From Alphaproteobacteria bacterium (GTDB lineage Bacteria; Pseudomonadota; Alphaproteobacteria; UBA828): DNA of 64,000 nucleotides. The translations under genes were made by a program, and so were the position numbers. The notes below the pieces were generated by a model. That model saw only the letters and a list, made by a program, of their open reading frames with translations, searched no databases and was not told the DNA's origin. Shown here one piece after another: positions 1 to 64,000 of the stretch; within the stretch, counting starts at the first letter, position 1, and each line of letters starts with the position of its first letter. The stretch is from positions 1,912 to 65,911 of the forward strand of contig SHWC01000006.1 in assembly GCA_009691045.1 (NCBI GenBank). Direction: 5' to 3'.

Positions 1-660
1 CCAAAAGGCCTCGATCTCGCCGGTCTTGCCACCCGGTATCGGGCGATTCTCGACCGAACCGAAAAAGGTCGCGACTTGATAGGCGCCATCCATGGTCGAA
101 CCATCGAAAAGAACGCCGGTGTGGCGCGTTTGGCCGGCGACCATGGCGGCGAGCGCGCGGCGCGTATAGGTGCTTGGAAACATCGTGCCGGCTGGCAATT
201 GCACGTCTTTACGCTCCGGCACGGAGAAATGGACGGCGCCACCCTCGGGCCCTAAAGTTGCGACACCTTCGAGTTCCTGCGTGACCGCGCCATCGGCCAT
301 TTGTCGGAGCTTGAAGCCCATGCCCGTGCCGTCGGCGGTCTCATGCGACGAAAAAATCAGTACCGCAATGCTCGATTGGCCCTCGCCGAGCGCAAGCTGC
401 ATGCGCACATGCTGATTGACCAAATAGCCATCGCAGGTTTTTGCCCACTCAAAGTAGGCTGTGCCACGCGTACCGATGATGCCGCTTGATGAACGCGCCT
501 GCAGAAGCTCGAGCGTGTAGACAGCGCGGTGGGACGTGATGTCGGCCAACGTACCCGCATCGCCTTCCGCGCGACCGGCGCTTGGCGTCGCACTCAAAAG
601 GGCGAACACGACCAGGCCATGAAGCGCCAGCGCAGCGCCGGCTTGTACCAAGCGGCGCAT
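1..660 (-). CDS. DUF1849/EipB-like periplasmic protein (partial; 3' end lies beyond the window edge)
   Basis: Absent from the ORF track because it runs off the window. The reverse complement from 660 reads MRRLVQAGAALALHGLVVFALLSATPSAGRAEGDAGTLADITSHRAVYTLELLQARSSSG... This is a signal-peptide-like N-terminus followed by a domain I recall as DUF1849/EipB-like. The frame stays open to position 1. Confidence 0.55.
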   Translation of the reverse strand, partial: MRRLVQAGAALALHGLVVFALLSATPSAGRAEGDAGTLADITSHRAVYTLELLQARSSSGIIGTRGTAYFEWAKTCDGYLVNQHVRMQLALGEGQSSIAVLIFSSHETADGTGMGFKLRQMADGAVTQELEGVATLGPEGGAVHFSVPERKDVQLPAGTMFPSTYTRRALAAMVAGQTRHTGVLFDGSTMDGAYQVATFFGSVENRPIPGGKTGEIEAFW

Positions 661-708
661 TAGCTAGAGTGCGCGCAGCGATGCGGCCCGCGCCATTTGA
701 CGAGGACG

Positions 709-1683
709 ATGATGAAACGAAAGCCGGTTTTATTGATCACGCGGAGAATGCCGCCCTTGGTTCACGAACGGGCGCAGCGGGATTATGACGCCCGTCTTAA
801 TGAGGACGATAGCTTGTACGATTTCGCCGGCCTGGTAAAGGCCGCCGCGGGCGCCGATGCGATGCTGATTTGCCCGAGTGACAAAATTACCCCCGAACTG
901 GTCGACCAATTACCTGACAGCCTGAAAATCATCGCCTGCTTCACCGCCGGCTATGATCACGTCAATGTTCAGGCGGTGCGTCGGCGCGGCCTCACACTGA
1001 CCAACGCCCCCAATCGGCTGACCGATTCGACCGCCGATATCGCGCTTTTGCTCATGCTCGGTGCCGCCCGACGCGCGGGCGAAGGCGAGGCCCTGATGCG
1101 CGCCAAAGGCGGCTGGAGCGGCTGGCACACGCTCTATATGGCCGGTCATGATGTTCACGGCAAACGGCTCGGCATTGTCGGCATGGGGCGGATCGGGCGG
1201 GCGGTGGCGAAGCGCGCGCGCGCCTTCGACATGACCGTTCATTACCACAATCGCTCGCAACTTTCGGCCGAACATGAAGCGGGAGCAACGTTCCATTCGA
1301 CGGTCGAGAGCCTCTTGAAGGTATCTGACTTTCTGTCGCTCAATTGCCCGCTGACCGCTGAAACACGCGATTTGCTGAATGCCGAGCGCATCGCGCTGTT
1401 GCCCGATGGCGCGATCGTGGTCAATACCGCGCGCGGCGATGTGGTCGACGACGAGGCGCTGATCGCCGCGCTCAAATCGGGCAAGCTCGCGGCGGCCGGG
1501 CTCGATGTCTATAAGGGCGAGCCGGGCAACATCAATCCGGAATATTCAAAACTGCCCAACACGTTCCTGTTGCCCCATCTCGGCAGCGCGACGCTGGGAA
1601 CCCGCACCGGCATGGGCATGAATGCGCTCGACAATATCGACGCTTTTTTCTCTGGGCTAAGCCCGCCAAATCTGGTCGCGTGA
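709..1683 (+). CDS. D-isomer-specific 2-hydroxyacid dehydrogenase (glyoxylate/hydroxypyruvate reductase type)
   Basis: 328-aa ORF 697..1683 with NAD-binding GIVGMGRIGRAV and the typical catalytic/NAD domain layout. The ORF opens at TTG 697; I prefer ATG 709/712 just after GAGGA. Confidence 0.85.
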   Translation: MMKRKPVLLITRRMPPLVHERAQRDYDARLNEDDSLYDFAGLVKAAAGADAMLICPSDKITPELVDQLPDSLKIIACFTAGYDHVNVQAVRRRGLTLTNAPNRLTDSTADIALLLMLGAARRAGEGEALMRAKGGWSGWHTLYMAGHDVHGKRLGIVGMGRIGRAVAKRARAFDMTVHYHNRSQLSAEHEAGATFHSTVESLLKVSDFLSLNCPLTAETRDLLNAERIALLPDGAIVVNTARGDVVDDEALIAALKSGKLAAAGLDVYKGEPGNINPEYSKLPNTFLLPHLGSATLGTRTGMGMNALDNIDAFFSGLSPPNLVA

Positions 1684-1843
1684 GCGGCAAAAATTACCGC
1701 CCTATTCGTCCTAAATATCCAAGAATTTCCTCCGAAAGCCGGGCTTTCCTCCTGGCACGATGCTTGCGTCATTCCAGGCAGGATTGGGCCTCGGCCAGCC
1801 ATGACACCAGACCGAGGGGAATGAGGCGAAGGGGAAACGCGCA

Positions 1844-2542
1844 ATGGCGCACGTCAATTATGCCAAGGGAACCGGCCGCCAGCCTGACCTTGGCGTCAAT
1901 ATCGGCCTTCTGGTCGATCGCTTTCTGCAAGCCGCCCGCCATAAAGGGCTGATGGTGAGCGATGACGATCGTGATACGCTGAGCCACCTTCTCGCGGCGG
2001 CGGCCGATGCCGAGGGGCTATTGACCGCGCAAGCGCGCCGCATCGCTTTGCTCGAAACCTTGAGCCTAACCGATGAATTGACCACGCTGATGAACCGGCG
2101 CGGCTTCGAGCGCGAGATGCGCCGGCTCCTCGCCAATGCCAAGCGCTATGACGAACGCGGCGTCATGGCGGTCATCGACCTCGACGATTTCAAGTCGATC
2201 AACGACGTTTATGGCCACGCGGCGGGCGATGCGGTGCTTGCTTCGTTCGGGCGCGCTTTGGCCGCGATGGTGCGGCAGACCGATCTGGTGGCGCGCTTGG
2301 GCGGTGATGAATTCGCGCTGGTGTTGGCGCGGACCGACGTGACCGGTGCGATGGCCCGGATTGCACAAATCGAGCAGTCGCTCGACGGCCTCATTGTTCC
2401 CTATACCTCGCATCGGATTCCGGTCGCGTGTAGTATTGGGACCGTGAAATTCGACGGCTTGGACGATTTCGAACACTTGCTGCAGCGCGTCGACAACGCG
2501 ATGTATGCGAATAAGCGCAAACGCAAGGCGGCACGCGGCTAA
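1844..2542 (+). CDS. GGDEF-domain diguanylate cyclase (short N-terminal region, no recognisable sensor domain)
   Basis: 232-aa ORF with RLGGDEFALVL active-site motif and an upstream RxxD-like region. Confidence 0.85.
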   Translation: MAHVNYAKGTGRQPDLGVNIGLLVDRFLQAARHKGLMVSDDDRDTLSHLLAAAADAEGLLTAQARRIALLETLSLTDELTTLMNRRGFEREMRRLLANAKRYDERGVMAVIDLDDFKSINDVYGHAAGDAVLASFGRALAAMVRQTDLVARLGGDEFALVLARTDVTGAMARIAQIEQSLDGLIVPYTSHRIPVACSIGTVKFDGLDDFEHLLQRVDNAMYANKRKRKAARG

Positions 2543-2714
2543 ACCTCCCGCAAATCGTCCGACACATTCGGACGACGCCCCGCTATGCGGGGCTGATCGA
2601 TCAATCGCGCCGCTTGCGGCGATCTGCCCCCTCGTTTCATGATAGGCCGTTGCCCGCGGGCGACGGTGCATCGCCGCCCGTCCCCGCCTGGGTATTGGAA
2701 CGCGGGAGCGGATC

Positions 2715-4355
2715 ATGAATGGTGGGCAGGCACTCGTCGCAACACTGCTAAGCCACGGCGTCGAGGCCGCGTTTTGCCTGCCGGGCGAAAGCTATCTTGA
2801 GGTCATCGAGGCGCTCAGGCTCGCCAAAGACCGCCTTCGCCTGATCAACACCCGCCATGAATCAGGGGCCTCCTTCGCGGCGGCGGCCTATGGGCGCATC
2901 ACGGGGCGGCCCGGCATTGCGTTCGTGACGCGCGGCCCCGGCGCGACCAATGCCTCAATCGGCGTGCATACCGCGACGCAGGATTCGGTGCCGATGGTTC
3001 TGTTCATCGGGCAAGTACCGACGACCGAGCTTGGTCGCGAGGCGTTTCAGGAAATCGATTATGCGCGCATGTTCGGCGGCCTCGCGAAGGCCGTGTTCGA
3101 GCCGCGGAAGCCCACCGAGGTTGCAGCCATGACCGCGCAGGCCTTGACCATCGCGTGCGCGGGCCGGCCGGGGCCGGTCATCGTGTCCTTGCCCGAGGAT
3201 GTGACCGAGAACGACGCGGGGGATGTTGCCATCCCACGGCCGAGCCCGCGTCAGATCGTCGAGCCCGACGCCGCGCGCCTCAATCAGGTCGCCGACTTGA
3301 TTCGCAACGCGCGAGCGCCGCTCATCATCGCCGGCGAGCAAATCGGTTTCGAAGGCGCGCAAGCGGCGCTCATCGCGTTCGCGGAAAAAACCGGCGCCGG
3401 CGTCGTTGCCGCCTTTCGCCGTCAAGGCGTGATGCCGAGCGACCACGCCGCCTATCTCGGTCATATCGGGCTCGCGCTCACGCCCTATCAGAAGGAGATG
3501 ATGAAGGAGGTCGACCTCATCATCGCGCTCGGCAGTCGGTTCGATGGGGCGACCAGCATTGATTTTTCCTTGGTTGAATCTCATCAAACGCTGATTCAAA
3601 TTTTTCCCGACGCCAAGGTGCTTGGGCGAACGCGCGCGGCGGTGCCGGTGCTCGGTGATGTGGCGCCAACGCTCGCTGGCCTAAGCGCACGACTGAGCGA
3701 ACCACCGCCCAATCAGCGGCAAGAATGGCGCGCGCGCTGGCGCGACAAGGCGGTGGCTTTCATGCGGCCGGAGGGCCAAGACGCGCTCGGGCGGGTTGAC
3801 CAGATCGCCGTGATGAAAACGCTCGGCGCACGCCTGCCGCATGACGCAACGATCACCAATGACGCCGGAAATTTTTCGACCTGGTTGCATCGCTATATGC
3901 CGTTTCGCCAGCCTTCAAGCCAGGCGGCGCCCTGTTGTGGCGCGATGGGCTATGCGGTGGCGGGCGCGATCGGCGCGCAAATCGCGCGCCCCGGCAAGAC
4001 CGTGCTCGCGATGGTGGGCGATGGCGGATTTTTGATGACCGGCCAAGAGCTCATCACCGCGGTCGAACATGATTTGCCGATCAAAATTTTGCTGTGCGAC
4101 AACGCGGCCTACGGCACCATCGTGATGCACCAACAACGCCGATTCGGCCCCGGGCATAATCATGCGGTCGCCATGAAGAGCCCGGATTTCGCCGCCGCCG
4201 CGCGGGCCTGGGGTGCCGCCGCCTATACGGTTGACGATACCGCCGGGTTCGCGCCCGCGCTCGACGCGGCGCTCGCGCATAAGGGGCCGGCGCTCATTCA
4301 CCTCAAGACCGATTTGCGCGATCTCGCCGCCTCGGGGCTCAAGCTCTCCGCCTGA
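2715..4355 (+). CDS. Thiamine-pyrophosphate-dependent enzyme (acetolactate synthase large-subunit-like family)
   Basis: 546-aa ORF with a TPP pyrimidine-binding N-terminal domain (GVEAAFCLPGESYL) and a C-terminal GDGGF...N TPP/Mg motif (MVGDGGFLMTGQEL...CDNAAYG). Confidence 0.85.
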   Translation: MNGGQALVATLLSHGVEAAFCLPGESYLEVIEALRLAKDRLRLINTRHESGASFAAAAYGRITGRPGIAFVTRGPGATNASIGVHTATQDSVPMVLFIGQVPTTELGREAFQEIDYARMFGGLAKAVFEPRKPTEVAAMTAQALTIACAGRPGPVIVSLPEDVTENDAGDVAIPRPSPRQIVEPDAARLNQVADLIRNARAPLIIAGEQIGFEGAQAALIAFAEKTGAGVVAAFRRQGVMPSDHAAYLGHIGLALTPYQKEMMKEVDLIIALGSRFDGATSIDFSLVESHQTLIQIFPDAKVLGRTRAAVPVLGDVAPTLAGLSARLSEPPPNQRQEWRARWRDKAVAFMRPEGQDALGRVDQIAVMKTLGARLPHDATITNDAGNFSTWLHRYMPFRQPSSQAAPCCGAMGYAVAGAIGAQIARPGKTVLAMVGDGGFLMTGQELITAVEHDLPIKILLCDNAAYGTIVMHQQRRFGPGHNHAVAMKSPDFAAAARAWGAAAYTVDDTAGFAPALDAALAHKGPALIHLKTDLRDLAASGLKLSA

Positions 4356-4365
4356 GGCTCACATC

Positions 4366-5562
4366 ATGCCCAAGCGCACCGCCTCGGCCCCAAGCAAATT
4401 GACGGGGCGCTTTTTGGCAAGCCTGAAAGAGATCAACGCGGCCGAATGGGATGCCTGCGCGGGCACGGACCATCCGTTCGTGCGGCATGCGTTTTTGAGT
4501 GCGCTCGAAGATAGCGGCTCGGCGGTCGCGGCGACCGGTTGGTTGGCGCGCCATGTCGTGGTCGAGGATGAGACGCGAGGCGTGGTCGGCGTCATGCCGA
4601 TGTATGCCAAGAGCCATTCTTATGGCGAATATGTCTTCGATCATGGCTGGGCCGAGGCGTTTGAGCGCGCCGGTGGGCGCTATTACCCGAAGCTTCAAGT
4701 GGCGGTGCCGTTCACGCCGGTGCCCGGCCCGCGCCTGATGGCGCGAGCGGACTGCAATACAGTCGCCGTGTTCGATGCCTTGATCGACTCCGCGCTTGCG
4801 CTCGCCGATGAAGCGGCCTTGTCGTCACTGCACCTGACATTCTTGCCCGAGGCCGATGCCACGGCCTTGAAGGCGCGCGATCTGCTCCATCGCACCGGGC
4901 TCCAATTTCATTGGATGAATCAGGGCTATGCGACTTTCGATGACTTTCTCTCGACGCTCGCCGCGCGGAAGCGCAAGCAGATCAAACGCGAACGGCGCGA
5001 GGCGCTACAGGCGGGGCTCAATGTGCGCGTGCTCAGCAGCCGCGACATCGAAGAGCGTCATTGGGATGCGTTCTTCGCTTTCTATGAAGACACGGGAAGC
5101 CGCAAATGGGGCGCGCCCTATTTGACGCGCGCGTTCTTTAGCTTGCTCAGCGAGCGCATGGCCGATGCGATTGTTTTGATCCTGGTTGAGCGCGTCGGTC
5201 GCCCGATCGCAGGCGCGCTCAATTTGCGGGGCAGCGATGCACTCTATGGGCGCAATTGGGGGGCGCTTGAGCACCACCCCTTCCTCCATTTCGAGGTCTG
5301 CTATTACCAGGCGATTGACTATGCGATCGCGCACGGCCTAGCCCGCGTCGAAGCGGGTGCCCAGGGCGAGCATAAACTGGCCCGCGGTTATTTGCCGGTG
5401 GCGACCCATAGCAGTCACTGGATCGCCCATGAGGGCTTGCGCCAAGCGGTTCGGGGATTCTTGGCGCGCGAAACGCCAGCGGTCGCCCAGGAAATCGAAC
5501 TCCTCGCCGATCATGGCCCGTTCCGCCACGGTGCCTCGGCGGCAACATCGAACGACGGCTGA
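4366..5562 (+). CDS. DUF482 / FemAB-like GNAT-fold protein
   Basis: ORF 4213..5562 trimmed to ATG 4366, just after the upstream gene's stop. The sequence MPKRTASAPSKLTGRFLASLKEINAAEWDAC... matches my recollection of the conserved alphaproteobacterial DUF482 family. Confidence 0.65.
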   Translation: MPKRTASAPSKLTGRFLASLKEINAAEWDACAGTDHPFVRHAFLSALEDSGSAVAATGWLARHVVVEDETRGVVGVMPMYAKSHSYGEYVFDHGWAEAFERAGGRYYPKLQVAVPFTPVPGPRLMARADCNTVAVFDALIDSALALADEAALSSLHLTFLPEADATALKARDLLHRTGLQFHWMNQGYATFDDFLSTLAARKRKQIKRERREALQAGLNVRVLSSRDIEERHWDAFFAFYEDTGSRKWGAPYLTRAFFSLLSERMADAIVLILVERVGRPIAGALNLRGSDALYGRNWGALEHHPFLHFEVCYYQAIDYAIAHGLARVEAGAQGEHKLARGYLPVATHSSHWIAHEGLRQAVRGFLARETPAVAQEIELLADHGPFRHGASAATSNDG

Positions 5563-5651
5563 ACCCCAGTCAGTGCCAGCACGCCTGCCCCGGACGAAAT
5601 GGCCAATACTTGTTGACCACCCTAAGCCGGGGGCCTAGCATGACTCTTTAC

Positions 5652-5663
5652 TGTGATCACAGA
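5652..5663 (+). promoter_or_regulatory. Candidate operator: TGTGATCACAGA (core 10-bp perfect palindrome TGTGATCACA; CTGTGATCACAG is a 12-bp palindrome at 5651-5662)
   Basis: Read directly in the 240-nt intergenic region upstream of the ABC importer operon. The identical 12-mer recurs at 61726-61737. Confidence 0.4.
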
Positions 5664-5804
5664 GACCCGGTGCGCAAAAGAATCGGTCCTGGTTGCCTCG
5701 GGCAAGGGTCGGCGATTCGAGTTTCGCCGGCCACGCGATGCAACGGCGTCGCAATAGATAAGTGGGCCGACGGGAGCGACGATCAAACAACTCGGGAGCA
5801 CGTC

Positions 5805-7022
5805 ATGACGACAAAGCGCACTAGCAAGAATCTTTATTTCCATCTCTCACGTCGCCACTTCATCAAGGGCGCGGCGGCGGGCGCCATGATTGTGGGCGCG
5901 CCTGCAATCCTGAAGGGCCTGACGCGCACGGCCAAGGGTGCCGAGAAAGGCACCGTTCGCATGCTGATGACCGCGCCGACGATGATCCCCGGCGATTGGA
6001 AGACGTTCGAAGCCGAGACCGGCTTGAAGATGCAAGAAACGGTGATGAAGGACGACACCGGCCTGTTCCTGACCGAAGTTCAGGTCAATGACGCGGGCGA
6101 TCGTTTCGACATCATCTCGACGCTCGCCGGCGTCGAACGGCCGTTGATCGAGGGTGGCAACATCATTCCGATCGAGCACAAGAACATCCCGAACTGGGCC
6201 GGCATGCCCGACAGCATCAAGGCGGTGCCGTATCTGACGCGCGAATTGAAGCCCGAAGGCGGCTCGGTGTGGGGAACACCGCTCGCCATGAACGCCGATT
6301 CATTCGGCTATTTCCCCGACAAGCTCGGCCTGCCCTATCCGCCGGAAGAAGTGTCATGGTCGCTCGTGTTCGACGACCCGAAGACCATGGGCAAGAGCGC
6401 AACCGGCACGATGTTCTACTACCTTGAAGAGTGCGCGATGTACCTCAAGGGCTCGGGGAAGCTGCAGATTGGCGATCCCGCCAATATGACGCCGGAAGAG
6501 GCCAACAAAGTGGCCGATTATATGATCGAGCGCAAAAAGGCCGGGCAGTTCCGCTCGCTTCACACCACGTTCGACGATCAGGTTCAGCTCATCAAGAATG
6601 GCGAAGTGCTCGCCATCCGTTGTTGGGAACCGGCGGTGAAGGAAGCGCAAAAGGCCGGCATGAAAGACTTCGTGTATTCCAACGCCAAGGAAGGCTACAT
6701 GAAGTGGATGCACGGCTGCTACATCCCGGCGCAAGTCGCGGATCGCGGCAATATCGAAGAGGTCTACAAGGCGCTGAACTGGATCCTCTCGGGCTCCTAT
6801 GCCGCGGCGATCAGCCCGCTACGCGGTTATGTTTCGGGCCGGCCCGACCTCGGCGCTCAATACGCCAAGGAGAAGGGTTTGGACGCGGCGGCGGCGGCGG
6901 CGATTGACGAAGCCCAAGCCAAACTCGGAAAGAAGTTCGCCAAGGACCTGTTCTGGTTTACCGGCGCGCCGGACCACCTGGCCGAGATCCAGGCGGCAGC
7001 CGACCGCTTTGTGAACGCCTGA
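5805..7022 (+). CDS. ABC transporter periplasmic substrate-binding protein (PotD/PotF-like family), Tat-type signal
   Basis: ORF 5610..7022 trimmed to ATG 5805, which sits behind GGGAGCA. The N-terminus MTTKRTSKNLYFHLSRRHFIKGAAAGAMIVGAPAIL carries a twin-arginine signal. It is followed by two permease genes and an ATPase gene. Confidence 0.8.
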   Translation: MTTKRTSKNLYFHLSRRHFIKGAAAGAMIVGAPAILKGLTRTAKGAEKGTVRMLMTAPTMIPGDWKTFEAETGLKMQETVMKDDTGLFLTEVQVNDAGDRFDIISTLAGVERPLIEGGNIIPIEHKNIPNWAGMPDSIKAVPYLTRELKPEGGSVWGTPLAMNADSFGYFPDKLGLPYPPEEVSWSLVFDDPKTMGKSATGTMFYYLEECAMYLKGSGKLQIGDPANMTPEEANKVADYMIERKKAGQFRSLHTTFDDQVQLIKNGEVLAIRCWEPAVKEAQKAGMKDFVYSNAKEGYMKWMHGCYIPAQVADRGNIEEVYKALNWILSGSYAAAISPLRGYVSGRPDLGAQYAKEKGLDAAAAAAIDEAQAKLGKKFAKDLFWFTGAPDHLAEIQAAADRFVNA

Positions 7023-7040
7023 TTTGCGCTAATCGACCCA

Positions 7041-7086
7041 CCCACCCCGGCCGCCCGCACGCGCGCGGTCGGGGTGGGCATTTTCC
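7041..7086 (+). terminator. Intra-operon stem-loop with T-tract after the binding-protein gene (attenuating terminator candidate)
   Basis: CCCACCCCGGCCGC (7041-7054) pairs with GCGGTCGGGGTGGG (7065-7078) and is followed by CATTTTCC. Confidence 0.55.
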
Positions 7087-7110
7087 TCCAAATGTTCATC
7101 AATTGAGCCG

Positions 7111-8028
7111 ATGGCCTTGGCAGAACACGCCGCCGGAATGAAGTTGCGCCAGTTCCTGCCGCGCCTGTCGGTCGGTATTTGGTCGCTCTCCGGCTTCACG
7201 TTCCTCTGGGTCATCGGCATTGTCGTGCCGTTGCTCGGCATTCTGCTGTTCTCGTTTCTGCAGACCAAGGGCATCAAGGTCCAATGGGACCTCACGATCA
7301 AGGCCTATGAGAAACTGTTCTTCTATGGCGGCGGGCCGCTGATCGGGCGCACCATTCGCATCGCGGCGACCATGACCGTGATCGAACTTCTGCTGGCTTT
7401 CCCGTTCGCGTTGTGGCTCGCCAAAGGCGCCAAGAATCAAAACCTGAAGCTGATCACCTTCACGCTGTTGACCGTGCCGTTTTTTCTGAGCCCGGTCGCG
7501 CGCGTGATCGTGTGGCGCTCGGTGATGAGCGTGCATGGCCTGGTCAATACCGCACTCCTCGATATCGGCCTTGTGAGCGAGCCGGTCGAATGGCTGATCT
7601 TTTCAGAATTCGCCGTTCATCTTGGCTATCTCGGTCAGTATTTTCCGGCCATGGTCTGGCCGATCTTTCTGTCGGTCGCGTTGATCGACGATGAATATCT
7701 CGAAGCGAGCAAGGATTTGGGCGCGAGCCGGCTGCGCACGCTCGTCCATGTGATCTTCCCGCTCGCTTTGCCCGGCATCGTGGCGGGCATTATCTTCACC
7801 TTCGTGCCGATGTTGGGCGACACGGTGGTGCCGCAGCAAATGGGCGGCGGCAATGTGATGATGATCAGTCACAATGTCTATACCATGATCGGCGCCTCGA
7901 ACTTCGTGATGGCGGCGGCCCTTTCCGCCATCATCCTGGCGATCATGCTCGCCTTCCAAGTGCTGCTCTGGGCGGCGCTGAGACCGGTCGGCGGGCTCAA
8001 CAACGTATTCGCGAGTCTGCGTCGATGA
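7111..8028 (+). CDS. ABC transporter permease (PotB-like)
   Basis: 305-aa polytopic membrane ORF with an EAA-type loop (EASKDLGASRLRTLVHVIFPLALPG). Confidence 0.85.
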   Translation: MALAEHAAGMKLRQFLPRLSVGIWSLSGFTFLWVIGIVVPLLGILLFSFLQTKGIKVQWDLTIKAYEKLFFYGGGPLIGRTIRIAATMTVIELLLAFPFALWLAKGAKNQNLKLITFTLLTVPFFLSPVARVIVWRSVMSVHGLVNTALLDIGLVSEPVEWLIFSEFAVHLGYLGQYFPAMVWPIFLSVALIDDEYLEASKDLGASRLRTLVHVIFPLALPGIVAGIIFTFVPMLGDTVVPQQMGGGNVMMISHNVYTMIGASNFVMAAALSAIILAIMLAFQVLLWAALRPVGGLNNVFASLRR

Positions 8029-8939
8029 CGGCTTTGGCGGAACCGCCCAAATTGGACGACGCGGCGCCACGCAAGCTGCCGCTCGCGCAAAAAATATCGG
8101 AGCGGTGGCCGGCCTGGGGCTCGATCTTCATCGGCTATTTCGTGCTGCTGATCATTTATTTCCCGATCCTCTGGCTGATGATCCTTTCAATCAGCAGCGA
8201 GCCGCTGACGGGCTTCGCGGGCGATTGGACGCTCCGCTGGTATGACGACATGCTCTATGGCACAGGCCAGCGCGAGGGCGAGGCCTATGCCGTGAATTCC
8301 CGCGTGTTCGATCCGCTTTTTCTGAGCTTGAAGCTCGCCTTCATCACGGCGGCGCTCTGCATGGTGGCCTCACTCTTGATCGGGCCGATTTTGCCGCGTG
8401 TGCGGTTTCGTGGGCCGCTCTTGCTCGGCTATCTCATGCCGCTGATGGTGCCAGGCATTGTGGCGAGCGTGTCGTTGTTCCTCTTCTATCGGCTGGGGCT
8501 GCACTGGAAGATGGGCGAATGGTCGCTCGGCCTCGCCCATTTCGTGTGGGCCTTTCCGTTCGCGCTTCTGGCCATGCTGGTGGTGGCATCGCGCTTCGAT
8601 GCCAGGCTGTTGGAGGCGGCGGCCGATCTTGGCGCGAGCCCGTGGCGGCGTTTTTGGCAAATTCAGGTGCCGATTTTGAAACCCGGCATTTTCGCCGCCG
8701 GCTTTTTCGGCTTCCTGCTCTCATTCAACGAGCTGCCGTTCAGCATCTTCATGCGGGCGGGCGACATCACGCTGCCGATCTATTTGTGGATCCAATCGGG
8801 GGCGCACAATTCCTCGGTGCCGTTGATCTTCGCGCTTAGTACGCTTATCACCATTGCGAGCATCATCTTGACCTTCATCGCGATCAAGGTTGCGTTCGGT
8901 GAAAGGACCGTGCGCGCGACCGACGTAAAAAAGACGTAG
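8025..8939 (+). CDS. ABC transporter permease (PotC-like)
   Basis: 304-aa polytopic membrane ORF with EAAADLGASPWRRFWQIQVPILKPG. There is a 4-nt ATGA overlap with the upstream permease gene. Confidence 0.85.
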   Translation: MTALAEPPKLDDAAPRKLPLAQKISERWPAWGSIFIGYFVLLIIYFPILWLMILSISSEPLTGFAGDWTLRWYDDMLYGTGQREGEAYAVNSRVFDPLFLSLKLAFITAALCMVASLLIGPILPRVRFRGPLLLGYLMPLMVPGIVASVSLFLFYRLGLHWKMGEWSLGLAHFVWAFPFALLAMLVVASRFDARLLEAAADLGASPWRRFWQIQVPILKPGIFAAGFFGFLLSFNELPFSIFMRAGDITLPIYLWIQSGAHNSSVPLIFALSTLITIASIILTFIAIKVAFGERTVRATDVKKT

Positions 8940-8958
8940 AGAGAATGGGGCGGGCGAA

Positions 8959-10104
8959 ATGGCGGTCATAAACGCGAGTGGCTCGGCGAGTGTCAGCGAC
9001 GCTGTGCGCGTGGCCGGTGGCGAGCAAATTCTTGAGGTCGTCAACGCCACGCATCGTTATGGCGAGGTCACCGCGCTCGACCATGTGTCGATCACCGCAC
9101 GGCGCGGTGAGTTTTTGACGCTGTTGGGCGAGAGCGGCTCGGGCAAGACGACGCTCCTTCGCATCATCGCGGGGCTTGAGCGGCCGAGCGCGATCAATCG
9201 CATCACGATCGACGGCACCGACGCCACCTTGCTGCCGGCGAACAAGCGCAACACGACAACCGTGTTTCAGCATTACGCGCTGTTTCCCCATATGTCGGTC
9301 GGCGAGAACATCGAATATGGCCTGCGCGTGCGCGGCATGCCCAAGCCGGAGCGCCGTCAGCGCGCCGAAAAAGTGCTGGAGCTGATCCGCCTACCCGGCC
9401 TTTATGAGCGGCGCGTGCACCAGCTTTCAGGCGGCCAGAAGCAGCGCATCGCGCTTGCGCGCGCGCTCGTCACCGAGCCCGCCATTCTTTTGCTCGATGA
9501 GCCTTTGGGCGCGCTCGATGAGAAACTCCGGATCGACATGCAGGTCGAGCTCAAGGAGCTGCATGAGCGGCTCGGGCTCACATTTATTTATGTCACGCAC
9601 AGCCAGGAAGAAGCGCTCACCATGAGCGATCGCATTCTGCTGATGCGCCATGGCCGCGTGGTGCAAGAGGGCCCGCCGACCGATTTGTTCGAGCGGCCCG
9701 TCGCACGTTTCGTCGCCGAGTTCATGAACGTGGAAAATCTACTCGACGGGACGATCGAGCGCGCGAGCGGTGCTGAGGCCACGGTGCGTATCGGTTCCCA
9801 TTTATTGCGCGGGCCGTGGACCGGGCGGGGCGCGGCTATGCCGGGGACCAAAGCGTGCGTCGCGGTGCGCGCGGAACGGATTCAGCTGGGGCCGGCGCCG
9901 AGCCACGACGCCCAGTCGATCAATCACTTGCCCTGCCGGCCGGGTGTGACGATCTATAAGGGCAAATATGTCGATCAGATGCTGGGGACCGAAATCGGCC
10001 CGGTTAAAGCGCGCGTCTGGGATCGCAGTATGGAGATCAGCACCGCGACCGCCTTTTGGTGGCGGGCGAATGACTGCGCGATCATGCCGGTTGAGAGCGA
10101 ATAA
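8959..10104 (+). CDS. ABC transporter ATP-binding protein (PotA-like, with C-terminal TOBE-like extension)
   Basis: Walker A GESGSGKTT, signature LSGGQKQR and Walker B ILLLDEP. Confidence 0.9.
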   Translation: MAVINASGSASVSDAVRVAGGEQILEVVNATHRYGEVTALDHVSITARRGEFLTLLGESGSGKTTLLRIIAGLERPSAINRITIDGTDATLLPANKRNTTTVFQHYALFPHMSVGENIEYGLRVRGMPKPERRQRAEKVLELIRLPGLYERRVHQLSGGQKQRIALARALVTEPAILLLDEPLGALDEKLRIDMQVELKELHERLGLTFIYVTHSQEEALTMSDRILLMRHGRVVQEGPPTDLFERPVARFVAEFMNVENLLDGTIERASGAEATVRIGSHLLRGPWTGRGAAMPGTKACVAVRAERIQLGPAPSHDAQSINHLPCRPGVTIYKGKYVDQMLGTEIGPVKARVWDRSMEISTATAFWWRANDCAIMPVESE

Positions 10105-10641
10105 TCAGGGTTTCGGCGGATACCAATAGAGCGGCTCTGGCCGCGCCCAAGTTTTCGGCCGGTCGATCACCTCGACCGTCGTCTTGCACAAGGTCTCGGT
10201 TTCGAAATAGGCGAATTGCACGCCGGCCCAATTGCCTTCCTGCACGGGCTCAAAACCGCGCGCGGTGAATCGCCGATAGATTTCAGGCCAGGTCATATCC
10301 ATGTCTTTCACCATGACGCCGACATGGTGGATGCCTTCGCCATGGGCCTCAAGAAAATCGTGATAGATGCTCGGCCCCTCGAAGGGCTGAATGATTTCCC
10401 AATTGAGCTGGCCGGTCCAAGCGAGCGCGAGGCGCATGGTGTAATTGGCGGGCTTGCCTTTGTAGGTACGGCCCGATAGCAGCGGCGCCTCATATTGCTG
10501 CACCCACCAGGGGCCGATGCCGAGTTTGTCGGCGTAATTTCGTACTAACGCGTCGAGATCGCGCGTGACCAGGCAAATTTGCGCGGTCTCGCGAAACAAC
10601 GAAGTCGGCAAATAGCTGTCTTTATAGTCGGGCGTGGTCAC
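10105..10641 (-). CDS. VOC (glyoxalase/bleomycin-resistance/dioxygenase) family protein
   Basis: 178-aa ORF with a GIHHVGVMVKD-type VOC motif. Its stop codon directly abuts the stop of the convergent ATPase gene. Confidence 0.7.
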   Translation of the reverse strand: MTTPDYKDSYLPTSLFRETAQICLVTRDLDALVRNYADKLGIGPWWVQQYEAPLLSGRTYKGKPANYTMRLALAWTGQLNWEIIQPFEGPSIYHDFLEAHGEGIHHVGVMVKDMDMTWPEIYRRFTARGFEPVQEGNWAGVQFAYFETETLCKTTVEVIDRPKTWARPEPLYWYPPKP

Positions 10642-11498
10642 GCCGCTTGCGCGCCCACCACCGGCGCGCCGCAGCCGACGATGGTCCGATAAAGCGTGCG
10701 CGGCTCGCTATAGCCGCCGGTCGCGGTGTGAATGGTGGCGCGGTTATCGCCGCCAACGACATCGCCGATGCGCCATTTGTGGGCGTATTGAAATTCAGGT
10801 CGTGTGGCGTGCACATAGAGCGCGTTCAATAATTCATCGCTTTCCGCCGGCTCCAGGCCGACCACGCAACGCGTGAAGCCTGGATTGACGAACAGCGCGC
10901 GCCGGCCATCGACCGGATGGATCCGTACGATCGGGTGCACGACATCGGGAATCTTGGCCGCCTGCTCGGGCGTCAATGTCACCTTCGCCTCATAGCCGCG
11001 CTTGCCACCGAACATGTGATGGACAGCGGAGCGACCCTCTACTTTACGCTTGAGATCGGCCGGCAGGGTTTCATAGGCGAGGGCCATGTTGGCAAAAACG
11101 GTATCGCCGCCTTTGGGCGGCACTTCGAGCGCGTAAAGGAAGGTCGAGTCCGACGGGCCCGCCATGTAGGAGAGGTCGGAATGCCAATAGGCTCCAGCGG
11201 GCGCCTTGGTGGTGCGGCCCTTGCCGCTTTCGACCACATTCGAAATGACCGAGACGTCGTGGGTATCCTGGTGGTGATATTGATCAAGAATATGGGGCAC
11301 GAGCGCGCCGAAGGCGGCGCTGATGGCCTTGGCATAAGCGAGCGCGTTCAGGCGCTGGCCGGGAAACACCAGCACAAGGTGCTCAGCCATGGCCTGGCGC
11401 AGCGCCTGGCCAAGCGCGGGCGTCATGGGCGCCGATAGATCGACGCCCTCGACCCTTGCGCCAAGCGGCGCCTCGAAGGGGTGAACCGAAAGTTTCAT
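10638..11498 (-). CDS. TauD/TfdA-family Fe(II)/2-oxoglutarate dioxygenase
   Basis: ORF 10638..11768 trimmed to ATG 11498 (MKLSVHPFEAPLGARVEGVDLS...). It contains the WHSDLSY (HxD) iron motif, has a typical length of ~287 aa, and overlaps the VOC gene by 4 nt. Confidence 0.8.
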   Translation of the reverse strand: MKLSVHPFEAPLGARVEGVDLSAPMTPALGQALRQAMAEHLVLVFPGQRLNALAYAKAISAAFGALVPHILDQYHHQDTHDVSVISNVVESGKGRTTKAPAGAYWHSDLSYMAGPSDSTFLYALEVPPKGGDTVFANMALAYETLPADLKRKVEGRSAVHHMFGGKRGYEAKVTLTPEQAAKIPDVVHPIVRIHPVDGRRALFVNPGFTRCVVGLEPAESDELLNALYVHATRPEFQYAHKWRIGDVVGGDNRATIHTATGGYSEPRTLYRTIVGCGAPVVGAQAA

Positions 11499-11628
11499 TG
11501 CCCAAGGCTGCGGCAAGAGCGGCGCGGTTTCAAGAGCGGTTTGAGACGGAGCCACGGGATTAGGCGTAGTGTTTAGACTGAGGCGACCACGGAAAAAGCG
11601 GCGATGGTCGGCGGTCGAGGAGGATTTC

Positions 11629-12105
11629 ATGGACGGGCTTGAGCTGAGCCGCGCGCTGCATGTGGTGGCGGTCGTCATCTGGATCGGCGGCGTCGCCTTT
11701 GTGACGCTCACGCTCCTGCCCGTGCTTGGCCGGAGCCGCGCCAGCGATGACTGGTTTGTTCGCTTCACGGCAATCGAGCGGCGCTTTGCCTGGATTGCCC
11801 GTGCTGCCCTGCTCGTCGCCGGCGGCAGCGGCTTTTACCTGATTGTCGCGATGGACGCGTGGGACCGCTTTACCATGATCGCCTATTGGTGGATGCATGC
11901 CATGGTCGTGGTGTGGGTTCTCTTCGCGCTCATGCTGTTCGTCATCGAGCCGCTCGGGCTTGACCGCGCCCTGCGGGAACGGGCGAGGCGTGACCCCGCG
12001 CGCGCTCATTTATTGGTAAGTCGCGCTCATTGGGTGCTGCTGATCGCGTCGCTCATCGCCGCCTTCGGCGCCGTGGCTGGGAGCCACGGCGCCTTTCTCG
12101 GCTAG
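11629..12105 (+). CDS. Hypothetical 4-TM membrane protein (CopD/HemJ-like appearance)
   Basis: ORF 11569..12105 trimmed to ATG 11629 behind GGAGGA. It has four hydrophobic segments, and the first helix, LHVVAVVIWIGGVAF, has a conserved-looking His. It converges on nirK with a 7-nt gap. The family assignment is uncertain. Confidence 0.5.
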   Translation: MDGLELSRALHVVAVVIWIGGVAFVTLTLLPVLGRSRASDDWFVRFTAIERRFAWIARAALLVAGGSGFYLIVAMDAWDRFTMIAYWWMHAMVVVWVLFALMLFVIEPLGLDRALRERARRDPARAHLLVSRAHWVLLIASLIAAFGAVAGSHGAFLG

Positions 12106-12112
12106 CAGGGTT

Positions 12113-13399
12113 TTAGTGTCCGCCTGAATCGCCCGGCTTTTGCTCGCCCATATCAAAGATCTCACGGTTCTCAGGCCCTTCGGCGATGATGAAGCCGACC
12201 AAACCGCGCTCAAGCCGGCCTAGCGCATGATCGACGAGAATATAACGGCCCGGCACCTCGATCTTGAAATCGACGATGCCAGCACCGCCCGGCGGCACGA
12301 CAATCGTTTGCACGCCTTTGAGTGGCGGGCTCATGATGCTCGCGAGATTGTAGGCGTCATCGAAGATTTCGCCGATGACGTGGAAGGCCGAGGTGAAGTT
12401 CGGTCCGCCGACACCGAAATAGATGCGCACGGTTTCGCCAACCTTGGCCTTCATGGCGTGTGCTTTGGTCAGGGCGCCGACCGCACCGTTGAACACGAAA
12501 TACTTAGGCTGCTCGGCCAGCATCTTGTCGACGCTGAATTCCTGGCTGCCCTGCTCGCCGAACGGCGCCTCGGTGTACATCTCGCCCTGCATGACATAGA
12601 ACTCGCGCGACACCTTCGGCAGGCCACCTTCGGGCTCTACTAAAATCAGCCCATACATGCCGTTTGCGATGTGATGCGCGACCATCGGCGTTGCGCAGTG
12701 ATAGACATAGAGACCCGGTATCAGGGCTTTCCACTTGATCGATTTTTCTTCGCCGGGCGGCACCTGCAATGCCACCGCGCCGCCACTGGGACCGGTCGTG
12801 GCATGAAAATCGACCGAATGGATCATCGCGCTGTCGACGTCGTTTTTCATATGGATGTAGATCGTATCGCCGACACGCACGCGCAGGAACGGCCCGGGCA
12901 CAGTCCGGTTGAAGGTCCAATAACGATAGGTCGTGCCATCGGCCAAGCGGCCGTCGAGCTCGACCGATTCGAGATCGATACGCACGGTTTCGGGCCCGCT
13001 TCGATTGATTGGCGGGGGCAATTTGGTCGGGTCCATGACGATATCGACCTGCTCGGCGGCGCTGGGCGCTGCCTCGGCGACCACGAGCTTGCCTTGCATG
13101 CCGGATTCGCGCTGACCAGGCAGAGCCGAGAAGTAAGCGAAGCTTCCCGCCTTGGTGGCACGAAATGAGATCGTCGTTCCGGCACCCGCCTTGGTGACGC
13201 TTTCAGAGGTCACGTTTTGATCGGGAAAGGCGAGATTGTGCTCGCCACCTTCGCCATTGATCAGCGTCACTTGAATAACATCGCCGACCTTGGCGTTGAG
13301 CGCCGGATTAGCCTGGCCGTCGATCGCACCGCCAACGCCGATGAAGGCGACGCGGCCTTCGCTCGTTGCGGTCCGCAGCGCAAAGGCGACATCAGGCAC
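12113..13399 (-). CDS. nirK: Copper-containing nitrite reductase NirK with N-terminal cupredoxin-like domain (no signal peptide visible)
   Basis: The core has HSVDFHATTG (T1/T2 Cu His), YVYHCATPMVAHHIANGMYG (Cys-His-Met T1 ligands plus a T2 His) and FHVIGEIFD. The N-terminal ~110 aa fold like a cupredoxin. Translation starts at GTG 13399, directly after an in-frame TAA. Confidence 0.85.
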   Translation of the reverse strand: MPDVAFALRTATSEGRVAFIGVGGAIDGQANPALNAKVGDVIQVTLINGEGGEHNLAFPDQNVTSESVTKAGAGTTISFRATKAGSFAYFSALPGQRESGMQGKLVVAEAAPSAAEQVDIVMDPTKLPPPINRSGPETVRIDLESVELDGRLADGTTYRYWTFNRTVPGPFLRVRVGDTIYIHMKNDVDSAMIHSVDFHATTGPSGGAVALQVPPGEEKSIKWKALIPGLYVYHCATPMVAHHIANGMYGLILVEPEGGLPKVSREFYVMQGEMYTEAPFGEQGSQEFSVDKMLAEQPKYFVFNGAVGALTKAHAMKAKVGETVRIYFGVGGPNFTSAFHVIGEIFDDAYNLASIMSPPLKGVQTIVVPPGGAGIVDFKIEVPGRYILVDHALGRLERGLVGFIIAEGPENREIFDMGEQKPGDSGGH

Positions 13400-13871
13400 T
13401 TAGGTTAACCGCCGCGTGTTCTTCGGCCGGGAGCGCGGCGGCGGTCTTCGCGGCTTCGGGTGCCTTAACCGCTGCGCCGGCGGCTGCCTTGAGATAGGCA
13501 ATAACATTGGCGCGATCGCCGGCATCGCGCAGCCCGTTGAAGGTCATTTTGTTGCCGGGAATATTGCCTTTGGGATCGGCTAAATAGGCCCCGAGCGTTT
13601 TGTCATCCCAAACAATGCCGGACTCTTTCGTCGCCTTGGAAAACTTGAAATCCGGCTGGCTGCCGGCGGCACGGCCAACGACGCCCGCGAGGTTGGGGCC
13701 GACCTTTTTCTTTCCCGGCTCGACCGAATGGCAGGCTTGGCATTTTTGAAACACCTTCTTACCGGCTTCGGCATCGCCGGCGGCGTAACTGTTCCCGGCG
13801 GCGGCGGTGGCCGCGACGGTCGCCAAGGCAAACATAAAATGCCGTGTCGATTTTCTTTGGCTGCTGAGCAT
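13392..13871 (-). CDS. Class I c-type cytochrome (c2/c550-like) with signal peptide and Ala/Pro-rich C-terminal tail
   Basis: CQACH haem-binding motif, GNKMTF Met-ligand region and an N-terminal hydrophobic signal (FALATVAATAAAGNSYA). It overlaps the nirK start by 8 nt. Confidence 0.85.
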   Translation of the reverse strand: MLSSQRKSTRHFMFALATVAATAAAGNSYAAGDAEAGKKVFQKCQACHSVEPGKKKVGPNLAGVVGRAAGSQPDFKFSKATKESGIVWDDKTLGAYLADPKGNIPGNKMTFNGLRDAGDRANVIAYLKAAAGAAVKAPEAAKTAAALPAEEHAAVNLSA

Positions 13872-13948
13872 GACGGTCCTCTTCGGAAGCGCTCGATGCG
13901 CGGTTGCCGAACGCAGGCTTATCAGACTCGATTGGGGTTTCGCCGGCC

Positions 13949-13962
13949 TTGATTTGGGTCAA
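13949..13962 (-). promoter_or_regulatory. FNR/NnrR/Dnr-type box TTGATTTGGGTCAA (consensus TTGAT-N4-ATCAA, one mismatch)
   Basis: Read directly. The box is centred ~85 nt upstream of the cytochrome c ATG (13871), in the 100-nt gap after the CoA-transferase gene. Confidence 0.45.
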
Positions 13963-13971
13963 GGCAGGTAT

Positions 13972-15111
13972 TCAGTCGCGCGTGCCACCATCCCAGGCCG
14001 TGATGATCTCGTCAGCCTTGCGCCGCGTGATCACGGTGCGGGCGGGTTCGACCGCGCCGTCGATGCGGGCGGGGAATAATACCTCGATGAACGGGTCGCG
14101 GCCCTCGTGACGCTTAACGAAACCACGCGCCGCCGTTTGCTCATGCTTCACCATCTCGGCCAATTCATGGACCGGTTCGAAACAGCAATCGACCGTGCCG
14201 AGCGCGGCGTCCCACTCGCCGAGCGTTTTTGTTTCGAACAAGGCCGTGACCTCGGCGATTAGGGCGGTTTGCGGCATGGTCTCCCATTGACGCGGCGTCC
14301 AATCGGGCCGGCCGACCGCCTCGCAAAAATTTCGCCAGAATTTTTCTTCGAGCGCGCCGAGCGAAACGAAGCGGCCCTCCCTGGTGCGATAGATTTGATA
14401 GAACGCGGCGCCCCCGGTGAGAAACGCCTTGCCGCGCTCGACCTCATGACCCAGCCGGGTCAGAGCGGTCAGCGCCCATTGGCTCCAGGGCAGTGGGCTT
14501 TCGGCGATCGAACAATCGATCTGGCAGCCTTTGCCCGTGCCGCCCGGCCGATCGCGCCCAATGAGCGCGCCCAAAATGGCGAGCGCGGCGTGCATGCCGC
14601 TCGAATAATCGCCGACCATGGGATAGGCGGCGTAGGGCCGCTCGGCACTGCCGCTCAAGGCCAGCGCGCCGAACAACGCCATGTAATTGATGTCATGACC
14701 GCCCTTCAGGCGATAGGGGCCGGTGGCACCCCACCCCGATAGCGAGCAGCGGACAAGGCGCGGGTTGAGCGCGGCCAAGCGCTCATCGGCGAAGCCAAGT
14801 CGCTCCAACACGCCCGGCCGATAGGATTCGAGAAAAACATCGGCACGCGCGATCAGTGAATCGAGATCGGCCTTGCCGCGTTCCGATTTCAAATCGAGCT
14901 CGACATAGGATTTGCCGCGATTGATGACCTTGTACCAGGCGGAGACGCCATCTCGATCCAGCGGGCCGATTTTACGCATCGGCTCGCCGCCCGGTGGTTC
15001 GATGCGAATCACATCGGCGCCGAGATCGGCCAATATCAACGAGGCATAGGGCCCTGGTGCATATTGCGACAGATCGAGGACGCGGGTTCCTTCAAGAAAA
15101 CGGAAGGGCAT
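13972..15111 (-). CDS. Family III CoA-transferase (CaiB/BaiF family)
   Basis: 379-aa ORF. The N-terminus, FLEGTRVLDLSQYAPGPYASLILADLGADVIRIEPP, is typical of the family. Confidence 0.85.
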   Translation of the reverse strand: MPFRFLEGTRVLDLSQYAPGPYASLILADLGADVIRIEPPGGEPMRKIGPLDRDGVSAWYKVINRGKSYVELDLKSERGKADLDSLIARADVFLESYRPGVLERLGFADERLAALNPRLVRCSLSGWGATGPYRLKGGHDINYMALFGALALSGSAERPYAAYPMVGDYSSGMHAALAILGALIGRDRPGGTGKGCQIDCSIAESPLPWSQWALTALTRLGHEVERGKAFLTGGAAFYQIYRTREGRFVSLGALEEKFWRNFCEAVGRPDWTPRQWETMPQTALIAEVTALFETKTLGEWDAALGTVDCCFEPVHELAEMVKHEQTAARGFVKRHEGRDPFIEVLFPARIDGAVEPARTVITRRKADEIITAWDGGTRD

Positions 15112-15134
15112 GGCGTTACGACGCGGCCGACACG

Positions 15135-15350
15135 GTTCTCCCTCTCCTGTCGAGCGCCGCGCGCTCGCGGAGCGCGACGCGGGAGAGGGAGGGACCCGTC
15201 GCGCGTGCGGCGTGCGCGGAAGCGTACGACGCGAAGCGACGGGAGGGTGAGGGGTTGTAGTGGATCAAGGCGCTAATCGGGCCGAGAACGTCTTTGTTAG
15301 ACCCCTCACCCGCCGCTTCGCGGCGACCTCTCCCACAAGGGGAGAGGTGG
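15135..15350. repeat. Intergenic composite palindromic (REP/BIME-like) element: three consecutive imperfect stem-loops
   Basis: TCCCTCTCC (15139-15147) pairs with GGAGAGGGA (15182-15190). CGCGAAGCGACGGGAGGGTGAGGGGT (15230-15255) pairs with ACCCCTCACCCGCCGCTTCGCG (15301-15322). ACCTCTCCCACAAGGGGAGAGGT forms a hairpin at 15326-15348. The last hairpin lies just 3' of the clpA stop. Confidence 0.6.
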
Positions 15351-15367
15351 CTTCTCATTTGAAACAT

Positions 15368-17674
15368 CTACCGTGCGTATTCCGGCACTTTGGGCTTGCC
15401 GCCCTTGGGCGCGCGAGGCTCGGAGGGCGGGAAGCTGAAGCGCAGCGCGCCATCCTCAAGCTCAACCACGACGCGCCCGCCTTTTGCGAGCTTGCCGAAC
15501 AGAAGCTCATCGGCCAGCGCCTTTTTGATGTGCTCCTGAATGGCGCGCGCCAGAGGCCGCGCGCCATTGGCCCTGTCATAGCCCTTTTGCGCGAGCCAAT
15601 GACGGGCCTCGGGACTGACTTCGATTTCGACATTGCGATCGGCGAGCTGAAGCTCGAGTTGAATGACGAATTTGTCGACCACGCGTTCGACCACTTCGGG
15701 CTCGAGCCCCTTGAACGGGATGATGGCATCCAGCCGATTGCGGAATTCGGGCGTGAACATGCGTTTGATCGCCTCTTGATCTTCGCCCTCGCGCTCGGTG
15801 CGGCCAAAACCCATCGCCGACTTGGCCAATTCAGCGGCCCCGGCATTAGTGGTCATAATTAGAATCACATTGCGGAAATCGACCTTCTTGCCGTTGTGGT
15901 CGGTCAGCTTGCCGTAATCCATGACCTGCAGAAGGATATTGAACAGATCGGGATGCGCCTTTTCGATTTCGTCCAACAGCAAGACGGCGTGGGGATGTTG
16001 ATCGATCGAATCGGTCAACATGCCGCCCTGATCGAACCCCACATAGCCGGGCGGCGCGCCGATCAGGCGCGAGACGGAGTGGCGCTCCATATATTCCGAC
16101 ATGTCGAAGCGGATCAGCTCGACGCCGAGCACGCTCGCGAGCTGGCGCGCCACTTCGGTTTTGCCAACGCCCGTCGGGCCTGAAAACAAATAACAGCCGA
16201 GCGGCTTTTCGGGCTCGCGAAGCCCTGCGCGCCCCATTTTGACCGCGGTTGCGACCGCCTTGATGGCATCGTCCTGACCGAACACGACGCGCTTCAAATC
16301 TTCCTCAAGGCGCTCGAGCGCGGCCTTATCGCCACGACTCACGCTCTTTTGCGGGATACGCGCGATCTTGGCCACGATCTCCTCGACCTCTTTGACGCCG
16401 ATCACCTTCTTGCGCTTGCTCTCCACTTTCAGCATTTGCGCGGCGCCGACCTCATCGATCACATCGATCGCCTTATCGGGCAGTTTGCGGTCATTGATGT
16501 ATTGCGCGGCGAGCTCGACCGCGGCGCGGATCGCCTCTTGCGTATAGCGCACGCCGTGATGCTTTTCGTAATAGGGCGCGAGGCCACGCAGAATTTTGAC
16601 GGAATCTTCGACGGTCGGCTCGTTGATGTCGATCTTCTGGAACCGGCGCACGAGCGCCCGATCCTTCTCAAAATAATTGCGATATTCCTTGTAGGTGGTC
16701 GAGCCGATGCACCGCAGCGAGCCCGCTTGGAGTGCCGGTTTCAGAAGGTTTGAGGCATCCATCGCGCCGCCCGAGGTGGCGCCCGCGCCGATCACGGTGT
16801 GGATCTCGTCGATGAACAGAATCGCCTTGTCGTGCGATTCGATTTCGGACAGCACGGCCTTGATGCGCTCCTCGAAATCGCCGCGATAGCGCGTGCCGGC
16901 CAAAAGCGCGCCCATATCGAGCGCGTAGATCGTGGCGTCAGCCAACACGCCGGGCACATCACCCTCGACGATGCGGCGCGCCAGGCCTTCGGAAATCGCG
17001 GTTTTTCCAACACCCGGATCGCCAACATAAAGCGGGTTGTTCTTGGTGCGCCGGCAGAGAATTTGAATCGTGCGTTCGACCTCGGCCTCGCGCCCGATCA
17101 ACGGGTCGATACGGCCGTCACGCGCCTTCTTGTTCAAATTGACGCAATAAGAGGTCAGCGCATCGGGACCCTGCTTGACCACCTTCTCGGCTGCCGCACC
17201 TTCGTCCGCGCCGCTCACCGGTTGGCTCGCGCTGCGGCCGGGCACTTTGGCGATGCGGTGGGAAATGTAATTCACCGCGTCGAAGCGCGACATGTCTTGT
17301 TCTTGGAGAAAGAACACCGCGTGCGACTCACGTTCTGAGAACAACGCGACCAACACATTGGCGCCCGAGGTTTCACCGCGTCCCGATGATTGCACGTGCA
17401 ACACCGCGCGCTGAATGACGCGCTGGAAGCCTTGGGTCGGCTTCGCGTCGCTCAAATGGGGCAGGACGAGCGATTTCAATTCGGTGTTGATGAAGCCGAT
17501 CAGATCGTTTTTGAGTTTCTCGACATCAACCCCGCAGGCCTTGAAGACCGGCACGGCATCGAGATCGTCGGTCAGCGCGAGCAGAAGATGCTCGAGCGTC
17601 GCGAATTCGTGCCGACGTTCGGTGGCGAGACTGAGGGCGCGATGGAGTGTCTTCTCTAAATTTGGCGACAACAT
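15368..17674 (-). CDS. clpA: ATP-dependent Clp protease ATP-binding subunit ClpA
   Basis: 768 aa with a Clp N-domain repeat and two AAA+ modules (GDPGVGKTA, GPTGVGKTE). Confidence 0.95.
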   Translation of the reverse strand: MLSPNLEKTLHRALSLATERRHEFATLEHLLLALTDDLDAVPVFKACGVDVEKLKNDLIGFINTELKSLVLPHLSDAKPTQGFQRVIQRAVLHVQSSGRGETSGANVLVALFSERESHAVFFLQEQDMSRFDAVNYISHRIAKVPGRSASQPVSGADEGAAAEKVVKQGPDALTSYCVNLNKKARDGRIDPLIGREAEVERTIQILCRRTKNNPLYVGDPGVGKTAISEGLARRIVEGDVPGVLADATIYALDMGALLAGTRYRGDFEERIKAVLSEIESHDKAILFIDEIHTVIGAGATSGGAMDASNLLKPALQAGSLRCIGSTTYKEYRNYFEKDRALVRRFQKIDINEPTVEDSVKILRGLAPYYEKHHGVRYTQEAIRAAVELAAQYINDRKLPDKAIDVIDEVGAAQMLKVESKRKKVIGVKEVEEIVAKIARIPQKSVSRGDKAALERLEEDLKRVVFGQDDAIKAVATAVKMGRAGLREPEKPLGCYLFSGPTGVGKTEVARQLASVLGVELIRFDMSEYMERHSVSRLIGAPPGYVGFDQGGMLTDSIDQHPHAVLLLDEIEKAHPDLFNILLQVMDYGKLTDHNGKKVDFRNVILIMTTNAGAAELAKSAMGFGRTEREGEDQEAIKRMFTPEFRNRLDAIIPFKGLEPEVVERVVDKFVIQLELQLADRNVEIEVSPEARHWLAQKGYDRANGARPLARAIQEHIKKALADELLFGKLAKGGRVVVELEDGALRFSFPPSEPRAPKGGKPKVPEYAR

Positions 17675-17683
17675 GGGACTGAC

Positions 17684-18010
17684 CTACTCCTTTTCCATCG
17701 TGCACTGGAGCGGATGCTCGTGCCGACGCGCGAAGTCGCATACTTGGGTCACCTTGGCCTCGGCAATCTCATAAGGATACACGCCGCAGACGCCGACGCC
17801 ACGTCGATGAACGTGGAGCATGATTTGAGTCGCCTCGTCCTGACTTTTGCTGAAGAACCGCATCAGAACGATGATGACGAATTCCATCGGCGTATAGTCG
17901 TCATTCAACAACAGCACCTTGTACATGGACGGCTTCTTGGTCTTGGGCTTGACCGCCGTCACGACGCCGGTTTGTCGCCGTATCTCGCCGTCTCTGTTGT
18001 CGTCGCTCAT
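17684..18010 (-). CDS. clpS: ATP-dependent Clp protease adaptor ClpS
   Basis: ORF 17684..18091 trimmed to ATG 18010. Contains [20 protein letters not shown] and sits immediately upstream of clpA. Confidence 0.9.
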
Positions 18011-18203
18011 CGACTCAGAATCGTACCGCTGGCTATGGCCCACACGCGAATCACTATAGCATGGCCGGCAAATCGGGCATGAATGGGGCAAGGCTGGGCG
18101 CCCCCGACCGGTAGAATATGGGGTGCGGCGAGCCCTGGCGCCAGCCCTAGGGTGCTAGGGCGTTGGCGCCGCGCCGGCGGCGGGCTTGGCGTGTGGGCCG
18201 ACT

Positions 18204-18626
18204 CTAGCCGACGATTTCGATATCGGCGAAGAAGAAGTGGATTTCGCTGGCGGCGTTCTCGGCCGAGTCCGAGCCATGCACCGAATTGGCTTCAACCGAT
18301 TCGGCGAAGTCCTTCCGGATGGTGCCGGGTGCGGCATTGGCCGGGTTGGTCGCGCCCATGATTTCACGGTTACGGGCAACCGCGTTCTCGCCCTCAAGCA
18401 CCTGGACGATCACAGGACCCGAGGTCATGAACTTGCAAAGGTCATCGTAGAACGGCCGGGCCTTGTGCACGCCATAGAAGGCTTGTGCCTGCTCGAGCGT
18501 GAGCCGCATGCGTTTTTGGGCAATGACGCGGAGGCCACCCTTTTCGAGCCGGGCGATCACGTCGCCGGTCAGGTTGCGCCGGGTCGCATCCGGCTTGACG
18601 ATGGAAAACGTGCGCTCGATCGCCAT
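18204..18626 (-). CDS. ndk: Nucleoside-diphosphate kinase
   Basis: ORF trimmed to ATG 18626 ([14 protein letters not shown]...). Has the NSVHGSDS active-site region and is 140 aa long. Confidence 0.95.
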
Positions 18627-18696
18627 GGCGGCAAATCCCAAATTCGTTGTGGAAGCGGTCTTATAAGGGCTCGGGCGGTGCCGGGCAACTGGCGCT

Positions 18697-19146
18697 TTAG
18701 GCTTTCTTTTCCCAGCGCCCGCCATCTTCCTGCTGCCAATAGGTCACGCTGTGGCCCTCGGCCTTGCGCGCTTGCCAGCGCCGCCGCGCGGCCTCGACCG
18801 CTTCCGGGTCGCCGCCATCGAACATATCGACACAGCGCGCGAAATTCGCGATAGGCGCGGTTTCAACCGCGTCGATCAAGACCAAGACATCGGCGCCATT
18901 GGGATTTTCCGCTGTGGTGGTGAGGTAGATCGGCTGACGCTCGGGCCGGCCATCGCGCGCTGTGCCATGAGGCAGGAACGAGGCTGGGTCGTAGGTCCAG
19001 AGCGTGACATCGAGCCACGCCATGCGCTCGGCCGAGCCAGCCATGACGACCGCGCGCCGACCGCCCTCGACCACCTTTTCCAACAGACGGGGCAGCGCCT
19101 TTTCGAGCGGCGAGGTGCGCAAATGATAGAAACCGATCTCGCTCAC
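18697..19146 (-). CDS. holC: DNA polymerase III subunit chi
   Basis: 149 aa. The N-terminus MSEIGFYHL... and its position overlapping the pepA stop by 4 nt fit the conserved pepA-holC pair. Confidence 0.8.
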
Positions 19147-20648
19147 TTGGCCTCGTAAAAATCCTGCACCAGGCGCTCCAAGAGGCGCACGCCATAGCCG
19201 CTGGCGCCCTTGGGCACGAGCGCGTTATCGCCGCTTTTCATCCACGCCATGCCGGCAATATCGAGATGCGCCCAGGGCACGTCATTGACGAAGCGCTGGA
19301 GGAATTGCGCGGCCGTCACGCTGCCGGCCTCGCGGCCCTTGCCGACGTTTTTCATGTCGGCGATGTCGGAGTTGATGTCTTTGTCATATTTGTCGCCGAG
19401 CGGCATGCGCCAGACCGGTTCGTCAACCGCTTTGCCCGCCGCGATCAATCGATTGGCGAGTTCGTCATTGTTGCAAAAGAGGCCCGCCTGATAGGTGCCG
19501 AGCGAGACCACGATCGCGCCGGTGAGGGTCGCGAGGTCGACCATGAATTTCGGCTTGAACTTAGTGTGGGCGTACCACAGCACATCGGCCAGGACGAGCC
19601 GGCCTTCGGCATCGGTGTTGATGACCTCGATGGTTTGACCCGACATCGAAATCACCACATCGCCCGGACGCTGCGCGTTGCCGTCGGGCATGTTTTCAAC
19701 CAAGCCGACCAGACCAATGGCGTTGACCTTTGCCTTGCGGCCGGCCAGCGCCTTCATCAGGCCGATCACGCAGCCGGCGCCGGCCATATCGTATTTCATC
19801 TCTTCCATGCCGGCGGCGGGCTTGATCGATATGCCGCCGGTATCGAAGGTCACGCCCTTGCCGACGAAACAAACCGGCTGCTGATCGAAGCCTTCGGGCG
19901 CGCCATTCCAGCGCATGATACCGAGCTGAGATTCGCGCTCACTACCTTGGCCAACGCCGAGCAGCGAGCCCATGCCCAGCTCGCGCATGCGCGCCTCGCC
20001 CATGATCTCGACATCGATACCGATCGCCGAGAGCGTGCGAATATCGGCCGCGATGGTTTCCGGATATTTCACATTGCCCGGTTCGGATACTAGATCGCGC
20101 GTGAAAAACACCCCTTCGGCGATCTTTTCGAGCGGGCTGTAGGCGGCGCGTGCGCCCTGCGGATCGGTGCACATCACGGAGATTTCAGCGAGCGTGGGCT
20201 TATCGTCTTCCTTCTGTTTCGTGTGGTATTTGTCGAAGCGATAGCCGCCGAGATTCGCGCCATAGGCGGCGGCAGCGGCCATTCGCGCGACCGATAGCGG
20301 GCACCCCTCGATCGGGTCGATCACGATCGCCGCGGCGCGTTCGCCCACTTTGTTGAGCGTGGCAATGATGCCACCACCGAGGCTTTCGCATTTCGGCACA
20401 TCGACGTCGCTCGCCTTGCCGAGGCCGCACAACAAAATACGATCCAAGGTGACGCCGGCCGGCGCAACGACCGCCAATTGTTGGCCCTTTTTGCCCTTGA
20501 AGCGCCCGGTCGCAATCGCGCGCGATAGCGCGCCCCCGGTCTTTCCATCAAGCAATTGAGCGGTCGGCCCGAGCACACGTTCCTCAAGCACAACGACCAC
20601 GATTGTGCCCTGATTGGGTATCGCGATGCCGGCAAAATCGATCTTCAT
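19143..20648 (-). CDS. pepA: Leucyl aminopeptidase (M17)
   Basis: 501 aa with the NTDAEGRLVLAD signature and the VGKGVTFDTGGISIKP motif. Confidence 0.95.
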   Translation of the reverse strand: MKIDFAGIAIPNQGTIVVVVLEERVLGPTAQLLDGKTGGALSRAIATGRFKGKKGQQLAVVAPAGVTLDRILLCGLGKASDVDVPKCESLGGGIIATLNKVGERAAAIVIDPIEGCPLSVARMAAAAAYGANLGGYRFDKYHTKQKEDDKPTLAEISVMCTDPQGARAAYSPLEKIAEGVFFTRDLVSEPGNVKYPETIAADIRTLSAIGIDVEIMGEARMRELGMGSLLGVGQGSERESQLGIMRWNGAPEGFDQQPVCFVGKGVTFDTGGISIKPAAGMEEMKYDMAGAGCVIGLMKALAGRKAKVNAIGLVGLVENMPDGNAQRPGDVVISMSGQTIEVINTDAEGRLVLADVLWYAHTKFKPKFMVDLATLTGAIVVSLGTYQAGLFCNNDELANRLIAAGKAVDEPVWRMPLGDKYDKDINSDIADMKNVGKGREAGSVTAAQFLQRFVNDVPWAHLDIAGMAWMKSGDNALVPKGASGYGVRLLERLVQDFYEAK

Positions 20649-20813
20649 TCAGACCTCCGAAACGACGCGTAAAGAAGGCGCCCCGCGCGAACGCGCGCGG
20701 CGCCTGCAAGCCACAAGCTATAGCGAAGCCGACCCCGGCCGTGAAGCCACAATGAACGGAGGATCGGCACGGTGCGAACCGTGCGAGGCTCTACGCGCTG
20801 GCGCCCGATTCGG

Positions 20814-21968
20814 ATGAGCCGCTATACTGGGGCGGTGCAGCGCTACCAACTTTACCTCGCCCGCCAGATTCTTGGGCCTTTTCTGCTGGTTGCGGCCAGC
20901 CTGACCGCGGTCATTTGGCTGTCGCAATCGCTGCGTTTCATCGACCTGATCGTCAATAAAGGCCTTTCGATCGGGGCTTTTCTCTATCTCGGCGTGCTGC
21001 TGATGCCGTCGTTTCTGGGTGTCATCCTGCCAATTGCCCTCTTTTGTTCACTAATCTTCGCCTTTAATCGACTGACGTTCGATTCAGAATTGATCTCGCT
21101 CAGAGCGGCCGGTCTCGGGCCCTGGGGCATTGCCGGGCCGGCCCTCGGGCTCGCCGCCGTGGTGACCATCTTCGTCTATGCGATCAATCTCTATTTCACG
21201 CCGGCGTCTTATCGGGAGTTCAAGGAGCGACAGTTTGTCATTCGCGGCGACTTCTCCTCGCTGTTGTTGCAAGAAGGGGTGTTCACGCCGCTTGGGAGCG
21301 GCCATACCGTCTATGTTCGGGCGCGGGGCGAAGGCGGCACGCTTCTCGGCATTCTGGTCCATGACGAGCAAAATCCCGACCGCCCCATTACCATGATGGC
21401 GGAACAGGGCGAGCTGGTGCCGAGCGAGGATGGCCCGCGTTTCGTTTTGCTCAAAGGCAACCGACAGGAAATCGATCGCGAACATGAACAGCTTTCGCTG
21501 CTCTATTTCGACCGCTATACGCTCGACCTTGCGCAGCTGGCCGAAAAGCCAGGCCAACGCTGGCGCGAACCGCGGGAACGTTACGTCCATGAACTCTTAA
21601 ATCCAGGCACGACCGAGGATGACCTGCGCAACATGGGCAAATTCCGCGCCGAACTACATCAACGGATTGTCTCGCCGCTCTATGCCTTAGCGTTGACCCT
21701 CATCGGGCTTGCCGCCCTGTTGACCGGCGAACACAATCGGCGTGGCCAATGGCGGCGAATCTTGATCGCGATCGGTGCAGCCCTCGCCGTCGAAGCGATC
21801 GGCCTCGCTTTGTCGAACCTGATCGTAAAAAATTCCTCACTCGCTGGCCTGCTTTACGTGAATGTCGCGCTCGGTATCGGCATTCCCATCGTATTGTTGA
21901 GCCGCCGCGGCCTCGTTCGCTCCCACCGCCGGCCGCCGCCCGACGACGTTCAGACCGCGTCTGTTTGA
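20814..21968 (+). CDS. lptF: LPS export ABC transporter permease LptF
   Basis: ORF 20772..21968 trimmed to ATG 20814. It is a YjgP/YjgQ-type membrane protein (QRYQLYLARQILGPF) and is followed by lptG. Confidence 0.85.
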   Translation: MSRYTGAVQRYQLYLARQILGPFLLVAASLTAVIWLSQSLRFIDLIVNKGLSIGAFLYLGVLLMPSFLGVILPIALFCSLIFAFNRLTFDSELISLRAAGLGPWGIAGPALGLAAVVTIFVYAINLYFTPASYREFKERQFVIRGDFSSLLLQEGVFTPLGSGHTVYVRARGEGGTLLGILVHDEQNPDRPITMMAEQGELVPSEDGPRFVLLKGNRQEIDREHEQLSLLYFDRYTLDLAQLAEKPGQRWREPRERYVHELLNPGTTEDDLRNMGKFRAELHQRIVSPLYALALTLIGLAALLTGEHNRRGQWRRILIAIGAALAVEAIGLALSNLIVKNSSLAGLLYVNVALGIGIPIVLLSRRGLVRSHRRPPPDDVQTASV

Positions 21969-21986
21969 GTAGAGAACCGGCTATTC

Positions 21987-23081
21987 ATGCGCCTCTCGGG
22001 CACACTCTCCCTCTATATCAGCCGACAATTCGTAATCGGGTTGGGTATCGTTTTCGCGTTGTTCGTGGTGACGGTCTTCGTATTCGATACGGTGGAGTTG
22101 CTTCGACGCGGCTCGGGCAAAGAGGCCGCCACCTTTTCTCTCCTCATCGAGATGGCGGTGCTGCGCATCCCCTTTATGGCGCAAAAAGTATTGCCCTTCG
22201 CCGCGTTGATCGGCGCGATTCTGTGCCTGACGCGTCTGACCCGCACCCAAGAACTTATAGTGGCGCGCGCCGCGGGGGTTTCAGTCTGGCAATTTCTTTT
22301 GCCTGCGCTGACCATCGCCCTTTTGATCGGCGGCTTTGTGGTCACCGCGTTCAATCCGTTTGCTTCGGCCATGGTTTCGCGCTTCGAGCAGATGGAAGGG
22401 CGCTATTTGCAGGGGCGCTCGAGCCTTCTTGCCGTATCCGACGCGGGTATCTGGCTTCGCCAAAGCAATGGCACGATGACCGATGTCGTGCACGCCAGAC
22501 GTATGGCGCGAGACACACTGACGCTGCACGATGTCGTGATTTTCCGTTATGAGGGGGATGATCGTTTTATCCAGCGCATCGATGCCTCCGAGGCAACGCT
22601 TGAGCGAGATCGCTGGAACCTCACCAATGCGCTGGTGACGGCGCCGGATGGACCCTCGGAAACCTATGCGCACTATCAAATCGCCACTGAGTTAACGCTC
22701 GAACAGATCGAAAACAGCTTCGCGCCGCCTGAAACCCTTTCGTTCTGGGCACTGCCGGGGTTTATTCGTGTCTTAGATGAGTCGGGCTTCTCGTCGGTAC
22801 GACATCGACTGTACTGGCATGCGACAATTGCCACGCCACTGCTGCTCTGCGCCATGGTACTCATCGGCGCGACCTTTTCGCTACGATTGACCCGGCGTGG
22901 CGGCATTTGGTTGCTCGTCGTCGCTGGTATCCTGACCGGCTTCCTGCTTTATTTTCTGTCCGATCTCGTTTTGGCACTTGGTCTATCGGGTAAGATTCCG
23001 GCGTGGCTTGCAGCTTGGGCGCCAGCCGGTATCTTCTCCCTCCTTGGAGTCGCGAGCCTTTTCCATCTTGAGGACGGCTAG
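21987..23081 (+). CDS. lptG: LPS export ABC transporter permease LptG
   Basis: 364-aa protein of the YjgP/YjgQ family (LSLYISRQFVIGLGIVF). Confidence 0.9.
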   Translation: MRLSGTLSLYISRQFVIGLGIVFALFVVTVFVFDTVELLRRGSGKEAATFSLLIEMAVLRIPFMAQKVLPFAALIGAILCLTRLTRTQELIVARAAGVSVWQFLLPALTIALLIGGFVVTAFNPFASAMVSRFEQMEGRYLQGRSSLLAVSDAGIWLRQSNGTMTDVVHARRMARDTLTLHDVVIFRYEGDDRFIQRIDASEATLERDRWNLTNALVTAPDGPSETYAHYQIATELTLEQIENSFAPPETLSFWALPGFIRVLDESGFSSVRHRLYWHATIATPLLLCAMVLIGATFSLRLTRRGGIWLLVVAGILTGFLLYFLSDLVLALGLSGKIPAWLAAWAPAGIFSLLGVASLFHLEDG

Positions 23082-23085
23082 ACCT

Positions 23086-25269
23086 TTGACTCGTTGGCAC
23101 GCCCTATTGGCATCGATCGGCTTGCTCGCTCTGGCGGCGGCGGTGAACGCGGCCGAGCCCGATCAAACCCGTCTCACGATCGAGGCGGACGAGCCTGTTG
23201 TGCTGATCGCAGACAATATTGAGCGGGACGACGAGCTTGGCCTCACGCGGGCGAGCGGCAATGTTGAACTTGCGCAAGGCCTGCGCCTTATTGTTGCCGA
23301 TACCATCACCTATAACGAACGAGACAATGTGGTTGCCGCGAGCGGCAATGTCACGTTGCTGGAACCTTCGGGCAATGTGGTGTTCGCCGATTATGCCGAA
23401 CTCAAGGACGATTTGCGCGAAGGCGTCATTAGTCAATTCCGCGCTCGTCTATCAGACGGTGCACGCATGGCGGCAAATGGCGCGCGGCGAACAGGCGGCA
23501 ATCGTACGGAGATGACCAAGGCGGTCTATTCGCCGTGTGAGCTTTGCGCCACCGATCGGGAGCGTGCCCCACTTTGGCAAGTTAAAGCCAAACGGATCGT
23601 GCATGACGAAGTCGGTCACGACATTGCGTATTACGATGCCACGCTCGAGATGTTTGGCGTGCCCGTGCTCTACACACCCTATTTCGAACACGCCGATCCA
23701 AGCGTTAAGCGACGCACCGGTTTCTTGTCGCCGATCTATGGCATTTCCTCGACGCTGGGTACGACGCTGACGACACCTTATTATGTTGTTCTCGAACCCT
23801 GGCGCGACCTGACCATCGAGCCGACGGCGACCACCCAAGAAGGCGGCATTTTGGGCCTTCAATATCGCGAGCTTACCGCCGATGGCAGTCTCGATTTTTC
23901 CGGCAGCATCACACGACCAACCACTCAAGATCCTGCGTTTGGCATGGAAGTCGGCGGCGAAGTTATTCGCGGGCACATAGCGGGCACCGCGGATTTTCAG
24001 ATCGACCCCGAATGGCACGCGGGTCTCCAGTTGGAGCGCGCCTCGGATTCAACCTATTTGAATAGATATAACGTGCCCAAATTAGGCAGCCGGCGGACAT
24101 TGGTCACACGCCCCTTTGCGGAGCGTATCGCCGATCGCGATTATTTCGCGGCGACTGGATATCTCTTTCAGGGTCTCGATCAGGGCGATTCTCAATCGCG
24201 AACGCCGTTCATCCTGCCGTTGATCAACCTTAGCTTGGTCGATGATCACGAACAGGGCGACGACTACCTCACCTTCGATGCCAACGGCCTCGTTTTGAAT
24301 CGCGTGAATGGTGTCGACAGTCGGCGCCTCTCGCTGAGTGGCGGGTGGCATTTGCCTTATGTGAGCGATGGCGGTCACGTCTTCGAACTTGCGGCCTCGT
24401 TGCGGGGCGATCTCTATCATGTCGACAATGTTATCGACCCCGATGACGCGAGGGTGGTCGAAAAGGGCGTAACCGGCCGATTGGTGCCAGAGCTATCGCT
24501 CGATTGGCGCTACCCGCTGATCGCCCGTCATGGCGAACTTCGCACCGTCATCGAGCCAATTGTTCAAGCCATCGCTAGTCCCTATGGCGGCAATCCGGAA
24601 AGCATCCCGAATGAGGACAGCCAAGACCTAGAGTTTGATGACACCAACGTCTTCTCCAGCAACCGCTTCACCGGCCTCGATCGCATCGAGATTGGCCCTC
24701 GTGTCAATTACGGTACGCGACTGGGCGTTTATGACGCCGGTGGTGCCAGCGCGACGTTCCTGCTCGGCCAGACCCTACGCGCCAAGACTGACGATGCCTT
24801 GACCCGACAAAGTGGTCTCGATCGCAATTTTTCGGACTATGTGGGCCGCGTCCATGTAACGCCGGCGTCCTATCTCGATCTCGGCTACCGCTTCCGGTTG
24901 GACAGCGAGGATTATTCGCTGAAACGCTCGGAGCTCGACGTTACCGCTGGTCCGGGTTTTTTGAGATTCAGCGTGAGTTATTTGCAGGTGGCCGAACAGA
25001 CCAGCGAGGATAACCTCACGAGCTTCCTAAGCCGCGAAGAAGTGTTGGCGGGCGCAACGTTGAAATTCGCCGAATATTGGCGCCTGCAGGCGGGAACGCG
25101 CCGGGATCTAAGAGGCGGCGGGCATCCGTTGAGCGTGGACGGCTCCGTAACCTACGAAGACGAGTGCTTCATCGCGGCGTTGTTGGCCTCCCGGTCCTAC
25201 ACGCAAACGCGCGATGTCGAACCCGACACCAGCTTCATGTTCAGAATCGTTTTCAAGGGCGTGAGCTGA
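23086..25269 (+). CDS. lptD: LPS-assembly outer-membrane protein LptD
   Basis: ORF 22978..25269 overlaps the lptG 3' end. I prefer the in-frame TTG at 23086, just after the lptG stop, which gives the signal peptide LTRWHALLASIGLLALAAAVNA. The ORF has an OstA-like N-domain plus a large beta-barrel region. The start codon is uncertain. Confidence 0.85.
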   Translation: MTRWHALLASIGLLALAAAVNAAEPDQTRLTIEADEPVVLIADNIERDDELGLTRASGNVELAQGLRLIVADTITYNERDNVVAASGNVTLLEPSGNVVFADYAELKDDLREGVISQFRARLSDGARMAANGARRTGGNRTEMTKAVYSPCELCATDRERAPLWQVKAKRIVHDEVGHDIAYYDATLEMFGVPVLYTPYFEHADPSVKRRTGFLSPIYGISSTLGTTLTTPYYVVLEPWRDLTIEPTATTQEGGILGLQYRELTADGSLDFSGSITRPTTQDPAFGMEVGGEVIRGHIAGTADFQIDPEWHAGLQLERASDSTYLNRYNVPKLGSRRTLVTRPFAERIADRDYFAATGYLFQGLDQGDSQSRTPFILPLINLSLVDDHEQGDDYLTFDANGLVLNRVNGVDSRRLSLSGGWHLPYVSDGGHVFELAASLRGDLYHVDNVIDPDDARVVEKGVTGRLVPELSLDWRYPLIARHGELRTVIEPIVQAIASPYGGNPESIPNEDSQDLEFDDTNVFSSNRFTGLDRIEIGPRVNYGTRLGVYDAGGASATFLLGQTLRAKTDDALTRQSGLDRNFSDYVGRVHVTPASYLDLGYRFRLDSEDYSLKRSELDVTAGPGFLRFSVSYLQVAEQTSEDNLTSFLSREEVLAGATLKFAEYWRLQAGTRRDLRGGGHPLSVDGSVTYEDECFIAALLASRSYTQTRDVEPDTSFMFRIVFKGVS

Positions 25270-26607
25270 ATGAAATGTCGGAAAACGACCGATGCCATGG
25301 GCCGGCGATCCGCGCGCAAGGCAAGGCGTCGAGATTTCGCTCTTTGTTGCGTGATTCTAATTCTCGCTGTGTTCAGCACGCCGTTCTCGATGCTTCTGGC
25401 CCCTCGCCCAGCCGCCGCGCAAGAGGACGTGCTACGCATTGCCGCGGTCGTCAATGAAGATGTGATCTCGATTTTTGATTTGGCGGTGCGGCTTGCGGTG
25501 TCCATTCGGTCGTCGGGCTTCGACGATACGCCGCAACTTCGGCGTCAGCTCGCGCCACAAGTCCTGCGCGCCATGATCGATGAACGTCTTCAAGGCCAAG
25601 AGGCCAAGCGCCTGACGATTGTTGCCTCTGAAAAGGAAATAAACGACGCCATCGCGCAGATCGAGGCGCAAAACAAATGGGAAGAAGGCAGCTTCGACGG
25701 CCACATCAAAGAGGCCGGGCTGCAACGCGACGTCATCATCGAGCAGATCCGAACCGAGATCGCGTGGGGGAAAATCGTTCGCCGCCGATTTTCTGGTACG
25801 GTTTCGGTGAGCGATAAAGAGGTTGATTCGGCGGTCGCGCGTATTGAAGCCAATCGCGGGCGGCCGGAAAACCGCGTCGCCGAAATCTTTTTGCCGCTGG
25901 ACGGCCCCAATCAAGAGAACGCGGTGCGACGCACTGCCGAGGATCTCGTCGCGCAACTTCGGACTGGCGGCGCGTTTCCGGCGGTCGCCCGACAATTTTC
26001 AAAGGGTGCCAGCGCCAATCAGGGTGGTGAGATCGGTTGGGTGGTCGCCGGCCAACTCAGTCCCGAGATCGAAAACGGCGTCATCGCTCTCGAACCGGGG
26101 CAAATCTCCGATCCGATACGAACCTTCGATGGCTATTATATCGTTACGGTGATCGCGCGGCGGCTTGCCTTGACCGGCGCGACGGGCGATCCGACGTTCA
26201 AGCTCTCACAGGTCGTCATCGAGCCGGGAACGGTCGATGATGCGGCGGCACGAAAATTGGTGAGCGATGTCAAAGCGACGCGCGATTGCGCGCGCTTCCA
26301 GGCTGCGGCCAAAGGACGGGCCTCGGCGCTCTCTGGCGATTTGGGCATGATCGTTTTCGCCGATTTGCCGGCTGAGTTGCGCGCCGCGATCCAGTCATTG
26401 CGGGCGGGTCAGACCACGGCGTCCCTACCCTATGAGGGCGGCACGCGAATCATCATGGTGTGCGAGCGGAATGAGGCTGAGACCGTTCCGCAGCGCGTTG
26501 ATCGCGAGGCGGTGCAGCGCGATCTCGGCAACAGAAAACTTGATCTCGCCGCACGGCGCTATTTGCGCGATTTGCGCCGGGCCGCCTTTATCGATATTCG
26601 GATCTGA
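25270..26607 (+). CDS. surA: Periplasmic chaperone / peptidyl-prolyl isomerase SurA
   Basis: 445 aa with a SurA N-domain and a parvulin-like region (FSKGASANQGGEIGWV). The start could instead be ATG 25297. Confidence 0.8.
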   Translation: MKCRKTTDAMGRRSARKARRRDFALCCVILILAVFSTPFSMLLAPRPAAAQEDVLRIAAVVNEDVISIFDLAVRLAVSIRSSGFDDTPQLRRQLAPQVLRAMIDERLQGQEAKRLTIVASEKEINDAIAQIEAQNKWEEGSFDGHIKEAGLQRDVIIEQIRTEIAWGKIVRRRFSGTVSVSDKEVDSAVARIEANRGRPENRVAEIFLPLDGPNQENAVRRTAEDLVAQLRTGGAFPAVARQFSKGASANQGGEIGWVVAGQLSPEIENGVIALEPGQISDPIRTFDGYYIVTVIARRLALTGATGDPTFKLSQVVIEPGTVDDAAARKLVSDVKATRDCARFQAAAKGRASALSGDLGMIVFADLPAELRAAIQSLRAGQTTASLPYEGGTRIIMVCERNEAETVPQRVDREAVQRDLGNRKLDLAARRYLRDLRRAAFIDIRI

Positions 26608-26613
26608 ATCAAA

Positions 26614-27510
26614 GTGCCGAGCGCCACGGCGCCGACCATTAATCTTGATCGCCTGCCAACTATAAGCGAGACGATCGCCGCGCACGATTTAGCCGCGCGT
26701 AAATCGCTCGGCCAACATTTTTTACTCGATCTTAATTTGACCCGACGAATTGCCCGCGCGGCCCAGCCGTTCAACGACACGACGGTGATCGAAATTGGCC
26801 CCGGACCAGGCGGGCTGACGCGCGCCCTTCTGATCGAGGGTGCAATGCGGGTGATCGCGATCGAGCGCGACCGACGATGCGTTGCGGCATTGCAGCCCTT
26901 GGTCGAGGCCGCCGCCGGTCGTCTTACAGTGATCGAGGCCGATGCGCTTGACGTCGATGAAACGACCCTCACCGCATCACCGCGCCAGATCGTGGCCAAT
27001 TTGCCCTACAACATCGCAACGCCACTCCTGATCAAGTGGCTTGACCGGATCGCCAATTATCAACGCCTGACGCTCATGGTGCAGAAGGAAGTGGCGGCAC
27101 GCATTGCCGCGCAGCCCGGCGATGATGCCTATGGCCGGCTCAGCGCGCGTGTCGGCTGGGTGAGTGAGGCGTATCTTTTATTCGATGTTTCGCCCCGCGC
27201 GTTCACACCGCCGCCCAAGGTGACATCGAGCGTGATCAGGCTTGAGCCACGGCCGAAGCCGCTTTGCGAGGCTGAGCCGGCTGCCTTCGAGGCGGTATTG
27301 GCGGCGGCGTTCGGACAGCGGCGAAAAATGTTGCGCGGCGCGCTGAAGACACTCGGCGTCGATGCGGCTTTGCTGCTCTCGAGCGCAGGCGTCGAGCCCA
27401 CCGCCCGGGCCGAGACTCTGAAAATCGAGGCGTTTTGCGCCCTGGCGCGGGCCTTGGCGGCGCTTCGGGCGGCGGGAAATCCTATTGCGACGACGCCCCA
27501 ACCGGAGTAA
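26614..27510 (+). CDS. rsmA: 16S rRNA (adenine1518/1519-N6)-dimethyltransferase
   Basis: Contains KSLGQHFLLD, the SAM motif VIEIGPGPGGLT and NLPYNI. GTG start. Confidence 0.9.
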   Translation: MPSATAPTINLDRLPTISETIAAHDLAARKSLGQHFLLDLNLTRRIARAAQPFNDTTVIEIGPGPGGLTRALLIEGAMRVIAIERDRRCVAALQPLVEAAAGRLTVIEADALDVDETTLTASPRQIVANLPYNIATPLLIKWLDRIANYQRLTLMVQKEVAARIAAQPGDDAYGRLSARVGWVSEAYLLFDVSPRAFTPPPKVTSSVIRLEPRPKPLCEAEPAAFEAVLAAAFGQRRKMLRGALKTLGVDAALLLSSAGVEPTARAETLKIEAFCALARALAALRAAGNPIATTPQPE

Positions 27511-27580
27511 TCAGCACGCCATTATGATGGTACCGAAAGAGTCACGACGAGGACTGGCGGCCGACGCGCCGCTACGCTAA

Positions 27581-27601
27581 GTGCCCCGTGCCCCGTGCCC
27601 C
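27581..27601. repeat. Heptamer microsatellite (GTGCCCC)x3
   Basis: Read directly in the rsmA / GNAT intergenic region. Confidence 0.7.
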
Positions 27602-27665
27602 GCGCGAGCGCTTTGCGTCGTTTTTCTTCCCTTTCACCAAAGCGCATAATGACGGGATTCGCGTG

Positions 27666-28190
27666 ATGGTTACCATCAGAAATGAACAAGCGGCCGATGC
27701 CCAGGCCATTGAACAACTCCTCGATATCGCCTTCGAGCCCAGCCGGCATGGCCGGCCGTCCTACCGTTTGCGCGAGGGCGTGGCCAAGCGTGATGATCTT
27801 AGTTTGGTCGCCGAGGTCGATAGCAAGCTCGTGGGTGGGGTGCGTTTCTGGCCGATTCTGATTGGCGATAATCCGGCGCTGTTGCTCGGCCCCATCGCGG
27901 TCCATCCCGATCATGAAGGGCATGGCATTGGTAGTCGTTTGGTCAGTGCCGGCCTCGACGCGGCAAAGGCGGCCGGCTTTCGCCTTGTCATCGCGGTGGG
28001 CGCCAAGGCCTATCTCGGCCGCTTCGGCTTCAAACCGGCGAGCCCGCTTGGCTTCGTCTTCCCGGTTCCGGTCGATGACGAGCGCTTTTTGGTGACGGAA
28101 CTCGCCGCTGGCGCGCTCAGCGGCGCCGCCGGTGTAATACGATCCGCGCGCGGGGCGTCGGATAAGCGGCCAAAGCGCCGCGTGGGGTAG
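27666..28190 (+). CDS. GNAT family N-acetyltransferase
   Basis: ORF trimmed to ATG 27666 (MVTIRNEQAADAQAIEQLL...). The acetyl-CoA motif is VHPDHEGHGIGSRLV. Confidence 0.8.
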   Translation: MVTIRNEQAADAQAIEQLLDIAFEPSRHGRPSYRLREGVAKRDDLSLVAEVDSKLVGGVRFWPILIGDNPALLLGPIAVHPDHEGHGIGSRLVSAGLDAAKAAGFRLVIAVGAKAYLGRFGFKPASPLGFVFPVPVDDERFLVTELAAGALSGAAGVIRSARGASDKRPKRRVG

Positions 28191-28198
28191 ACCAGGCC

Positions 28199-29048
28199 GT
28201 GACCGGATTGTTCCAGCATTTTGGCGACACCGACGCGCTTCAACAGCCCTTCGACTTGGCGGTGGTCATGCCGACGGTGCTCCGCCCCTCGCTGATGCGC
28301 GCGGTTCGTTCGATCATCGATCAAGATTTTGACGGCCGCGTGCAAACCCTGATCGGCATCGACAAGCGAGAGACGTCGCTCGAACCGGTGACGACCGCGC
28401 TTACCCATTTGCCGCCGCGCCACGTCATCAGCCTGTTCGATCCTGGCTATTCGACCTCGGTCCGCCATGGCGGCCTACATTTGGCTCAAGATGGCGGCGC
28501 TCTGCGTTGCATGCTGACCTATCTCGCCAATGCCCGCTATGTGGCCTATCTCGACGACGATAATTGGCGGGCGCCCGATCATTTGAGGCGCATGCGCGCG
28601 GCGATCGAGGGCAAGGCCTGGGCTTTCGGGTTTCGCTGCTTCACCCATCCCGAGACGCAACGGCCCGTTGCGATCGACGATTGGGAATCGGTTGGCCCCG
28701 GGCCGAGGCGGCTATGCCAAGCCGTTGGGCGGCTGGGTCGACCCGAACTGCCTGATGATCGATAAATTGGCTTGCGAGCGGGTCATTCGGCGCTGGGCCT
28801 TGCCGCTCCCAAAGGATCGCAAGGGCATGTCGGCGGATCGCAATGTGTTCAGCGCGCTGCGCCGCTACAAATGGGGCGAGAGCCGCGCCGTGACGGTGTT
28901 TTATCAGCTCAATCCGAAGGATGGCCTGCACGCGCACCGCATGACGCGGTTCAAGGAGGCCTATGAGCAAGCCGGCCGGTTGGATGCGCCGCTGCCGCGT
29001 CTCGATTCGGCCAGCATCTATGAGCCCGCCCCAACCGATCGAAAATAG
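28199..29048 (+). pseudogene. GT2-like glycosyltransferase interrupted by a +1 frameshift near 28694-28706
   Basis: ORF 28199..28765 (DLAVVMPTVLRPS..., DXD-type YLDDDNW) continues in sense in ORF 28668..29048. That is, ...DDWESVGPG is followed by RGGYAKPLGGWVDPNCLMIDK... The frame switch falls in the GGCCCCGGGCC run. Confidence 0.6.
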
Positions 29049-29208
29049 CTGATCGTGCGCTCGAGGCCTTGAGCGAGCGCAGATTTCGAGTCCTCCCATT
29101 TTTTTGACGGCTTGTCGGCGTCACAAGATGCGGCGGCCCGAGATCTATCGATTTTCGGCGCCGTGCCTTACTTGAAGGGCCGTCGTTAGGGTATTCGTAG
29201 TTAAGCGA

Positions 29209-29937
29209 TTGACTCTTATGGGCTCACGCTACATGACCAGCGATATCACCAGTGAAGAGGCAGCAAGGCGGCACGGTATAACAACCCGTCATCAGATCAT
29301 GGAGAATGGAGAGTTTCGTTTTCGGTTGCTGAAGAACGATGGAACTGCCTACCTCCGAACTGAGGCCTCATCAACAGGGGCTTGGCAGAATAGCCATTAT
29401 CATAAGCGCCTGCGGGAAACATTTATTGTCCAGCACGGATGGATCGCCTATGCCATTTTCGAGAATGGAAGCGCAAGAATTACGATATTTCAAGGGGGGA
29501 AGATATTTACGACCCAGCCGGGATTAATACACAATATATACATGCCGAAGGATGCAGTAATACATACCGTAAAACACGGGACGGGTGACGACAATGATCG
29601 AGTTGAGGACGATAAAACACGTGATTTTGATAAGATTATTACCCGCGTTTCTGAAATAAATATCTATAATTACAATAATGAAAATACTTTACCAGTGTCA
29701 TTAAAGAAAATAAACGTATATACTGAAGAATATCGTCATTTTGACAAACTAATATGGCAAGTTTCCGCTTGGGGAACGGCAATATTTGCAGTCACTGCTG
29801 TTGGCGCCAATTCAATACGTACTGATAATTTCCTCGTTTCTGGAACGGGCCTCCCTGTAAACAGTATTTCCGCTGGCTTTCTCGGTCTTATGTTTTTAGT
29901 TATATTAGAATTATCTGACGAATTACATAGATTTTGA
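29209..29937 (+). CDS. Hypothetical protein: N-terminal metal-binding cupin domain fused to a C-terminal 2-TM segment (encoded on a low-GC insert)
   Basis: GAWQNSHYHKRLRETFIVQHG fits cupin motif 1, G-x5-H-x-H-x4-E-x6-G, exactly, and QPGLIHNIY resembles motif 2. The C-terminus has hydrophobic helices IWQVSAWGTAIFAVTAVGA and ISAGFLGLMFLVILEL. Codon usage is AT-rich, unlike the flanking genes. The start is uncertain (TTG 29209, ATG 29218 or ATG 29233). Confidence 0.6.
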   Translation: MTLMGSRYMTSDITSEEAARRHGITTRHQIMENGEFRFRLLKNDGTAYLRTEASSTGAWQNSHYHKRLRETFIVQHGWIAYAIFENGSARITIFQGGKIFTTQPGLIHNIYMPKDAVIHTVKHGTGDDNDRVEDDKTRDFDKIITRVSEINIYNYNNENTLPVSLKKINVYTEEYRHFDKLIWQVSAWGTAIFAVTAVGANSIRTDNFLVSGTGLPVNSISAGFLGLMFLVILELSDELHRF

Positions 29938-29994
29938 ATAAATCAATCACCGTTGAGGCGCCGCTCAAACACCCCCGTTTGGAAATCCGCGTCG

Positions 29995-30168
29995 ATGTAT
30001 CTTCAATTGGTTGTTACGGTAGAAGCATTTTCTCTATTCTTTTTATTTTTAATACTCATAGGTTCGCCGCTAATTTTGTCCGGTGTGTTTTGCATTCTTC
30101 TTGTGGCCGTAACAACTATCCTCAGAGAGTCGGCAGTTAGAAAGCTCAGATCGCAGCAGAACGTGTGA
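29995..30168 (+). CDS. Small hypothetical 2-TM membrane protein (low-GC insert)
   Basis: MYLQLVVTVEAFSLFFLFLILIGSPLILSGVFCILLVAVTTILRESAVRKLRSQQNV. The ORF-track entry 29953..30168 was trimmed to ATG 29995. It may instead be a frame-shifted continuation of the upstream membrane domain. Confidence 0.35.
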   Translation: MYLQLVVTVEAFSLFFLFLILIGSPLILSGVFCILLVAVTTILRESAVRKLRSQQNV

Positions 30169-30169
30169 G

Positions 30170-30228
30170 ATCCGGTGCGGGCCGATAAAGCCGGCCCCGC
30201 CGGTGACCAAAACGCGCTTGCGCGCCAT
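30170..30228 (-). pseudogene. 5' remnant of an NAD-dependent epimerase/dehydratase gene, truncated after ~16-19 codons
   Basis: The reverse strand from ATG 30228 reads MARKRVLVTGGAGFIG, a Rossmann GxxGxxG N-terminus. It then runs into antisense low-GC sequence with no further similarity. The ATG overlaps the gmk stop (ATGA). Confidence 0.6.
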
Positions 30229-30857
30229 CAATTGGGTCCCAAAAGCTTCGCCACAAAAGATACCAGCCAAAGCTGGCGCGTGCGTTTCAGACGCTCGGCC
30301 GAGAGAATGCTTTTGACCTCGACCAACGCTTGCTCGAGATCGTTGTTCACCAGCACATAATCATATTCGTCGTAATGGCTCACCTCATCGACCGCCTTGG
30401 CCATGCGGGTGATGACGACTTTCTCGCTATCCTTGGCGCGCCGGCGCAGACGATCGTGCAGCTCGGTCATCGAGGGCGGCAGAATGAAGACGCTCACAAT
30501 GTGATTGGGCAAGCGGCCGCGCACTTGTTTGGCGCCTTGCCAATCGATGTCGAACACCATGTCGCGGCCGTCTTCAAGCGCTTGCTCGACCGGCGCCAAG
30601 GGCGTGCCATACCAATGCTCGAACACTTGGGCGTATTCGAGCAAAGCGTGCGTCGCGATCAAGTCGTCGAACGCGCGCTTGTCGATGAAATGATAGTCGC
30701 GCCCATCGACCTCGCCATCGCGCGGCGGGCGCGTCGTTACCGACACCGACATCGAGAGGCTTGGATCATCGGCCAGCAAGCGACGCGTGATGGTTGTTTT
30801 GCCCGCGCCCGATGGCGAGGACAGCACGAAGAGAAGGCCGCGTCGCGTCGTATTCAT
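30228..30857 (-). CDS. gmk: Guanylate kinase
   Basis: 209 aa with P-loop SSPSGAGKTT and YHFIDKRAFD. Confidence 0.95.
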   Translation of the reverse strand: MNTTRRGLLFVLSSPSGAGKTTITRRLLADDPSLSMSVSVTTRPPRDGEVDGRDYHFIDKRAFDDLIATHALLEYAQVFEHWYGTPLAPVEQALEDGRDMVFDIDWQGAKQVRGRLPNHIVSVFILPPSMTELHDRLRRRAKDSEKVVITRMAKAVDEVSHYDEYDYVLVNNDLEQALVEVKSILSAERLKRTRQLWLVSFVAKLLGPN

Positions 30858-30871
30858 ATTGAGCCCAAATC

Positions 30872-31759
30872 CTATTCGATATTCTGCACCTGTTCGCGGA
30901 ACTGATCGATCATCGCCTTGAGCTCAAGCCCATGAGCCGTGAGCGCCGGATCGCCAGCCTTCGAACAGAGCGTGTTGGCCTCGCGATTGAACTCCTGCGC
31001 CAGAAAATCGAGCCGCCGGCCGACCGGCCCGCCGGTCTCGATCAACTTCCGCGCGGCATCAATATGTACCTTCAGGCGATCGATCTCCTCCCGCACGTCG
31101 AGCTTGACGACCAGAAGAGCAAGCTCTTGCGCGAGCCGCTCTTCAGGCAGAGGCGCGCCGGCCTCGAGCAAGGCACTGACTTGAGCCCTGAGCCGCTCGC
31201 GCACGGCCTCGGTGCGTTGCACGGCGCTCGCTTCGGCGCGCGCGACCAGATCGGCGATGGTGCCGAGCGCGGTCCCGAGTATTTTGGCCAGCGCGGCCCC
31301 CTCCGCCCGGCGGGCGGCGACAAGCGCCTTCAATGCCTCGCCGAACGAGGCGCGCATGGCGGCATGGCGCGCTTCCCGCGCAACCTCGTCATCCTCAGGC
31401 TCGATGCTTTCGATTATGCCCTTGAGCGCGAGCAAGCCATCGAGCCTGGCGGGCGCCACGCCTTCGATCGGTCCGAGTTCGCGCACAAGTGCCAGCACCG
31501 CATCGAGCGCCTGGCGATTGAGGCGGATCGGCGCGACGCCGCTCGTTGGCGTCATTTGCACGAGCACGCTCAAATTGCCGCGATTGATGACCTCGGCCGC
31601 CGCGGCGCGCAGGCCCGGCTCAAGCGCATCGAGACCGGTCGGTAGACGACAGCGCACATCCAAGGCGCGGCCATTGACGCATTTCAATTCGATGGTCCAG
31701 GCAGCGCGCGCGTCCTGGCCGCTGGCGCGGGCGAAACCGGTCATGCTGGCAATCGACAT
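30872..31759 (-). CDS. yicC: YicC-family stress-induced protein
   Basis: ORF trimmed to ATG 31759 (MSIASMTGFARASGQ...). The C-terminal DUF1732-like region is FLAQEFNREANTLCSKA. Confidence 0.85.
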   Translation of the reverse strand: MSIASMTGFARASGQDARAAWTIELKCVNGRALDVRCRLPTGLDALEPGLRAAAAEVINRGNLSVLVQMTPTSGVAPIRLNRQALDAVLALVRELGPIEGVAPARLDGLLALKGIIESIEPEDDEVAREARHAAMRASFGEALKALVAARRAEGAALAKILGTALGTIADLVARAEASAVQRTEAVRERLRAQVSALLEAGAPLPEERLAQELALLVVKLDVREEIDRLKVHIDAARKLIETGGPVGRRLDFLAQEFNREANTLCSKAGDPALTAHGLELKAMIDQFREQVQNIE

Positions 31760-31848
31760 ACGAAATGGTGATCCCTTCCAGGTCATGTGGCGCGTGCGGT
31801 CGAGCGGGACTATATACGTGTGCCAACCGCCCTCCAACCGATCGTCCC

Positions 31849-32625
31849 ATGGCCCGATTGTCGCCTCAAAGCATTCTGATCACCGGGGCCTCAAGCGGCA
31901 TCGGCGCGGCCCTTGCCTTGGCCCACGCTGGGCCCGGTATTCGCCTGGTTCTGACCGGGCGCGACGGGGCGCGGCTCAATGCGGTCGCCGCGCAAAGCCG
32001 GGAGCAAGGGGCCGAGGTGGTCGATCGAATTGTCGATGTCGCGGATCGCCACGCGATGGGTACGTTAATTGGAAATTTGGATGCCGCGCGGCCCTTCGAT
32101 CTCGTCTACGCCAATGCGGGAATCGGGCCAAGCACGACGGAGGGCGGTGGGCGGGCCGATGACGACGCCGTGATCAGACGGGTCTTCGCGGTCAATCTGG
32201 ATGGTGTCCTTAACACCGTCTTACCGGTTGCCGCGTTGATGAAGGCGCGCCGGCGCGGCCAGATCGCGCTGATGAGTTCACTTGCGGCCTATACGCCGCT
32301 GCCGGGCATCGCGGGTTATGCCGCGACCAAGGCCGCGGTGAAGAGTTTTGGCGAGGGTTTGCGCGCCGAACTCCGACCCCATGGCGTCGGGGTCACGGTG
32401 ATCTGCCCGGGCTATGTGCGCTCACGGCTGACCGCCAATGGTCCCAAAATAATGCCGTTCGTTCTCGAAGCCGATGCAGCGGCGAACCTGATTGCACGGC
32501 GCCTGGCACGCGACCCCGCGATCATCGCCTTCCCCTGGCCACTCCATCTTGTGACATGGATGATCGGCGCACTGCCGGCCGCGCTGCGTCAACCTTTGCT
32601 CGGCCTCGCCGTGCCGAAGGATTAG
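31849..32625 (+). CDS. SDR-family oxidoreductase
   Basis: ORF trimmed to ATG 31849. Contains ITGASSGIGAALA and YAATKAAV (YxxxK). Confidence 0.85.
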   Translation: MARLSPQSILITGASSGIGAALALAHAGPGIRLVLTGRDGARLNAVAAQSREQGAEVVDRIVDVADRHAMGTLIGNLDAARPFDLVYANAGIGPSTTEGGGRADDDAVIRRVFAVNLDGVLNTVLPVAALMKARRRGQIALMSSLAAYTPLPGIAGYAATKAAVKSFGEGLRAELRPHGVGVTVICPGYVRSRLTANGPKIMPFVLEADAAANLIARRLARDPAIIAFPWPLHLVTWMIGALPAALRQPLLGLAVPKD

Positions 32626-32629
32626 CGGG

Positions 32630-33613
32630 TTAATCCGATGCGCGGTTGATCTTGCGCCAGCGCCTTACGTTCTTGTTGTGCTCATCGAGAGTCTTGGCAA
32701 AGACGTGGCCGCCTTTGCCGTCGGCAACGAAATAGAGCGCATCGGTCTTGCCGGGGTTGAGCGCCGCCTCGATCGAGGCGCGACCCGGATTGGCGATTGG
32801 GGTCGGCGGCAGGCCCTTTGTCACATAGGTGTTGTAGGGGCTGTCGCCCTTGAGATCATCGCGCGTCAAGGCGCGATCGAGCGGCTCCTTGCCTTCGGTC
32901 AGCGCATAAATCACGGTCGGGTCGGATTGCAACGGCATGCCGATTTTCATTCGATTGAAAAATACGCGCGCGACCAACGGCCGTTCTGCTGCGAGCGGCG
33001 TCTCGCGCTCGATAATCGAGGCCAGCACAAGGGCCTGCTCAGGGTTTTCGAGCGGCAGGCCCGGCGCGCGTTTGGGCCAAAGCTCCTTGAGCACTTTCGC
33101 CATGCCATCGCGCATGCGCTTGAGAATCGTATCGCGCGGATCGCCATAGCCATAGTGATAGGTCTCGGGCAAGAGCGAGCCTTCCTCGGCCGCCACCGTG
33201 ATCTCGCCCGAGAAGCTACTTGAAATCTTGAGCTGCTCGATGATTTCGGTCGATGTCATGCCCTCGGCGAATGTCATCTTCCGAACGACCGTCTCGCCCT
33301 TGGCCAGCTTTTTCGCAACGCCTTCTTCGCTGATGTGGGCGGGTAATTCATATTCGCCGGGCTTGAGCGCATCGGATTTGCCGGAAAGCCAAATGCCGAT
33401 CAAGAACATCCGCTCGCTCGCAATCACGCCTTCTTGGGCGAGCTTTGCGGCGATCGCACGCGCACTGCTGCCGGGCTCCAGCGTGACGGTGCGCGGTCTG
33501 GTCAGTGGCCCCGCGCCCTCATAGCTGCCCATGACAAACGCAAAGGCCGCGGCAACCAAAATGATCGCAATCAGAAGGAGGGTTAGCGGCCGGAGGGATA
33601 GGAGGCGGCGCAC
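32630..33613 (-). CDS. mltG: Endolytic murein transglycosylase MltG (YceG-like)
   Basis: 327 aa with an N-terminal TM anchor and YceG motifs (LASIIERET, LQSDPTVIY). Confidence 0.9.
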   Translation of the reverse strand: MRRLLSLRPLTLLLIAIILVAAAFAFVMGSYEGAGPLTRPRTVTLEPGSSARAIAAKLAQEGVIASERMFLIGIWLSGKSDALKPGEYELPAHISEEGVAKKLAKGETVVRKMTFAEGMTSTEIIEQLKISSSFSGEITVAAEEGSLLPETYHYGYGDPRDTILKRMRDGMAKVLKELWPKRAPGLPLENPEQALVLASIIERETPLAAERPLVARVFFNRMKIGMPLQSDPTVIYALTEGKEPLDRALTRDDLKGDSPYNTYVTKGLPPTPIANPGRASIEAALNPGKTDALYFVADGKGGHVFAKTLDEHNKNVRRWRKINRASD

Positions 33614-33634
33614 CGCGATCCGGTCTCGATCGGC

Positions 33635-34894
33635 TCAGTTCAACGCGCCGACGATTACCGACGCGTTGGTGCCGCCAAACCCGAAGGAATTGGACAGCGC
33701 AATGCGTACTGGCCGCTCTTTAGCCTGGTGCGGCACAAGATCGAGGTCGCAGCCCTCGGAGGGCTTGTCGAGGTTGAGTGTCGGCGGCACGACCCCATGA
33801 TTGATCGCCAGAATCGAAAAAATGATTTCGACACTGCCGGCCGCACCGAGGAGGTGACCGATCGACGATTTGGTCGACGACATCGACATGTTGTAAGCGG
33901 CGTTGCCGAACAGGCGTTTGACCGCAGCGAGCTCGATTTCATCGCCCAGCGGCGTCGAGGTGCCGTGCGCGTTGACATAGTCGATATCGGAGGGGCTGAG
34001 CCCAGCGCTCTTGAGCGCCGCGCGCATCGCGCGAAACCCGCCATCGCCATCGGGCGACGGCGCCGTGACGTGATAGGCATCGCCCGACAAGCCATAGCCA
34101 AGAACTTCGGCGTAAATATGAGCGCCGCGCTGCTTGGCGTGCTCAAGCTCTTCGAGCACGACAATGCCCGCGCCTTCGCCCATGACGAAGCCATCGCGGT
34201 CTTGGTCCCAGGGGCGGGACGCACGCGTCGGCTCGTCGTTGAATTTGGTCGACAGCGCCCGTGCCGCGGAGAACCCGGCAACGCCCAAGCGGCAAACGCC
34301 GGCTTCCGCGCCGCCCGCCACCATGACATCGGCATCGCCGAGCTTGATCAACCGGGTCGCATCGCCGATCGCATGCGCGCCGGTCGAGCAGGCGGTGACC
34401 ACCGCGTGATTGGGGCCCTTGAAGCCATAGCGGATCGAGACATGGCCCGAGGCGAGATTGATCAGGCAGGCCGGAATGAAAAAGGGCGAGAGTTTTCGCG
34501 GGCCCTTCTCATGCACCAGGATGGCGTTTTCCTCCATGGTGCGGAGGCCGCCAATGCCGGAGCCGATCATGACGCCGGTGCGCTCGCGGCCCTCGTCGTC
34601 CTCCGGCTTCCAACCCGAATCCTCAACCGCCTGCACCGCTGCGGCCAGCCCATAGATGATGAAATCATCCATCCGGCGTTGGTCTTTCGGCGGGACCCAT
34701 TCATCGGGGCGGAATTCGTGGGCGCCAGGTCCGCGCGGAATCTGCCCGGCGATCTTCGCCGGCAGATCATCGATCCTAAAGATATCGATGCGCCGAACGC
34801 CGGATTCGGCATTGAGCAGCCGCTCCCAGGTCGGCTTCACGCCGCAGGCGAGCGGCGTGACCAAGCCAAGCCCGGTGACAACGACCCGCCTCAT
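33635..34894 (-). CDS. fabF: Beta-ketoacyl-ACP synthase II
   Basis: ORF trimmed to ATG 34894 (MRRVVVTGLG...). The active-site Cys lies in VVTACSTGAH, and the His-His pair lies in YVNAHGTSTP / STKSSIGHLLG. Confidence 0.95.
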   Translation of the reverse strand: MRRVVVTGLGLVTPLACGVKPTWERLLNAESGVRRIDIFRIDDLPAKIAGQIPRGPGAHEFRPDEWVPPKDQRRMDDFIIYGLAAAVQAVEDSGWKPEDDEGRERTGVMIGSGIGGLRTMEENAILVHEKGPRKLSPFFIPACLINLASGHVSIRYGFKGPNHAVVTACSTGAHAIGDATRLIKLGDADVMVAGGAEAGVCRLGVAGFSAARALSTKFNDEPTRASRPWDQDRDGFVMGEGAGIVVLEELEHAKQRGAHIYAEVLGYGLSGDAYHVTAPSPDGDGGFRAMRAALKSAGLSPSDIDYVNAHGTSTPLGDEIELAAVKRLFGNAAYNMSMSSTKSSIGHLLGAAGSVEIIFSILAINHGVVPPTLNLDKPSEGCDLDLVPHQAKERPVRIALSNSFGFGGTNASVIVGALN

Positions 34895-34973
34895 GGCTGG
34901 CCCACTTGCCATACCGATACAAACCTGCTGGCCATTGAAATCCGAAGCATCACCTTCGGCGTTCCCCCGGCCC

Positions 34974-35213
34974 TCAGGTAATTTGCTCGATATAGTTGAT
35001 GGCGTCTTTCACGGTCAGGATCTTCTCCGCCGCGTCGTCCGGAATTTCGCAACCGAACTCCTCCTCGAACGCCATCACCAGCTCGACCGTGTCGAGGCTG
35101 TCAGCGCCGAGGTCGTCGATAAAGCTGGCGTTCTCGGTGACCTTGGCCTCATCCACGCCCAAATGCTGGACGACGATCTTTTTCACGCGCGCGCCAATAT
35201 CATTCTCAGCCAT
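34974..35213 (-). CDS. acpP: Acyl carrier protein
   Basis: 79 aa with the [13 protein letters not shown] phosphopantetheine-attachment motif. Confidence 0.97.
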
Positions 35214-35406
35214 CGATCCACCTTCTGGACATCACGATTTCGAAGACTCGCTAACGGCCCACAGCCCTTACCGCTATGGCCGGGCCACGCTATTGCGTCG
35301 CCTCATTCGTTACTATGCGCCCCCACACCGCGGCAAGGGCGCACGCTGGGCCATCTTTTAGCATGACTCCCGGCGCTTACAAGTCGGCCATCCAGGCCCG
35401 GCCGGG

Positions 35407-36144
35407 TCAAAACATCGCCATGCCGCCATTTATATGCAGGGTTTGACCTGTCACATAGCCCGCCTCGGCGCTGGCCAGATAGACGCAGGCCGCCGCGACA
35501 TCCGCGCCGGCGCCGAATCGACCGGATGGAATGGCCTGCATCAGGCGCTCGCGCTGGGTTTCGTTCAGGGCGTCGGTCATCGCCGTGGTGATGAAACCGG
35601 GCGCGACGCAATTGACCGTGATATTGCGCGAGGCGACCTCGGCCGCCAGTGCCTTGGCGAGCCCGGTCAACCCAGCCTTGGCCGCGGCATAGTTCGCCTG
35701 GCCGGGATTGCCGGTCGCGCCCACGATCGAGGTGATGAAAATGATCCGGCCATAGCGGCGCTTCATCATCTCGCGCAGCGCCGCCCGCGCCAGGCGGAAC
35801 CCGGCGCTCAGATTGACATCGATGACCCGCTGCCAGTCCTCGTCCTTCATACGAAGCGCGAGGCCATCGCGGGTCAAGCCGGCGCAATGGACCAAAAGAT
35901 CAACCGTACCAATCGCTTGGGCGGCACGACCGGGCAGCGCGTCAACCTCGGCAGGCTGCGCCAGATCGCACGGCACGCAAAAGGCGCGCTCCTTGAGCTC
36001 GGCCCGAACAGCCTCGAGCGCCTCGGCGCGCGTGCCGGAGAGCGCAATGGTCGCGCCTTGGGCGTGCAATGCGCGCGCGATATCGCCGCCAATGCCGCCC
36101 GACGCCCCCGTGACCAATGCGCCCTTGCCAGAAAGATCGAACAT
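35407..36144 (-). CDS. fabG: 3-oxoacyl-ACP reductase
   Basis: 245-aa SDR with TGASGGIGGDIA and YAAAKAG, located between fabD and acpP. Confidence 0.93.
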   Translation of the reverse strand: MFDLSGKGALVTGASGGIGGDIARALHAQGATIALSGTRAEALEAVRAELKERAFCVPCDLAQPAEVDALPGRAAQAIGTVDLLVHCAGLTRDGLALRMKDEDWQRVIDVNLSAGFRLARAALREMMKRRYGRIIFITSIVGATGNPGQANYAAAKAGLTGLAKALAAEVASRNITVNCVAPGFITTAMTDALNETQRERLMQAIPSGRFGAGADVAAACVYLASAEAGYVTGQTLHINGGMAMF

Positions 36145-36149
36145 GAGAC

Positions 36150-37106
36150 CTACAGCGTTTTAAGGAATGCCTCGATTTCGGCCGGCAAGAGCACGGATTG
36201 AGTCGCAATATCGCGGTCAATGCGCTTGATCAGGCCGGCGAGTACCTTGCCAGCGCCGATTTCGACCATGGTGTCGATGCCCGCTTCCTTCATCGCCATG
36301 ACGCTTTCGCGCCAGCGCACCATGGCGGTGACCTGCTCGACCAATAATTCGCGGGTCCGGGTCGGCTCATGGACCGGCTGGGCCGTCAGATTGGCGTAGT
36401 GCGGGACGAGGGCTGGGGCGAACTCCGTTTTTTCAAGCGCCTTGGCCATGACCTCCGCGGCCGGTTTCATGAGCGCACAGTGGAAGGGCGCCGAGACCGG
36501 CAGCAAAATGGCCCGGCGGATGCCCCGATCGACGGCCAATTTCACTGCGCGTTCGATCGCGGCCTTGTGGCCGGAGAGCACGATTTGGCCGGGCGCGTTG
36601 TCATTGGCGACATCGCACACCTCGCCTGCGGCGCCCCCTTCACCCTTGGCAGCGGCAGCGGCGATTTCACGTGCTTGGTCGAGCTCGGCCCCCAACAGCG
36701 CGGCCATGGCCCCTTCGCCGACCGGCACGGCCTGTTGCATGGCCAGGCCGCGTTGGCGCAAGAGGCGCGCGGTATCGCCAACCGCGATACTGCCCGAGGC
36801 CGCGAGCGCCGAATACTCGCCCAAGGAATGGCCGGCCACGAAGCTGACATGCTGGCCGAATTTGAGCCCGCCTTCGGCCTCGAGCACGCGCACCACGGCG
36901 AGCGAGACCGCCATCAGCGCCGGTTGGGCGTTTTCAGTCAAAACAAGGTCGGCCTCTGGCCCCTCGAAAATGAGGCGCGACAGGCGATCGGACAGCGCGT
37001 CATCAACCTCTTGAAAGAGGTGGCGCGCGGCCGGAAAAGCGGCGGCAAGCTCGCGTCCCATGCCGACGGCCTGGGACCCTTGCCCTGGAAATACGAACGC
37101 CCGCAT
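36150..37106 (-). CDS. fabD: Malonyl-CoA:ACP transacylase
   Basis: 318 aa with FPGQGSQ and the active-site motif GHSLGEYSAL. Confidence 0.95.
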   Translation of the reverse strand: MRAFVFPGQGSQAVGMGRELAAAFPAARHLFQEVDDALSDRLSRLIFEGPEADLVLTENAQPALMAVSLAVVRVLEAEGGLKFGQHVSFVAGHSLGEYSALAASGSIAVGDTARLLRQRGLAMQQAVPVGEGAMAALLGAELDQAREIAAAAAKGEGGAAGEVCDVANDNAPGQIVLSGHKAAIERAVKLAVDRGIRRAILLPVSAPFHCALMKPAAEVMAKALEKTEFAPALVPHYANLTAQPVHEPTRTRELLVEQVTAMVRWRESVMAMKEAGIDTMVEIGAGKVLAGLIKRIDRDIATQSVLLPAEIEAFLKTL

Positions 37107-37391
37107 GGGTGTTTGACTAACTCCGCCGTGGCGCGAGGGCGACTTGATTGGGGCGTCACACTCCGCACGAGACTGGGACCTGTCAAGCGGCCTTAGGGTT
37201 GTGGGTCGGTTTGACCGGCCGACCTATCGAGCGGCCCTTTCATGATAAGGTCAACCGGACCCCACGGCCGGCCTTGCACCCCTTTTGCGATCCTGTATAG
37301 TGCGCGGCCTTGTAGCCGCCGGATAAATTGGCCGTGCGGCGCTGATGGTGTTTCACCTCAGACGATCGATTTTGGACGGAGTTTTGCGCCG

Positions 37392-37844
37392 ATGCCGCTC
37401 TATGAGAGCACCTTCATTATGCGCCCTGACATCACGGCGCAGCAGGTCGAAGCCCTGACTCAGCAATTTACCGACCTGATCAAGGCGCAGGGCGGTAGCG
37501 TGCCGAAGACCGAATATTGGGGGCTCAAGAGCCTGTCCTATCGGTTGAAAAAGAACCGCAAGGGCCACTACTCCTATTTGCAGATCGATGGGCCGCCGGT
37601 CGCGGTGGCCGAGTTTGAGCGCAACATGCGCATCAATGAAGACGTGATCCGCTATTTGACTGTCAAGGTCGAGAGCCATGAGGCCGGCCCGTCGGCCATG
37701 ATGCAGGCGCGCAATGCGCGCGATGACCGCGGCGGCAGCGGCGGGCGTGGCGGACGCGGGCGCGACGATCGAGGCTTCGGCGATGACCGGCCGCGCCGGT
37801 ATGACGAGCCGCGCGACGGTGACTTGATGGACTCCGGCGTTTAA
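37392..37844 (+). CDS. rpsF: 30S ribosomal protein S6 with Arg/Gly/Asp-rich C-terminal tail
   Basis: ORF 37242..37844 trimmed to ATG 37392 ([14 protein letters not shown]...). Confidence 0.93.
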
Positions 37845-37872
37845 GTGTCCGGGGCCCTAAGGAGAACACATC

Positions 37873-38283
37873 ATGAGTGATATGAGACAAGGTCCGCCTT
37901 CGGGCGATGGTCCGCGCGGCGCCGGGCGTGGCGGCGGCGGCGGCGGCGGTTTTGGCGGCGGCGGCGGCGGCGGTTTTGGCGGCGGCGGCGGGCGCGGTGG
38001 CTTCGGCGCGCGCGGCCCGCGTGAAGGCGGCGGCGAGCCCGTACCAGCAGGCGCATTCCCACGGCGGCCATTTTTCCGTCGGCGCAAATCATGCCCGTTC
38101 AGTGGCACCGGCGCGCCAACCATCGACTATAAAGATGTGCGTCTGTTGCAGCGGTTTCTGTCCGAGCGCGGCAAGATTGTGCCGAGCCGGATCACCGCGG
38201 TTTCCGCCAAGAAGCAGCGGGAGCTGGCGCAGGCGATCAAGCGGGCGCGCCATTTGGCACTCCTGCCCTACGTCATGCACTAA
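37873..38283 (+). CDS. rpsR: 30S ribosomal protein S18 with ~55-aa Gly-rich N-terminal extension
   Basis: The C-terminal 80 aa are canonical S18 ([15 protein letters not shown]...[51 protein letters not shown]). ATG 37873 sits 7 nt after the strong SD sequence AAGGAGA, so the extension is probably translated. Confidence 0.9.
37930..38004 (+). repeat. (GGC)n-based tandem repeat: a 24-nt unit encoding GGGGGGGF twice, plus a partial third copy
   Basis: Read directly. GGC GGC GGC GGC GGC GGC GGT TTT is repeated at 37930-37953 and 37954-37977, and then continues GGC GGC GGC GGC GGG CGC GGT GGC TTC. Confidence 0.85.
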
Positions 38284-38309
38284 GCCAACAAACCCCAATA
38301 CGGGGTTCG

Positions 38310-39266
38310 ATGATGCCCCGCACTATCCCCCTCGCGATCGGCGCGGGCGTGTTATCCGCGCTCATGTTCGCGTGGTTTACCTTCGACCCGACGCTCGCCC
38401 TGATGATCAGCCCCTTCACCATGCTGCCGCTGATTCTGATTGGCTTGAGCGGCACGGCGTTGACCAGCGGGCTTGCCGCGGTCTCCGCCATCTTGGTCGT
38501 TGGTCTGGTCGGGGGCAGCCTGAGTGTGGCGGCCCTCTACGCCGCGGCCGAGGCCATTCCCGCGCTCGGCCTCTCGCGCCTGGCGCTGAGAAAGCGCGTT
38601 GGGGCCGATGGCGTCGCCCGTTTCACCGTTGCTGGGCCGCTAATTCTTTCGGCAGCCTTTTATATGGCGGCGCTGTTCCTGGTGCTTTATGTCGCGCTGA
38701 TGGGGCGTGAAAATGGCATGCTCGGCGCGCTGAGCGGGCAGTTCAGCGCCTTTTTAGGCACTTTGTCGCGACCCGACGCGTCGCCAGCCGATATCGCGAC
38801 GAGCGCGGAGACAATGGCCTTACTCTTTCCGGGCATGGCGGCGGCTTGGTGGCTGGTCATCGTTCTCCTTAATTTGTCGGTCGCTGAGCGGCTCCTGGCC
38901 AAGTGGGGCCGGAATCTGCGCCCCGCCCTTTCTTTAGGGCGGATGTACCTGCCACGCTGGCTGGTTGCGCTATTCGGCGTGTGCTCGCTCCTGGGCCTGG
39001 TAGGCGATGGCGATCTCAGTTTTATCGGCTGGACCCTCGGCCTGATTTTTGTCGTGCCATTCATGTTTGTTGGCATGGTGTGTTTGCACGCATTGTGCCG
39101 TAATTGGGGCCCGGGGCCGCTGGCCCTGATCGGCTGCTATCTGTTCATGATTATCCTGATCGTCAGCGGCTACGGCGCCGCGCCGATTTTGGCCGTGGCT
39201 GCCCTTGGCATTGCCGAACAGTGGATTAAACTGCGCGACCGCATTGGCGGGCCGCGCCCCGTTTAG
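38310..39266 (+). CDS. DUF2232-like polytopic membrane protein
   Basis: 318-aa ORF with multiple TM segments, lying between rpsR and rplI. I recall this arrangement as common in alphaproteobacteria. Confidence 0.6.
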
Positions 39267-39271
39267 GAGGA

Positions 39272-39859
39272 TTGGCTATGGAAGTTATTTTGCTCGAACG
39301 CGTTGAAAAGCTCGGCCATATGGGCGAGGTGGTAAAGGTGAAGGACGGCTTCGCCCGTAACTTCCTGCTGCCGCAGAGTAAGGCGCTCCGCGCCACGGCC
39401 GAAAACAAAGCCCGCTTCGAGCGCGAGCGCGAAACGCTCGTCAAGCTCAACGATGAGCGCAAGGCGCAGGCCCATGGCGGCGCTTCGAAACTCGATGGCA
39501 CGTCTTATGTGCTGCTCAGGCAGGCGAGCGAAACGCTGCAACTTTATGGATCGGTCAGCGCGCGCGACATCGCCGACGCGGTGAGCACCGCTGGCACGGC
39601 AATCAGCCGCGCCCAGGTTCGGCTCGACAAGCCGATCAAGACGCTTGGCGTGCACGATGTGCGGGTGGCGTTGCACCCCGAGGTCATCATCACCGTCAAG
39701 GTCAACGTGGCGCGCTCAGCCGAAGAGGCCGAGATCCAAGCCAAAGGCGGCGTCATCCAAGCCGTTGGCCAAGATCGCGCGGCGGCGGCGGAGTTCGCGG
39801 CCGAAGTTGCATCTGCTACCGCGGAAGCGGATGCGGGCCCGGCCGGCGACGCGGCCTAG
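39272..39859 (+). CDS. rplI: 50S ribosomal protein L9
   Basis: [33 protein letters not shown]..., with an Ala-rich C-terminal tail. Confidence 0.93.
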
Positions 39860-39897
39860 GCCGCGCGGGCCCACACGCACGACACCGGATAAAGCCG

Positions 39898-41118
39898 ATG
39901 CTGGTCGGACTGCTGCTCAAGCATCTGGTTCAATGGGGCACGCTGCGCGTTGTCGATGCGGGCGGCAAACTTCACACCTATACGGGCACGCCGGGCCCGA
40001 GCGTCACCATCAAGCTGCACGACAAGGCGCTGCACAATAAATTGTTCTGGAACCCTCGGCTTTATGCCGGTGAAGCCTATATGGACGGCACGCTGACGAT
40101 CGAGGACGGCTGCCGGATCTATGATTTCATCGACCTGGTCGGCGGCAATCTGATCAAGCTCGACGACAAGCCCATCGTCCAACTGCGCAATGCCTTGGCG
40201 CGCTTCGTGCGGCCGATCCAGCAATACAACCCGATCGGCAAGGCGCAGAAGAACGTCGCGCACCATTATGATTTGTCCGATACGCTGTTCGATCTGTTCC
40301 TCGACCCGGACCGGCAATATTCCTGCGCCTATTTTGACAGCCCGAACCACACGCTCGAGCAGGCGCAAATCGCGAAGAAGCGGCATTTGGCGTCGAAGCT
40401 ATTGCTCGATCAACCGGGGCCGGCGCTCAAAGTGCTCGACATCGGCTCGGGCTGGGGCGGGCTTGGCATTTATTTGCACCAAAAGACCGGCGCCGACGTA
40501 ACCGGCGTGACGCTCTCGACCGAGCAACAAGCGTATTCCCAGAAACGCGCGGCGCAGCTCGGCATCGATAAGCGCGTGCGCTTCAATTTACGCGATTATC
40601 GCGAGGAAACCAGGGTTTATGACCGCGTCGTCTCGGTCGGCATGTTCGAGCATGTGGGCGTTAAGCACCACATCGAATTTTTTCGCAAGCTAAAGGCCTT
40701 GCTGAACGAGGACGGCGTCGCGGTGATCCACACGATCGCGCGCTTCGATGGCCCGAGCGTGACTAACCCCTGGCTCAGGAAGTATATTTTCCCGGGCGGC
40801 TATTGCCCCTCGCTCTCCGAGGTTTTTGCCGCGATCGAGCGTAGCGGCCTGAAGACGCTGGATATGGAGGTGCTGCGCCTCCATTACGCCGAAACGCTGA
40901 AACACTGGTCGCGGAATTTCCAGGCCAATCGCGACAAGGTGAAGGCGATCTATGACGAGCGCTTTTGCCGGATGTGGGAATTCTATTTGGGCGGCGCCGA
41001 AATCGCCTTTCGCCGGCAGGACCACATGATCGCGCAATTCCAGCTCGCGCGCCGCCAAGATGCCGCGCCGCTCACGCGCGACTACATGGTCGATTGGGAA
41101 CGCCGCAACCCGATTTGA
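39898..41118 (+). CDS. cfa: Cyclopropane-fatty-acyl-phospholipid synthase family SAM-dependent methyltransferase
   Basis: 406 aa with AHYDLSDTLFDLFLDPDRQYSCAYF and the SAM motif VLDIGSGWGGLG. Confidence 0.85.
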   Translation: MLVGLLLKHLVQWGTLRVVDAGGKLHTYTGTPGPSVTIKLHDKALHNKLFWNPRLYAGEAYMDGTLTIEDGCRIYDFIDLVGGNLIKLDDKPIVQLRNALARFVRPIQQYNPIGKAQKNVAHHYDLSDTLFDLFLDPDRQYSCAYFDSPNHTLEQAQIAKKRHLASKLLLDQPGPALKVLDIGSGWGGLGIYLHQKTGADVTGVTLSTEQQAYSQKRAAQLGIDKRVRFNLRDYREETRVYDRVVSVGMFEHVGVKHHIEFFRKLKALLNEDGVAVIHTIARFDGPSVTNPWLRKYIFPGGYCPSLSEVFAAIERSGLKTLDMEVLRLHYAETLKHWSRNFQANRDKVKAIYDERFCRMWEFYLGGAEIAFRRQDHMIAQFQLARRQDAAPLTRDYMVDWERRNPI

Positions 41119-41327
41119 GGCGTGTGGGGGACTTATCCCCGCGATCCCCAGCATTACGAAACTATGAACGCGGCTTCACGGAAGCCCGAAATCTAGGCGC
41201 GACTCGGGCGCATGCTGTAGGATTGCCTGAATTCACAGCCTGTGCATAAAATTTGTGGGCGAAGTACACAGGCTGGTCGCTCGCATGAATGCTGAATTGC
41301 GCCGGTCATGCCGGCTATAGGTGTTCG

Positions 41328-42845
41328 ATGGTCACAGGCCCCATTCTTGAAACCTTTGAGCCCCCCGCGCCCAAGCTCGCGCCCTATCGCGAGGCGCCGA
41401 ACAATCTTGAGGCCGAACAGGCTTTGCTCGGCGCCCTCCTCCTCAATAACGAGGCGTTCAACAGGGTCGCCGATTTTTTGAAGGCCGAGCATTTCTATTT
41501 GCCGGTGCATGGCCGCCTCTATGCCACGATCGGCAAATTGATCGACCGGGGCCAGATCGCCAACCCGGTCACGCTCAAGCATATGTTCGAGGGCGATGAA
41601 GCGCTGAGCGAAGCCGGCGGCGCGCAATATCTGGCGCGCCTGGCGGGCTCGGCGGTGACCATCATCAACGCGCAGCATTATGGCCGGACGATCCACGATC
41701 TCGCGCTGCGGCGCGCGCTGATCGGGATTGGCGAAGAGATGGTGCTCAACGCCTATGAGGCCACGCTCGATGCCGATGCCAATAACCAAATCGAATCGGT
41801 TGAGCAGAAACTGTTCCATTTGGCCGAGGAAGGCCTCGCCGAATCCGGCTTCAAAACCTTCACCGAATCCGCGGCGAGCGCGATCAGCCATATCGAGGCG
41901 GCCTATAAGCACGATCATCGGCTGGTCGGTGTAACCAGCGGATTGGCCGATCTCGACGAGTTGTTGGGCGGCCTGCACGCCTCGGACCTGCTGATCCTCG
42001 CCGGGCGCCCTGGCATGGGCAAAACCGCGCTGGCGACGACCATCGCCTTTAACGCCGCGAAGGCCTATCGCGGCGAGAAGGACGAGATGGGCCGCATGCG
42101 CCGAGTCGATGGCGCGGTAGTGGGCTTCTTTTCGCTTGAAATGTCGGCCGAACAATTGGCCACGCGGGTTCTGGCGCAGGAAGCGCGCATACCCTCGATC
42201 CATCTTCGGCGCGGCAAAATTTCCGGCGATGATTTTCATCGCGTGGTGCGCGCGAGCCAAGAGATCGAGCGCCTGCCGCTCTTTATCGACGATACGCCGC
42301 AATTGACCATTCCGGGCCTTCGCGCCCGCGCGCGGCGGCTGAAGCGGCAACATGATCTGTCGCTCATCATCGTCGATTATCTTCAGCTCATGCGGCCGAC
42401 CGACAGCGCGCGCATGAATAACCGCGTGCAGGAAATCTCCGAGGTCACGCAGGGCCTCAAGGCGCTGGCCAAGGAGCTCAACATTCCGGTCATCGCGCTC
42501 TCGCAGCTCTCGCGCGCGGTCGAAAGTCGCGACGATAAGCGCCCGCAATTGGCGGATTTGCGCGAATCGGGCTCGATCGAGCAGGATGCCGACGTCGTGA
42601 TGTTCGTCTATCGGGAGTCGTATTATTTGCAGCGCCAGGAGCCCGATCCGTCGGATTCGGCGAAGCATGCCGAATGGCGCGAGCGCATGGACCGCATTCA
42701 TCGGCGCGCCGATTTGATCGTCGCCAAACAGCGTCATGGCCCGACCGATTCGGTCGAGCTCGATTTCGACGCCGCGTTCACCTCCTTCGGCAATCGCGTG
42801 CGGGATAGCAATATGCACCCGCCGCCCGAAGCGCCGCCGTTCTGA
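41328..42845 (+). CDS. dnaB: Replicative DNA helicase DnaB
   Basis: Contains PNNLEAEQALLGALL, Walker A GRPGMGKTA and IIVDYLQLM. The start could be 41289 or 41328. The length is normal, so there is no intein. Confidence 0.95.
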   Translation: MVTGPILETFEPPAPKLAPYREAPNNLEAEQALLGALLLNNEAFNRVADFLKAEHFYLPVHGRLYATIGKLIDRGQIANPVTLKHMFEGDEALSEAGGAQYLARLAGSAVTIINAQHYGRTIHDLALRRALIGIGEEMVLNAYEATLDADANNQIESVEQKLFHLAEEGLAESGFKTFTESAASAISHIEAAYKHDHRLVGVTSGLADLDELLGGLHASDLLILAGRPGMGKTALATTIAFNAAKAYRGEKDEMGRMRRVDGAVVGFFSLEMSAEQLATRVLAQEARIPSIHLRRGKISGDDFHRVVRASQEIERLPLFIDDTPQLTIPGLRARARRLKRQHDLSLIIVDYLQLMRPTDSARMNNRVQEISEVTQGLKALAKELNIPVIALSQLSRAVESRDDKRPQLADLRESGSIEQDADVVMFVYRESYYLQRQEPDPSDSAKHAEWRERMDRIHRRADLIVAKQRHGPTDSVELDFDAAFTSFGNRVRDSNMHPPPEAPPF

Positions 42846-42861
42846 ATCAGGCTCCCCGGCC

Positions 42862-43980
42862 ATGACGAACGAGCGGTCGAGCGGAATCTTGACCATCGAT
42901 CTCGATGCGGTCGCGGCGAATTGGCGCTCGCTCAAGAGCCGGCTTCAGGCCGGCACGCTGTGTGCCGCGGTGGTGAAGGCCGATGGCTATGGCCTCGGCG
43001 CGACGCGTATCGCGGCCAGGCTCTATGCCGAAGGCTGCCGCGATTTTTTTGTCGCGACGCCCGATGAGGGCATTAGCCTGCGGCGCGTTTTACCCGATGG
43101 CGCGATCTATGTTTTGGCGGGCGTAGATAGCGCAACCGCGGCGGCACTGACCGAGCACCGCTTGACCCCGGTGCTCAACCATCTCGGTCAGATCGAGGCT
43201 TGGCGCAAGGCCGCCGCCGCCGCCGGTAGTACTTTGCCTTCGGTGCTACACCTCGACACGGGCATGAACCGGCTCGGCCTGCCACGCGATGAGGTGGCGC
43301 GCGTGGCCAGTGAAGCGCCGCTCCTCGCCGGCCTCAAGACACGGCTGGTGATGAGCCATTTGGTCAGCTCCGAACTCGCGAGCGACCCGCTGAATGAGAC
43401 GCAGCGGGCGCGATTTGATGCGTCACTGAGCGCGCTGAGCGCAAGCCTGGGAACAAAACCGGCGAGCTTGGCCAACTCCTCAGGGATTTTTCTTGGGCCC
43501 GCGTTCCACTATGCGATGGTGCGTCCGGGCGTCGCGCTTTATGGCGTCAACCCGACGCCAAACGCGCCCAATCCTATGATGGAAGTCCTTCGATTGGCAG
43601 CGAAAATCCTGCAAGTCCGTCGCGTTGACAGGGGGGAGACCGTTGGCTATGGTGCGACGCACTTGTTGCCGCGGCCGAGCCGCATCGCGGTCGTCGCAGC
43701 CGGTTACGCAGACGGTTTTTTGCGGAGCGCAAGCAATCGGGCCAGTGCCCGGCTCGGCGGCCTTAGCGTACCAGTAGTCGGGCGTGTGTCCATGGACCTG
43801 ATCACCCTCGACGTGACCGACGTACCAGAAACAATCGCTAGGCCTGGCGCCTTCGTCGATCTACTCGACGGCACCTATAATGTTGAGCATTTGGCGACCG
43901 ACGCCGGCACGATCCCCTATGAAATCTTGACCGCGCTCGGCCATCGCTATGAGCGGCGCTATCTCGGGACATCACCGTGA
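42862..43980 (+). CDS. alr: Alanine racemase
   Basis: ORF trimmed to ATG 42862. The PLP lysine lies in AVVKADGYGLG. Confidence 0.9.
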   Translation: MTNERSSGILTIDLDAVAANWRSLKSRLQAGTLCAAVVKADGYGLGATRIAARLYAEGCRDFFVATPDEGISLRRVLPDGAIYVLAGVDSATAAALTEHRLTPVLNHLGQIEAWRKAAAAAGSTLPSVLHLDTGMNRLGLPRDEVARVASEAPLLAGLKTRLVMSHLVSSELASDPLNETQRARFDASLSALSASLGTKPASLANSSGIFLGPAFHYAMVRPGVALYGVNPTPNAPNPMMEVLRLAAKILQVRRVDRGETVGYGATHLLPRPSRIAVVAAGYADGFLRSASNRASARLGGLSVPVVGRVSMDLITLDVTDVPETIARPGAFVDLLDGTYNVEHLATDAGTIPYEILTALGHRYERRYLGTSP

Positions 43981-44768
43981 TCCTCGCCTCGCGCCTTAAC
44001 CTGCTTGCACTGATCGGCCGGAGCCTCCTTGCGGTGCTCGGCGCGACCGGTCGTTTGGCTGTCTTCACGCTCGAAGCCATCTCGCATTGCCTGCGGCCGC
44101 CCTTCTTCCCGCGCCTCTTGCTCAATCAGATGATCGAGATCGGCTATTACTCGCTCCCGGTGGTTGGGCTGACCGGCATTTTCGCCGGCATGGTGCTGGC
44201 GCTGCAAAGCTATACCGGCTTCTCGCGGTTCGCGGCCGAGAGCGCGATTCCGAACGTGGTGGCGCTTTCAATCACGCGCGAGCTCGGCCCGGTGCTGGCG
44301 GGGTTGATGGTCGCGGGGCGCGTCGGCGCCGCGATGGCGGCCGAGATTGGCACGATGCGCGTGACCGAACAGATCGACGCGCTCAGAACGCTCTCGACCA
44401 ACCCGTTCAAATATCTGATCGCGCCGCGCCTCTTGGCCGCCCTGATCACCATGCCGATCCTGGTGTTGGTTGCCGACATCATCGGCATCATGGGTGGCTA
44501 TATCGTCAGCGTGCACAAACTCGATTTCAACGCCGCCGCCTATCTCAAGAACACGTGGGATTTCCTCGAGCCAATGGACGTGATTTCGGGGCTCGTCAAG
44601 GCGGCGGTGTTCGGCTTCTTGATCGCGTTGATGGGCTGCTATCACGGCTTCAATTCAAAGGGCGGCGCGCAGGGCGTGGGCGCCGCAACCACCAATGCGG
44701 TGGTCAGCGGCGCGATCCTCGTGCTGGTCTTCAACTACATCATCACCGAAGCGTTCTTCTCCCGATGA
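43977..44768 (+). CDS. mlaE: MlaE-family ABC transporter permease
   Basis: 263-aa member of the MlaE/Ttg2B family (REL.PVLAGLMVAGRVGAAMAAEIGTMRVTEQIDAL). The GTG start overlaps the alr stop. Confidence 0.85.
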   Translation: MILASRLNLLALIGRSLLAVLGATGRLAVFTLEAISHCLRPPFFPRLLLNQMIEIGYYSLPVVGLTGIFAGMVLALQSYTGFSRFAAESAIPNVVALSITRELGPVLAGLMVAGRVGAAMAAEIGTMRVTEQIDALRTLSTNPFKYLIAPRLLAALITMPILVLVADIIGIMGGYIVSVHKLDFNAAAYLKNTWDFLEPMDVISGLVKAAVFGFLIALMGCYHGFNSKGGAQGVGAATTNAVVSGAILVLVFNYIITEAFFSR

Positions 44769-45565
44769 GCGAAACAAACGCCTCGGTCGGCAACAAGCCG
44801 CCCAAGATTTCGTGCCGCGGCGTGACCAAGTCGTTCGGCGCTAAATCGGTGCTGGCTGGCGTCGATTTCGACGTTCAGGCCGGCGAATCGATGGTGATCA
44901 TCGGCGGCTCGGGCACCGGCAAATCGGTCACCATCAAATGCGTGCTGGGTTTGATTCGCCACGATGCCGGCAGCATCAAGATCGACGGTCAAGAAGTGAG
45001 CCGCATGAGCGCGCGGGCGCGCGAGGCGATCGATCGGAAATTCGGCATGTTGTTCCAGGGCGGCGCGCTGTTCGACAGCCTGCCGGTTTGGGAGAATGTC
45101 GCCTTCGGATTGCTGCACGCGCGGAACGTGCCGCGACGCAAGGCGCGCGACCTAGCGATGGAGAAGCTCGCCATGGTTGGGCTTGGGCCGGAGGTCGGCA
45201 AGCTCTCGCCCTCGGAACTCTCGGGCGGCATGCAAAAGCGGGTGGCGCTGGCGCGCGCGATCGCGACCGAGCCCGAAATCATCTTTTTCGACGAGCCGAC
45301 CACCGGGCTCGACCCCATCATGGCAGACGTGATCAATAATCTGATTGTCGAGATCACCCGCAAGCTCGGCGCGACCGCGCTTTCGATCACCCACGACATG
45401 GCCAGTGTCCGCAAGATCGCCGACAAGGTGTCGATGCTCTATGATGGTAAGATCATATGGTCCGGCCCCATTGCGGAGATCGACCGATGCGGCAATCCCT
45501 ATGTGGAGCAGTTCATCCACGGCCGCGCCGCGGGGCCGATTCAAATGCAGGTTCGCCGGTTGTGA
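44765..45565 (+). CDS. mlaF: MlaF-like ABC transporter ATP-binding protein
   Basis: ORF 44087..45565 trimmed to ATG 44765 (MSETNASVGNKPPKISCRGV...). Has Walker A GGSGTGKSV, signature LSGGMQKR and Walker B IIFFDEP. Confidence 0.88.
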   Translation: MSETNASVGNKPPKISCRGVTKSFGAKSVLAGVDFDVQAGESMVIIGGSGTGKSVTIKCVLGLIRHDAGSIKIDGQEVSRMSARAREAIDRKFGMLFQGGALFDSLPVWENVAFGLLHARNVPRRKARDLAMEKLAMVGLGPEVGKLSPSELSGGMQKRVALARAIATEPEIIFFDEPTTGLDPIMADVINNLIVEITRKLGATALSITHDMASVRKIADKVSMLYDGKIIWSGPIAEIDRCGNPYVEQFIHGRAAGPIQMQVRRL

Positions 45566-45607
45566 GCATCGCCCGCGGGATCCGCGGCGTGCCAAGAGTT
45601 TCTTAGA

Positions 45608-47029
45608 GTGGCACGCATTGAACGGCACTTCGTTTGCCAAGCCTGCGGTGCGGTGACCTCGCGGTGGGTCGGGCGCTGCGAGGCCTGTAGCGGTTGGAAT
45701 ACCATTGTCGAGGAAGCGCCCGCCCGCGAGGCGGCGCCTAAGGGGCTCGGCACCAAGCCCGGCCGGCGGATTGAATTCGTGCCGCTCGATGGTCCGGGCG
45801 AGCCATTGGTGCGCCTTGAAACCGGCATTGCCGAGTTCGACCGCGTGTTCGGTGGCGGGTTGATTCCGGGCTCCGCGGCCCTGGTCGCCGGCGATCCGGG
45901 GATCGGCAAATCGACCCTTCTTCTACAGGCCGCTGCCGGCCTTGCCGCCAAGGGCCTGCCGACGGCCTATGTTTCGGGCGAGGAAGGGATTGAGCAGATT
46001 CGCCTGCGGGCGGCCCGTTTGGGCGCGAGTGGCGCGCCGGTGGCGCTCGCTGCCGCCACGTCGCTGCGCGATATTTTAACCGGGCTTGAGGGCCTCGACC
46101 CCGCGCCATGCGTGGTGATCGTCGATTCGATCCAGACGCTATTTCTCGACTCGCTCGATTCGGCGCCGGGCACGGTCGCTCAGGTGCGCGCGGCGGCGCA
46201 TGAGCTGATCCGCTTCGCCAAGCGCTCCGGCGCCGCGCTCTTGATCGTTGGCCACGTGACCAAGGACGGCGCGATCGCCGGGCCCAAAGTGCTCGAGCAC
46301 ATGGTCGACACGGTGATCTATTTCGAAGGCGAGCGCGGGCACCAATTCCGCATCGTGCGCGCGATCAAAAACCGCTTCGGCCCGACCGACGAAATTGGCG
46401 TGTTCGAGATGACCGGCGGCGGCCTCAAGGAAGTCAGCAACCCCTCGGCGTTGTTCTTGCCGGCCGATCGCTCGCCGGTGAGCGGAACCGCTATCTTCGC
46501 CGGGATCGAGGGCACAAGGCCGCTTTTGATCGAGATTCAGGCCCTGGTCGTAAGCGCGCCCCCGGGCAGCCCGCGACGCACCGTGGTGGGCTGGGATTCA
46601 GGCCGGCTCGCCATGGTGCTCGCGGTCTTGGAAGCGCGCGCGGGGCTCGCCTTTGGCGGCTATGACGTGTTCCTCAATGTGGCGGGCGGCCTTCGGATTG
46701 AGGAGCCGGCGGCCGATTTGGCGGTGGCGGCCGCGCTGGTGTCGGCGCGCCTGGAAACACCGCTCGATATCAGCGCGGTGATTTTTGGCGAAATCGGGCT
46801 CTCGGGCGAGGTCAGGCCGGTTGCGCAAGCGGCAGCCCGCCTCAAAGAGGCGGCCAAGCTCGGCTTTGAGCGCGCTCTGGCGCCGCGCGATGCGGCGGCG
46901 GCCGGCGGCGGCCTCGTGGTTGAAACCGTGGCGCGCGTCGAGGCGTTGGTTGAGCGGCTCGGATCGGGCGCCCCTAAAGCGCGCCGCGCCGCCGGGCCGA
47001 TGCGAAAGGCGGTCGAGCGCCATGGATGA
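45608..47029 (+). CDS. radA: DNA repair protein RadA (Sms)
   Basis: Zinc ribbon CQACGAV...CEAC, Walker A GDPGIGKST, KNRFG and a Lon-like C-terminal domain. Confidence 0.95.
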   Translation: MARIERHFVCQACGAVTSRWVGRCEACSGWNTIVEEAPAREAAPKGLGTKPGRRIEFVPLDGPGEPLVRLETGIAEFDRVFGGGLIPGSAALVAGDPGIGKSTLLLQAAAGLAAKGLPTAYVSGEEGIEQIRLRAARLGASGAPVALAAATSLRDILTGLEGLDPAPCVVIVDSIQTLFLDSLDSAPGTVAQVRAAAHELIRFAKRSGAALLIVGHVTKDGAIAGPKVLEHMVDTVIYFEGERGHQFRIVRAIKNRFGPTDEIGVFEMTGGGLKEVSNPSALFLPADRSPVSGTAIFAGIEGTRPLLIEIQALVVSAPPGSPRRTVVGWDSGRLAMVLAVLEARAGLAFGGYDVFLNVAGGLRIEEPAADLAVAAALVSARLETPLDISAVIFGEIGLSGEVRPVAQAAARLKEAAKLGFERALAPRDAAAAGGGLVVETVARVEALVERLGSGAPKARRAAGPMRKAVERHG

Positions 47030-47642
47030 TTTCCCGGTCAACCCGGTCGATATCATCGTTGCGGTGGTGCTACTGCTCTCCGCGATCCTCGCCTTTAGCC
47101 GCGGCATCGTGCGCGAGACCCTGGGCATCGGCGCCTGGGTTGGCGCGGCGTTCGCGGCGATCTTTGCATTTCCCCATGTTCAGCCCTTCGCGCGTGGCCT
47201 GGTCGAAAGCCAGCTGATCGCCGATGGCGGCGCGGCCCTGGTGATTTTTCTCGTCGCGCTGATCGTGCTGGTGGTCATAAGCCAAGTCATTTCGAGCCGG
47301 ATTCAGGGCAGCAAGCTTGGCCCGCTCGACCGCACGCTCGGCTTTGTTTTCGGCCTGGTGCGCGGGGCGGTGATCATTTGCGTGGCCTATTTGTTGTTCG
47401 TTTGGGCGATGAACCCCGAAGATCGCCCGCCCTGGATCGCCAAGGCCAAGACCTTGCCCTATATTGTACAGGGTGCGGACGCCTTACGGTCCGTGGTGCC
47501 CGACGACGTTGAAAAGAAGGCGGAGGAAACAGTCCGCGAGCAATCGGGAAACACCTCTGACAGCCTCAAGGCGCTCCGCCAATACGAAGAGCTAAACCAG
47601 CCGCCCGCCACCCCGCCCAAGCCGTCGCCGGAGACCCAATGA
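47022..47642 (+). CDS. cvpA: CvpA-family membrane protein
   Basis: ORF trimmed to ATG 47022 (MDDFPVNPVDIIVAVVLLLSAILAFSRG...). It lies immediately upstream of purF, the classical cvpA-purF pair. Confidence 0.85.
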   Translation: MDDFPVNPVDIIVAVVLLLSAILAFSRGIVRETLGIGAWVGAAFAAIFAFPHVQPFARGLVESQLIADGGAALVIFLVALIVLVVISQVISSRIQGSKLGPLDRTLGFVFGLVRGAVIICVAYLLFVWAMNPEDRPPWIAKAKTLPYIVQGADALRSVVPDDVEKKAEETVREQSGNTSDSLKALRQYEELNQPPATPPKPSPETQ

Positions 47643-49111
47643 CTCCGACTTTCGCCGCTTTGCCCCGCCACCCGTTCGATGACGACAAGCTGCATGAGGA
47701 ATGCGGCGTGTTCGGCATTTTTCGCCACCCCGAGGCGGCGGCTCATACCGCGCTCGGCCTCCATGCCCTGCAACATCGCGGGCAGGAATCGGTCGGCATC
47801 GTGACCAATGACGGGATTCAGTTTCATAGCCACCGTGCGCTCGGTCATGTCGGCGACAATTTCAACTCGGTCAAAGTGATCGAAAGTTTGAAGGGCGACG
47901 CCTCGGTCGGCCATGTGCGCTATTCGACGCAAGGCGAATCGATCCTGCGCAACGTGCAGCCGATCTTCGCCGATTTCTCCTTCGGCGGGCTCGCGCTTGC
48001 ACACAACGGCAATCTGACGAACGCGGTGACCTTGCGCCGCGAGTTGGTGAATGAGGGCAGCCTCTTTCAATCGACCATGGACACCGAGGTGATCAATCAT
48101 TTGATCGCGCGGGCGCTCGGCAAGTCGGTGATCGATCGCATCATCGATGCGCTCAAGCAGTGCGAGGGCGCGTATTCGTTGGTCGCGCTGACCAAGGATG
48201 CGCTGATCGGCGTGCGCGATCCTTTAGGGGTGCGGCCTTTGTTGATCGGCCGGCTCGATGGCGCCTTTATCCTCGCGTCCGAATCGGTCGCGCTCGATAT
48301 TTTGAACGCCGAGCTGGTGCGCGACGTGGCGCCGGGCGAGCTCGTGGTGATCGACGCGGAAGGCCTGAAAAGCTATCAGCCCTTCCCGCCGGCACGGCGG
48401 CGCTTTTGCGTGTTCGAATATGTTTATTTCGCGCGGCCCGATTCGACGGTCGAAGGCATCAGCGTCTATGAAGCGCGCAAGCGCATCGGCCGCGAGCTTG
48501 CGCGCGAAGCGCCGGCCCCGGTCGACATCGTGGTGCCAGTGCCCGATTCAGGCGTGCCCGCGGCGATTGGCTTTGCCGCCGAAGCGGGCCTGCCCTTCGA
48601 GCTCGGGATCATTCGCAATCATTATGTCGGGCGCACGTTCATCGAGCCGACCGACCAGATTCGCCATTTCGGCGTGAAGTTGAAGCACAACGCTAATCGC
48701 AACACGCTCACAGGCAAACGCGTCGTGCTGGTCGATGATTCGATCGTACGCGGCACGACCTCGACCAAGATCGTCGATCTAGTGCGGAACGCCGGCGCGA
48801 CCGAAGTGCATATGCGCATCGCGAGCCCGCCAACCACGCATTCATGCTTCTATGGCGTTGATACGCCGAGCCGCGATAAATTGCTCGCCTCGAAGCATGA
48901 TGTCGCCAGCATGGCGCGTTTTATCGGTGTCGATAGCCTGGCGTTTTTGTCGCTCGATGGGCTCTACCACGCGATGGGCGAAAAAGGTCGCGACCCCAGT
49001 GCGCCGCGTTATTGCGATGCGTGTTTCTCCGGCGATTATCCGATCGCGCTGACCGACCATAATGACAGCTCGACACCGACGCAGCTTTCGCTGCTCGCCG
49101 AATTCGCCTGA
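47639..49111 (+). CDS. purF: Amidophosphoribosyltransferase
   Basis: 490 aa with the N-terminal nucleophile context ECGVFGI and the PRPP-binding motif VVLVDDSIVRGTT. Confidence 0.95.
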   Translation: MTPTFAALPRHPFDDDKLHEECGVFGIFRHPEAAAHTALGLHALQHRGQESVGIVTNDGIQFHSHRALGHVGDNFNSVKVIESLKGDASVGHVRYSTQGESILRNVQPIFADFSFGGLALAHNGNLTNAVTLRRELVNEGSLFQSTMDTEVINHLIARALGKSVIDRIIDALKQCEGAYSLVALTKDALIGVRDPLGVRPLLIGRLDGAFILASESVALDILNAELVRDVAPGELVVIDAEGLKSYQPFPPARRRFCVFEYVYFARPDSTVEGISVYEARKRIGRELAREAPAPVDIVVPVPDSGVPAAIGFAAEAGLPFELGIIRNHYVGRTFIEPTDQIRHFGVKLKHNANRNTLTGKRVVLVDDSIVRGTTSTKIVDLVRNAGATEVHMRIASPPTTHSCFYGVDTPSRDKLLASKHDVASMARFIGVDSLAFLSLDGLYHAMGEKGRDPSAPRYCDACFSGDYPIALTDHNDSSTPTQLSLLAEFA

Positions 49112-49117
49112 CCAAGA

Positions 49118-49834
49118 ATGGCTGAGCCTCGCCTGAAGGGCCGCGTCGCCCTGATCACGGGCGCATCGCGCGGCATCGGCGCCGCGGTCGCGCGCCGTTA
49201 TGCCGCCGAGGGCGCCATGCTCGTGCTGCTCGCGCGTACGGTCGGCGGCCTTGAGGAGGTCGACGATCAGGTGCGCAGCCTAGGCGGCCAGGCGGTGTTG
49301 GTGCCGCTCGATCTGAAAGACAGCGAGGCGATCGACCGGCTCGGGCCGGCTTTGGCCGAACGCTTCGGAAAACTCGACATCTTCGTCGGCAATGCCGGTG
49401 TGTTGGGCGAGCTGCGCCCGCTCACGCATTACACGCCCGATTTATGGGCCGACGCCTTCGCCATCAATGTGCACGCCAATTGGCGGCTCTTGCGCGCGCT
49501 CGACCCCCTCTTGCGGCGCGCGGAGGCGGGGCGCGTGATCCTCGTCACCTCGCGCATCACGCAATCCTTGCGCGCCTATTGGGGCGCCTATGCCGCGAGC
49601 AAGGCCGCGCTCGAAGCCATGGCACGCATTTATGCCAATGAGCTGAAGCAAACCAATCTCAAGGTCAATCTGCTCGATCCGGTGGCGGTGGCCACCCGCA
49701 TGCGGGCCGAGGCTTATCCGGGCGAAGACCCGAAAACGCTGAAACAGCCGGACGAGATCACCGAGCTCTTCGTGCGCCTGGCCGAGGCGAGCTTCGCCGC
49801 CAGCGGGGAACGATTTAGCGTGTGCGACGCTTGA
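49118..49834 (+). CDS. SDR-family oxidoreductase
   Basis: Contains ITGASRGIGAAVA and YAASKAAL. Its 3' end overlaps the convergent der 3' end by 20 nt. Confidence 0.85.
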   Translation: MAEPRLKGRVALITGASRGIGAAVARRYAAEGAMLVLLARTVGGLEEVDDQVRSLGGQAVLVPLDLKDSEAIDRLGPALAERFGKLDIFVGNAGVLGELRPLTHYTPDLWADAFAINVHANWRLLRALDPLLRRAEAGRVILVTSRITQSLRAYWGAYAASKAALEAMARIYANELKQTNLKVNLLDPVAVATRMRAEAYPGEDPKTLKQPDEITELFVRLAEASFAASGERFSVCDA

Positions 49835-51311
49835 GCTTGCCGGTTGGTCGCTTGGCGCCGCTCGGTCGCTTCGTGCCAGTTTTTCCTTTAGAGCCGCCGA
49901 GGCGTTTGGCGCCGCCTGATCGTTTGGCGCTCTCTGAGGGCTTTCCCTTCGACCCTCTGATCTTCTTCGGCTCGTAGGGGTTTTCGCCTTTGCGGTAACT
50001 CAGGCGGATCGGTATGCCATCAAGGCCGAAGGTTTCACGCAGGCCGTTCACCATATAGCGCGTATAGGCATCGGGCAGATCGAGCGGTTGGCTGATGAAG
50101 GCGACGAAATTCGGCGGGCGCGTCGATAATTGCGTCATATAGCGCAGCTTGACGCGCCGCCCGCCAACGAGCGGCGGGGGATGGCGATCGAGCGTGACCT
50201 CAAGCCAGCGATTCAATTCTGACGTCTTCACGCGCGTGTTCCACGCCTCATAGGTTTCCAACACGGCGGGCATTAGTTTTGGCACGCCCTCGCCGGTGAG
50301 CGCCGAACACGGCACAAGGCGAATACCTTTCGCCTGCGCCAGCGTTTCATCGAGTATGCGGCGAAATTCGGTCAGGACATTTTTGCGGTTTTCAACCGCG
50401 TCCCATTTGTTGAGCGCGATCACCGGCGCGCGGCCCTCTTCAACCGCGAGCGCGGCCACGGTGAAATCTTGTTTTGATGGCGGCTCGGTCGCATCGAGCA
50501 CGATGACGACGACCTCGACCGCGCGAATGGTGCGGAGCGAATCGCTGACCGACAATTTTTCGAGCGCGGCGACCACGCGTGCCTTGCGCCGCAGGCCCGC
50601 GGTATCGATCAGCCGGACCGCGCGATTTTTGTAGTGCCAATCGACCGCGATGGCATCGCGCGTGAGGCCGGGCTCCGGCCCGGTGATGACGCGTTCTTCG
50701 CCGATCAACCGGTTTAGAAGCGATGATTTGCCGACATTCGGGCGTCCGATGATGGCGAGCCGGAGCGGACGGTCGGCCCCTTCGCCGGGCTCGGCCTCGT
50801 CATCAAGCGTTTCGGTTACAGGCGCGAATGGCGCCAGCGCGTCATAAAGCTCGCCGAGGCCTTCGCCATGGGCGGCTGACACGGCGATGGGTTCACCAAG
50901 CGCAAGTTCGAAGGCCTCGAGCCGGCCCGACTCGCCCGCGCCGCCTTCGCATTTATTGGCGACCACCACGACGCGCGCGCCCGAGCGGCGCAAGAGATCG
51001 GCGAAATGTCGATCGCCTGCCGTGATGCCGGCGCGACCATCGATCACAAACAACGAGACATCGGAATCGGCGATGGCGCGTTCGGTTTGACGCATCATGC
51101 GCCCGGCCAGGCTTTCGGGATCGCCCTCATCGAGCCCGGCGGTATCGATCACGCGGAAGGTCAAGGGGCCGATGCGCCCTTCGCCCTCGCGGCGGTCGCG
51201 CGTGACGCCGGGTTCGTCATGGGTCAAGGCTTCGCGTCGCCCAACCAGCCGGTTGAACAGCGTCGATTTGCCGACATTCGGTCGGCCCACGATCGCAACA
51301 GTGAATGACAT
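49815..51311 (-). CDS. der: Ribosome-biogenesis GTPase Der (EngA) with Lys/Arg/Gly-rich C-terminal tail
   Basis: Two G domains (GRPNVGKST twice; DTAG twice; NKCE/NKWD), a KH-like domain, and a ~45-aa basic tail. Confidence 0.93.
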   Translation of the reverse strand: MSFTVAIVGRPNVGKSTLFNRLVGRREALTHDEPGVTRDRREGEGRIGPLTFRVIDTAGLDEGDPESLAGRMMRQTERAIADSDVSLFVIDGRAGITAGDRHFADLLRRSGARVVVVANKCEGGAGESGRLEAFELALGEPIAVSAAHGEGLGELYDALAPFAPVTETLDDEAEPGEGADRPLRLAIIGRPNVGKSSLLNRLIGEERVITGPEPGLTRDAIAVDWHYKNRAVRLIDTAGLRRKARVVAALEKLSVSDSLRTIRAVEVVVIVLDATEPPSKQDFTVAALAVEEGRAPVIALNKWDAVENRKNVLTEFRRILDETLAQAKGIRLVPCSALTGEGVPKLMPAVLETYEAWNTRVKTSELNRWLEVTLDRHPPPLVGGRRVKLRYMTQLSTRPPNFVAFISQPLDLPDAYTRYMVNGLRETFGLDGIPIRLSYRKGENPYEPKKIRGSKGKPSESAKRSGGAKRLGGSKGKTGTKRPSGAKRPTGKLKRRTR

Positions 51312-51324
51312 GGCCGCCTTTATA

Positions 51325-52668
51325 CTAATGCAGCGCGACGATGTCGGCGTTCTCGGTCAACATATAGACGGTGCCGCCCGCCACGATCGGCGACACCCGC
51401 ACACCCGCAGGCAGGTCGAGCCGGCCGAGAATATGGCCGTCATAGGGCGAGAGCGAGACCGCTTCGCCGGTGGACGACACCAGCACCAGGCGATCGCTCA
51501 CAAGAATGGGGCCGCTCCAGATGATTGGCTTGCGTCGCTCCTCGGGATCTTCGAACCCAGGAAGCGCCTGCACCCAGCGAATGCGGCCGCGGCCGCGGTC
51601 GCGGGAGACACAAACCACTTCGCCCTCGGCGGTCACCACGAACAAGAAATCACCCGCCAACCACGGCGTGTTGGTGCTGGAGACCGGCTGCTCCCACACC
51701 CGATTGCCGGTACGCAAATCGAGCGCGGAGAAACGTCCGCCATGGCTAATGGCGAACACCATGCCGTTATCAATCACAGGGCTGCCATTGATGGTGTTCA
51801 GGCTGGCGAGGCCCTCGCCACCCAATTGCGTCCCGCTCAGGGATTCCGACCACACGACGCGGCCATTATCAGCGCGTAGCGCATAGAGCTCGCCTGACGA
51901 ATACGGCACCACCACGACATCGCGTTCCACGGCCGGGCTCGCCGCGCCGAGGAGGCGCGCGGATTCCGCCAGCCCCGCATGGGTCCAAAGGATCGTGCCA
52001 TCTTGGCCATCGAGCGCCCAGGTTTGATTGTCATAAGAGATGACGAAAAGACGACCAGCGCTTATCACCGGCGCGGCACGAATAGGAACCGCGAGCGGCT
52101 GACGCCAAACGACTGCACCGGTCTCGGGCTCAAGACCGAAGACATCGCCATAGCCGGTCACCGCGAACAGGCGATTGCCGCTGAAAGCGAGCCCGCCGCC
52201 AAAACCGCCCTCATCTTCCTCGGGGCGCGGATCGAAGCGCCAAATCACTTTGCCCGTGCCGGCGTCGAGCGCGCTGATCACGCCGCCGGCATCGGCGGCA
52301 AAGACGCGCCCGCCCGCCACGATCGGCGAGGAGACAATACGCCAATCATCATCCGAGCCATCGCCGATGTTGGTCGACCACGCGACCTGAAGATTTTCCG
52401 GCGCTTCGAGGTGATGCATCACACGATTGGGCGAGCCGCCGGGCTGGGGCCAATCGGCATTGGCATAGGGTTTCGGCAGGATGACCGAAACGTCTTGAAC
52501 CTCGGGATCGGGCGCAATTTGCGTTTCGGCCGATAGAATTGAAACGCGCTCGCCGGGCAGCGGCGGATCTTCGTTCTTGCTGAATATGTCGCCCACGGCT
52601 TCGCAGCCGGCGAGCGAAAGGAAGGCCAGGCCGATGAGCGCCGAGCCGAAACCACGTGAAAGGCTCAT
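51325..52668 (-). CDS. bamB: Outer-membrane protein assembly factor BamB (PQQ-like beta-propeller lipoprotein)
   Basis: 447 aa with the lipobox-like sequence LSLAGC and repeated propeller blades. It sits in the conserved position upstream of der. Confidence 0.85.
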   Translation of the reverse strand: MSLSRGFGSALIGLAFLSLAGCEAVGDIFSKNEDPPLPGERVSILSAETQIAPDPEVQDVSVILPKPYANADWPQPGGSPNRVMHHLEAPENLQVAWSTNIGDGSDDDWRIVSSPIVAGGRVFAADAGGVISALDAGTGKVIWRFDPRPEEDEGGFGGGLAFSGNRLFAVTGYGDVFGLEPETGAVVWRQPLAVPIRAAPVISAGRLFVISYDNQTWALDGQDGTILWTHAGLAESARLLGAASPAVERDVVVVPYSSGELYALRADNGRVVWSESLSGTQLGGEGLASLNTINGSPVIDNGMVFAISHGGRFSALDLRTGNRVWEQPVSSTNTPWLAGDFLFVVTAEGEVVCVSRDRGRGRIRWVQALPGFEDPEERRKPIIWSGPILVSDRLVLVSSTGEAVSLSPYDGHILGRLDLPAGVRVSPIVAGGTVYMLTENADIVALH

Positions 52669-53444
52669 TGACCGGTCGCCTCGGCAGGTGTTTCGGGCGC
52701 GGGCGCTTCGGGCGCTGCTGATGCAGGCGCCGTTGATTCAGGCGGGGGCGCCTCGCTCTTGGGGGCGTCGGGCGCCGGCGCAGGTTCTGGGCTTGGTAGC
52801 GGACCACCGAGACCATCCAGCAATTCGCGCGCGCGAAAGCGCACCCCTGTGGTCGCGGCCGGATCGTCGACCAGGCCGCTCAACGTGGCCCGCGCCGCAT
52901 CGGTGCGACCGGCCTTCAGCTCGGACGCGGCCTTGAGTTCGCGCGCCAAAGCGCGCCACGGGCTATCGGCCACCATGAGCGTCGCGACCCGGCTATCGAT
53001 TTCTTCGGGCGATGCGGTATCGATCAAGCGCTCGGCGGCGAGCAAATTGGCTAAATCCTTATAGGGTTTCTCGACCCGGGCATCCTTGGCGAGGGCATCG
53101 AGCGCCGCGACCGCGCCGGCATCGTCGCCCGTGCGGATCAGCGCATCGGCCATGCGCAATTGGGCGAGCGCGACATAGCCACCTTCGGATTCCTTGGCGA
53201 GCGCGGAGAATGCCGCCAAAGCCTCGGCGCTCTTGCCGGCCTCAAGCTCCGCCATCGCGGCCACAAAGCGTGCGGCCTCGGCCTCGCGACGCGACTTCTT
53301 TGCGTCGTCGAGCACAACGAAGAGCGCGACGGCCGCAATGATGCCCACCACGAGACCAAGCAGCGGATAGCGAAAACGGCGCCAAAGCTTGAGATAACGG
53401 TCACGCTGGAGATCCTCTTGGACCTCACGAAAGAAATCAGTCAC
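52665..53444 (-). CDS. YfgM-like TPR-type membrane-anchored protein with Pro/Ala-rich C-terminal tail
   Basis: 259 aa with an N-terminal TM anchor (LLGLVVGIIAAVALFVVL) and an Ala-rich helical repeat region. It overlaps bamB by 4 nt. Confidence 0.65.
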   Translation of the reverse strand: MTDFFREVQEDLQRDRYLKLWRRFRYPLLGLVVGIIAAVALFVVLDDAKKSRREAEAARFVAAMAELEAGKSAEALAAFSALAKESEGGYVALAQLRMADALIRTGDDAGAVAALDALAKDARVEKPYKDLANLLAAERLIDTASPEEIDSRVATLMVADSPWRALARELKAASELKAGRTDAARATLSGLVDDPAATTGVRFRARELLDGLGGPLPSPEPAPAPDAPKSEAPPPESTAPASAAPEAPAPETPAEATGQ

Positions 53445-53524
53445 GTCGGCCTCGGTAATGGGGCTGAATTGTCGAGGCGTTTTATATCAGTCGGCCAGTG
53501 GAATCGCGCGTGAATTCTATTACG

Positions 53525-53887
53525 ATGGCTGCCATGGCAGAGCAGAAGTTTACCTCCTATCGCGCGTTCTGGCCGTTCTACCTGCGGGAACATAGCCGGC
53601 CCGCCACCCCCCGGGCCATGCATTTTGTCGGCACCTCGGTCGCCGTGGTCCTTGTGGCGCTGGCGGCGGTGTTCGGCGATCCCTGGCTGCTGCTGGGCGC
53701 GCTGATTTCGGGTTATGGCCTGGCGTGGATCTCGCATCTGGCGATTGAGCGCAATCGGCCAGCGACGTTTCGCTACCCGCTCTGGAGCCTGACCGGCGAT
53801 TTTCATATGTGCGCGCTGATCTGGCTCGGTCGGCTCGATGCCGAATTGGCGCGCGCGAACGGCGGCCCCGGAGGCCGCCGTCCTTAG
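53525..53887 (+). CDS. DUF962 (Mpo1-like) membrane protein
   Basis: [29 protein letters not shown] matches my recollection of DUF962. The start is ambiguous (GTG 53498, ATG 53525 or ATG 53534). Confidence 0.65.
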   Translation: [120 protein letters not shown]

Positions 53888-53908
53888 CTCTAGATAACGC
53901 GCGCGCTA

Positions 53909-54307
53909 TTAGGCGGCGTTGGATTTCGGTTTGGGCTGGATGTAGGCCCGGCCATAATGCTCGGCACAATAAGGCTTGCCTTCGACAGCCGGCTGCCCGC
54001 AAAAGTCGAATTCCGGCTCGCCCGGATGCCCGCTGGGCCATTTGCAGGTCGCGCCATTGGTGCTGATCACCAGATGCACCGCTGGCGGGCTCGTCCGCTC
54101 AACATGGCGATGCTCGTGGCGAACCGTCGGCCGGGGCGTGCGGGCCTCACGCTTGATTGGCGAGGGACGCGGCGGCAGGCCCAGGCGGTGCGCCTTGCCC
54201 ACGATCGCGTTCTTCGATACCCCGACCAGCCGGCCGATTTCGGCGGTCGTAAGGCCCAAATTCCAAAGTTTGGTCACCTCGGCAATGCGTTCCACGGTCC
54301 AGGTCAT
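53909..54307 (-). CDS. gcrA: Cell-cycle transcriptional regulator GcrA
   Basis: ORF trimmed to ATG 54307. The sequence begins MTWTVERIAEVTKLWNLGLTTAEIGRLVGVSKNAIVGKAHRLGL and has the C-terminal motif CKWP.G.P....FCG......KPYC.EH. Confidence 0.9.
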   Translation of the reverse strand: MTWTVERIAEVTKLWNLGLTTAEIGRLVGVSKNAIVGKAHRLGLPPRPSPIKREARTPRPTVRHEHRHVERTSPPAVHLVISTNGATCKWPSGHPGEPEFDFCGQPAVEGKPYCAEHYGRAYIQPKPKSNAA

Positions 54308-54460
54308 TGGCTGATCTCCTTGGTCAGCGCGGCCCACTGTATACGCAACACTTCGTATAAGCAGCCGCTCGCCACACAAGATACAGCGTAGATCACCATA
54401 GGCAAGCGGAACGTTACGAGTAATTACCAGATATTGACGCCCCTAAATTCAATCTTGGGC

Positions 54461-55063
54461 TCATAGCGCCTTCAAGACCTCGGCCGTGTTGACGACATCA
54501 CCCAGCATGGTGAGGGCGTAGTTGACGCTAATTCTTTGCCACTCCTCGTTCATCGTGCAGGTGGCATCAGAAACCAACGTGACCGCGTAGCCCAAATCGG
54601 CGCCATCGCGGCAGGTTCCCTCGACCGCAAAATTGGTCCAGGCGCCGGTGACCAAGAGACGGGTCACCCCGAGGCCCTTCAATTTGTTCTCCAGATCGGT
54701 CCCTTGAAAGCCGCTGACTCGTTGTTTATAAACAATAAAATCGCCTGCTTTGGGCTTAAGCGCGGCAAACGGCTCGGCGCCCCACGAGCCGGCGCGGTTG
54801 TGCCCCGTTTTGACCAGATTGCGGAATAACGGCGCGTTCTGCCGGGCATCGCGGCCATTGGCGGAAACCGCATGGAGCACATGGATGACCGGCATATGCC
54901 GGCGGCGCGCCCGGAGAGTAATGGCCTTGATATGGGCGACGGCATTTTGCTTCTTGGCGTGGGCGGGCGAGCCGGCTTCGGCCCAGCCGCCCTTGGGGTG
55001 AACCACATCGTTCTGCATATCGATGATCAGGAGCGCCGAGGTCTTTGGATCGAATTTCTTCAT
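54461..55063 (-). CDS. Isochorismatase-family cysteine hydrolase
   Basis: ORF trimmed to ATG 55063 (MKKFDPKTSALLIIDMQND...). The catalytic Cys lies in GAWTNFAVEGTCRD. Confidence 0.85.
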   Translation of the reverse strand: MKKFDPKTSALLIIDMQNDVVHPKGGWAEAGSPAHAKKQNAVAHIKAITLRARRRHMPVIHVLHAVSANGRDARQNAPLFRNLVKTGHNRAGSWGAEPFAALKPKAGDFIVYKQRVSGFQGTDLENKLKGLGVTRLLVTGAWTNFAVEGTCRDGADLGYAVTLVSDATCTMNEEWQRISVNYALTMLGDVVNTAEVLKAL

Positions 55064-55138
55064 AAAATCTCCTCTACCATTGGATGCGCCATTCGCTTGG
55101 CGATGAGGGGCTATCTTTCGGACGGATGACAAGCTGAC

Positions 55139-55639
55139 ATGATACGCGTGAGTGCGGCGATGGTGGTCATGATCGGGCTTGGGCTCGCCTTGATGCTCGG
55201 GCCGACCAGCGCCGATGCCGCCGAAGCGGCCAAAGCCAATCAAGTGATCGTCTACAAATCAAAGCGCATTATGCACTTGCTGCACAATGGTTGGATCGTG
55301 CGCTCTTATGCCATTCGCCTTGGCGACAAACCGGTCGGTCCAAAAATTTTCGAGAATGATGGCCGCACACCGGAGGGTCATTATTTGATCGACGGGCGCA
55401 ATGCCAAAAGCAGTTTTCATTTGTCGTTGCATATCAATTATCCGAGCGACGACGACACAGCGCGCGCCCAGCAATATGGTTCAACACCAGGCGGCGCGAT
55501 TTTTATTCATGGCACGCCGGGCAAAGGCGGGCGCTATGAAGGCGATTGGACCAATGGCTGCATCGCGGTGTTGAATCACGAGATCGAAGAAATTTGGCGC
55601 GCGGTCGATGACGGCACGCCGATCGAGATCAAACCGTGA
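55139..55639 (+). CDS. L,D-transpeptidase (YkuD domain), secreted
   Basis: Signal peptide, plus the active-site motifs IFIHGTP and TNGCIAV. Confidence 0.85.
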   Translation: MIRVSAAMVVMIGLGLALMLGPTSADAAEAAKANQVIVYKSKRIMHLLHNGWIVRSYAIRLGDKPVGPKIFENDGRTPEGHYLIDGRNAKSSFHLSLHINYPSDDDTARAQQYGSTPGGAIFIHGTPGKGGRYEGDWTNGCIAVLNHEIEEIWRAVDDGTPIEIKP

Positions 55640-55692
55640 GGCGCGACAATGCAACTAGGCGTTTGCCGCCGACTCGGTCACACTAGCGAACA

Positions 55693-56409
55693 ATGACAAC
55701 GTCACACTCCCAACCAACACGTTCCCTTGCACTGGCCGATGGCCGTTCGCTCGAACTCGGACTGCGGCGCAGCGCGCGCGCGCGCAACATGTTGATCCGC
55801 ATACTCGAGGTCGAGGGCCGCGCGGAACTTGTGCTGCCCCATCGCGTATCGACGGCCGAGGGTTGGCGCTTCGCCAAAGAGAAGGCGCTTTGGATCGATG
55901 CGTGTCTCTTAGCACTTCCGCCGCGTGTGCCGTTCGATGATGGCGCGGTTGTGCTCTATGCCGGCGCGCCGCTGACGCTGCATCGCATCCCCGATCGTAG
56001 GGCCGGCGCAGCGCGGCGTATTGGTGATCGGCTTGACGTGCCGGCGGCGCCCGAGCGCTTCGCGCGCGCGGTCAAGGCCTGGTATGTCGCCGAGGCGCGG
56101 CGCGAGCTCAGCCTGCGCGCGAAGAAAATCGCCGCCGGAATCGGCCGCACGATTCGGCGTGTCACGATTCGCGATCCCGAAACACGCTGGGGGAGCTGTT
56201 CAACCGCCACCAATTTGTCGTTCTCATGGCGGTTGATGATGGCGCCGCGCTTCGTCACCGAATATGTGGTGGCGCATGAGGTCGCGCATTTGAAGGCGAT
56301 GAATCACGGTCGCTCGTTTTGGGCGCTCGTGGAGAAGCTTTATGGCGATCCCGAGCCGCCGCGCCGCTGGCTCAATGAAAACGGCCTCGCGCTCAGGCGT
56401 TATGGTTGA
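55693..56409 (+). CDS. YgjP-like (DUF45/M48-type) metal-dependent hydrolase
   Basis: Contains WGSCS...LSFSWRL and the zinc motif VAHEVAHL. Confidence 0.8.
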   Translation: MTTSHSQPTRSLALADGRSLELGLRRSARARNMLIRILEVEGRAELVLPHRVSTAEGWRFAKEKALWIDACLLALPPRVPFDDGAVVLYAGAPLTLHRIPDRRAGAARRIGDRLDVPAAPERFARAVKAWYVAEARRELSLRAKKIAAGIGRTIRRVTIRDPETRWGSCSTATNLSFSWRLMMAPRFVTEYVVAHEVAHLKAMNHGRSFWALVEKLYGDPEPPRRWLNENGLALRRYG

Positions 56410-56411
56410 AG

Positions 56412-56460
56412 GCGCAAACAAAAACGGCCCGGGGTCAATTCCGGGCCGTTCTTATTTTAT
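56412..56460. terminator. Bidirectional rho-independent terminator between convergent genes
   Basis: AACGGCCCGG (56423-56432) pairs with CCGGGCCGTT (56441-56450). The hairpin is followed by CTTATTTTAT on the plus strand and by TTTTTGTTTG on the minus strand. Confidence 0.8.
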
Positions 56461-56473
56461 CGTGGTTGTTCAG

Positions 56474-57136
56474 TTATTCGGCGGCGGCGGATAGTTCCAC
56501 CAAATCGCCATCCCTCAACCCATAACCTAGTTTCTTGGCCATCTCGATGGTCTCTTTCGGCCAATGCACGCGGCCAGGATCGGTCCCGCCGATGATTGCG
56601 AGCATCACGCCCTCGCCCTTGCCGACATAGCGAAAGCCGCGCGACAGACCGATCGGCACCGAGACCGTATCGCACGGGTTGAGCACGACCTCGTGCGTCG
56701 TGCCGTCCTTGTTCTGCCAATAAATGCCCCACTCGCCCTTGATCGGGATGAAGACTTCGAGCGTCTCGTGGATATGGAGCGTCGCGCCCTTGCCATGACG
56801 GGCACGAATGTAGGCGACGTTGAAATCGCGGTTGTCGGTGATCGGGGGCAGAAGCTCGGCGTCTTCCACCACGCCGCGGCCGATCACGTTCAAAATCTCA
56901 CGCGCGCCGTTCGGGAATTTGGTGTCGATGAACGCCTTGGACGACGACAGCAAATTCTTGTAGCGCGCTACCCGCTCCTTCTCCATGAAGGCAGGCGAGG
57001 CATCAATCCGCTTGATGTTGCGACGCTTCGGCGCAACTGATTTGGCGCGGGCCGCGACGGCACGCTTGGCCGTGCGGCTGGTGCCGGTTGCGCGCAAAGC
57101 GGATGAGGCGCGCCTCTTGCCTTTTGACTGTGCCAT
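56474..57136 (-). CDS. Cupin-domain protein with ~50-aa Lys/Arg/Ala-rich N-terminal tail
   Basis: 220 aa. The cupin core is GATLHIHETLEVFIPIKGEW...VSVPIGLSRGF. ATG 57136 lies behind GAGGAGG, so the basic tail is probably translated. Confidence 0.7.
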   Translation of the reverse strand: MAQSKGKRRASSALRATGTSRTAKRAVAARAKSVAPKRRNIKRIDASPAFMEKERVARYKNLLSSSKAFIDTKFPNGAREILNVIGRGVVEDAELLPPITDNRDFNVAYIRARHGKGATLHIHETLEVFIPIKGEWGIYWQNKDGTTHEVVLNPCDTVSVPIGLSRGFRYVGKGEGVMLAIIGGTDPGRVHWPKETIEMAKKLGYGLRDGDLVELSAAAE

Positions 57137-57214
57137 TGTCGGACCTCCTCGACGGCGAGCCTTAGCTCATAGAGGCTCGATATAGCATAGGCCCCGGCCG
57201 GACGCGACCCCAGC

Positions 57215-57252
57215 CAAACGAAAACGCCGCGCGGGTTAAGCCCCGCGCGGCG
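57215..57252 (-). terminator. Rho-independent terminator of the chemoreceptor gene
   Basis: CGCCGCGCGGG (57225-57235) pairs with CCCGCGCGGCG (57242-57252). On the minus strand the hairpin is followed by TTTTCGTTTGG. Confidence 0.75.
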
Positions 57253-57279
57253 CTTGATTTGATCGGAGGGCTGCCGGGT

Positions 57280-59631
57280 TTAGGCGGCGGCCTTGTCCTT
57301 GCCCAGGAATTTGTCGATTTCCAAGCGCAATGTTTCGGCTTCCTTGGAGAGCTCCTCGGACGCCGCGAGTACCTGGCCTGCGTCGGTCTTGGTCTGCCCG
57401 GCGCCGTCGGTCACGGCCGTGATGTTACTGTTGACTTCCTTGGTGCCCTTGGCCGACTCTTGCACGTTGCGCGAGATTTCTTGCGTCGCCGCGCTCTGCT
57501 GCTCGACCGCGGAGGCGATGGTGGTCGAGATCAGGCTGAATTCCTCGATCGTCTTGGCGATCAATTTGATCGCTTCGACCGAGCCACCGGTCGCCGACTG
57601 CATTTCGCCGATCTTGGCCGAGATCTCCTCGGTCGCCTTGGCGGTTTGATTGGCCAGGCTCTTGACCTCGGCGGCCACGACCGCGAAGCCCTTGCCCGCT
57701 TCGCCCGCGCGCGCCGCCTCGATGGTGGCATTGAGCGCGAGGAGATTGGTTTGCTCGGCGATGTCGCTGATCAACTTGACCACCTCGCCGATCTGGGCCG
57801 CCGCGGAGGCGAGCCCGGCAACTTGATCATTGGTGCGCTTGGCCTCATCGACCGCGCGCGCCGCGGTCTTGCTCGATTGCTCGACCTGGCGCCCGATCTC
57901 CGCGATCGAGGCCGTCAGCTCCTCGCCCGCGCTCGCGACCGTCTGCACGTTGGTCGAAGCCTCCTCGGAGGCCGCCGCCACCGCGGTCGATTGACGGGCG
58001 GTCTGCTCGGCGGTTGCCGCCATGGTCTGCGCGGTCGCGCGCAACTCGGTCGCGGCGCCAGCCACCGCTTCGACCACCGTCGAGACTCGCTCGGCGAGCT
58101 GCACCTGCTCGGTGATCACCGACCATGACAGCATCGGGCCGATATAGGCGCCATCCTTATCCATGATCGCCGAGACATTGAGCTCGACCGTCTCTGGTCC
58201 AAGCGCCAGTCGCGCGTGGTATGGCAAGCTCTTCGGATCGGCGAGGGTGCGCCGTTGCGCGCCGCGATCCGTGTGAAAGGTCTCGATCGACTGACCGATC
58301 ATGTCGTCCGTGCTCACGCCGATGTGCTTTTCGATCGAGCGGAGGGTGTTGAGGCAGGTCTTGTTCAAATAGGAGAACGTCATCGTGTTGGGGTCGGCGA
58401 GCATCACATTGCTCGGCATTTCCTCGACCATCTGCTTGAGCTTGAACGCTTCGCTCACCGTCTTCTTGAGCTCGCCGGTCGCGCGCGTCATCTCGCCAAT
58501 CTCGTCGCGGCTCGGGCGAGCCACGATCTCGACCTTGTCGTCGCCCGCGGCGAGGCGTTTGACCACCGCCGTGACCGCGATGATCGGGCGCGCGAAGCGA
58601 TTGCCGATGAACAGACCGAGCGCGGCGATGATGCCGGCGGCGACCAGAATCGCGATCACCATGATCATCTCGGCCGTCTTGATCGCGGAAAACGCCTGGT
58701 CGGTCGGCACGCGCACGAGGGTCGACCAGCGGAGGACCGGATACGTGTAGGCGCCGCCGCTATGGGAAAAGCCGGCCCCCTGCTCGATCCCCTTGCTGGC
58801 GTGATTTGCGACCAGGGCGCCACGCTCGCCCTTGACAGCCGCGACCGCCGCCGAGACGCCCCTCTCGGCCAAATTGAGCTTGCCAATGACCTCGTAATTG
58901 CGCGAATAGGTCGTCCAACCCTCACCCGTGGGGTCATAGTCGACCAGCACGCGGCCCTCGGGATCGAGGACGGTGATCTCGGCCCCGCTAAAGCCCTGAG
59001 CCTTTTGGTCGGCATGGAAGGTCGCGACGATATCCTCGACCAGGTCGAAGCCCGCGAAATTGACCCAGACGCCGATCAGCTCGCCGGCGCCGTTCTTGAC
59101 TTGCGCCGAGAACGGAATGACCAAGTCTTGCGCCTCGCCCGCCACCGAGGCGATCATGGCGTCGCGATAGGGCTGCTCGACTGCCGTGCCGGTCAAACCG
59201 CCCTTGCCCTCGAGGAACTTGCCGGCGTGCGCTTTTTTGAACCAGGCGGCATCGGCGAAGGATTGCTCGTACAACGCCACCGTATCGAGCGGCTTGCCCT
59301 CGAGATCGACCAGCATGGATAATTTGTAGAGGCCGTAATTGACCATGTAGCCGTTCAACGCCGCGATTAGCGGGTTGCCCGCGTCGGGCCTGCGCCAATT
59401 CGCCGGGTCATGGGCCGCCACATTCAAGCCGAACGCCTGCACATCGCCATAGCGTTCGAACAAATTCCGGTCGATCACATCATTGATCGCGAGCGCGGTG
59501 CCCTCGAAGGGCGCGGCGAAGCGCTCCTCGAACGTGCCCTTGGTGCTCTCGAAAACTGCAAAGATCACCAACGCCGGCAGCAACCCGAATAGCAGCAATA
59601 GCCCGGCGAGCTTAGTACCGAAGCGGTCCAA
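57280..59631 (-). CDS. Methyl-accepting chemotaxis protein (two TM segments flanking a large Cache-like periplasmic domain, then HAMP and signalling domains)
   Basis: The signalling hairpin is [38 protein letters not shown] 57280..59985 has a 118-aa N-terminal extension that overlaps the downstream pseudogene copy. I prefer the in-frame TTG at 59631 ([24 protein letters not shown]), but the start is uncertain. Confidence 0.85.
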
Positions 59632-59811
59632 TCGGGCGGCGAGGCCGGGTGATTTCGGTCGTGCGGTAGCATTCGAGATCGCGGAAATAAAAAGCTTCGA
59701 AAAACAGTGGGGCGGGGAGCGAATGCTAGTCGCCGTTTGATAACAATTCCCTAAACAGCATTTTGAATTGGCGGCGGCGGCCTCGCCTGGCCCGCCGTTT
59801 TCGCCCCCGGC

Positions 59812-59848
59812 CAAACGAAAACGCCGCGCGGGTGTGCCCCGCGCGGCG
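59812..59848 (-). terminator. Second copy of the chemoreceptor terminator (part of the partial tandem duplication)
   Basis: CGCCGCGCGGG (59822-59832) pairs with CCCGCGCGGCG (59838-59848), followed on the minus strand by TTTTCGTTTGG. Confidence 0.7.
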
Positions 59849-59875
59849 TTTGATTTGATCGGAGGGCTGCCGGGT

Positions 59876-60703
59876 TTAGGCGGCGGCCTTGTCCTTGCCG
59901 AGGAATTTGTCGATTTCCATGCGCAGCGTCGCCGCTTCCTTGGAGAGTTCCTCCGCGGCTTCCAGCACTTGGCCCGCCGCGACACTGGTTTGGCCGGCGC
60001 CCTCGGTCACGCCCGTGATATTGGCATTGACCTCTTGCGTGCCTTTGGCAGCCTGTTGAACATTGCGCGAAATCTCTTGCGTCGCCGCGCTCTGCTGCTC
60101 AACCGCCGCCGCGATCGCGGTCGAGATCTCGCTGATCTGACCGATCGTGGTGGCGATCGCCTTGATCGCTTCGACCGAGCCGCCGGTCGCTGCCTGCATC
60201 TCGCCGATCTTGGCCGAAATTTCCTCGGTCGCCTTGGCGGTTTGGTTGGCCAGGCTCTTCACCTCGGCCGCCACGACCGCGAAGCCCTTGCCCGCCTCGC
60301 CCGCGCGCGCCGCCTCGATGGTGGCATTCAGCGCGAGGAGATTGGTTCGCTCCGCGATGTCGCTGATCAACTTGACCACTTCGCCGATCTGGCTCGCCGC
60401 GGCGGCCAGGCCTTCGACCTGATCATTGGTCTTCTTGGCTTCTTCCACCGCGCGACCGGCCGTCTTGGTCGACTGCTCGACCTGACGCGCAATTTCGGCA
60501 ATCAAGGAGCTCCTCGCCCGCGCTCGCGACCGTTTGCACGTTGGTCGAGGCCTCTTCGGAGGCCGCCGCCACCGCGCTCGATTGACGCGAGCGTACTCTC
60601 CGGGTTTTAGGTGTGTTGGACCACGTGGATTGGGCCAGGCCTTGCATATCTCTGCGCTTGCTTCCCACTGCAAAATCCCGATCAGCCCCGCGATGAAGGG
60701 CAT
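59876..60703 (-). pseudogene. Truncated, frameshifted paralogous copy of the chemoreceptor signalling domain
   Basis: The C-terminal ~205 aa align with the neighbouring MCP at roughly 85% identity by eye. Upstream homology ([26 protein letters not shown]) continues in another frame (ORF 60423..60668) because of a 5-nt deletion near 60506. Homology to the MCP ends at ~60588. No sensor, TM or HAMP region is present. Confidence 0.75.
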
Positions 60704-60892
60704 TTCGGCTTGATCATTAATCCCCCAACATCGTTAAGAGACCGTTGACGCTGATCGATTTTTGGCTTGGCGCGCGCCGGCGACTATTTCGCCGATGAAC
60801 CGGGCTCAAAGATCGGCGCTAAGGGGCAGGTTTCCGAGCTTTATGGGCGATGGTACGGCGCCGTCCGTGGCGCGTGAAAGACCCGGTGAACA

Positions 60893-61444
60893 TCAAAAAC
60901 TTGGTGGCGTGCAAGCACTGACAACTTCGCACGGCTCGGGCCCGACATTGCGAAAGCGGTGCGGCACGCGGGAATCGAAATAATAGGCCTCGCCGGGCCC
61001 TAGCACGCGGCGCTGATCGCCGACCGTGACCTCAAGCTGGCCGACGATGATGACGCCGCCTTCCTCGGCGTCGTGGCGCAGCATGGCCTTGCCGGTATCG
61101 GCGCCGGGCGCGTAGTGCTCATGAAGGATTTGGAGCGCGCGGCCGGCCAGATCGCGCCCGACTTGGCGATAGGAAATGGCGCCGCCGCCGCCGATCTCCA
61201 GCAATTCGTGATGACCGAAAAATATCTTCTGCCGGGGTGTCGCCGGCAGCGCGAAGAAATCGGCGAGCGACATCGGAATGCCGTCGAGCACCTTCTTGAG
61301 CGAGGAGAGCGAGGGGCTGACCCGGTTCTGCTCGATCAGGGAGATCGTGCCATTGGTCACGCCGGCGCGCTTGGCGAGCTCGCGTTGCGACAACGCGTGC
61401 ATCTCACGCACCGCGCGCAGCCTTGCGCCCAAATCGAAATCCAT
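60893..61444 (-). CDS. XRE-family HTH transcriptional regulator with C-terminal cupin domain (PuuR-like architecture)
   Basis: ORF trimmed to ATG 61444 (MDFDLGARLRAVREMHALSQRELAKRAGVTNGTISLIEQNRVSPS). The cupin C-terminus is GEAYYFDSRVPHRFRN. Confidence 0.85.
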   Translation of the reverse strand: MDFDLGARLRAVREMHALSQRELAKRAGVTNGTISLIEQNRVSPSLSSLKKVLDGIPMSLADFFALPATPRQKIFFGHHELLEIGGGGAISYRQVGRDLAGRALQILHEHYAPGADTGKAMLRHDAEEGGVIIVGQLEVTVGDQRRVLGPGEAYYFDSRVPHRFRNVGPEPCEVVSACTPPSF

Positions 61445-61509
61445 GATCGTGCCTCCATGACGGTGGGTGCGAGGACGGACATCGATCGCGGCCGTTGCTC
61501 CTCCTTTTG

Positions 61510-61587
61510 TCGTCATTGCCGGGCTTGACCCGGCAATCCAGTTTTCGGAAGAGGCCTGGATGCCCGGCTTAAGGCCGGGCATGACGA
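61510..61587. repeat. Composite palindromic intergenic element (two adjacent GC-rich hairpins inside outer arms TCGTCAT/ATGACGA)
   Basis: ATTGCCGGGCTTGACCCGGCAAT lies at 61515-61537 and ATGCCCGGCTTAAGGCCGGGCAT at 61560-61582. It resembles the CCGGGC-type REP elements common in alphaproteobacterial genomes. Confidence 0.6.
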
Positions 61588-61725
61588 ATTGGGGAAGCGG
61601 CCCCACAGCCTCGCACAGCGTTTACAACGTCTATTATATTAAACGTATGTGATTTAAACGTCAATGAACCAGCAGTTTTCTGGCATTATTTGGAACCGGT
61701 TGTCTATTTTTTTGTCAGATGATAG

Positions 61726-61737
61726 TGTGATCACAGA
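61726..61737 (+). promoter_or_regulatory. Candidate operator TGTGATCACAGA (second copy)
   Basis: Read directly, ~30 nt upstream of the aminotransferase ATG in the divergent regulator/aminotransferase intergenic region. It is identical to the 12-mer at 5652-5663. Confidence 0.45.
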
Positions 61738-61761
61738 TCCACGCCGAACCGGAGGCCTGTC

Positions 61762-63105
61762 ATGTCCGAGCGTTCCGACGCCGCCCGCTATGAGAGCATG
61801 CCGAACGATCTCGAGCCCTATTGGATGGGCTTCACGCCGAACCGCCAATTCAAGAAAAAGCCGCGCCTCTTGGTCGCGGCCGAAGGCATGTATTACACCA
61901 CCGTCGATGGCCGCCAGATCATCGACGGCACGGCCGGGCTCTGGTGCGTCAATGCCGGCCATGGGCGGAAGGAAATCACCGAGGCGGTGTCAGCCCAGGT
62001 TGGCCGCATGGAATATGCGCCGGCCTTCCAAATGGGCCATCCGGCGGCGTTTGAGCTGGCGGCCCGCCTCGTGCAGATGCTGCCGGGCGATCTCGACCAT
62101 GCGTTTTTCACCAATTCGGGCTCTGAATCGGTCGACACCGCGCTCAAGATCGCGCTGGCCTATCATCGCGTGCGCGGCGAAGGCACGCGCACGCGGCTGA
62201 TCGGGCGCGAGCGCGGCTATCATGGCGTCGGTTTCGGCGGCATCTCGGTCGGCGGCATGGTCGCCAACCGCAAATTCTTCGGCGCCATGCTGCCCGGCGT
62301 CGATCACATTCAGCACACTTATAACCACGAGAAGCAGGCGTATTCCCACGGCCAGCCCGAATGGGGCGCGCATTTGGCCGATGACCTAGAGCGCGTCGTC
62401 GCGCTGCACGATGCCTCGAACATCGCGGCCGTGATCGTTGAGCCGGTGGCGTGCTCCACCGGCGTGTTGGTGCCGCCCAAGGGTTATCTCGAAAAGCTCC
62501 GCGCGATTTGCGACAAGCACGGCATTTTGTTGATTTTTGACGAGGTGATCACCGGCTTCGGGCGGCTCGGTTCAAGCTTCGCGAGCGAATATTTCGGCAT
62601 CGTGCCCGATCTGATCACCGTGGCGAAGGGCTTGACCAATGCCGCGATTCCGATGGGCGCGGTGTTCGCGCGCAAGAAAATCTACGACGCCTTCATGCAG
62701 GGGCCGGAGAACGCCATCGAGCTGTTCCATGGCTATACCTATTCGGGCCATCCGGTGGCGTGCGCCGCCGGCCATGCGGCGCTCGACATCTATCAGAAGG
62801 ATGGTTTGTTCGAGCGCGCGCGCGATCTGGCACCCTATTGGGAAAAGGCGATGCATTCGCTCAAGGGCGCGCGTAACGTGATCGACACGCGCAATCTCGG
62901 CATCATCGGTGCGATCGAGTTGGAACCGCTTGCCGGCAAGCCGACCGCGCGGGCGTTCGATGTGTTCCTGCGCTGTTATGAGAAGGGCGTGCTCATTCGT
63001 ACGACCGGCGATATCATCGCGCTGTCGCCGCCCTTGATCATCGAGAAGTCGCACATTGACCGCATTGTCGAGACGATCAACGAATCGCTCAAGGAAGCCG
63101 CTTAG
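61762..63105 (+). CDS. Class III PLP-dependent omega-aminotransferase (beta-alanine/putrescine/taurine:pyruvate transaminase type)
   Basis: 447 aa with LIFDEVITGFGRLG and the PLP lysine in DLITVAKGLT. Confidence 0.85.
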   Translation: MSERSDAARYESMPNDLEPYWMGFTPNRQFKKKPRLLVAAEGMYYTTVDGRQIIDGTAGLWCVNAGHGRKEITEAVSAQVGRMEYAPAFQMGHPAAFELAARLVQMLPGDLDHAFFTNSGSESVDTALKIALAYHRVRGEGTRTRLIGRERGYHGVGFGGISVGGMVANRKFFGAMLPGVDHIQHTYNHEKQAYSHGQPEWGAHLADDLERVVALHDASNIAAVIVEPVACSTGVLVPPKGYLEKLRAICDKHGILLIFDEVITGFGRLGSSFASEYFGIVPDLITVAKGLTNAAIPMGAVFARKKIYDAFMQGPENAIELFHGYTYSGHPVACAAGHAALDIYQKDGLFERARDLAPYWEKAMHSLKGARNVIDTRNLGIIGAIELEPLAGKPTARAFDVFLRCYEKGVLIRTTGDIIALSPPLIIEKSHIDRIVETINESLKEAA

Positions 63106-63119
63106 GGCGAATTGTTTTC

Positions 63120-63150
63120 CGGGGCCGGTCCAAAAAATGGACCGGCCCCG
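63120..63150 (+). terminator. 12-bp perfect stem-loop after the aminotransferase gene (terminator/attenuator candidate; no 3' T-tract)
   Basis: CGGGGCCGGTCC (63120-63131) pairs with GGACCGGCCCCG (63139-63150). The loop is AAAAAAT. Confidence 0.4.
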
Positions 63151-63218
63151 ATGCCGCATCACCCGAGACATTTTCGCGATTCAATGACCCATGAACGGAC
63201 GAGTCTAAGGAGCGAGTC

Positions 63219-64000
63219 ATGCTTGTCGGTGTTCCGAAGGAAATGAAGGTTCATGAATACCGGGTCGGACTGCCGCCGGCCGGCGTGGGCGAGCTCATCC
63301 ATCACGGTCACAAGGTGATCGTGCAAAAAGGCGCCGGCACGTCGATTGGTTTCGATGACGCGCACTATCAGGCCGTGGGCGCGACGCTGGTTGACAGCGC
63401 GGCGGAGATTTTCGCCAGGGCCGACATGATCGTGAAGGTGAAGGAGCCGCAAGCGGTTGAATGGAAGATGCTGCGCGAGAATCAAGTGCTGTTCACCTAT
63501 TTGCATCTGGCGCCCGACCCCGAACAGACCAAGGGCTTGATCGGCTCAGGCGCGATCGCGATTGCCTATGAAACCGTGACCGATGCGCAAGGCGGCCTGC
63601 CGCTGCTCGCGCCGATGAGCGAGGTGGCGGGGCGCATGTCGATCCATGCCGGCGCCACTTGTTTGGAAAAAGCCAAAGGCGGGCGCGGCGTGTTGATCGG
63701 CGGCGTGCCGGGCGTTGCGCCAGCCGATGTGGTGATCTTGGGCGGCGGTGTCGTTGGCATGCAGGCCGCGCGCATGGCCTCGGGCATGGGCGCGAATGTC
63801 GTGATCATCGAGCGCTCGATCCCACGCATGCGTTATCTCGACGATGTGTTCGGCGGGCGCGTGACGACGATTTTCTCGACCAAGCAATCGATCGAAGAGC
63901 ACGTGACCAATGCCGATCTCGTGATTGGCGGCGTGTTGATCGCGGGCGCCGCGGCACCGAAGCTTGTGACGCACGACATGCTGAAGCGCATGCGGCGCGG
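63219..64000 (+). CDS. ald: Alanine dehydrogenase (partial; 3' end lies beyond the window edge)
   Basis: Absent from the ORF track because there is no stop in the window. From ATG 63219, behind AAGGAG, it reads [40 protein letters not shown]...MIVKVKEP...[15 protein letters not shown]. Confidence 0.9.

Follow-up and report, generated by a model that had tools for sequence, protein, structure and literature searches.

The copper nitrite reductase locus described here is, in all likelihood, a broken gene. We put at about 85% the probability that it is a recently inactivated, young pseudogene of a BrNiR-type four-domain haem c-cupredoxin-CuNiR gene. The two genes that the public record lists as 'cytochrome c family protein' and 'nitrite reductase, copper-containing' are the halves of one fused cytochrome c-cupredoxin-CuNiR gene of a known type, and most likely not a new split enzyme. 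Comparison with relatives establishes the fused ancestry of the pair, two inherited lesions that cut its frame, and signs of relaxed constraint. Throughout, the window denotes the whole stretch of 64,000 nucleotides that was analysed, which stems from a metagenome-assembled genome (MAG) of an uncultured alphaproteobacterium.

Results

Layout of the locus

The features of the locus are collected in Table 1. The two ORFs overlap by 8 nt and lie in different frames, the NirK ORF in the +1 frame relative to the cytochrome, so that the junction carries one stop codon in each frame, TAA in that of NirK and TGA in that of the cytochrome. An in-frame TAA directly precedes the GTG from which ORF 2 opens, no start codon is found further upstream in this frame, and in intact genes the same GTG is an internal Val codon. 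A recheck of the sequence bore out all coordinates given in a preliminary description of this DNA, together with the overlap, the +1 frame and the position of the GTG after TAA. A tblastn search of the 64-kb window found no second nirK or related cytochrome.

Table 1. Features of the disrupted nirK locus, in window coordinates
Feature	Position	Strand	Details
Disrupted four-domain nirK: signal, cytochrome c, linker, cupredoxin, CuNiR core	12113..13871	minus	two overlapping ORFs now
ORF 1, signal + cytochrome c + linker	13871-13392	minus	ATG 13871, stop TGA 13394-13392, 159 aa
ORF 2, cupredoxin-NirK	13399-12113	minus	start GTG 13399-13397, stop at 12113, 428 aa
Lesion 1, inserted A, GTT ACC to GTTAACC, +1 shift	13405..13406	minus	absent from intact L001-L005, L007, L008
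Lesion 2, TAC (Tyr) to TAA by C>A at 13400	13400..13402	minus	alignment with intact genes
FNR/NnrR-type box TTGACCCAAATCAA (putative)	13949..13962	minus	upstream of cytochrome start
Shine-Dalgarno GAAGAGGA of original gene start	13877..13884	minus	-5.8 kcal/mol anti-SD duplex

The cytochrome c half

ORF 1 matches Pfam Cytochrom_C (PF00034; residues 34-129, 2.5e-11) and the NCBIfam CycA model (NF043008; residues 13-128, 4e-32), and since the two matches end at residues 129 and 128, residues 129-159 lie outside the cytochrome fold. The signal-like N-terminus, the CQACH motif and the Met-ligand region GNKMTF noted earlier are all present, as is the helix VIAYLKA, and the CQACH and GNKM haem-ligand columns are conserved in 117/117 homologues. 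The N-terminus is Sec-like (net charge +3 over residues 1-11, hydrophobic core FMFALATVAATAAA, S-Y-A before AGD) and looks like a Sec-type signal at about residues 1-30. As in the BrNiR class, the polypeptide thus begins with a predicted export signal, after which comes a class I cytochrome c that has CXXCH and an axial Met. After VIAYLKA come about 30 residues rich in Ala, Pro, Glu and Lys, which end in the frameshifted NLSA. The tail had been taken for an Ala/Pro-rich interdomain linker, and this is what it proves to be, given that in fused homologues it is contiguous with the N-terminus of NirK. Stand-alone cytochromes c550/c2 of the CycA type resemble ORF 1 in their signal, CXXCH and Met ligand, the Bradyrhizobium CycA model being the one matched above; ORF 1 differs from them in scoring far below the equivalog cut-off of that model (111 vs 240 bits) and in its 30-aa tail, the interdomain tether of the fused enzyme.

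Upstream, the box TTGACCCAAATCAA is the only match to TTGAY-N4-ATCAA in 64 kb (0.14 expected), and its half-sites are conserved in L001, L008 and L007. Judged from its sequence, it is likely an oxygen- or NO-responsive promoter element of the once-fused gene. The Shine-Dalgarno sequence is invariant in all five aligned relatives. A sigma-70 consensus scan of 11900-14200 gave no match, which is uninformative for an FNR-type promoter.

The cupredoxin-NirK half

ORF 2 is recognised by TIGR02376 (5.4e-100, 334.9 bits; cut-off 296.3) and consists of a cupredoxin (about residues 1-107), a linker and a CuNiR core (about residues 117-417). The N-terminal domain matches PF13473 at 1.3e-7 and aligns with the cupredoxin of the Hyphomicrobium denitrificans enzyme HdNiR. 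Among structures, ORF 2 matches 6tfd at 6.6e-165 (1.1e-162 and 6.6e-165 for HdNiR) and the core-domain structure 6the at 3.7e-143. The two-domain core retains all T1Cu and T2Cu ligands and both the catalytic Asp and the catalytic His, within the motifs HSVDFH, YHCATPMVAHHIANGM, SAFHVIGE and VDHAL.

Residue 4 of ORF 2 pairs with residue 27-30 of the mature three-domain enzyme of Hyphomicrobium (2dv6, 6tfd), so that the ORF starts exactly at the first cupredoxin strand. Reading its N-terminus, we find no export signal: the net charge over residues 1-11 is 0, twin arginines are absent and the sole hydrophobic run is a cupredoxin strand, in agreement with the earlier remark that this ORF has neither a Sec core nor a twin arginine. 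The accompanying remark that no Shine-Dalgarno sequence precedes the GTG holds only in part. A purine-rich one is indeed missing, but GGCGG 9 nt upstream pairs comparably with the anti-SD; the in silico duplex energies, -5.7 kcal/mol for GGCGG vs -5.8 kcal/mol for the Shine-Dalgarno of the cytochrome, are about equal, and for this reason the missing Shine-Dalgarno does not discriminate either way.

Fused relatives and known enzymes

A fused query is covered over 100% of its length, at 96% identity, by P0001 (585 aa), whose gene lies in the same neighbourhood as the window in five samples and reads AAVTYVPDVAFALR unbroken over the junction; P0002 (586 aa) is 77% identical. Thousands of homologues unite all four domains in a single protein of 560-730 aa. 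Well over a hundred proteins of 560-736 aa, at about 60% identity, combine PF00034, cupredoxin and Cu-oxidase domains, and among the 120 matches listed nearly all others are fused at this length. Relatives at 96%, 87% and 77% are all fused, and the two-ORF layout occurs only in a shallow lineage, the split lineage. The orthologues P0001, P0122 and P0002 are each a single polypeptide, as in the BrNiR class, and the window locus is not. The loci L001-L005, L008 and L010, in which the gene is intact, share with the window the order ClpS-ClpA, CoA-transferase, nirK, a convergent 158-aa gene, TauD, glyoxalase and ABC transporter, and a 12-kb comparison of L001 with the window gives 94.8% identity. 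The idea that one signal-cytochrome c-linker-cupredoxin-NirK gene is now split is therefore supported by the fused homologues. Two observations had been named that would have spoken against it. One was a two-ORF layout kept by relatives with a signal peptide on NirK itself, and the orthologues are fused; the other was that the cytochrome tail and the NirK N-terminus are never contiguous in fused enzymes, and they are contiguous in P0001 and in all of the 560-736 aa proteins.

A four-domain class with N-terminal haem c and cupredoxin, mentioned in the preliminary description, does exist (PMC7775769, PMC12117333, PDB 6the). BrNiR of Bradyrhizobium sp. ORS 375 is such a haem-cupredoxin-CuNiR (Sasaki et al., FEBS J 2021, as cited in PMC7775769 and PMC12117333). 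Like the locus, it consists of a signal, a class I cytochrome c, an Ala/Pro linker, a cupredoxin, a linker and a two-domain CuNiR core, the part that ORF 2 matches in 6the, and the full-length homologues at about 60% identity include the Bradyrhizobium protein P0076. Unlike in BrNiR, a frameshift and a nonsense codon interrupt the polypeptide here within the first linker. HdNiR (2dv6, 6tfd/6tfo; PMC7201279) has the three-domain architecture of ORF 2 and aligns with it end to end; it differs in having its own signal peptide and, ahead of the cupredoxin fold, an N-terminal stretch of about 25 residues, both lacking in ORF 2, and in keeping its cupredoxin copper ligands.

The tethered cupredoxin departs from both enzymes. 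In ORF 2 the Cys column, Cys in 116/117 homologues, holds Ser, and the second His column, His in 117/117, holds Gln. The intact relative P0001/L001 has both changes, and across the whole clade, intact members included, the T1Cu Cys of the tethered cupredoxin is lost (to Ser) and mostly also the His (to Gln). ORF 2 thus keeps the fold of the BrNiR tether and lacks its full T1Cu set (His, Cys, His, Met).

Two lesions in the first linker

Relatives read GTT ACC TAC GTG CCT GAT (VTYVPD) at the junction, and the window reads GTTAACCTAAGTGCCTGAT; the intact-allele sequence, with neither the extra A nor the change of TAC, is GTTACCTACGTG. Over 1,758 nt the window differs from L001-L005 by one extra base and 101 substitutions. 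The two lesions are 6 nt apart. The Tyr that is lost belongs to the junction motif Y-[IVL]-P-D and is present in 108/117 homologues, and TAC>TAA by itself already yields the arrangement of a stop followed by GTG. A 1-nt indel had been proposed earlier; the inserted A is real, but the alignment with L001-L005 reveals TAC>TAA as a second lesion. Because there are two, no single-base fix restores the ancestral frame. The proposed single +1 correction fails as a full repair, since deletion of the inserted base leaves the TAA stop; a 1-nt correction inside 13395-13399 does reopen the frame, but does not recreate the ancestral TY residues.

Both lesions are also present in L006, a Logan assembly of SRR8561391 that differs from the window at 8 of 4,367 bp (0.2%), and in L028, from SRR8561390, whose sequence is not identical to the window. 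The ENA contig ERZ1305449 carries gene calls of 159 aa and 428 aa with the same 8-nt overlap. As both lesions recur in the assemblies of two other sequencing runs, they are inherited mutations and not an assembly error. The locus thus shows what is expected of a pseudogene, namely lesions that disable it relative to intact syntenic orthologues and that are reproduced in independent data. In one JGI metagenome contig scan none of the four allele combinations (insertion present or absent, TAC or TAA) was matched, the intact allele included. The exact NirK protein of the window was absent from the contig index, and its context was taken from the near-identical P0003/L006.

Age of the break and constraint

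The window and L001 differ at a dN/dS of 0.074 (dS 0.22), and this low overall value, 0.07 relative to the intact gene, indicates that the break is recent. On the polarised branch of the split lineage we count about 40 synonymous and about 9 nonsynonymous changes, which is like the intact lineage, with no rise in N/S. The replacements differ in where they fall: 6/8 of those on the split lineage (M81T, D94G, A256S, D338Y, G362S and E456K), as against 0/7 on the intact lineage, hit columns 80-100% conserved in the 117 homologues (Fisher p = 0.0056; small counts). Between the two split alleles, those of the window and L006, 4 changes are nonsynonymous and 2 synonymous (p = 0.014 against the ancestral dN/dS; very few substitutions), and each of the four replacements is found in a linker segment, where constraint is weak anyway. 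Of the 8 mismatches that separate the two sequences over 4.4 kb, nirK holds 6 (p = 0.05; small counts). Small as they are, these counts all point the same way, towards relaxed constraint.

A separate decay is seen in L007, which is 86% identical and has the same synteny. Here an independent AAA>TAG stop precedes the haem Met ligand, and in addition Tyr stands in place of the T1Cu Cys and Arg in place of a T2Cu His. On this evidence, the four-domain nirK is dispensable in this group.

Discussion

The reading that accounts best for the locus is that of a young pseudogene, and the real decay suggested in the preliminary description is supported by the fused orthologues and by the lesions shared with independent assemblies. 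In the intact ancestor, a single N-terminal Sec signal on the cytochrome domain would have taken the whole polypeptide to the periplasm, where haem (via Ccm) and copper would have been inserted. In the line that led to this MAG, the two closely spaced point mutations then cut the frame in the cytochrome-cupredoxin linker. They left a presumably exported cytochrome c that ends in a loose linker, together with a cupredoxin-NirK ORF whose only available start is the internal Val GTG. If translated at all, ORF 2 would be reached by termination-reinitiation and its product, having no export signal, would stay in the cytoplasm, so that it would not be expected to serve in nitrite respiration. That function has been lost, and what becomes of the two products, we infer. 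Against a pseudogene, no other stop or frameshift interrupts the 1.3-kb NirK ORF and its core residues are intact, ORF 1 retains its haem motif and signal, promoter box and Shine-Dalgarno are unchanged, N/S is not raised over the split-lineage branch, and the 8-nt overlap with GTG and an anti-SD-pairing GGCGG would permit coupled translation of ORF 2. Such features give the look of a very young pseudogene, and this does not prove that function is lost.

Could the two products instead form a functional two-subunit enzyme, with the cytochrome c exported alone and the cupredoxin-NirK, made by coupled translation, either cytoplasmic or periplasmic by an unrecognised route? Apart from the break, neither ORF is damaged and every core ligand is in place, the stop/start overlap fits reinitiation, at least two populations that differ slightly have inherited the layout, and engineered BrNiR without its cytochrome domain retains some activity (a rate of 1.67 vs 9.38 nmol/s; table of PMC12117333). 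ORF 2, however, has no Sec or Tat signal of its own, and the layout is confined to a shallow lineage among relatives and other listed homologues that are nearly all fused. As a substrate of Sec and Ccm, the cytochrome passes through the membrane unfolded and is unable to take a NirK partner along. Invariant residues have been replaced on the split lineage, and the split itself deletes the conserved junction Tyr. We regard such an enzyme as improbable, and the genuinely split functional enzyme that had been considered earlier is not supported, ORF 2 being signal-less and the relatives fused. Slightly less probable still is that the lineage took a tethered four-domain enzyme apart again, into an exported cytochrome c on its own and a cupredoxin-NirK without a signal, the latter acting on nitrite in the cytoplasm or exported by a route undescribed for CuNiRs.

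That the split arose in sequencing, assembly or polishing of an intact fused gene is very unlikely. The window comes from a MAG, and single-base indels are a classic artefact. Here, however, an indel is paired with a substitution, and no homopolymer around them exceeds 2 bases; Logan, an independent assembler, gives the same pair from SRR8561390 and SRR8561391, the ENA assembly has the same two gene calls, and these sequences differ from the window elsewhere. The assembly error raised as an option in the preliminary description is thus not supported, given the presence of both lesions in independent assemblies. Least credible of all is a programmed +1 ribosomal frameshift in AGT GCC before UGA, giving a fused product ...AAVNLSA-DVAFALR...: the geometry is prfB-like, with a +1 shift at UGA and a two-codon slot between the TAA and TGA of the two frames, but CTA AGT GCC TGA contains no slippery codon and tRNA-Ala at GCC could not shift to pair with CCU, no SD-like stimulator lies 3 nt upstream, the product would lack the conserved Y-V-P residues, and beyond the shallow split lineage the frame is continuous in all relatives, so that the sequence of the slot and its lack of conservation speak against frameshifting.

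As a young pseudogene, the locus leaves the knowledge of copper nitrite reductases unchanged, and specialists may at most take note of the cupredoxin tether, which lacks the copper-binding Cys throughout the clade, in its intact and selectively constrained members too. Together with the decay in L007, the locus shows repeated loss of four-domain nirK in this group of uncultured Alphaproteobacteria. A survey that counts genes would score this MAG as a nirK denitrifier, though its enzyme has very probably lost the route to the periplasm, and the presence of nirK should therefore be taken with a little caution as a sign of NO or N2O potential.

Results

The locus consists of two overlapping ORFs, and reading of the sequence upheld the ORF coordinates, the 8-nt overlap, the +1 frame of ORF 2 relative to ORF 1 and the GTG directly 3' of an in-frame TAA (13402-13400), all as given in the preliminary description. 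ORF 1 matches Pfam PF00034 over residues 34-129 (2.5e-11) and the NCBIfam Bradyrhizobium CycA model over residues 13-128 (4e-32; 111 bits, well under the 240-bit cut-off). The signal-like N-terminus and linker-like tail ascribed to it both hold: the N-terminus is Sec-like, with a charge of +3, the core FMFALATVAATAAA and S-Y-A ahead of AGD, and about 30 additional Ala/Pro/Glu/Lys-rich residues lie beyond the cytochrome fold. ORF 2 matches TIGR02376 (5.4e-100; 334.9 bits, cut-off 296.3). It aligns over its full length with 6tfd and 2dv6, three-domain enzymes of Hyphomicrobium (about 1e-163), and also with 6the (3.7e-143), which represents the core domain of the four-domain enzyme of Bradyrhizobium ORS 375. 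Residue 4 of ORF 2 pairs with residue 27-30 in the mature Hyphomicrobium chains, which places its start at the first cupredoxin strand. Reading of the sequence and these alignments found no signal and no N-terminal peptide ahead of the cupredoxin fold, in agreement with the reported lack of an export signal. The reported lack of a Shine-Dalgarno (SD) sequence before the GTG is not decisive, because in silico the pairing of GGCGG, 9 nt upstream, with the anti-SD is about as strong as that of the true ORF 1 SD. In the NCBI record the ORFs are annotated separately, as MSO69072.1 (ORF 1) and MSO69071.1 (ORF 2). The start of MSO69072.1 is set 12 codons downstream, at MFALATV (147 aa), so that the signal loses its positively charged n-region; intact relatives start at the upstream ATG, which an invariant SD precedes.

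Features of the nirK locus and its surroundings (window positions)
Feature	Position	Strand	Description
ORF 1	ATG 13871 to TGA 13394-13392	minus	159 aa, class I cytochrome c
ORF 2	GTG 13399 to 12113	minus	428 aa, cupredoxin domain then copper nitrite reductase core
Lesion 1	13405/13406	minus	one additional A relative to intact genes
Lesion 2	13400	minus	C>A, Tyr codon to TAA
Ser for Cys	12656-12658		tethered cupredoxin, motif FAYFSALPGQRESGM
Gln for His	12641-12643		tethered cupredoxin, motif FAYFSALPGQRESGM
FNR/NnrR-type palindrome	13949-13962	minus	TTGACCCAAATCAA, about 84 nt upstream of the cytochrome ATG
158-aa gene	11629-12105	plus	multi-pass membrane protein, converges on nirK

The two translations were joined and searched against a collection of 5.8 billion proteins. 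The best match, P0001, is a 585-aa protein with 96% identity, 100% query coverage and a contiguous junction, which supports the earlier proposal of one disrupted fused gene. P0002 (586 aa) is 77% identical, and among the matches listed nearly all others are 560-736 aa long at about 60% identity, with Cytochrom_C, cupredoxin and Cu-oxidase domains; one is named from Bradyrhizobium. P0003, the only 428-aa protein among the matches listed, equals ORF 2 save for one residue. The fused layout is therefore the rule. The P0001 gene occurs on contigs of five samples (L001-L005) and in L010, a GTDB representative MAG, with the same neighbourhood as in the window: ClpS, ClpA, CoA-transferase, nirK, the convergent 158-aa gene, TauD, glyoxalase and an ABC transporter. 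Over 12 kb, L001 and the window share 94.8% identity. Comparison of orthologous loci, as had been proposed, finds the gene intact and fused in the relatives L001-L005, L010 and L008. By homology, the locus belongs to the four-domain haem-cupredoxin-CuNiR class. The four-domain enzymes in Rhizobiales mentioned in the preliminary description are borne out by the Bradyrhizobium sp. ORS 375 enzyme, as described in PMC7775769 and PMC12117333 (citing Sasaki et al., FEBS J 2021).

Intact genes read GCG GCG GTT ACC TAC GTG CCT GAT GTC (AAVTYVPDV) across the junction, where the window reads GCGGCGGTTAACCTAAGTGCCTGATGTC. Two lesions separate them, and the GTG "start" of ORF 2 corresponds to the Val codon within Y-V-P-D, a motif whose Tyr is found in 108 and Asp in 115 of 117 four-domain homologues. 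L008 (87%, intact) and L007, more distant relatives, keep TAC and lack the additional A, so both changes are derived in the window's lineage. The 1-nt indel suspected before is present as one inserted A, accompanied by a second lesion. Removing the A leaves the nonsense codon in place, and so the single +1 correction put forward as a check does not recreate the ancestral gene. The nonsense change by itself would yield a stop with GTG as the very next codon. No allele with one lesion only was found in a scan of JGI metagenomes. The inserted A turns the quasi-palindrome GGTTACC into a perfect 8-nt palindrome, GGTTAACC (window 13403-13410), a change typical of template-switch (quasi-palindrome correction) mutations; this pattern leaves the C>A, 6 nt downstream, unaccounted for.

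The window lies on a contig from an NCBI MAG that is labelled 'Alphaproteobacteria bacterium'. ENA assembly ERZ1305449, a Logan assembly of run SRR8561391 (L006) and a Logan contig of run SRR8561390 (L028) share its layout of 159 and 428 aa with an 8-nt overlap, and both L006 and L028 carry GTTAACCTAAGTGCCTGA. Since L006 shows 8 differences from the window over 4,367 positions and no exact copy of L028 is contained in the window, these are not copies of one assembly. No homopolymer in the lesion context exceeds 2 bases. An indel and a substitution recovered by different assemblers from different runs are an inherited mutation pair, and the assembly error considered in the preliminary description is contradicted by these independent assemblies.

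Between the window and L001, Nei-Gojobori dN/dS is 0.074 at dS 0.22 (cytochrome half 0.13, NirK half 0.055). With L008 and L007 used for polarisation, the split lineage of the window has about 40 synonymous and about 9 nonsynonymous changes of its own, and the intact lineage about 34 and 8, respectively. These similar counts and the low dN/dS indicate that, through most of its past, the gene of the split lineage was as strongly constrained as its intact counterpart, and that the break is recent. Divergence among split alleles is only about 0.005 (dS). The two lineages contrast sharply in the type of replacement: 6 of the 8 on the split side fall at residues 80-100% conserved among the 117 homologues, versus 0 of 7 in the intact lineage (Fisher p = 0.0056). 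The six are M81T and D94G in the cytochrome, A256S in the cupredoxin and D338Y, G362S and E456K in the core, the columns of G362S and E456K being conserved in 117/117. Two split alleles differ by 4 nonsynonymous changes, all in linkers, and 2 synonymous ones (p = 0.014 under the ancestral ratio). Likewise, nirK holds 6 of the 8 mismatches in 4.4 kb (p = 0.05). These three signals, of small counts, agree and point to relaxed selection acting on both halves. The FNR/NnrR-type box, the single match in 64 kb (0.14 expected) with half-sites conserved in relatives down to 86% protein identity, and the SD of ORF 1 are still intact, as expected from a recent event.

The orthologue L007:5671-7437 (SHWD01000025.1), from another 'Alphaproteobacteria bacterium' MAG (GCA_009691035.1), shares synteny and 86% protein identity with the window's gene. 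Here TAG replaces the Lys codon directly before the haem Met ligand (GN*MTF), and in the core the T1Cu Cys is changed to Tyr and one T2Cu His to Arg. Judged from these sequences, its decay is independent of the window's break. The 478-aa remainder is annotated as a nitrite reductase in the public record.

Discussion

We consider the locus to be a young pseudogene of a four-domain nirK, with a probability of about 0.85. Because Ccm attaches c-type haem to an unfolded Sec substrate within the periplasm, the lone Sec signal at the cytochrome end of the intact enzyme must bring the entire polypeptide through the membrane. Once the gene was broken, ORF 1 would still be exportable and could mature as a small cytochrome that trails a loose tether. 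ORF 2, by contrast, lacks a signal and, because TAA abuts its GTG, can have no upstream start; nor could its product be exported by piggyback on an unfolded Sec substrate. At best it would be translated by reinitiation, and the product would remain cytoplasmic. For these reasons we read the locus as a young pseudogene.

Could the two ORFs encode a functional split enzyme? Sequence alone would allow it, as both are intact apart from the break, but it is made improbable by several points: the export route is missing for ORF 2, the two-ORF layout is confined to one shallow lineage, the conserved junction Tyr is lost and invariant residues are replaced in the split lineage. A prfB-like +1 frameshift would necessarily occur within AGT GCC ahead of UGA, where both a slippery codon and a stimulator are lacking; beyond the split lineage, relatives have the gene in frame.

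The convergent 158-aa membrane protein may be a copper-handling partner: its similarity to CopD and UPF0093 is sub-threshold only (E about 1e-3), and its gene is syntenic beside intact nirK in L001-L004 and L008-L009; neither L007 nor the P0002 contig has a call for it.

The tethered cupredoxin of the whole clade (the window, P0001, P0122, P0002 and P0004) has Ser at the T1Cu Cys position, which is Cys in 116 of 117 other four-domain enzymes, and all members but P0002 have Gln at the His position (His in 117/117 homologues). The two substitutions lie at about residues 85-102 of ORF 2 and occur also in L001, L008 and L007. Between two intact genes (L001 and L008) the cupredoxin domain nevertheless shows purifying selection (omega 0.10); together with the lost ligands, this suggests a copper-free tether in otherwise functional enzymes. 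We regard the split gene as a pseudogene of an ordinary kind, recently formed within a known enzyme class, and four-domain nirK can evidently be dispensed with in this group in certain conditions; for CuNiR specialists, the putative copper-free tether is a better lead than the split itself.

Follow-up and report, generated by a model that had tools for sequence, protein, structure and literature searches.

Among the described systems with which the present locus can be compared, the four-domain enzyme of Bradyrhizobium sp. ORS 375 (Br4DNiR) is a haem-cupredoxin-Cu nitrite reductase, of which the core alone has been solved (PDB 6THE); the primary paper on this enzyme is reportedly that of Sasaki et al. 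(FEBS J 2021, cited in PMC7775769). The other system of reference is provided by the Hyphomicrobium enzymes, and structural work on tethered copper nitrite reductases has left the reason for the N-terminal fusion of a cupredoxin unclear. The two Hyphomicrobium enzymes that have been solved both place the tethered copper approximately 24 Å from the type-1 copper of the core (core T1Cu), which was deemed too far for effective transfer, although pulse radiolysis in the presence of nitrite indicated that electrons enter via the tethered copper (T1CuN), for which His80 and His122 were named as ligands (PMC7201279). The core of the Hyphomicrobium enzyme is trimeric and active on its own, and the full-length enzyme is hexameric (PMC9358711).

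The locus described here lies in the window, by which we mean the whole analysed stretch of 64,000 nucleotides, and all coordinates refer to its minus strand unless stated otherwise. A box of the FNR/NnrR type, TTGAC-N4-ATCAA (13949..13962), was read from the sequence approximately 85 nt 5' of the start codon of a cytochrome c ORF; comparison of sequences showed the box to be kept in four members of the genus with variable flanks, which points to a putative FNR/NnrR-type control of the locus. The cytochrome c ORF itself (13392..13871, 159 aa) ends at the TGA at 13394-13392, has a Pfam match to PF00034 (E 2.5e-11) as a class-I cytochrome c, and encodes a signal peptide, the haem motif CQACH, the axial Met in PGNKM and an Ala/Pro linker; the CxxCH motif and the axial Met, features by which membership of the Br4DNiR type is recognised, are thus both found on this ORF (13871..13392). 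It is followed by an ORF of 428 aa (13399..12113), the start codon of which, GTG at 13399-13397, stands directly after an in-frame TAA and overlaps the TGA of the cytochrome c ORF by 8 nt (GTGCCTGA). Residues 1-108 of the 428-aa ORF constitute a cupredoxin domain (13076..13399; PF13473 and PF00127 in Pfam), while a linker (residues 109-134), the two-domain NirK core (residues 135-428) and the stop codon occupy positions 12113..13075. A convergent gene on the plus strand (11629..12105) encodes a four-helix membrane protein of 158 aa with weak matches to CopD and UPF0093 (E about 1e-3, under the Pfam cut-offs).

The catalytic core possesses the Pfam domains Cu-oxidase_3 (PF07732) and Cu-oxidase_2 (PF07731), matches PDB entry 6the with an E-value of 3.7e-143, and is approximately 68% identical to it. 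Alignment with more than 100 homologues and PDB entries identified the T1Cu ligands His-Cys-His-Met as H194, C235, H243 and M248, and column alignment located the type-2 copper (T2Cu) ligands H199, H234 and H391 together with the catalytic D197 and H340. All the columns are occupied by the residues that belong there (H194, D197, H199; H234, C235, H243, M248; H340; H391), and the statement of the initial annotation that the T1 and T2 ligands of the core are complete was borne out.

The same annotation had described a cupredoxin pattern in the first ~110 aa of this ORF in which the Cys and His copper ligands are replaced by Ser91 and Gln96, and its codons and coordinates proved to be exact: Ser91 (TCG, 13127..13129) occupies the position of the Cys ligand, Gln96 (CAG, 13112..13114) that of the C-terminal His ligand, and Met101 (ATG, 13097..13099) is retained at the axial position, where G001 and L006 have Leu. 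His54 (CAC, 13238..13240), at the N-terminal copper ligand position, is retained as well and is the same residue in every homologue. The pattern is confirmed by Pfam matches to Cupredoxin_1 and Copper-bind within residues 32-107, and an AlphaFold2 model with pLDDT of 77-90 over residues 1-110 shows the cupredoxin beta-sandwich fold, the best Foldseek matches being 6tfo, 2dv6 and 6tfd with 57-59% identity over about 422 columns. A phmmer search against PDB aligned residues 4-105 to 6tfd and 2dv6 without a gap, and the alignment to the three-domain enzymes of Hyphomicrobium denitrificans places position 91 on Cys and position 101 on Met, while query residues 54 and 96 fall on chain residues 80 and 122, so that Ser91 and Gln96 do occupy the Cys and His positions.

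Instead of the type-1 ligand set of His, Cys, His and an axial Met (or Gln), the tethered domain therefore presents His54/Ser91/Gln96/Met101. An alternative Cys/His pair at the copper site was ruled out, because the sole Cys of the 428-aa ORF is Cys235, the core T1Cu ligand, with no Cys at all in residues 1-234, and because the sole His in residues 1-182 is His54. A type-1 copper site needs the Cys thiolate, and in a cupredoxin domain without any Cys no such site can form; for this reason we infer that the tethered cupredoxin is copper-free and no longer an electron carrier. The domain had also been contrasted with characterised N-terminally extended enzymes, in which it was supposed to relay electrons. 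That no type-1 site is present here stands, but the contrast was overstated, given the distance of approximately 24 Å between the tethered Cu and core T1Cu in both solved Hyphomicrobium enzymes.

A survey of homologues, which had been proposed along with the claim, found the Ser/Gln variant to be confined to one clade and to a Bauldia sequence, P0139, with the same residues. His-Cys-His-Met is present in 104 of the 108 clusters (at 90% identity) carrying an N-terminal cupredoxin domain that made up the first survey, in 104 of the 109 rows of a further survey of approximately 100 further clusters, where the other five were clade members and P0139, and in all of the metagenome loci (80/80), which brings the canonical homologues to approximately 285 in total. 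Because the canonical set is near-universal in homologues, the deviation from it is not a matter of chance. At least 10 contigs, drawn from several samples and species, carry Ser and Gln, and the clade is monophyletic in the tree (SH-aLRT 98). Within the clade, P0004 (72-81% identity) reads H-S-H-M, the window, G004 and P0002 read H-S-Q-M, and G001 (P0373) and L006 (P0003) read H-S-Q-L; P0004, the deepest branch, was analysed at the protein level only. From this nested distribution follows the order of loss, with Cys to Ser in all members, His to Gln in the whole genus and Met to Leu in one sub-lineage. The distribution shows an old event, the stepwise loss of the type-1 copper site in the ancestor of a small, uncultured freshwater clade of Alphaproteobacteria. 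The G004 and G001 records derive from lake samples and are labelled 'MAG: Rhizobium sp. Q54'.

Two further cases, P0139 and P0128, were detected by a search of 1.84 billion representatives. The former comes from a Bauldia MAG; it is a four-domain enzyme of partial length, has Ser/Gln/Met and grouped with canonical sequences in the tree (SH-aLRT 88), although a single origin with the clade was not rejected (AU test, p = 0.295). The latter, a homologue with three domains, is more degenerate, has Ser/Asn/Met and is also devoid of the catalytic Asp and of one T2 His. Since P0004 keeps His96, the replacement of His by Gln arose twice or reverted once. Clade-specific cupredoxin patterns scanned across metagenomes gave no match, and a metagenome scan with P0004 retrieved canonical enzymes only (at most 68% identity), which we reused as the canonical control set. 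Scanning contigs with patterns from the cytochrome c part returned mainly unrelated cytochromes c, the relevant records being those of G004 and G001 only. The searchable literature yielded no previous description of a NirK whose tethered cupredoxin has lost its ligands.

These data bear on the question of whether His54/Ser91/Gln96/Met101 might still bind a metal, for example as a type-2-like copper site, and serve in a redox or sensing role. Invariance of His54, conservation of the loop framework (Y89, P94, G95, G100 and G103) and the identical Ser and Gln replacements in P0139, with His to Gln having occurred twice or reverted once, are what such a repurposed site might leave behind. However, there is no thiolate, the second-sphere positions A52, D55, V57 and V93 are altered in all members, and Met has further changed to Leu in the intact G001; moreover, Ser and Gln are single-nucleotide neighbours of Cys and His, so that the parallelism may be mutational. 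We consider a repurposed metal site quite unlikely.

The gene in the window is, in addition, broken. The initial annotation had taken the 428-aa ORF for a working NirK with an N-terminal extension. This ORF is actually the downstream piece, and the cytochrome c ORF the former N-terminal part, of a four-domain gene that was split by a one-nucleotide insertion and a nonsense change. The closest relatives have a single protein of 585 aa, and the fused orthologues P0002 (G004) and P0373 (G001) read in frame across the junction (...AAVTYVPDVAFAL). The splitting lesion occupies 13400..13406: where the relatives read GTT-ACC, the window has GTTAACC with an extra A at 13406/13405, and three-frame translations demonstrated that, in the NirK frame, a C to A change at 13400 has made a TAA (13402-13400) out of a TAC (Tyr). 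The GTG at 13399-13397 corresponds to an internal Val codon of the ancestral gene. Accordingly, cytochrome c, cupredoxin and core are joined in one polypeptide in G004, G001 and P0004, but not in the window. The 428-aa ORF begins with MPDVAFALRTATSEG, inside the first cupredoxin strand of the AlphaFold2 model; neither the sequence nor the model revealed a Sec or Tat signal at its N-terminus, and inspection of the sequence upstream of GTG 13399-13397 revealed no Shine-Dalgarno sequence.

In a DNA alignment with four fused contigs, the insertion and the TAA of the window were shared by an independent contig, L005 (SRR8561391), and the assembly ERZ1305449 has an identical two-ORF layout of 159 + 428 aa. 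Because independent assemblies show the same junction and layout, the split is real and not an assembly error. That the frameshift or the Ser/Gln codons might be errors of a MAG has in its favour that the genome is only 67% complete, but with the junction sequence of the independent Logan contig and the layout of the ENA assembly both identical to those of the window, and with Ser and Gln recurring across samples and species in at least 10 contigs, an artefact is hardly conceivable. The alignments thus show the split to be a real allele and, as reconstructed from them, a recent event in the lineage of the window genome.

Substitutions on the window branch were polarised with G001 and L006 as outgroups. 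With 33 synonymous and approximately 9 nonsynonymous changes (omega about 0.09), most of this branch evolved under constraint. Six of the eight amino-acid changes nevertheless fall on sites with a conservation of 95% or more in a set of 104 homologues, as compared with none of the seven changes on the sister branch of G004 (Fisher p = 0.007). Two of the six lie in the cytochrome c (M81T and D94G) and three in the core (D338Y, G362S and E456K), the remaining one being A256S; L005 also carries P124L at a Pro that is 97% conserved. Changes at such conserved sites form the pattern that a recent release from selection would produce, and the window copy is probably a young, non-functional pseudogene. 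As the signal peptide stays with the cytochrome c, on a separate ORF, and no periplasmic signal or anchor is found on the 428-aa ORF, the cupredoxin-NirK piece is left without an export route; the NirK encoded by the window copy has no tethered haem c and is probably not exported.

Several observations are to be set against the reading of the window copy as dead. The omega of the branch is not raised, so that the gene, if dead, died very recently; both ORFs are otherwise intact, with all core ligands present; the split allele is found in three assemblies and has thus persisted in a population; and ribosomes terminating at the TGA may reinitiate at the GTG, which lies 5 nt before it. A programmed frameshift across the junction is unlikely, as judged by inspection, with a TAA just before the GTG and no site for tRNA re-pairing in AGT-GCC-TGA. 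No second nirK was found in the window genome, a MAG that is 67% complete.

The otherwise intact ORFs, the overlap of start and stop by 8 nt, the occurrence of the allele in three assemblies and the low branch-wide omega could likewise be explained by a functional fission, in which cytochrome c and cupredoxin-NirK would be two working proteins translationally coupled at the GTGCCTGA overlap. We regard such a fission as unlikely: NirK is a periplasmic enzyme (PMC7775769), yet the NirK piece starts inside the first cupredoxin beta-strand without a Sec or Tat signal and its GTG is not preceded by a Shine-Dalgarno sequence. The fission is further disfavoured by the six of eight lineage-specific substitutions at positions at least 95% conserved, and by the occurrence of two changes within 7 nt, one of them a stop codon in the downstream frame.

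The genus to which the window genome belongs has a conserved gene order, ClpS-ClpA, CoA-transferase, nirK, the convergent gene for the 158-aa membrane protein, TauD and VOC. In G003 the CoA-transferase gene adjoins TauD and in G002 it adjoins VOC, and in both cases nirK and the membrane-protein gene are gone. In the nirK of L006 (GCA_009691035.1) an in-frame stop immediately precedes the axial Met of the haem, and in the core the T1 Cys is replaced by Tyr and a T2 His by Arg. The gene for the 158-aa membrane protein adjoins nirK in G000, G001 and G004 and carries a frameshift in L006, the nirK of which is a pseudogene; in this genus it travels and decays together with nirK. The genus therefore offers a compact series of stages of denitrification gene loss, from intact through split and multi-lesion pseudogene to deleted.

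G004 (6 contigs), G001 (3 contigs) and P0004 possess undisrupted genes of full length that encode every core ligand. Between G004 and G001, the Nei-Gojobori method gave an omega of 0.107 for the cupredoxin (dS 0.98), 0.064 for the cytochrome c (dS 1.09) and 0.047 for the core (dS 0.69), estimates in which dS near 1 is partly saturated under this method. The ratio dN(cupredoxin)/dN(core) in the clade is 3.2, as compared with a median of 1.3 and a maximum of 3.03 in 3,156 canonical pairs, and with a median of 1.27 (range 0.35-2.30) in 93 canonical pairs of matched core divergence; the cupredoxin omega of the latter has a median of 0.044 (IQR 0.032-0.063). Relative to the core, the cupredoxin of the clade thus evolves approximately 2.5 times faster than in canonical enzymes, and its identity between P0002 and P0004 is 75.5%, against 88 ± 3% for canonical pairs at 85-90% core identity. 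Canonical domains show a conservation of at least 90% at 91 positions, and 23 of these are altered in every clade member, including A52G, D55N, V57A and V93L in the vicinity of the ligands, whereas the glycine/proline framework and the strands are kept and neither indels nor stops occur in the domain across 25% amino-acid divergence.

On these estimates, the ligand-less domain is relaxed and yet clearly under purifying selection in the intact orthologues. A structural or docking role had been proposed for the domain in the window, and a retained non-redox role is indirectly backed by this selection; the ORF in the window, however, is not such an intact enzyme. The selection data fit best with a domain that has lost its copper and electron-transfer function and kept its function as a folded module, and the strong constraint on the cytochrome c suggests that the haem may remain the electron entry point, donating directly to core T1Cu.

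It could be argued instead that the loss of the ligands was the first stage in the pseudogenisation of a dispensable gene, and that no lineage has kept a function for the domain. Repeated loss of the gene in the genus (deleted in G002 and G003, a pseudogene in L006, split in the window) and a cupredoxin/core rate ratio above that of every canonical pair agree with pure decay. Such decay is nonetheless difficult to reconcile with the persistence of intact full-length genes with all core ligands in G004, G001 and P0004, with a cupredoxin omega of 0.107 at a dS of about 1, which is far below neutrality, and with the lack of any indel or stop in the domain across a 25% amino-acid divergence. The pairwise estimates already speak against omega = 1 for the domain, and we consider decay alone very unlikely.

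The reading that we favour, with a probability of roughly 0.7, combines an old, stepwise loss of the copper site, after which the domain was kept as a structural module, with a recent split that made the window copy a young pseudogene. The ancestral gene encoded a signal peptide, a cytochrome c, a cupredoxin and a two-domain NirK core, forming a periplasmic nitrite reductase. In the ancestor of the clade the tethered type-1 copper site was lost step by step. The presumably copper-free cupredoxin would have been kept as a folded structural module, for instance to space or scaffold the haem domain, or to provide an oligomerisation surface comparable to that formed where cupredoxins meet head-to-head in the Hyphomicrobium hexamer; core T1Cu would then be fed directly by haem c. 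Later, in the lineage of the window, the one-nucleotide insertion and the change of TAC to TAA at the junction of cytochrome c and cupredoxin split the gene, leaving a cupredoxin-NirK piece that, without signal peptide and ribosome-binding site, would not reach the periplasm.

The broader proposition, that nature holds four-domain nitrite reductases whose tethered cupredoxin turned copper-free and was long kept under selection (dS ~1), perhaps more than once, is in our estimation evenly balanced; a repeated origin may have involved the clade and the Bauldia MAG, with the change of His to Gln recurring. If true, the cupredoxin of N-terminally tethered nitrite reductases has a selectable non-redox function, and a haem c domain can supply core T1Cu without cupredoxin copper. 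In that case the intact orthologues, G004 and G001, would represent natural T1CuN knock-outs, which could settle what N-terminal tethering does: a lineage with the copper site removed and the domain under purifying selection separates the redox from the structural role. The biological interest hence resides in the intact orthologues rather than in the window fragment. For annotation, two cautions arise, namely against scoring the 'NirK' of the window genome as a nitrite reductase that works, and against taking a match to a cupredoxin domain in a nirK survey as a guarantee of a copper site.

Compared with the described systems, the intact orthologues resemble Br4DNiR in the order of their parts, with a signal or anchor, a cytochrome c (CxxCH), an Ala/Pro linker, the cupredoxin and the NirK core, and P0110 from ORS 375 is a direct homologue of the clade gene. 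The enzyme of ORS 375 keeps His-Cys-His-Met (YFCSVPGHRLAGM), whereas the clade has Ser/Gln(/Leu), and the window copy further differs from Br4DNiR in having the cytochrome c on an ORF of its own and a NirK part devoid of an export signal. Judged by this architecture, the intact orthologues belong to the Br4DNiR type, with a clade-wide loss of the tethered copper site, and the gene in the window is additionally split. Across all 420 residues, the three-domain enzymes of Hyphomicrobium match best in both sequence and fold (57-59% identity); however, they are without a cytochrome c domain, unlike the four-domain orthologues, and their tethered domains bind blue or green copper (His80, His122 etc.), whereas the domain of the clade cannot form a T1 site. 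The tethered domains of Hyphomicrobium mediate hexamer contacts, which constitutes a precedent for a role other than that of a simple electron relay. Another parallel is offered by CyoA, subunit II of the cytochrome bo3 quinol oxidase, which lost its copper site in comparison with the CuA-bearing subunit II of cytochrome c oxidases. As in the clade described here, a cupredoxin fold was kept in CyoA as a structural module inside an active redox enzyme, although CyoA belongs to another enzyme family with another type of copper centre and the likeness is one of analogy only.

Convergent with the split nirK, which lies on the minus strand, is a gene for a four-helix membrane protein of 158 aa (window 11629-12105, plus strand), whose weak matches to CopD and UPF0093 (E about 1e-3) fall under the cut-offs of Pfam. 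This gene and nirK are both present in G000 and in the two genus relatives with an intact fused nirK, G001 and G004. At the L006 locus of GCA_009691035.1, the membrane-protein gene is frameshifted and the orthologous four-domain nirK (L006:3671-5440) is a multi-lesion pseudogene, with an in-frame stop ahead of the haem axial Met (PGN*MTF), replacement of the core T1Cu Cys by Tyr (HYATP) and of a T2Cu His by Arg (VDRAL). These lesions notwithstanding, it is annotated in the database as ‘nitrite reductase, copper-containing’. Neither nirK nor the membrane-protein gene is present at the syntenic site in two species of the same genus, G003 (L111, G003:C8:97000-104000) and G002 (L112, G002:C12:6500-13500); in both, the CoA-transferase gene directly adjoins the downstream genes, and at the G002 site TauD is missing too. 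This shared presence, decay and absence across G000, G001, G004, L006, G002 and G003 suggests a functional link between nirK and the membrane-protein gene.

Upstream of nirK, the ATG of the cytochrome c ORF is preceded by a conserved Shine-Dalgarno sequence, GAAGAGGA. A putative FNR/NnrR-type box, TTGACCCAAATCAA, is located approximately 85 nt upstream of this start (window 13949-13962, minus strand); it is conserved, amid differing flanking bases, in G004, G001, L006 and the independent contig with the split allele (L005).

Altered copper ligands were also seen in the tethered cupredoxin of two homologues. P0139, a partial four-domain NirK of 499 aa from the MAG Bauldia sp., has Ser/Gln/Met replacements identical to those of the window, the adjacent residues being otherwise canonical (EHDIVFPDQ). 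Its terminal branch is long, its closest relatives are ≤65% identical in the domain, and the ligand replacement may represent an independent loss. P0128 (593 aa), a metagenomic representative, is a three-domain homologue without cytochrome c, whose tethered cupredoxin has His/Ser/Asn/Met at the ligand positions. Its core reads HSIALG in place of HSVDFH, so the catalytic Asp is missing, as is one T2Cu His; P0128 may be a non-catalytic NirK-like protein.
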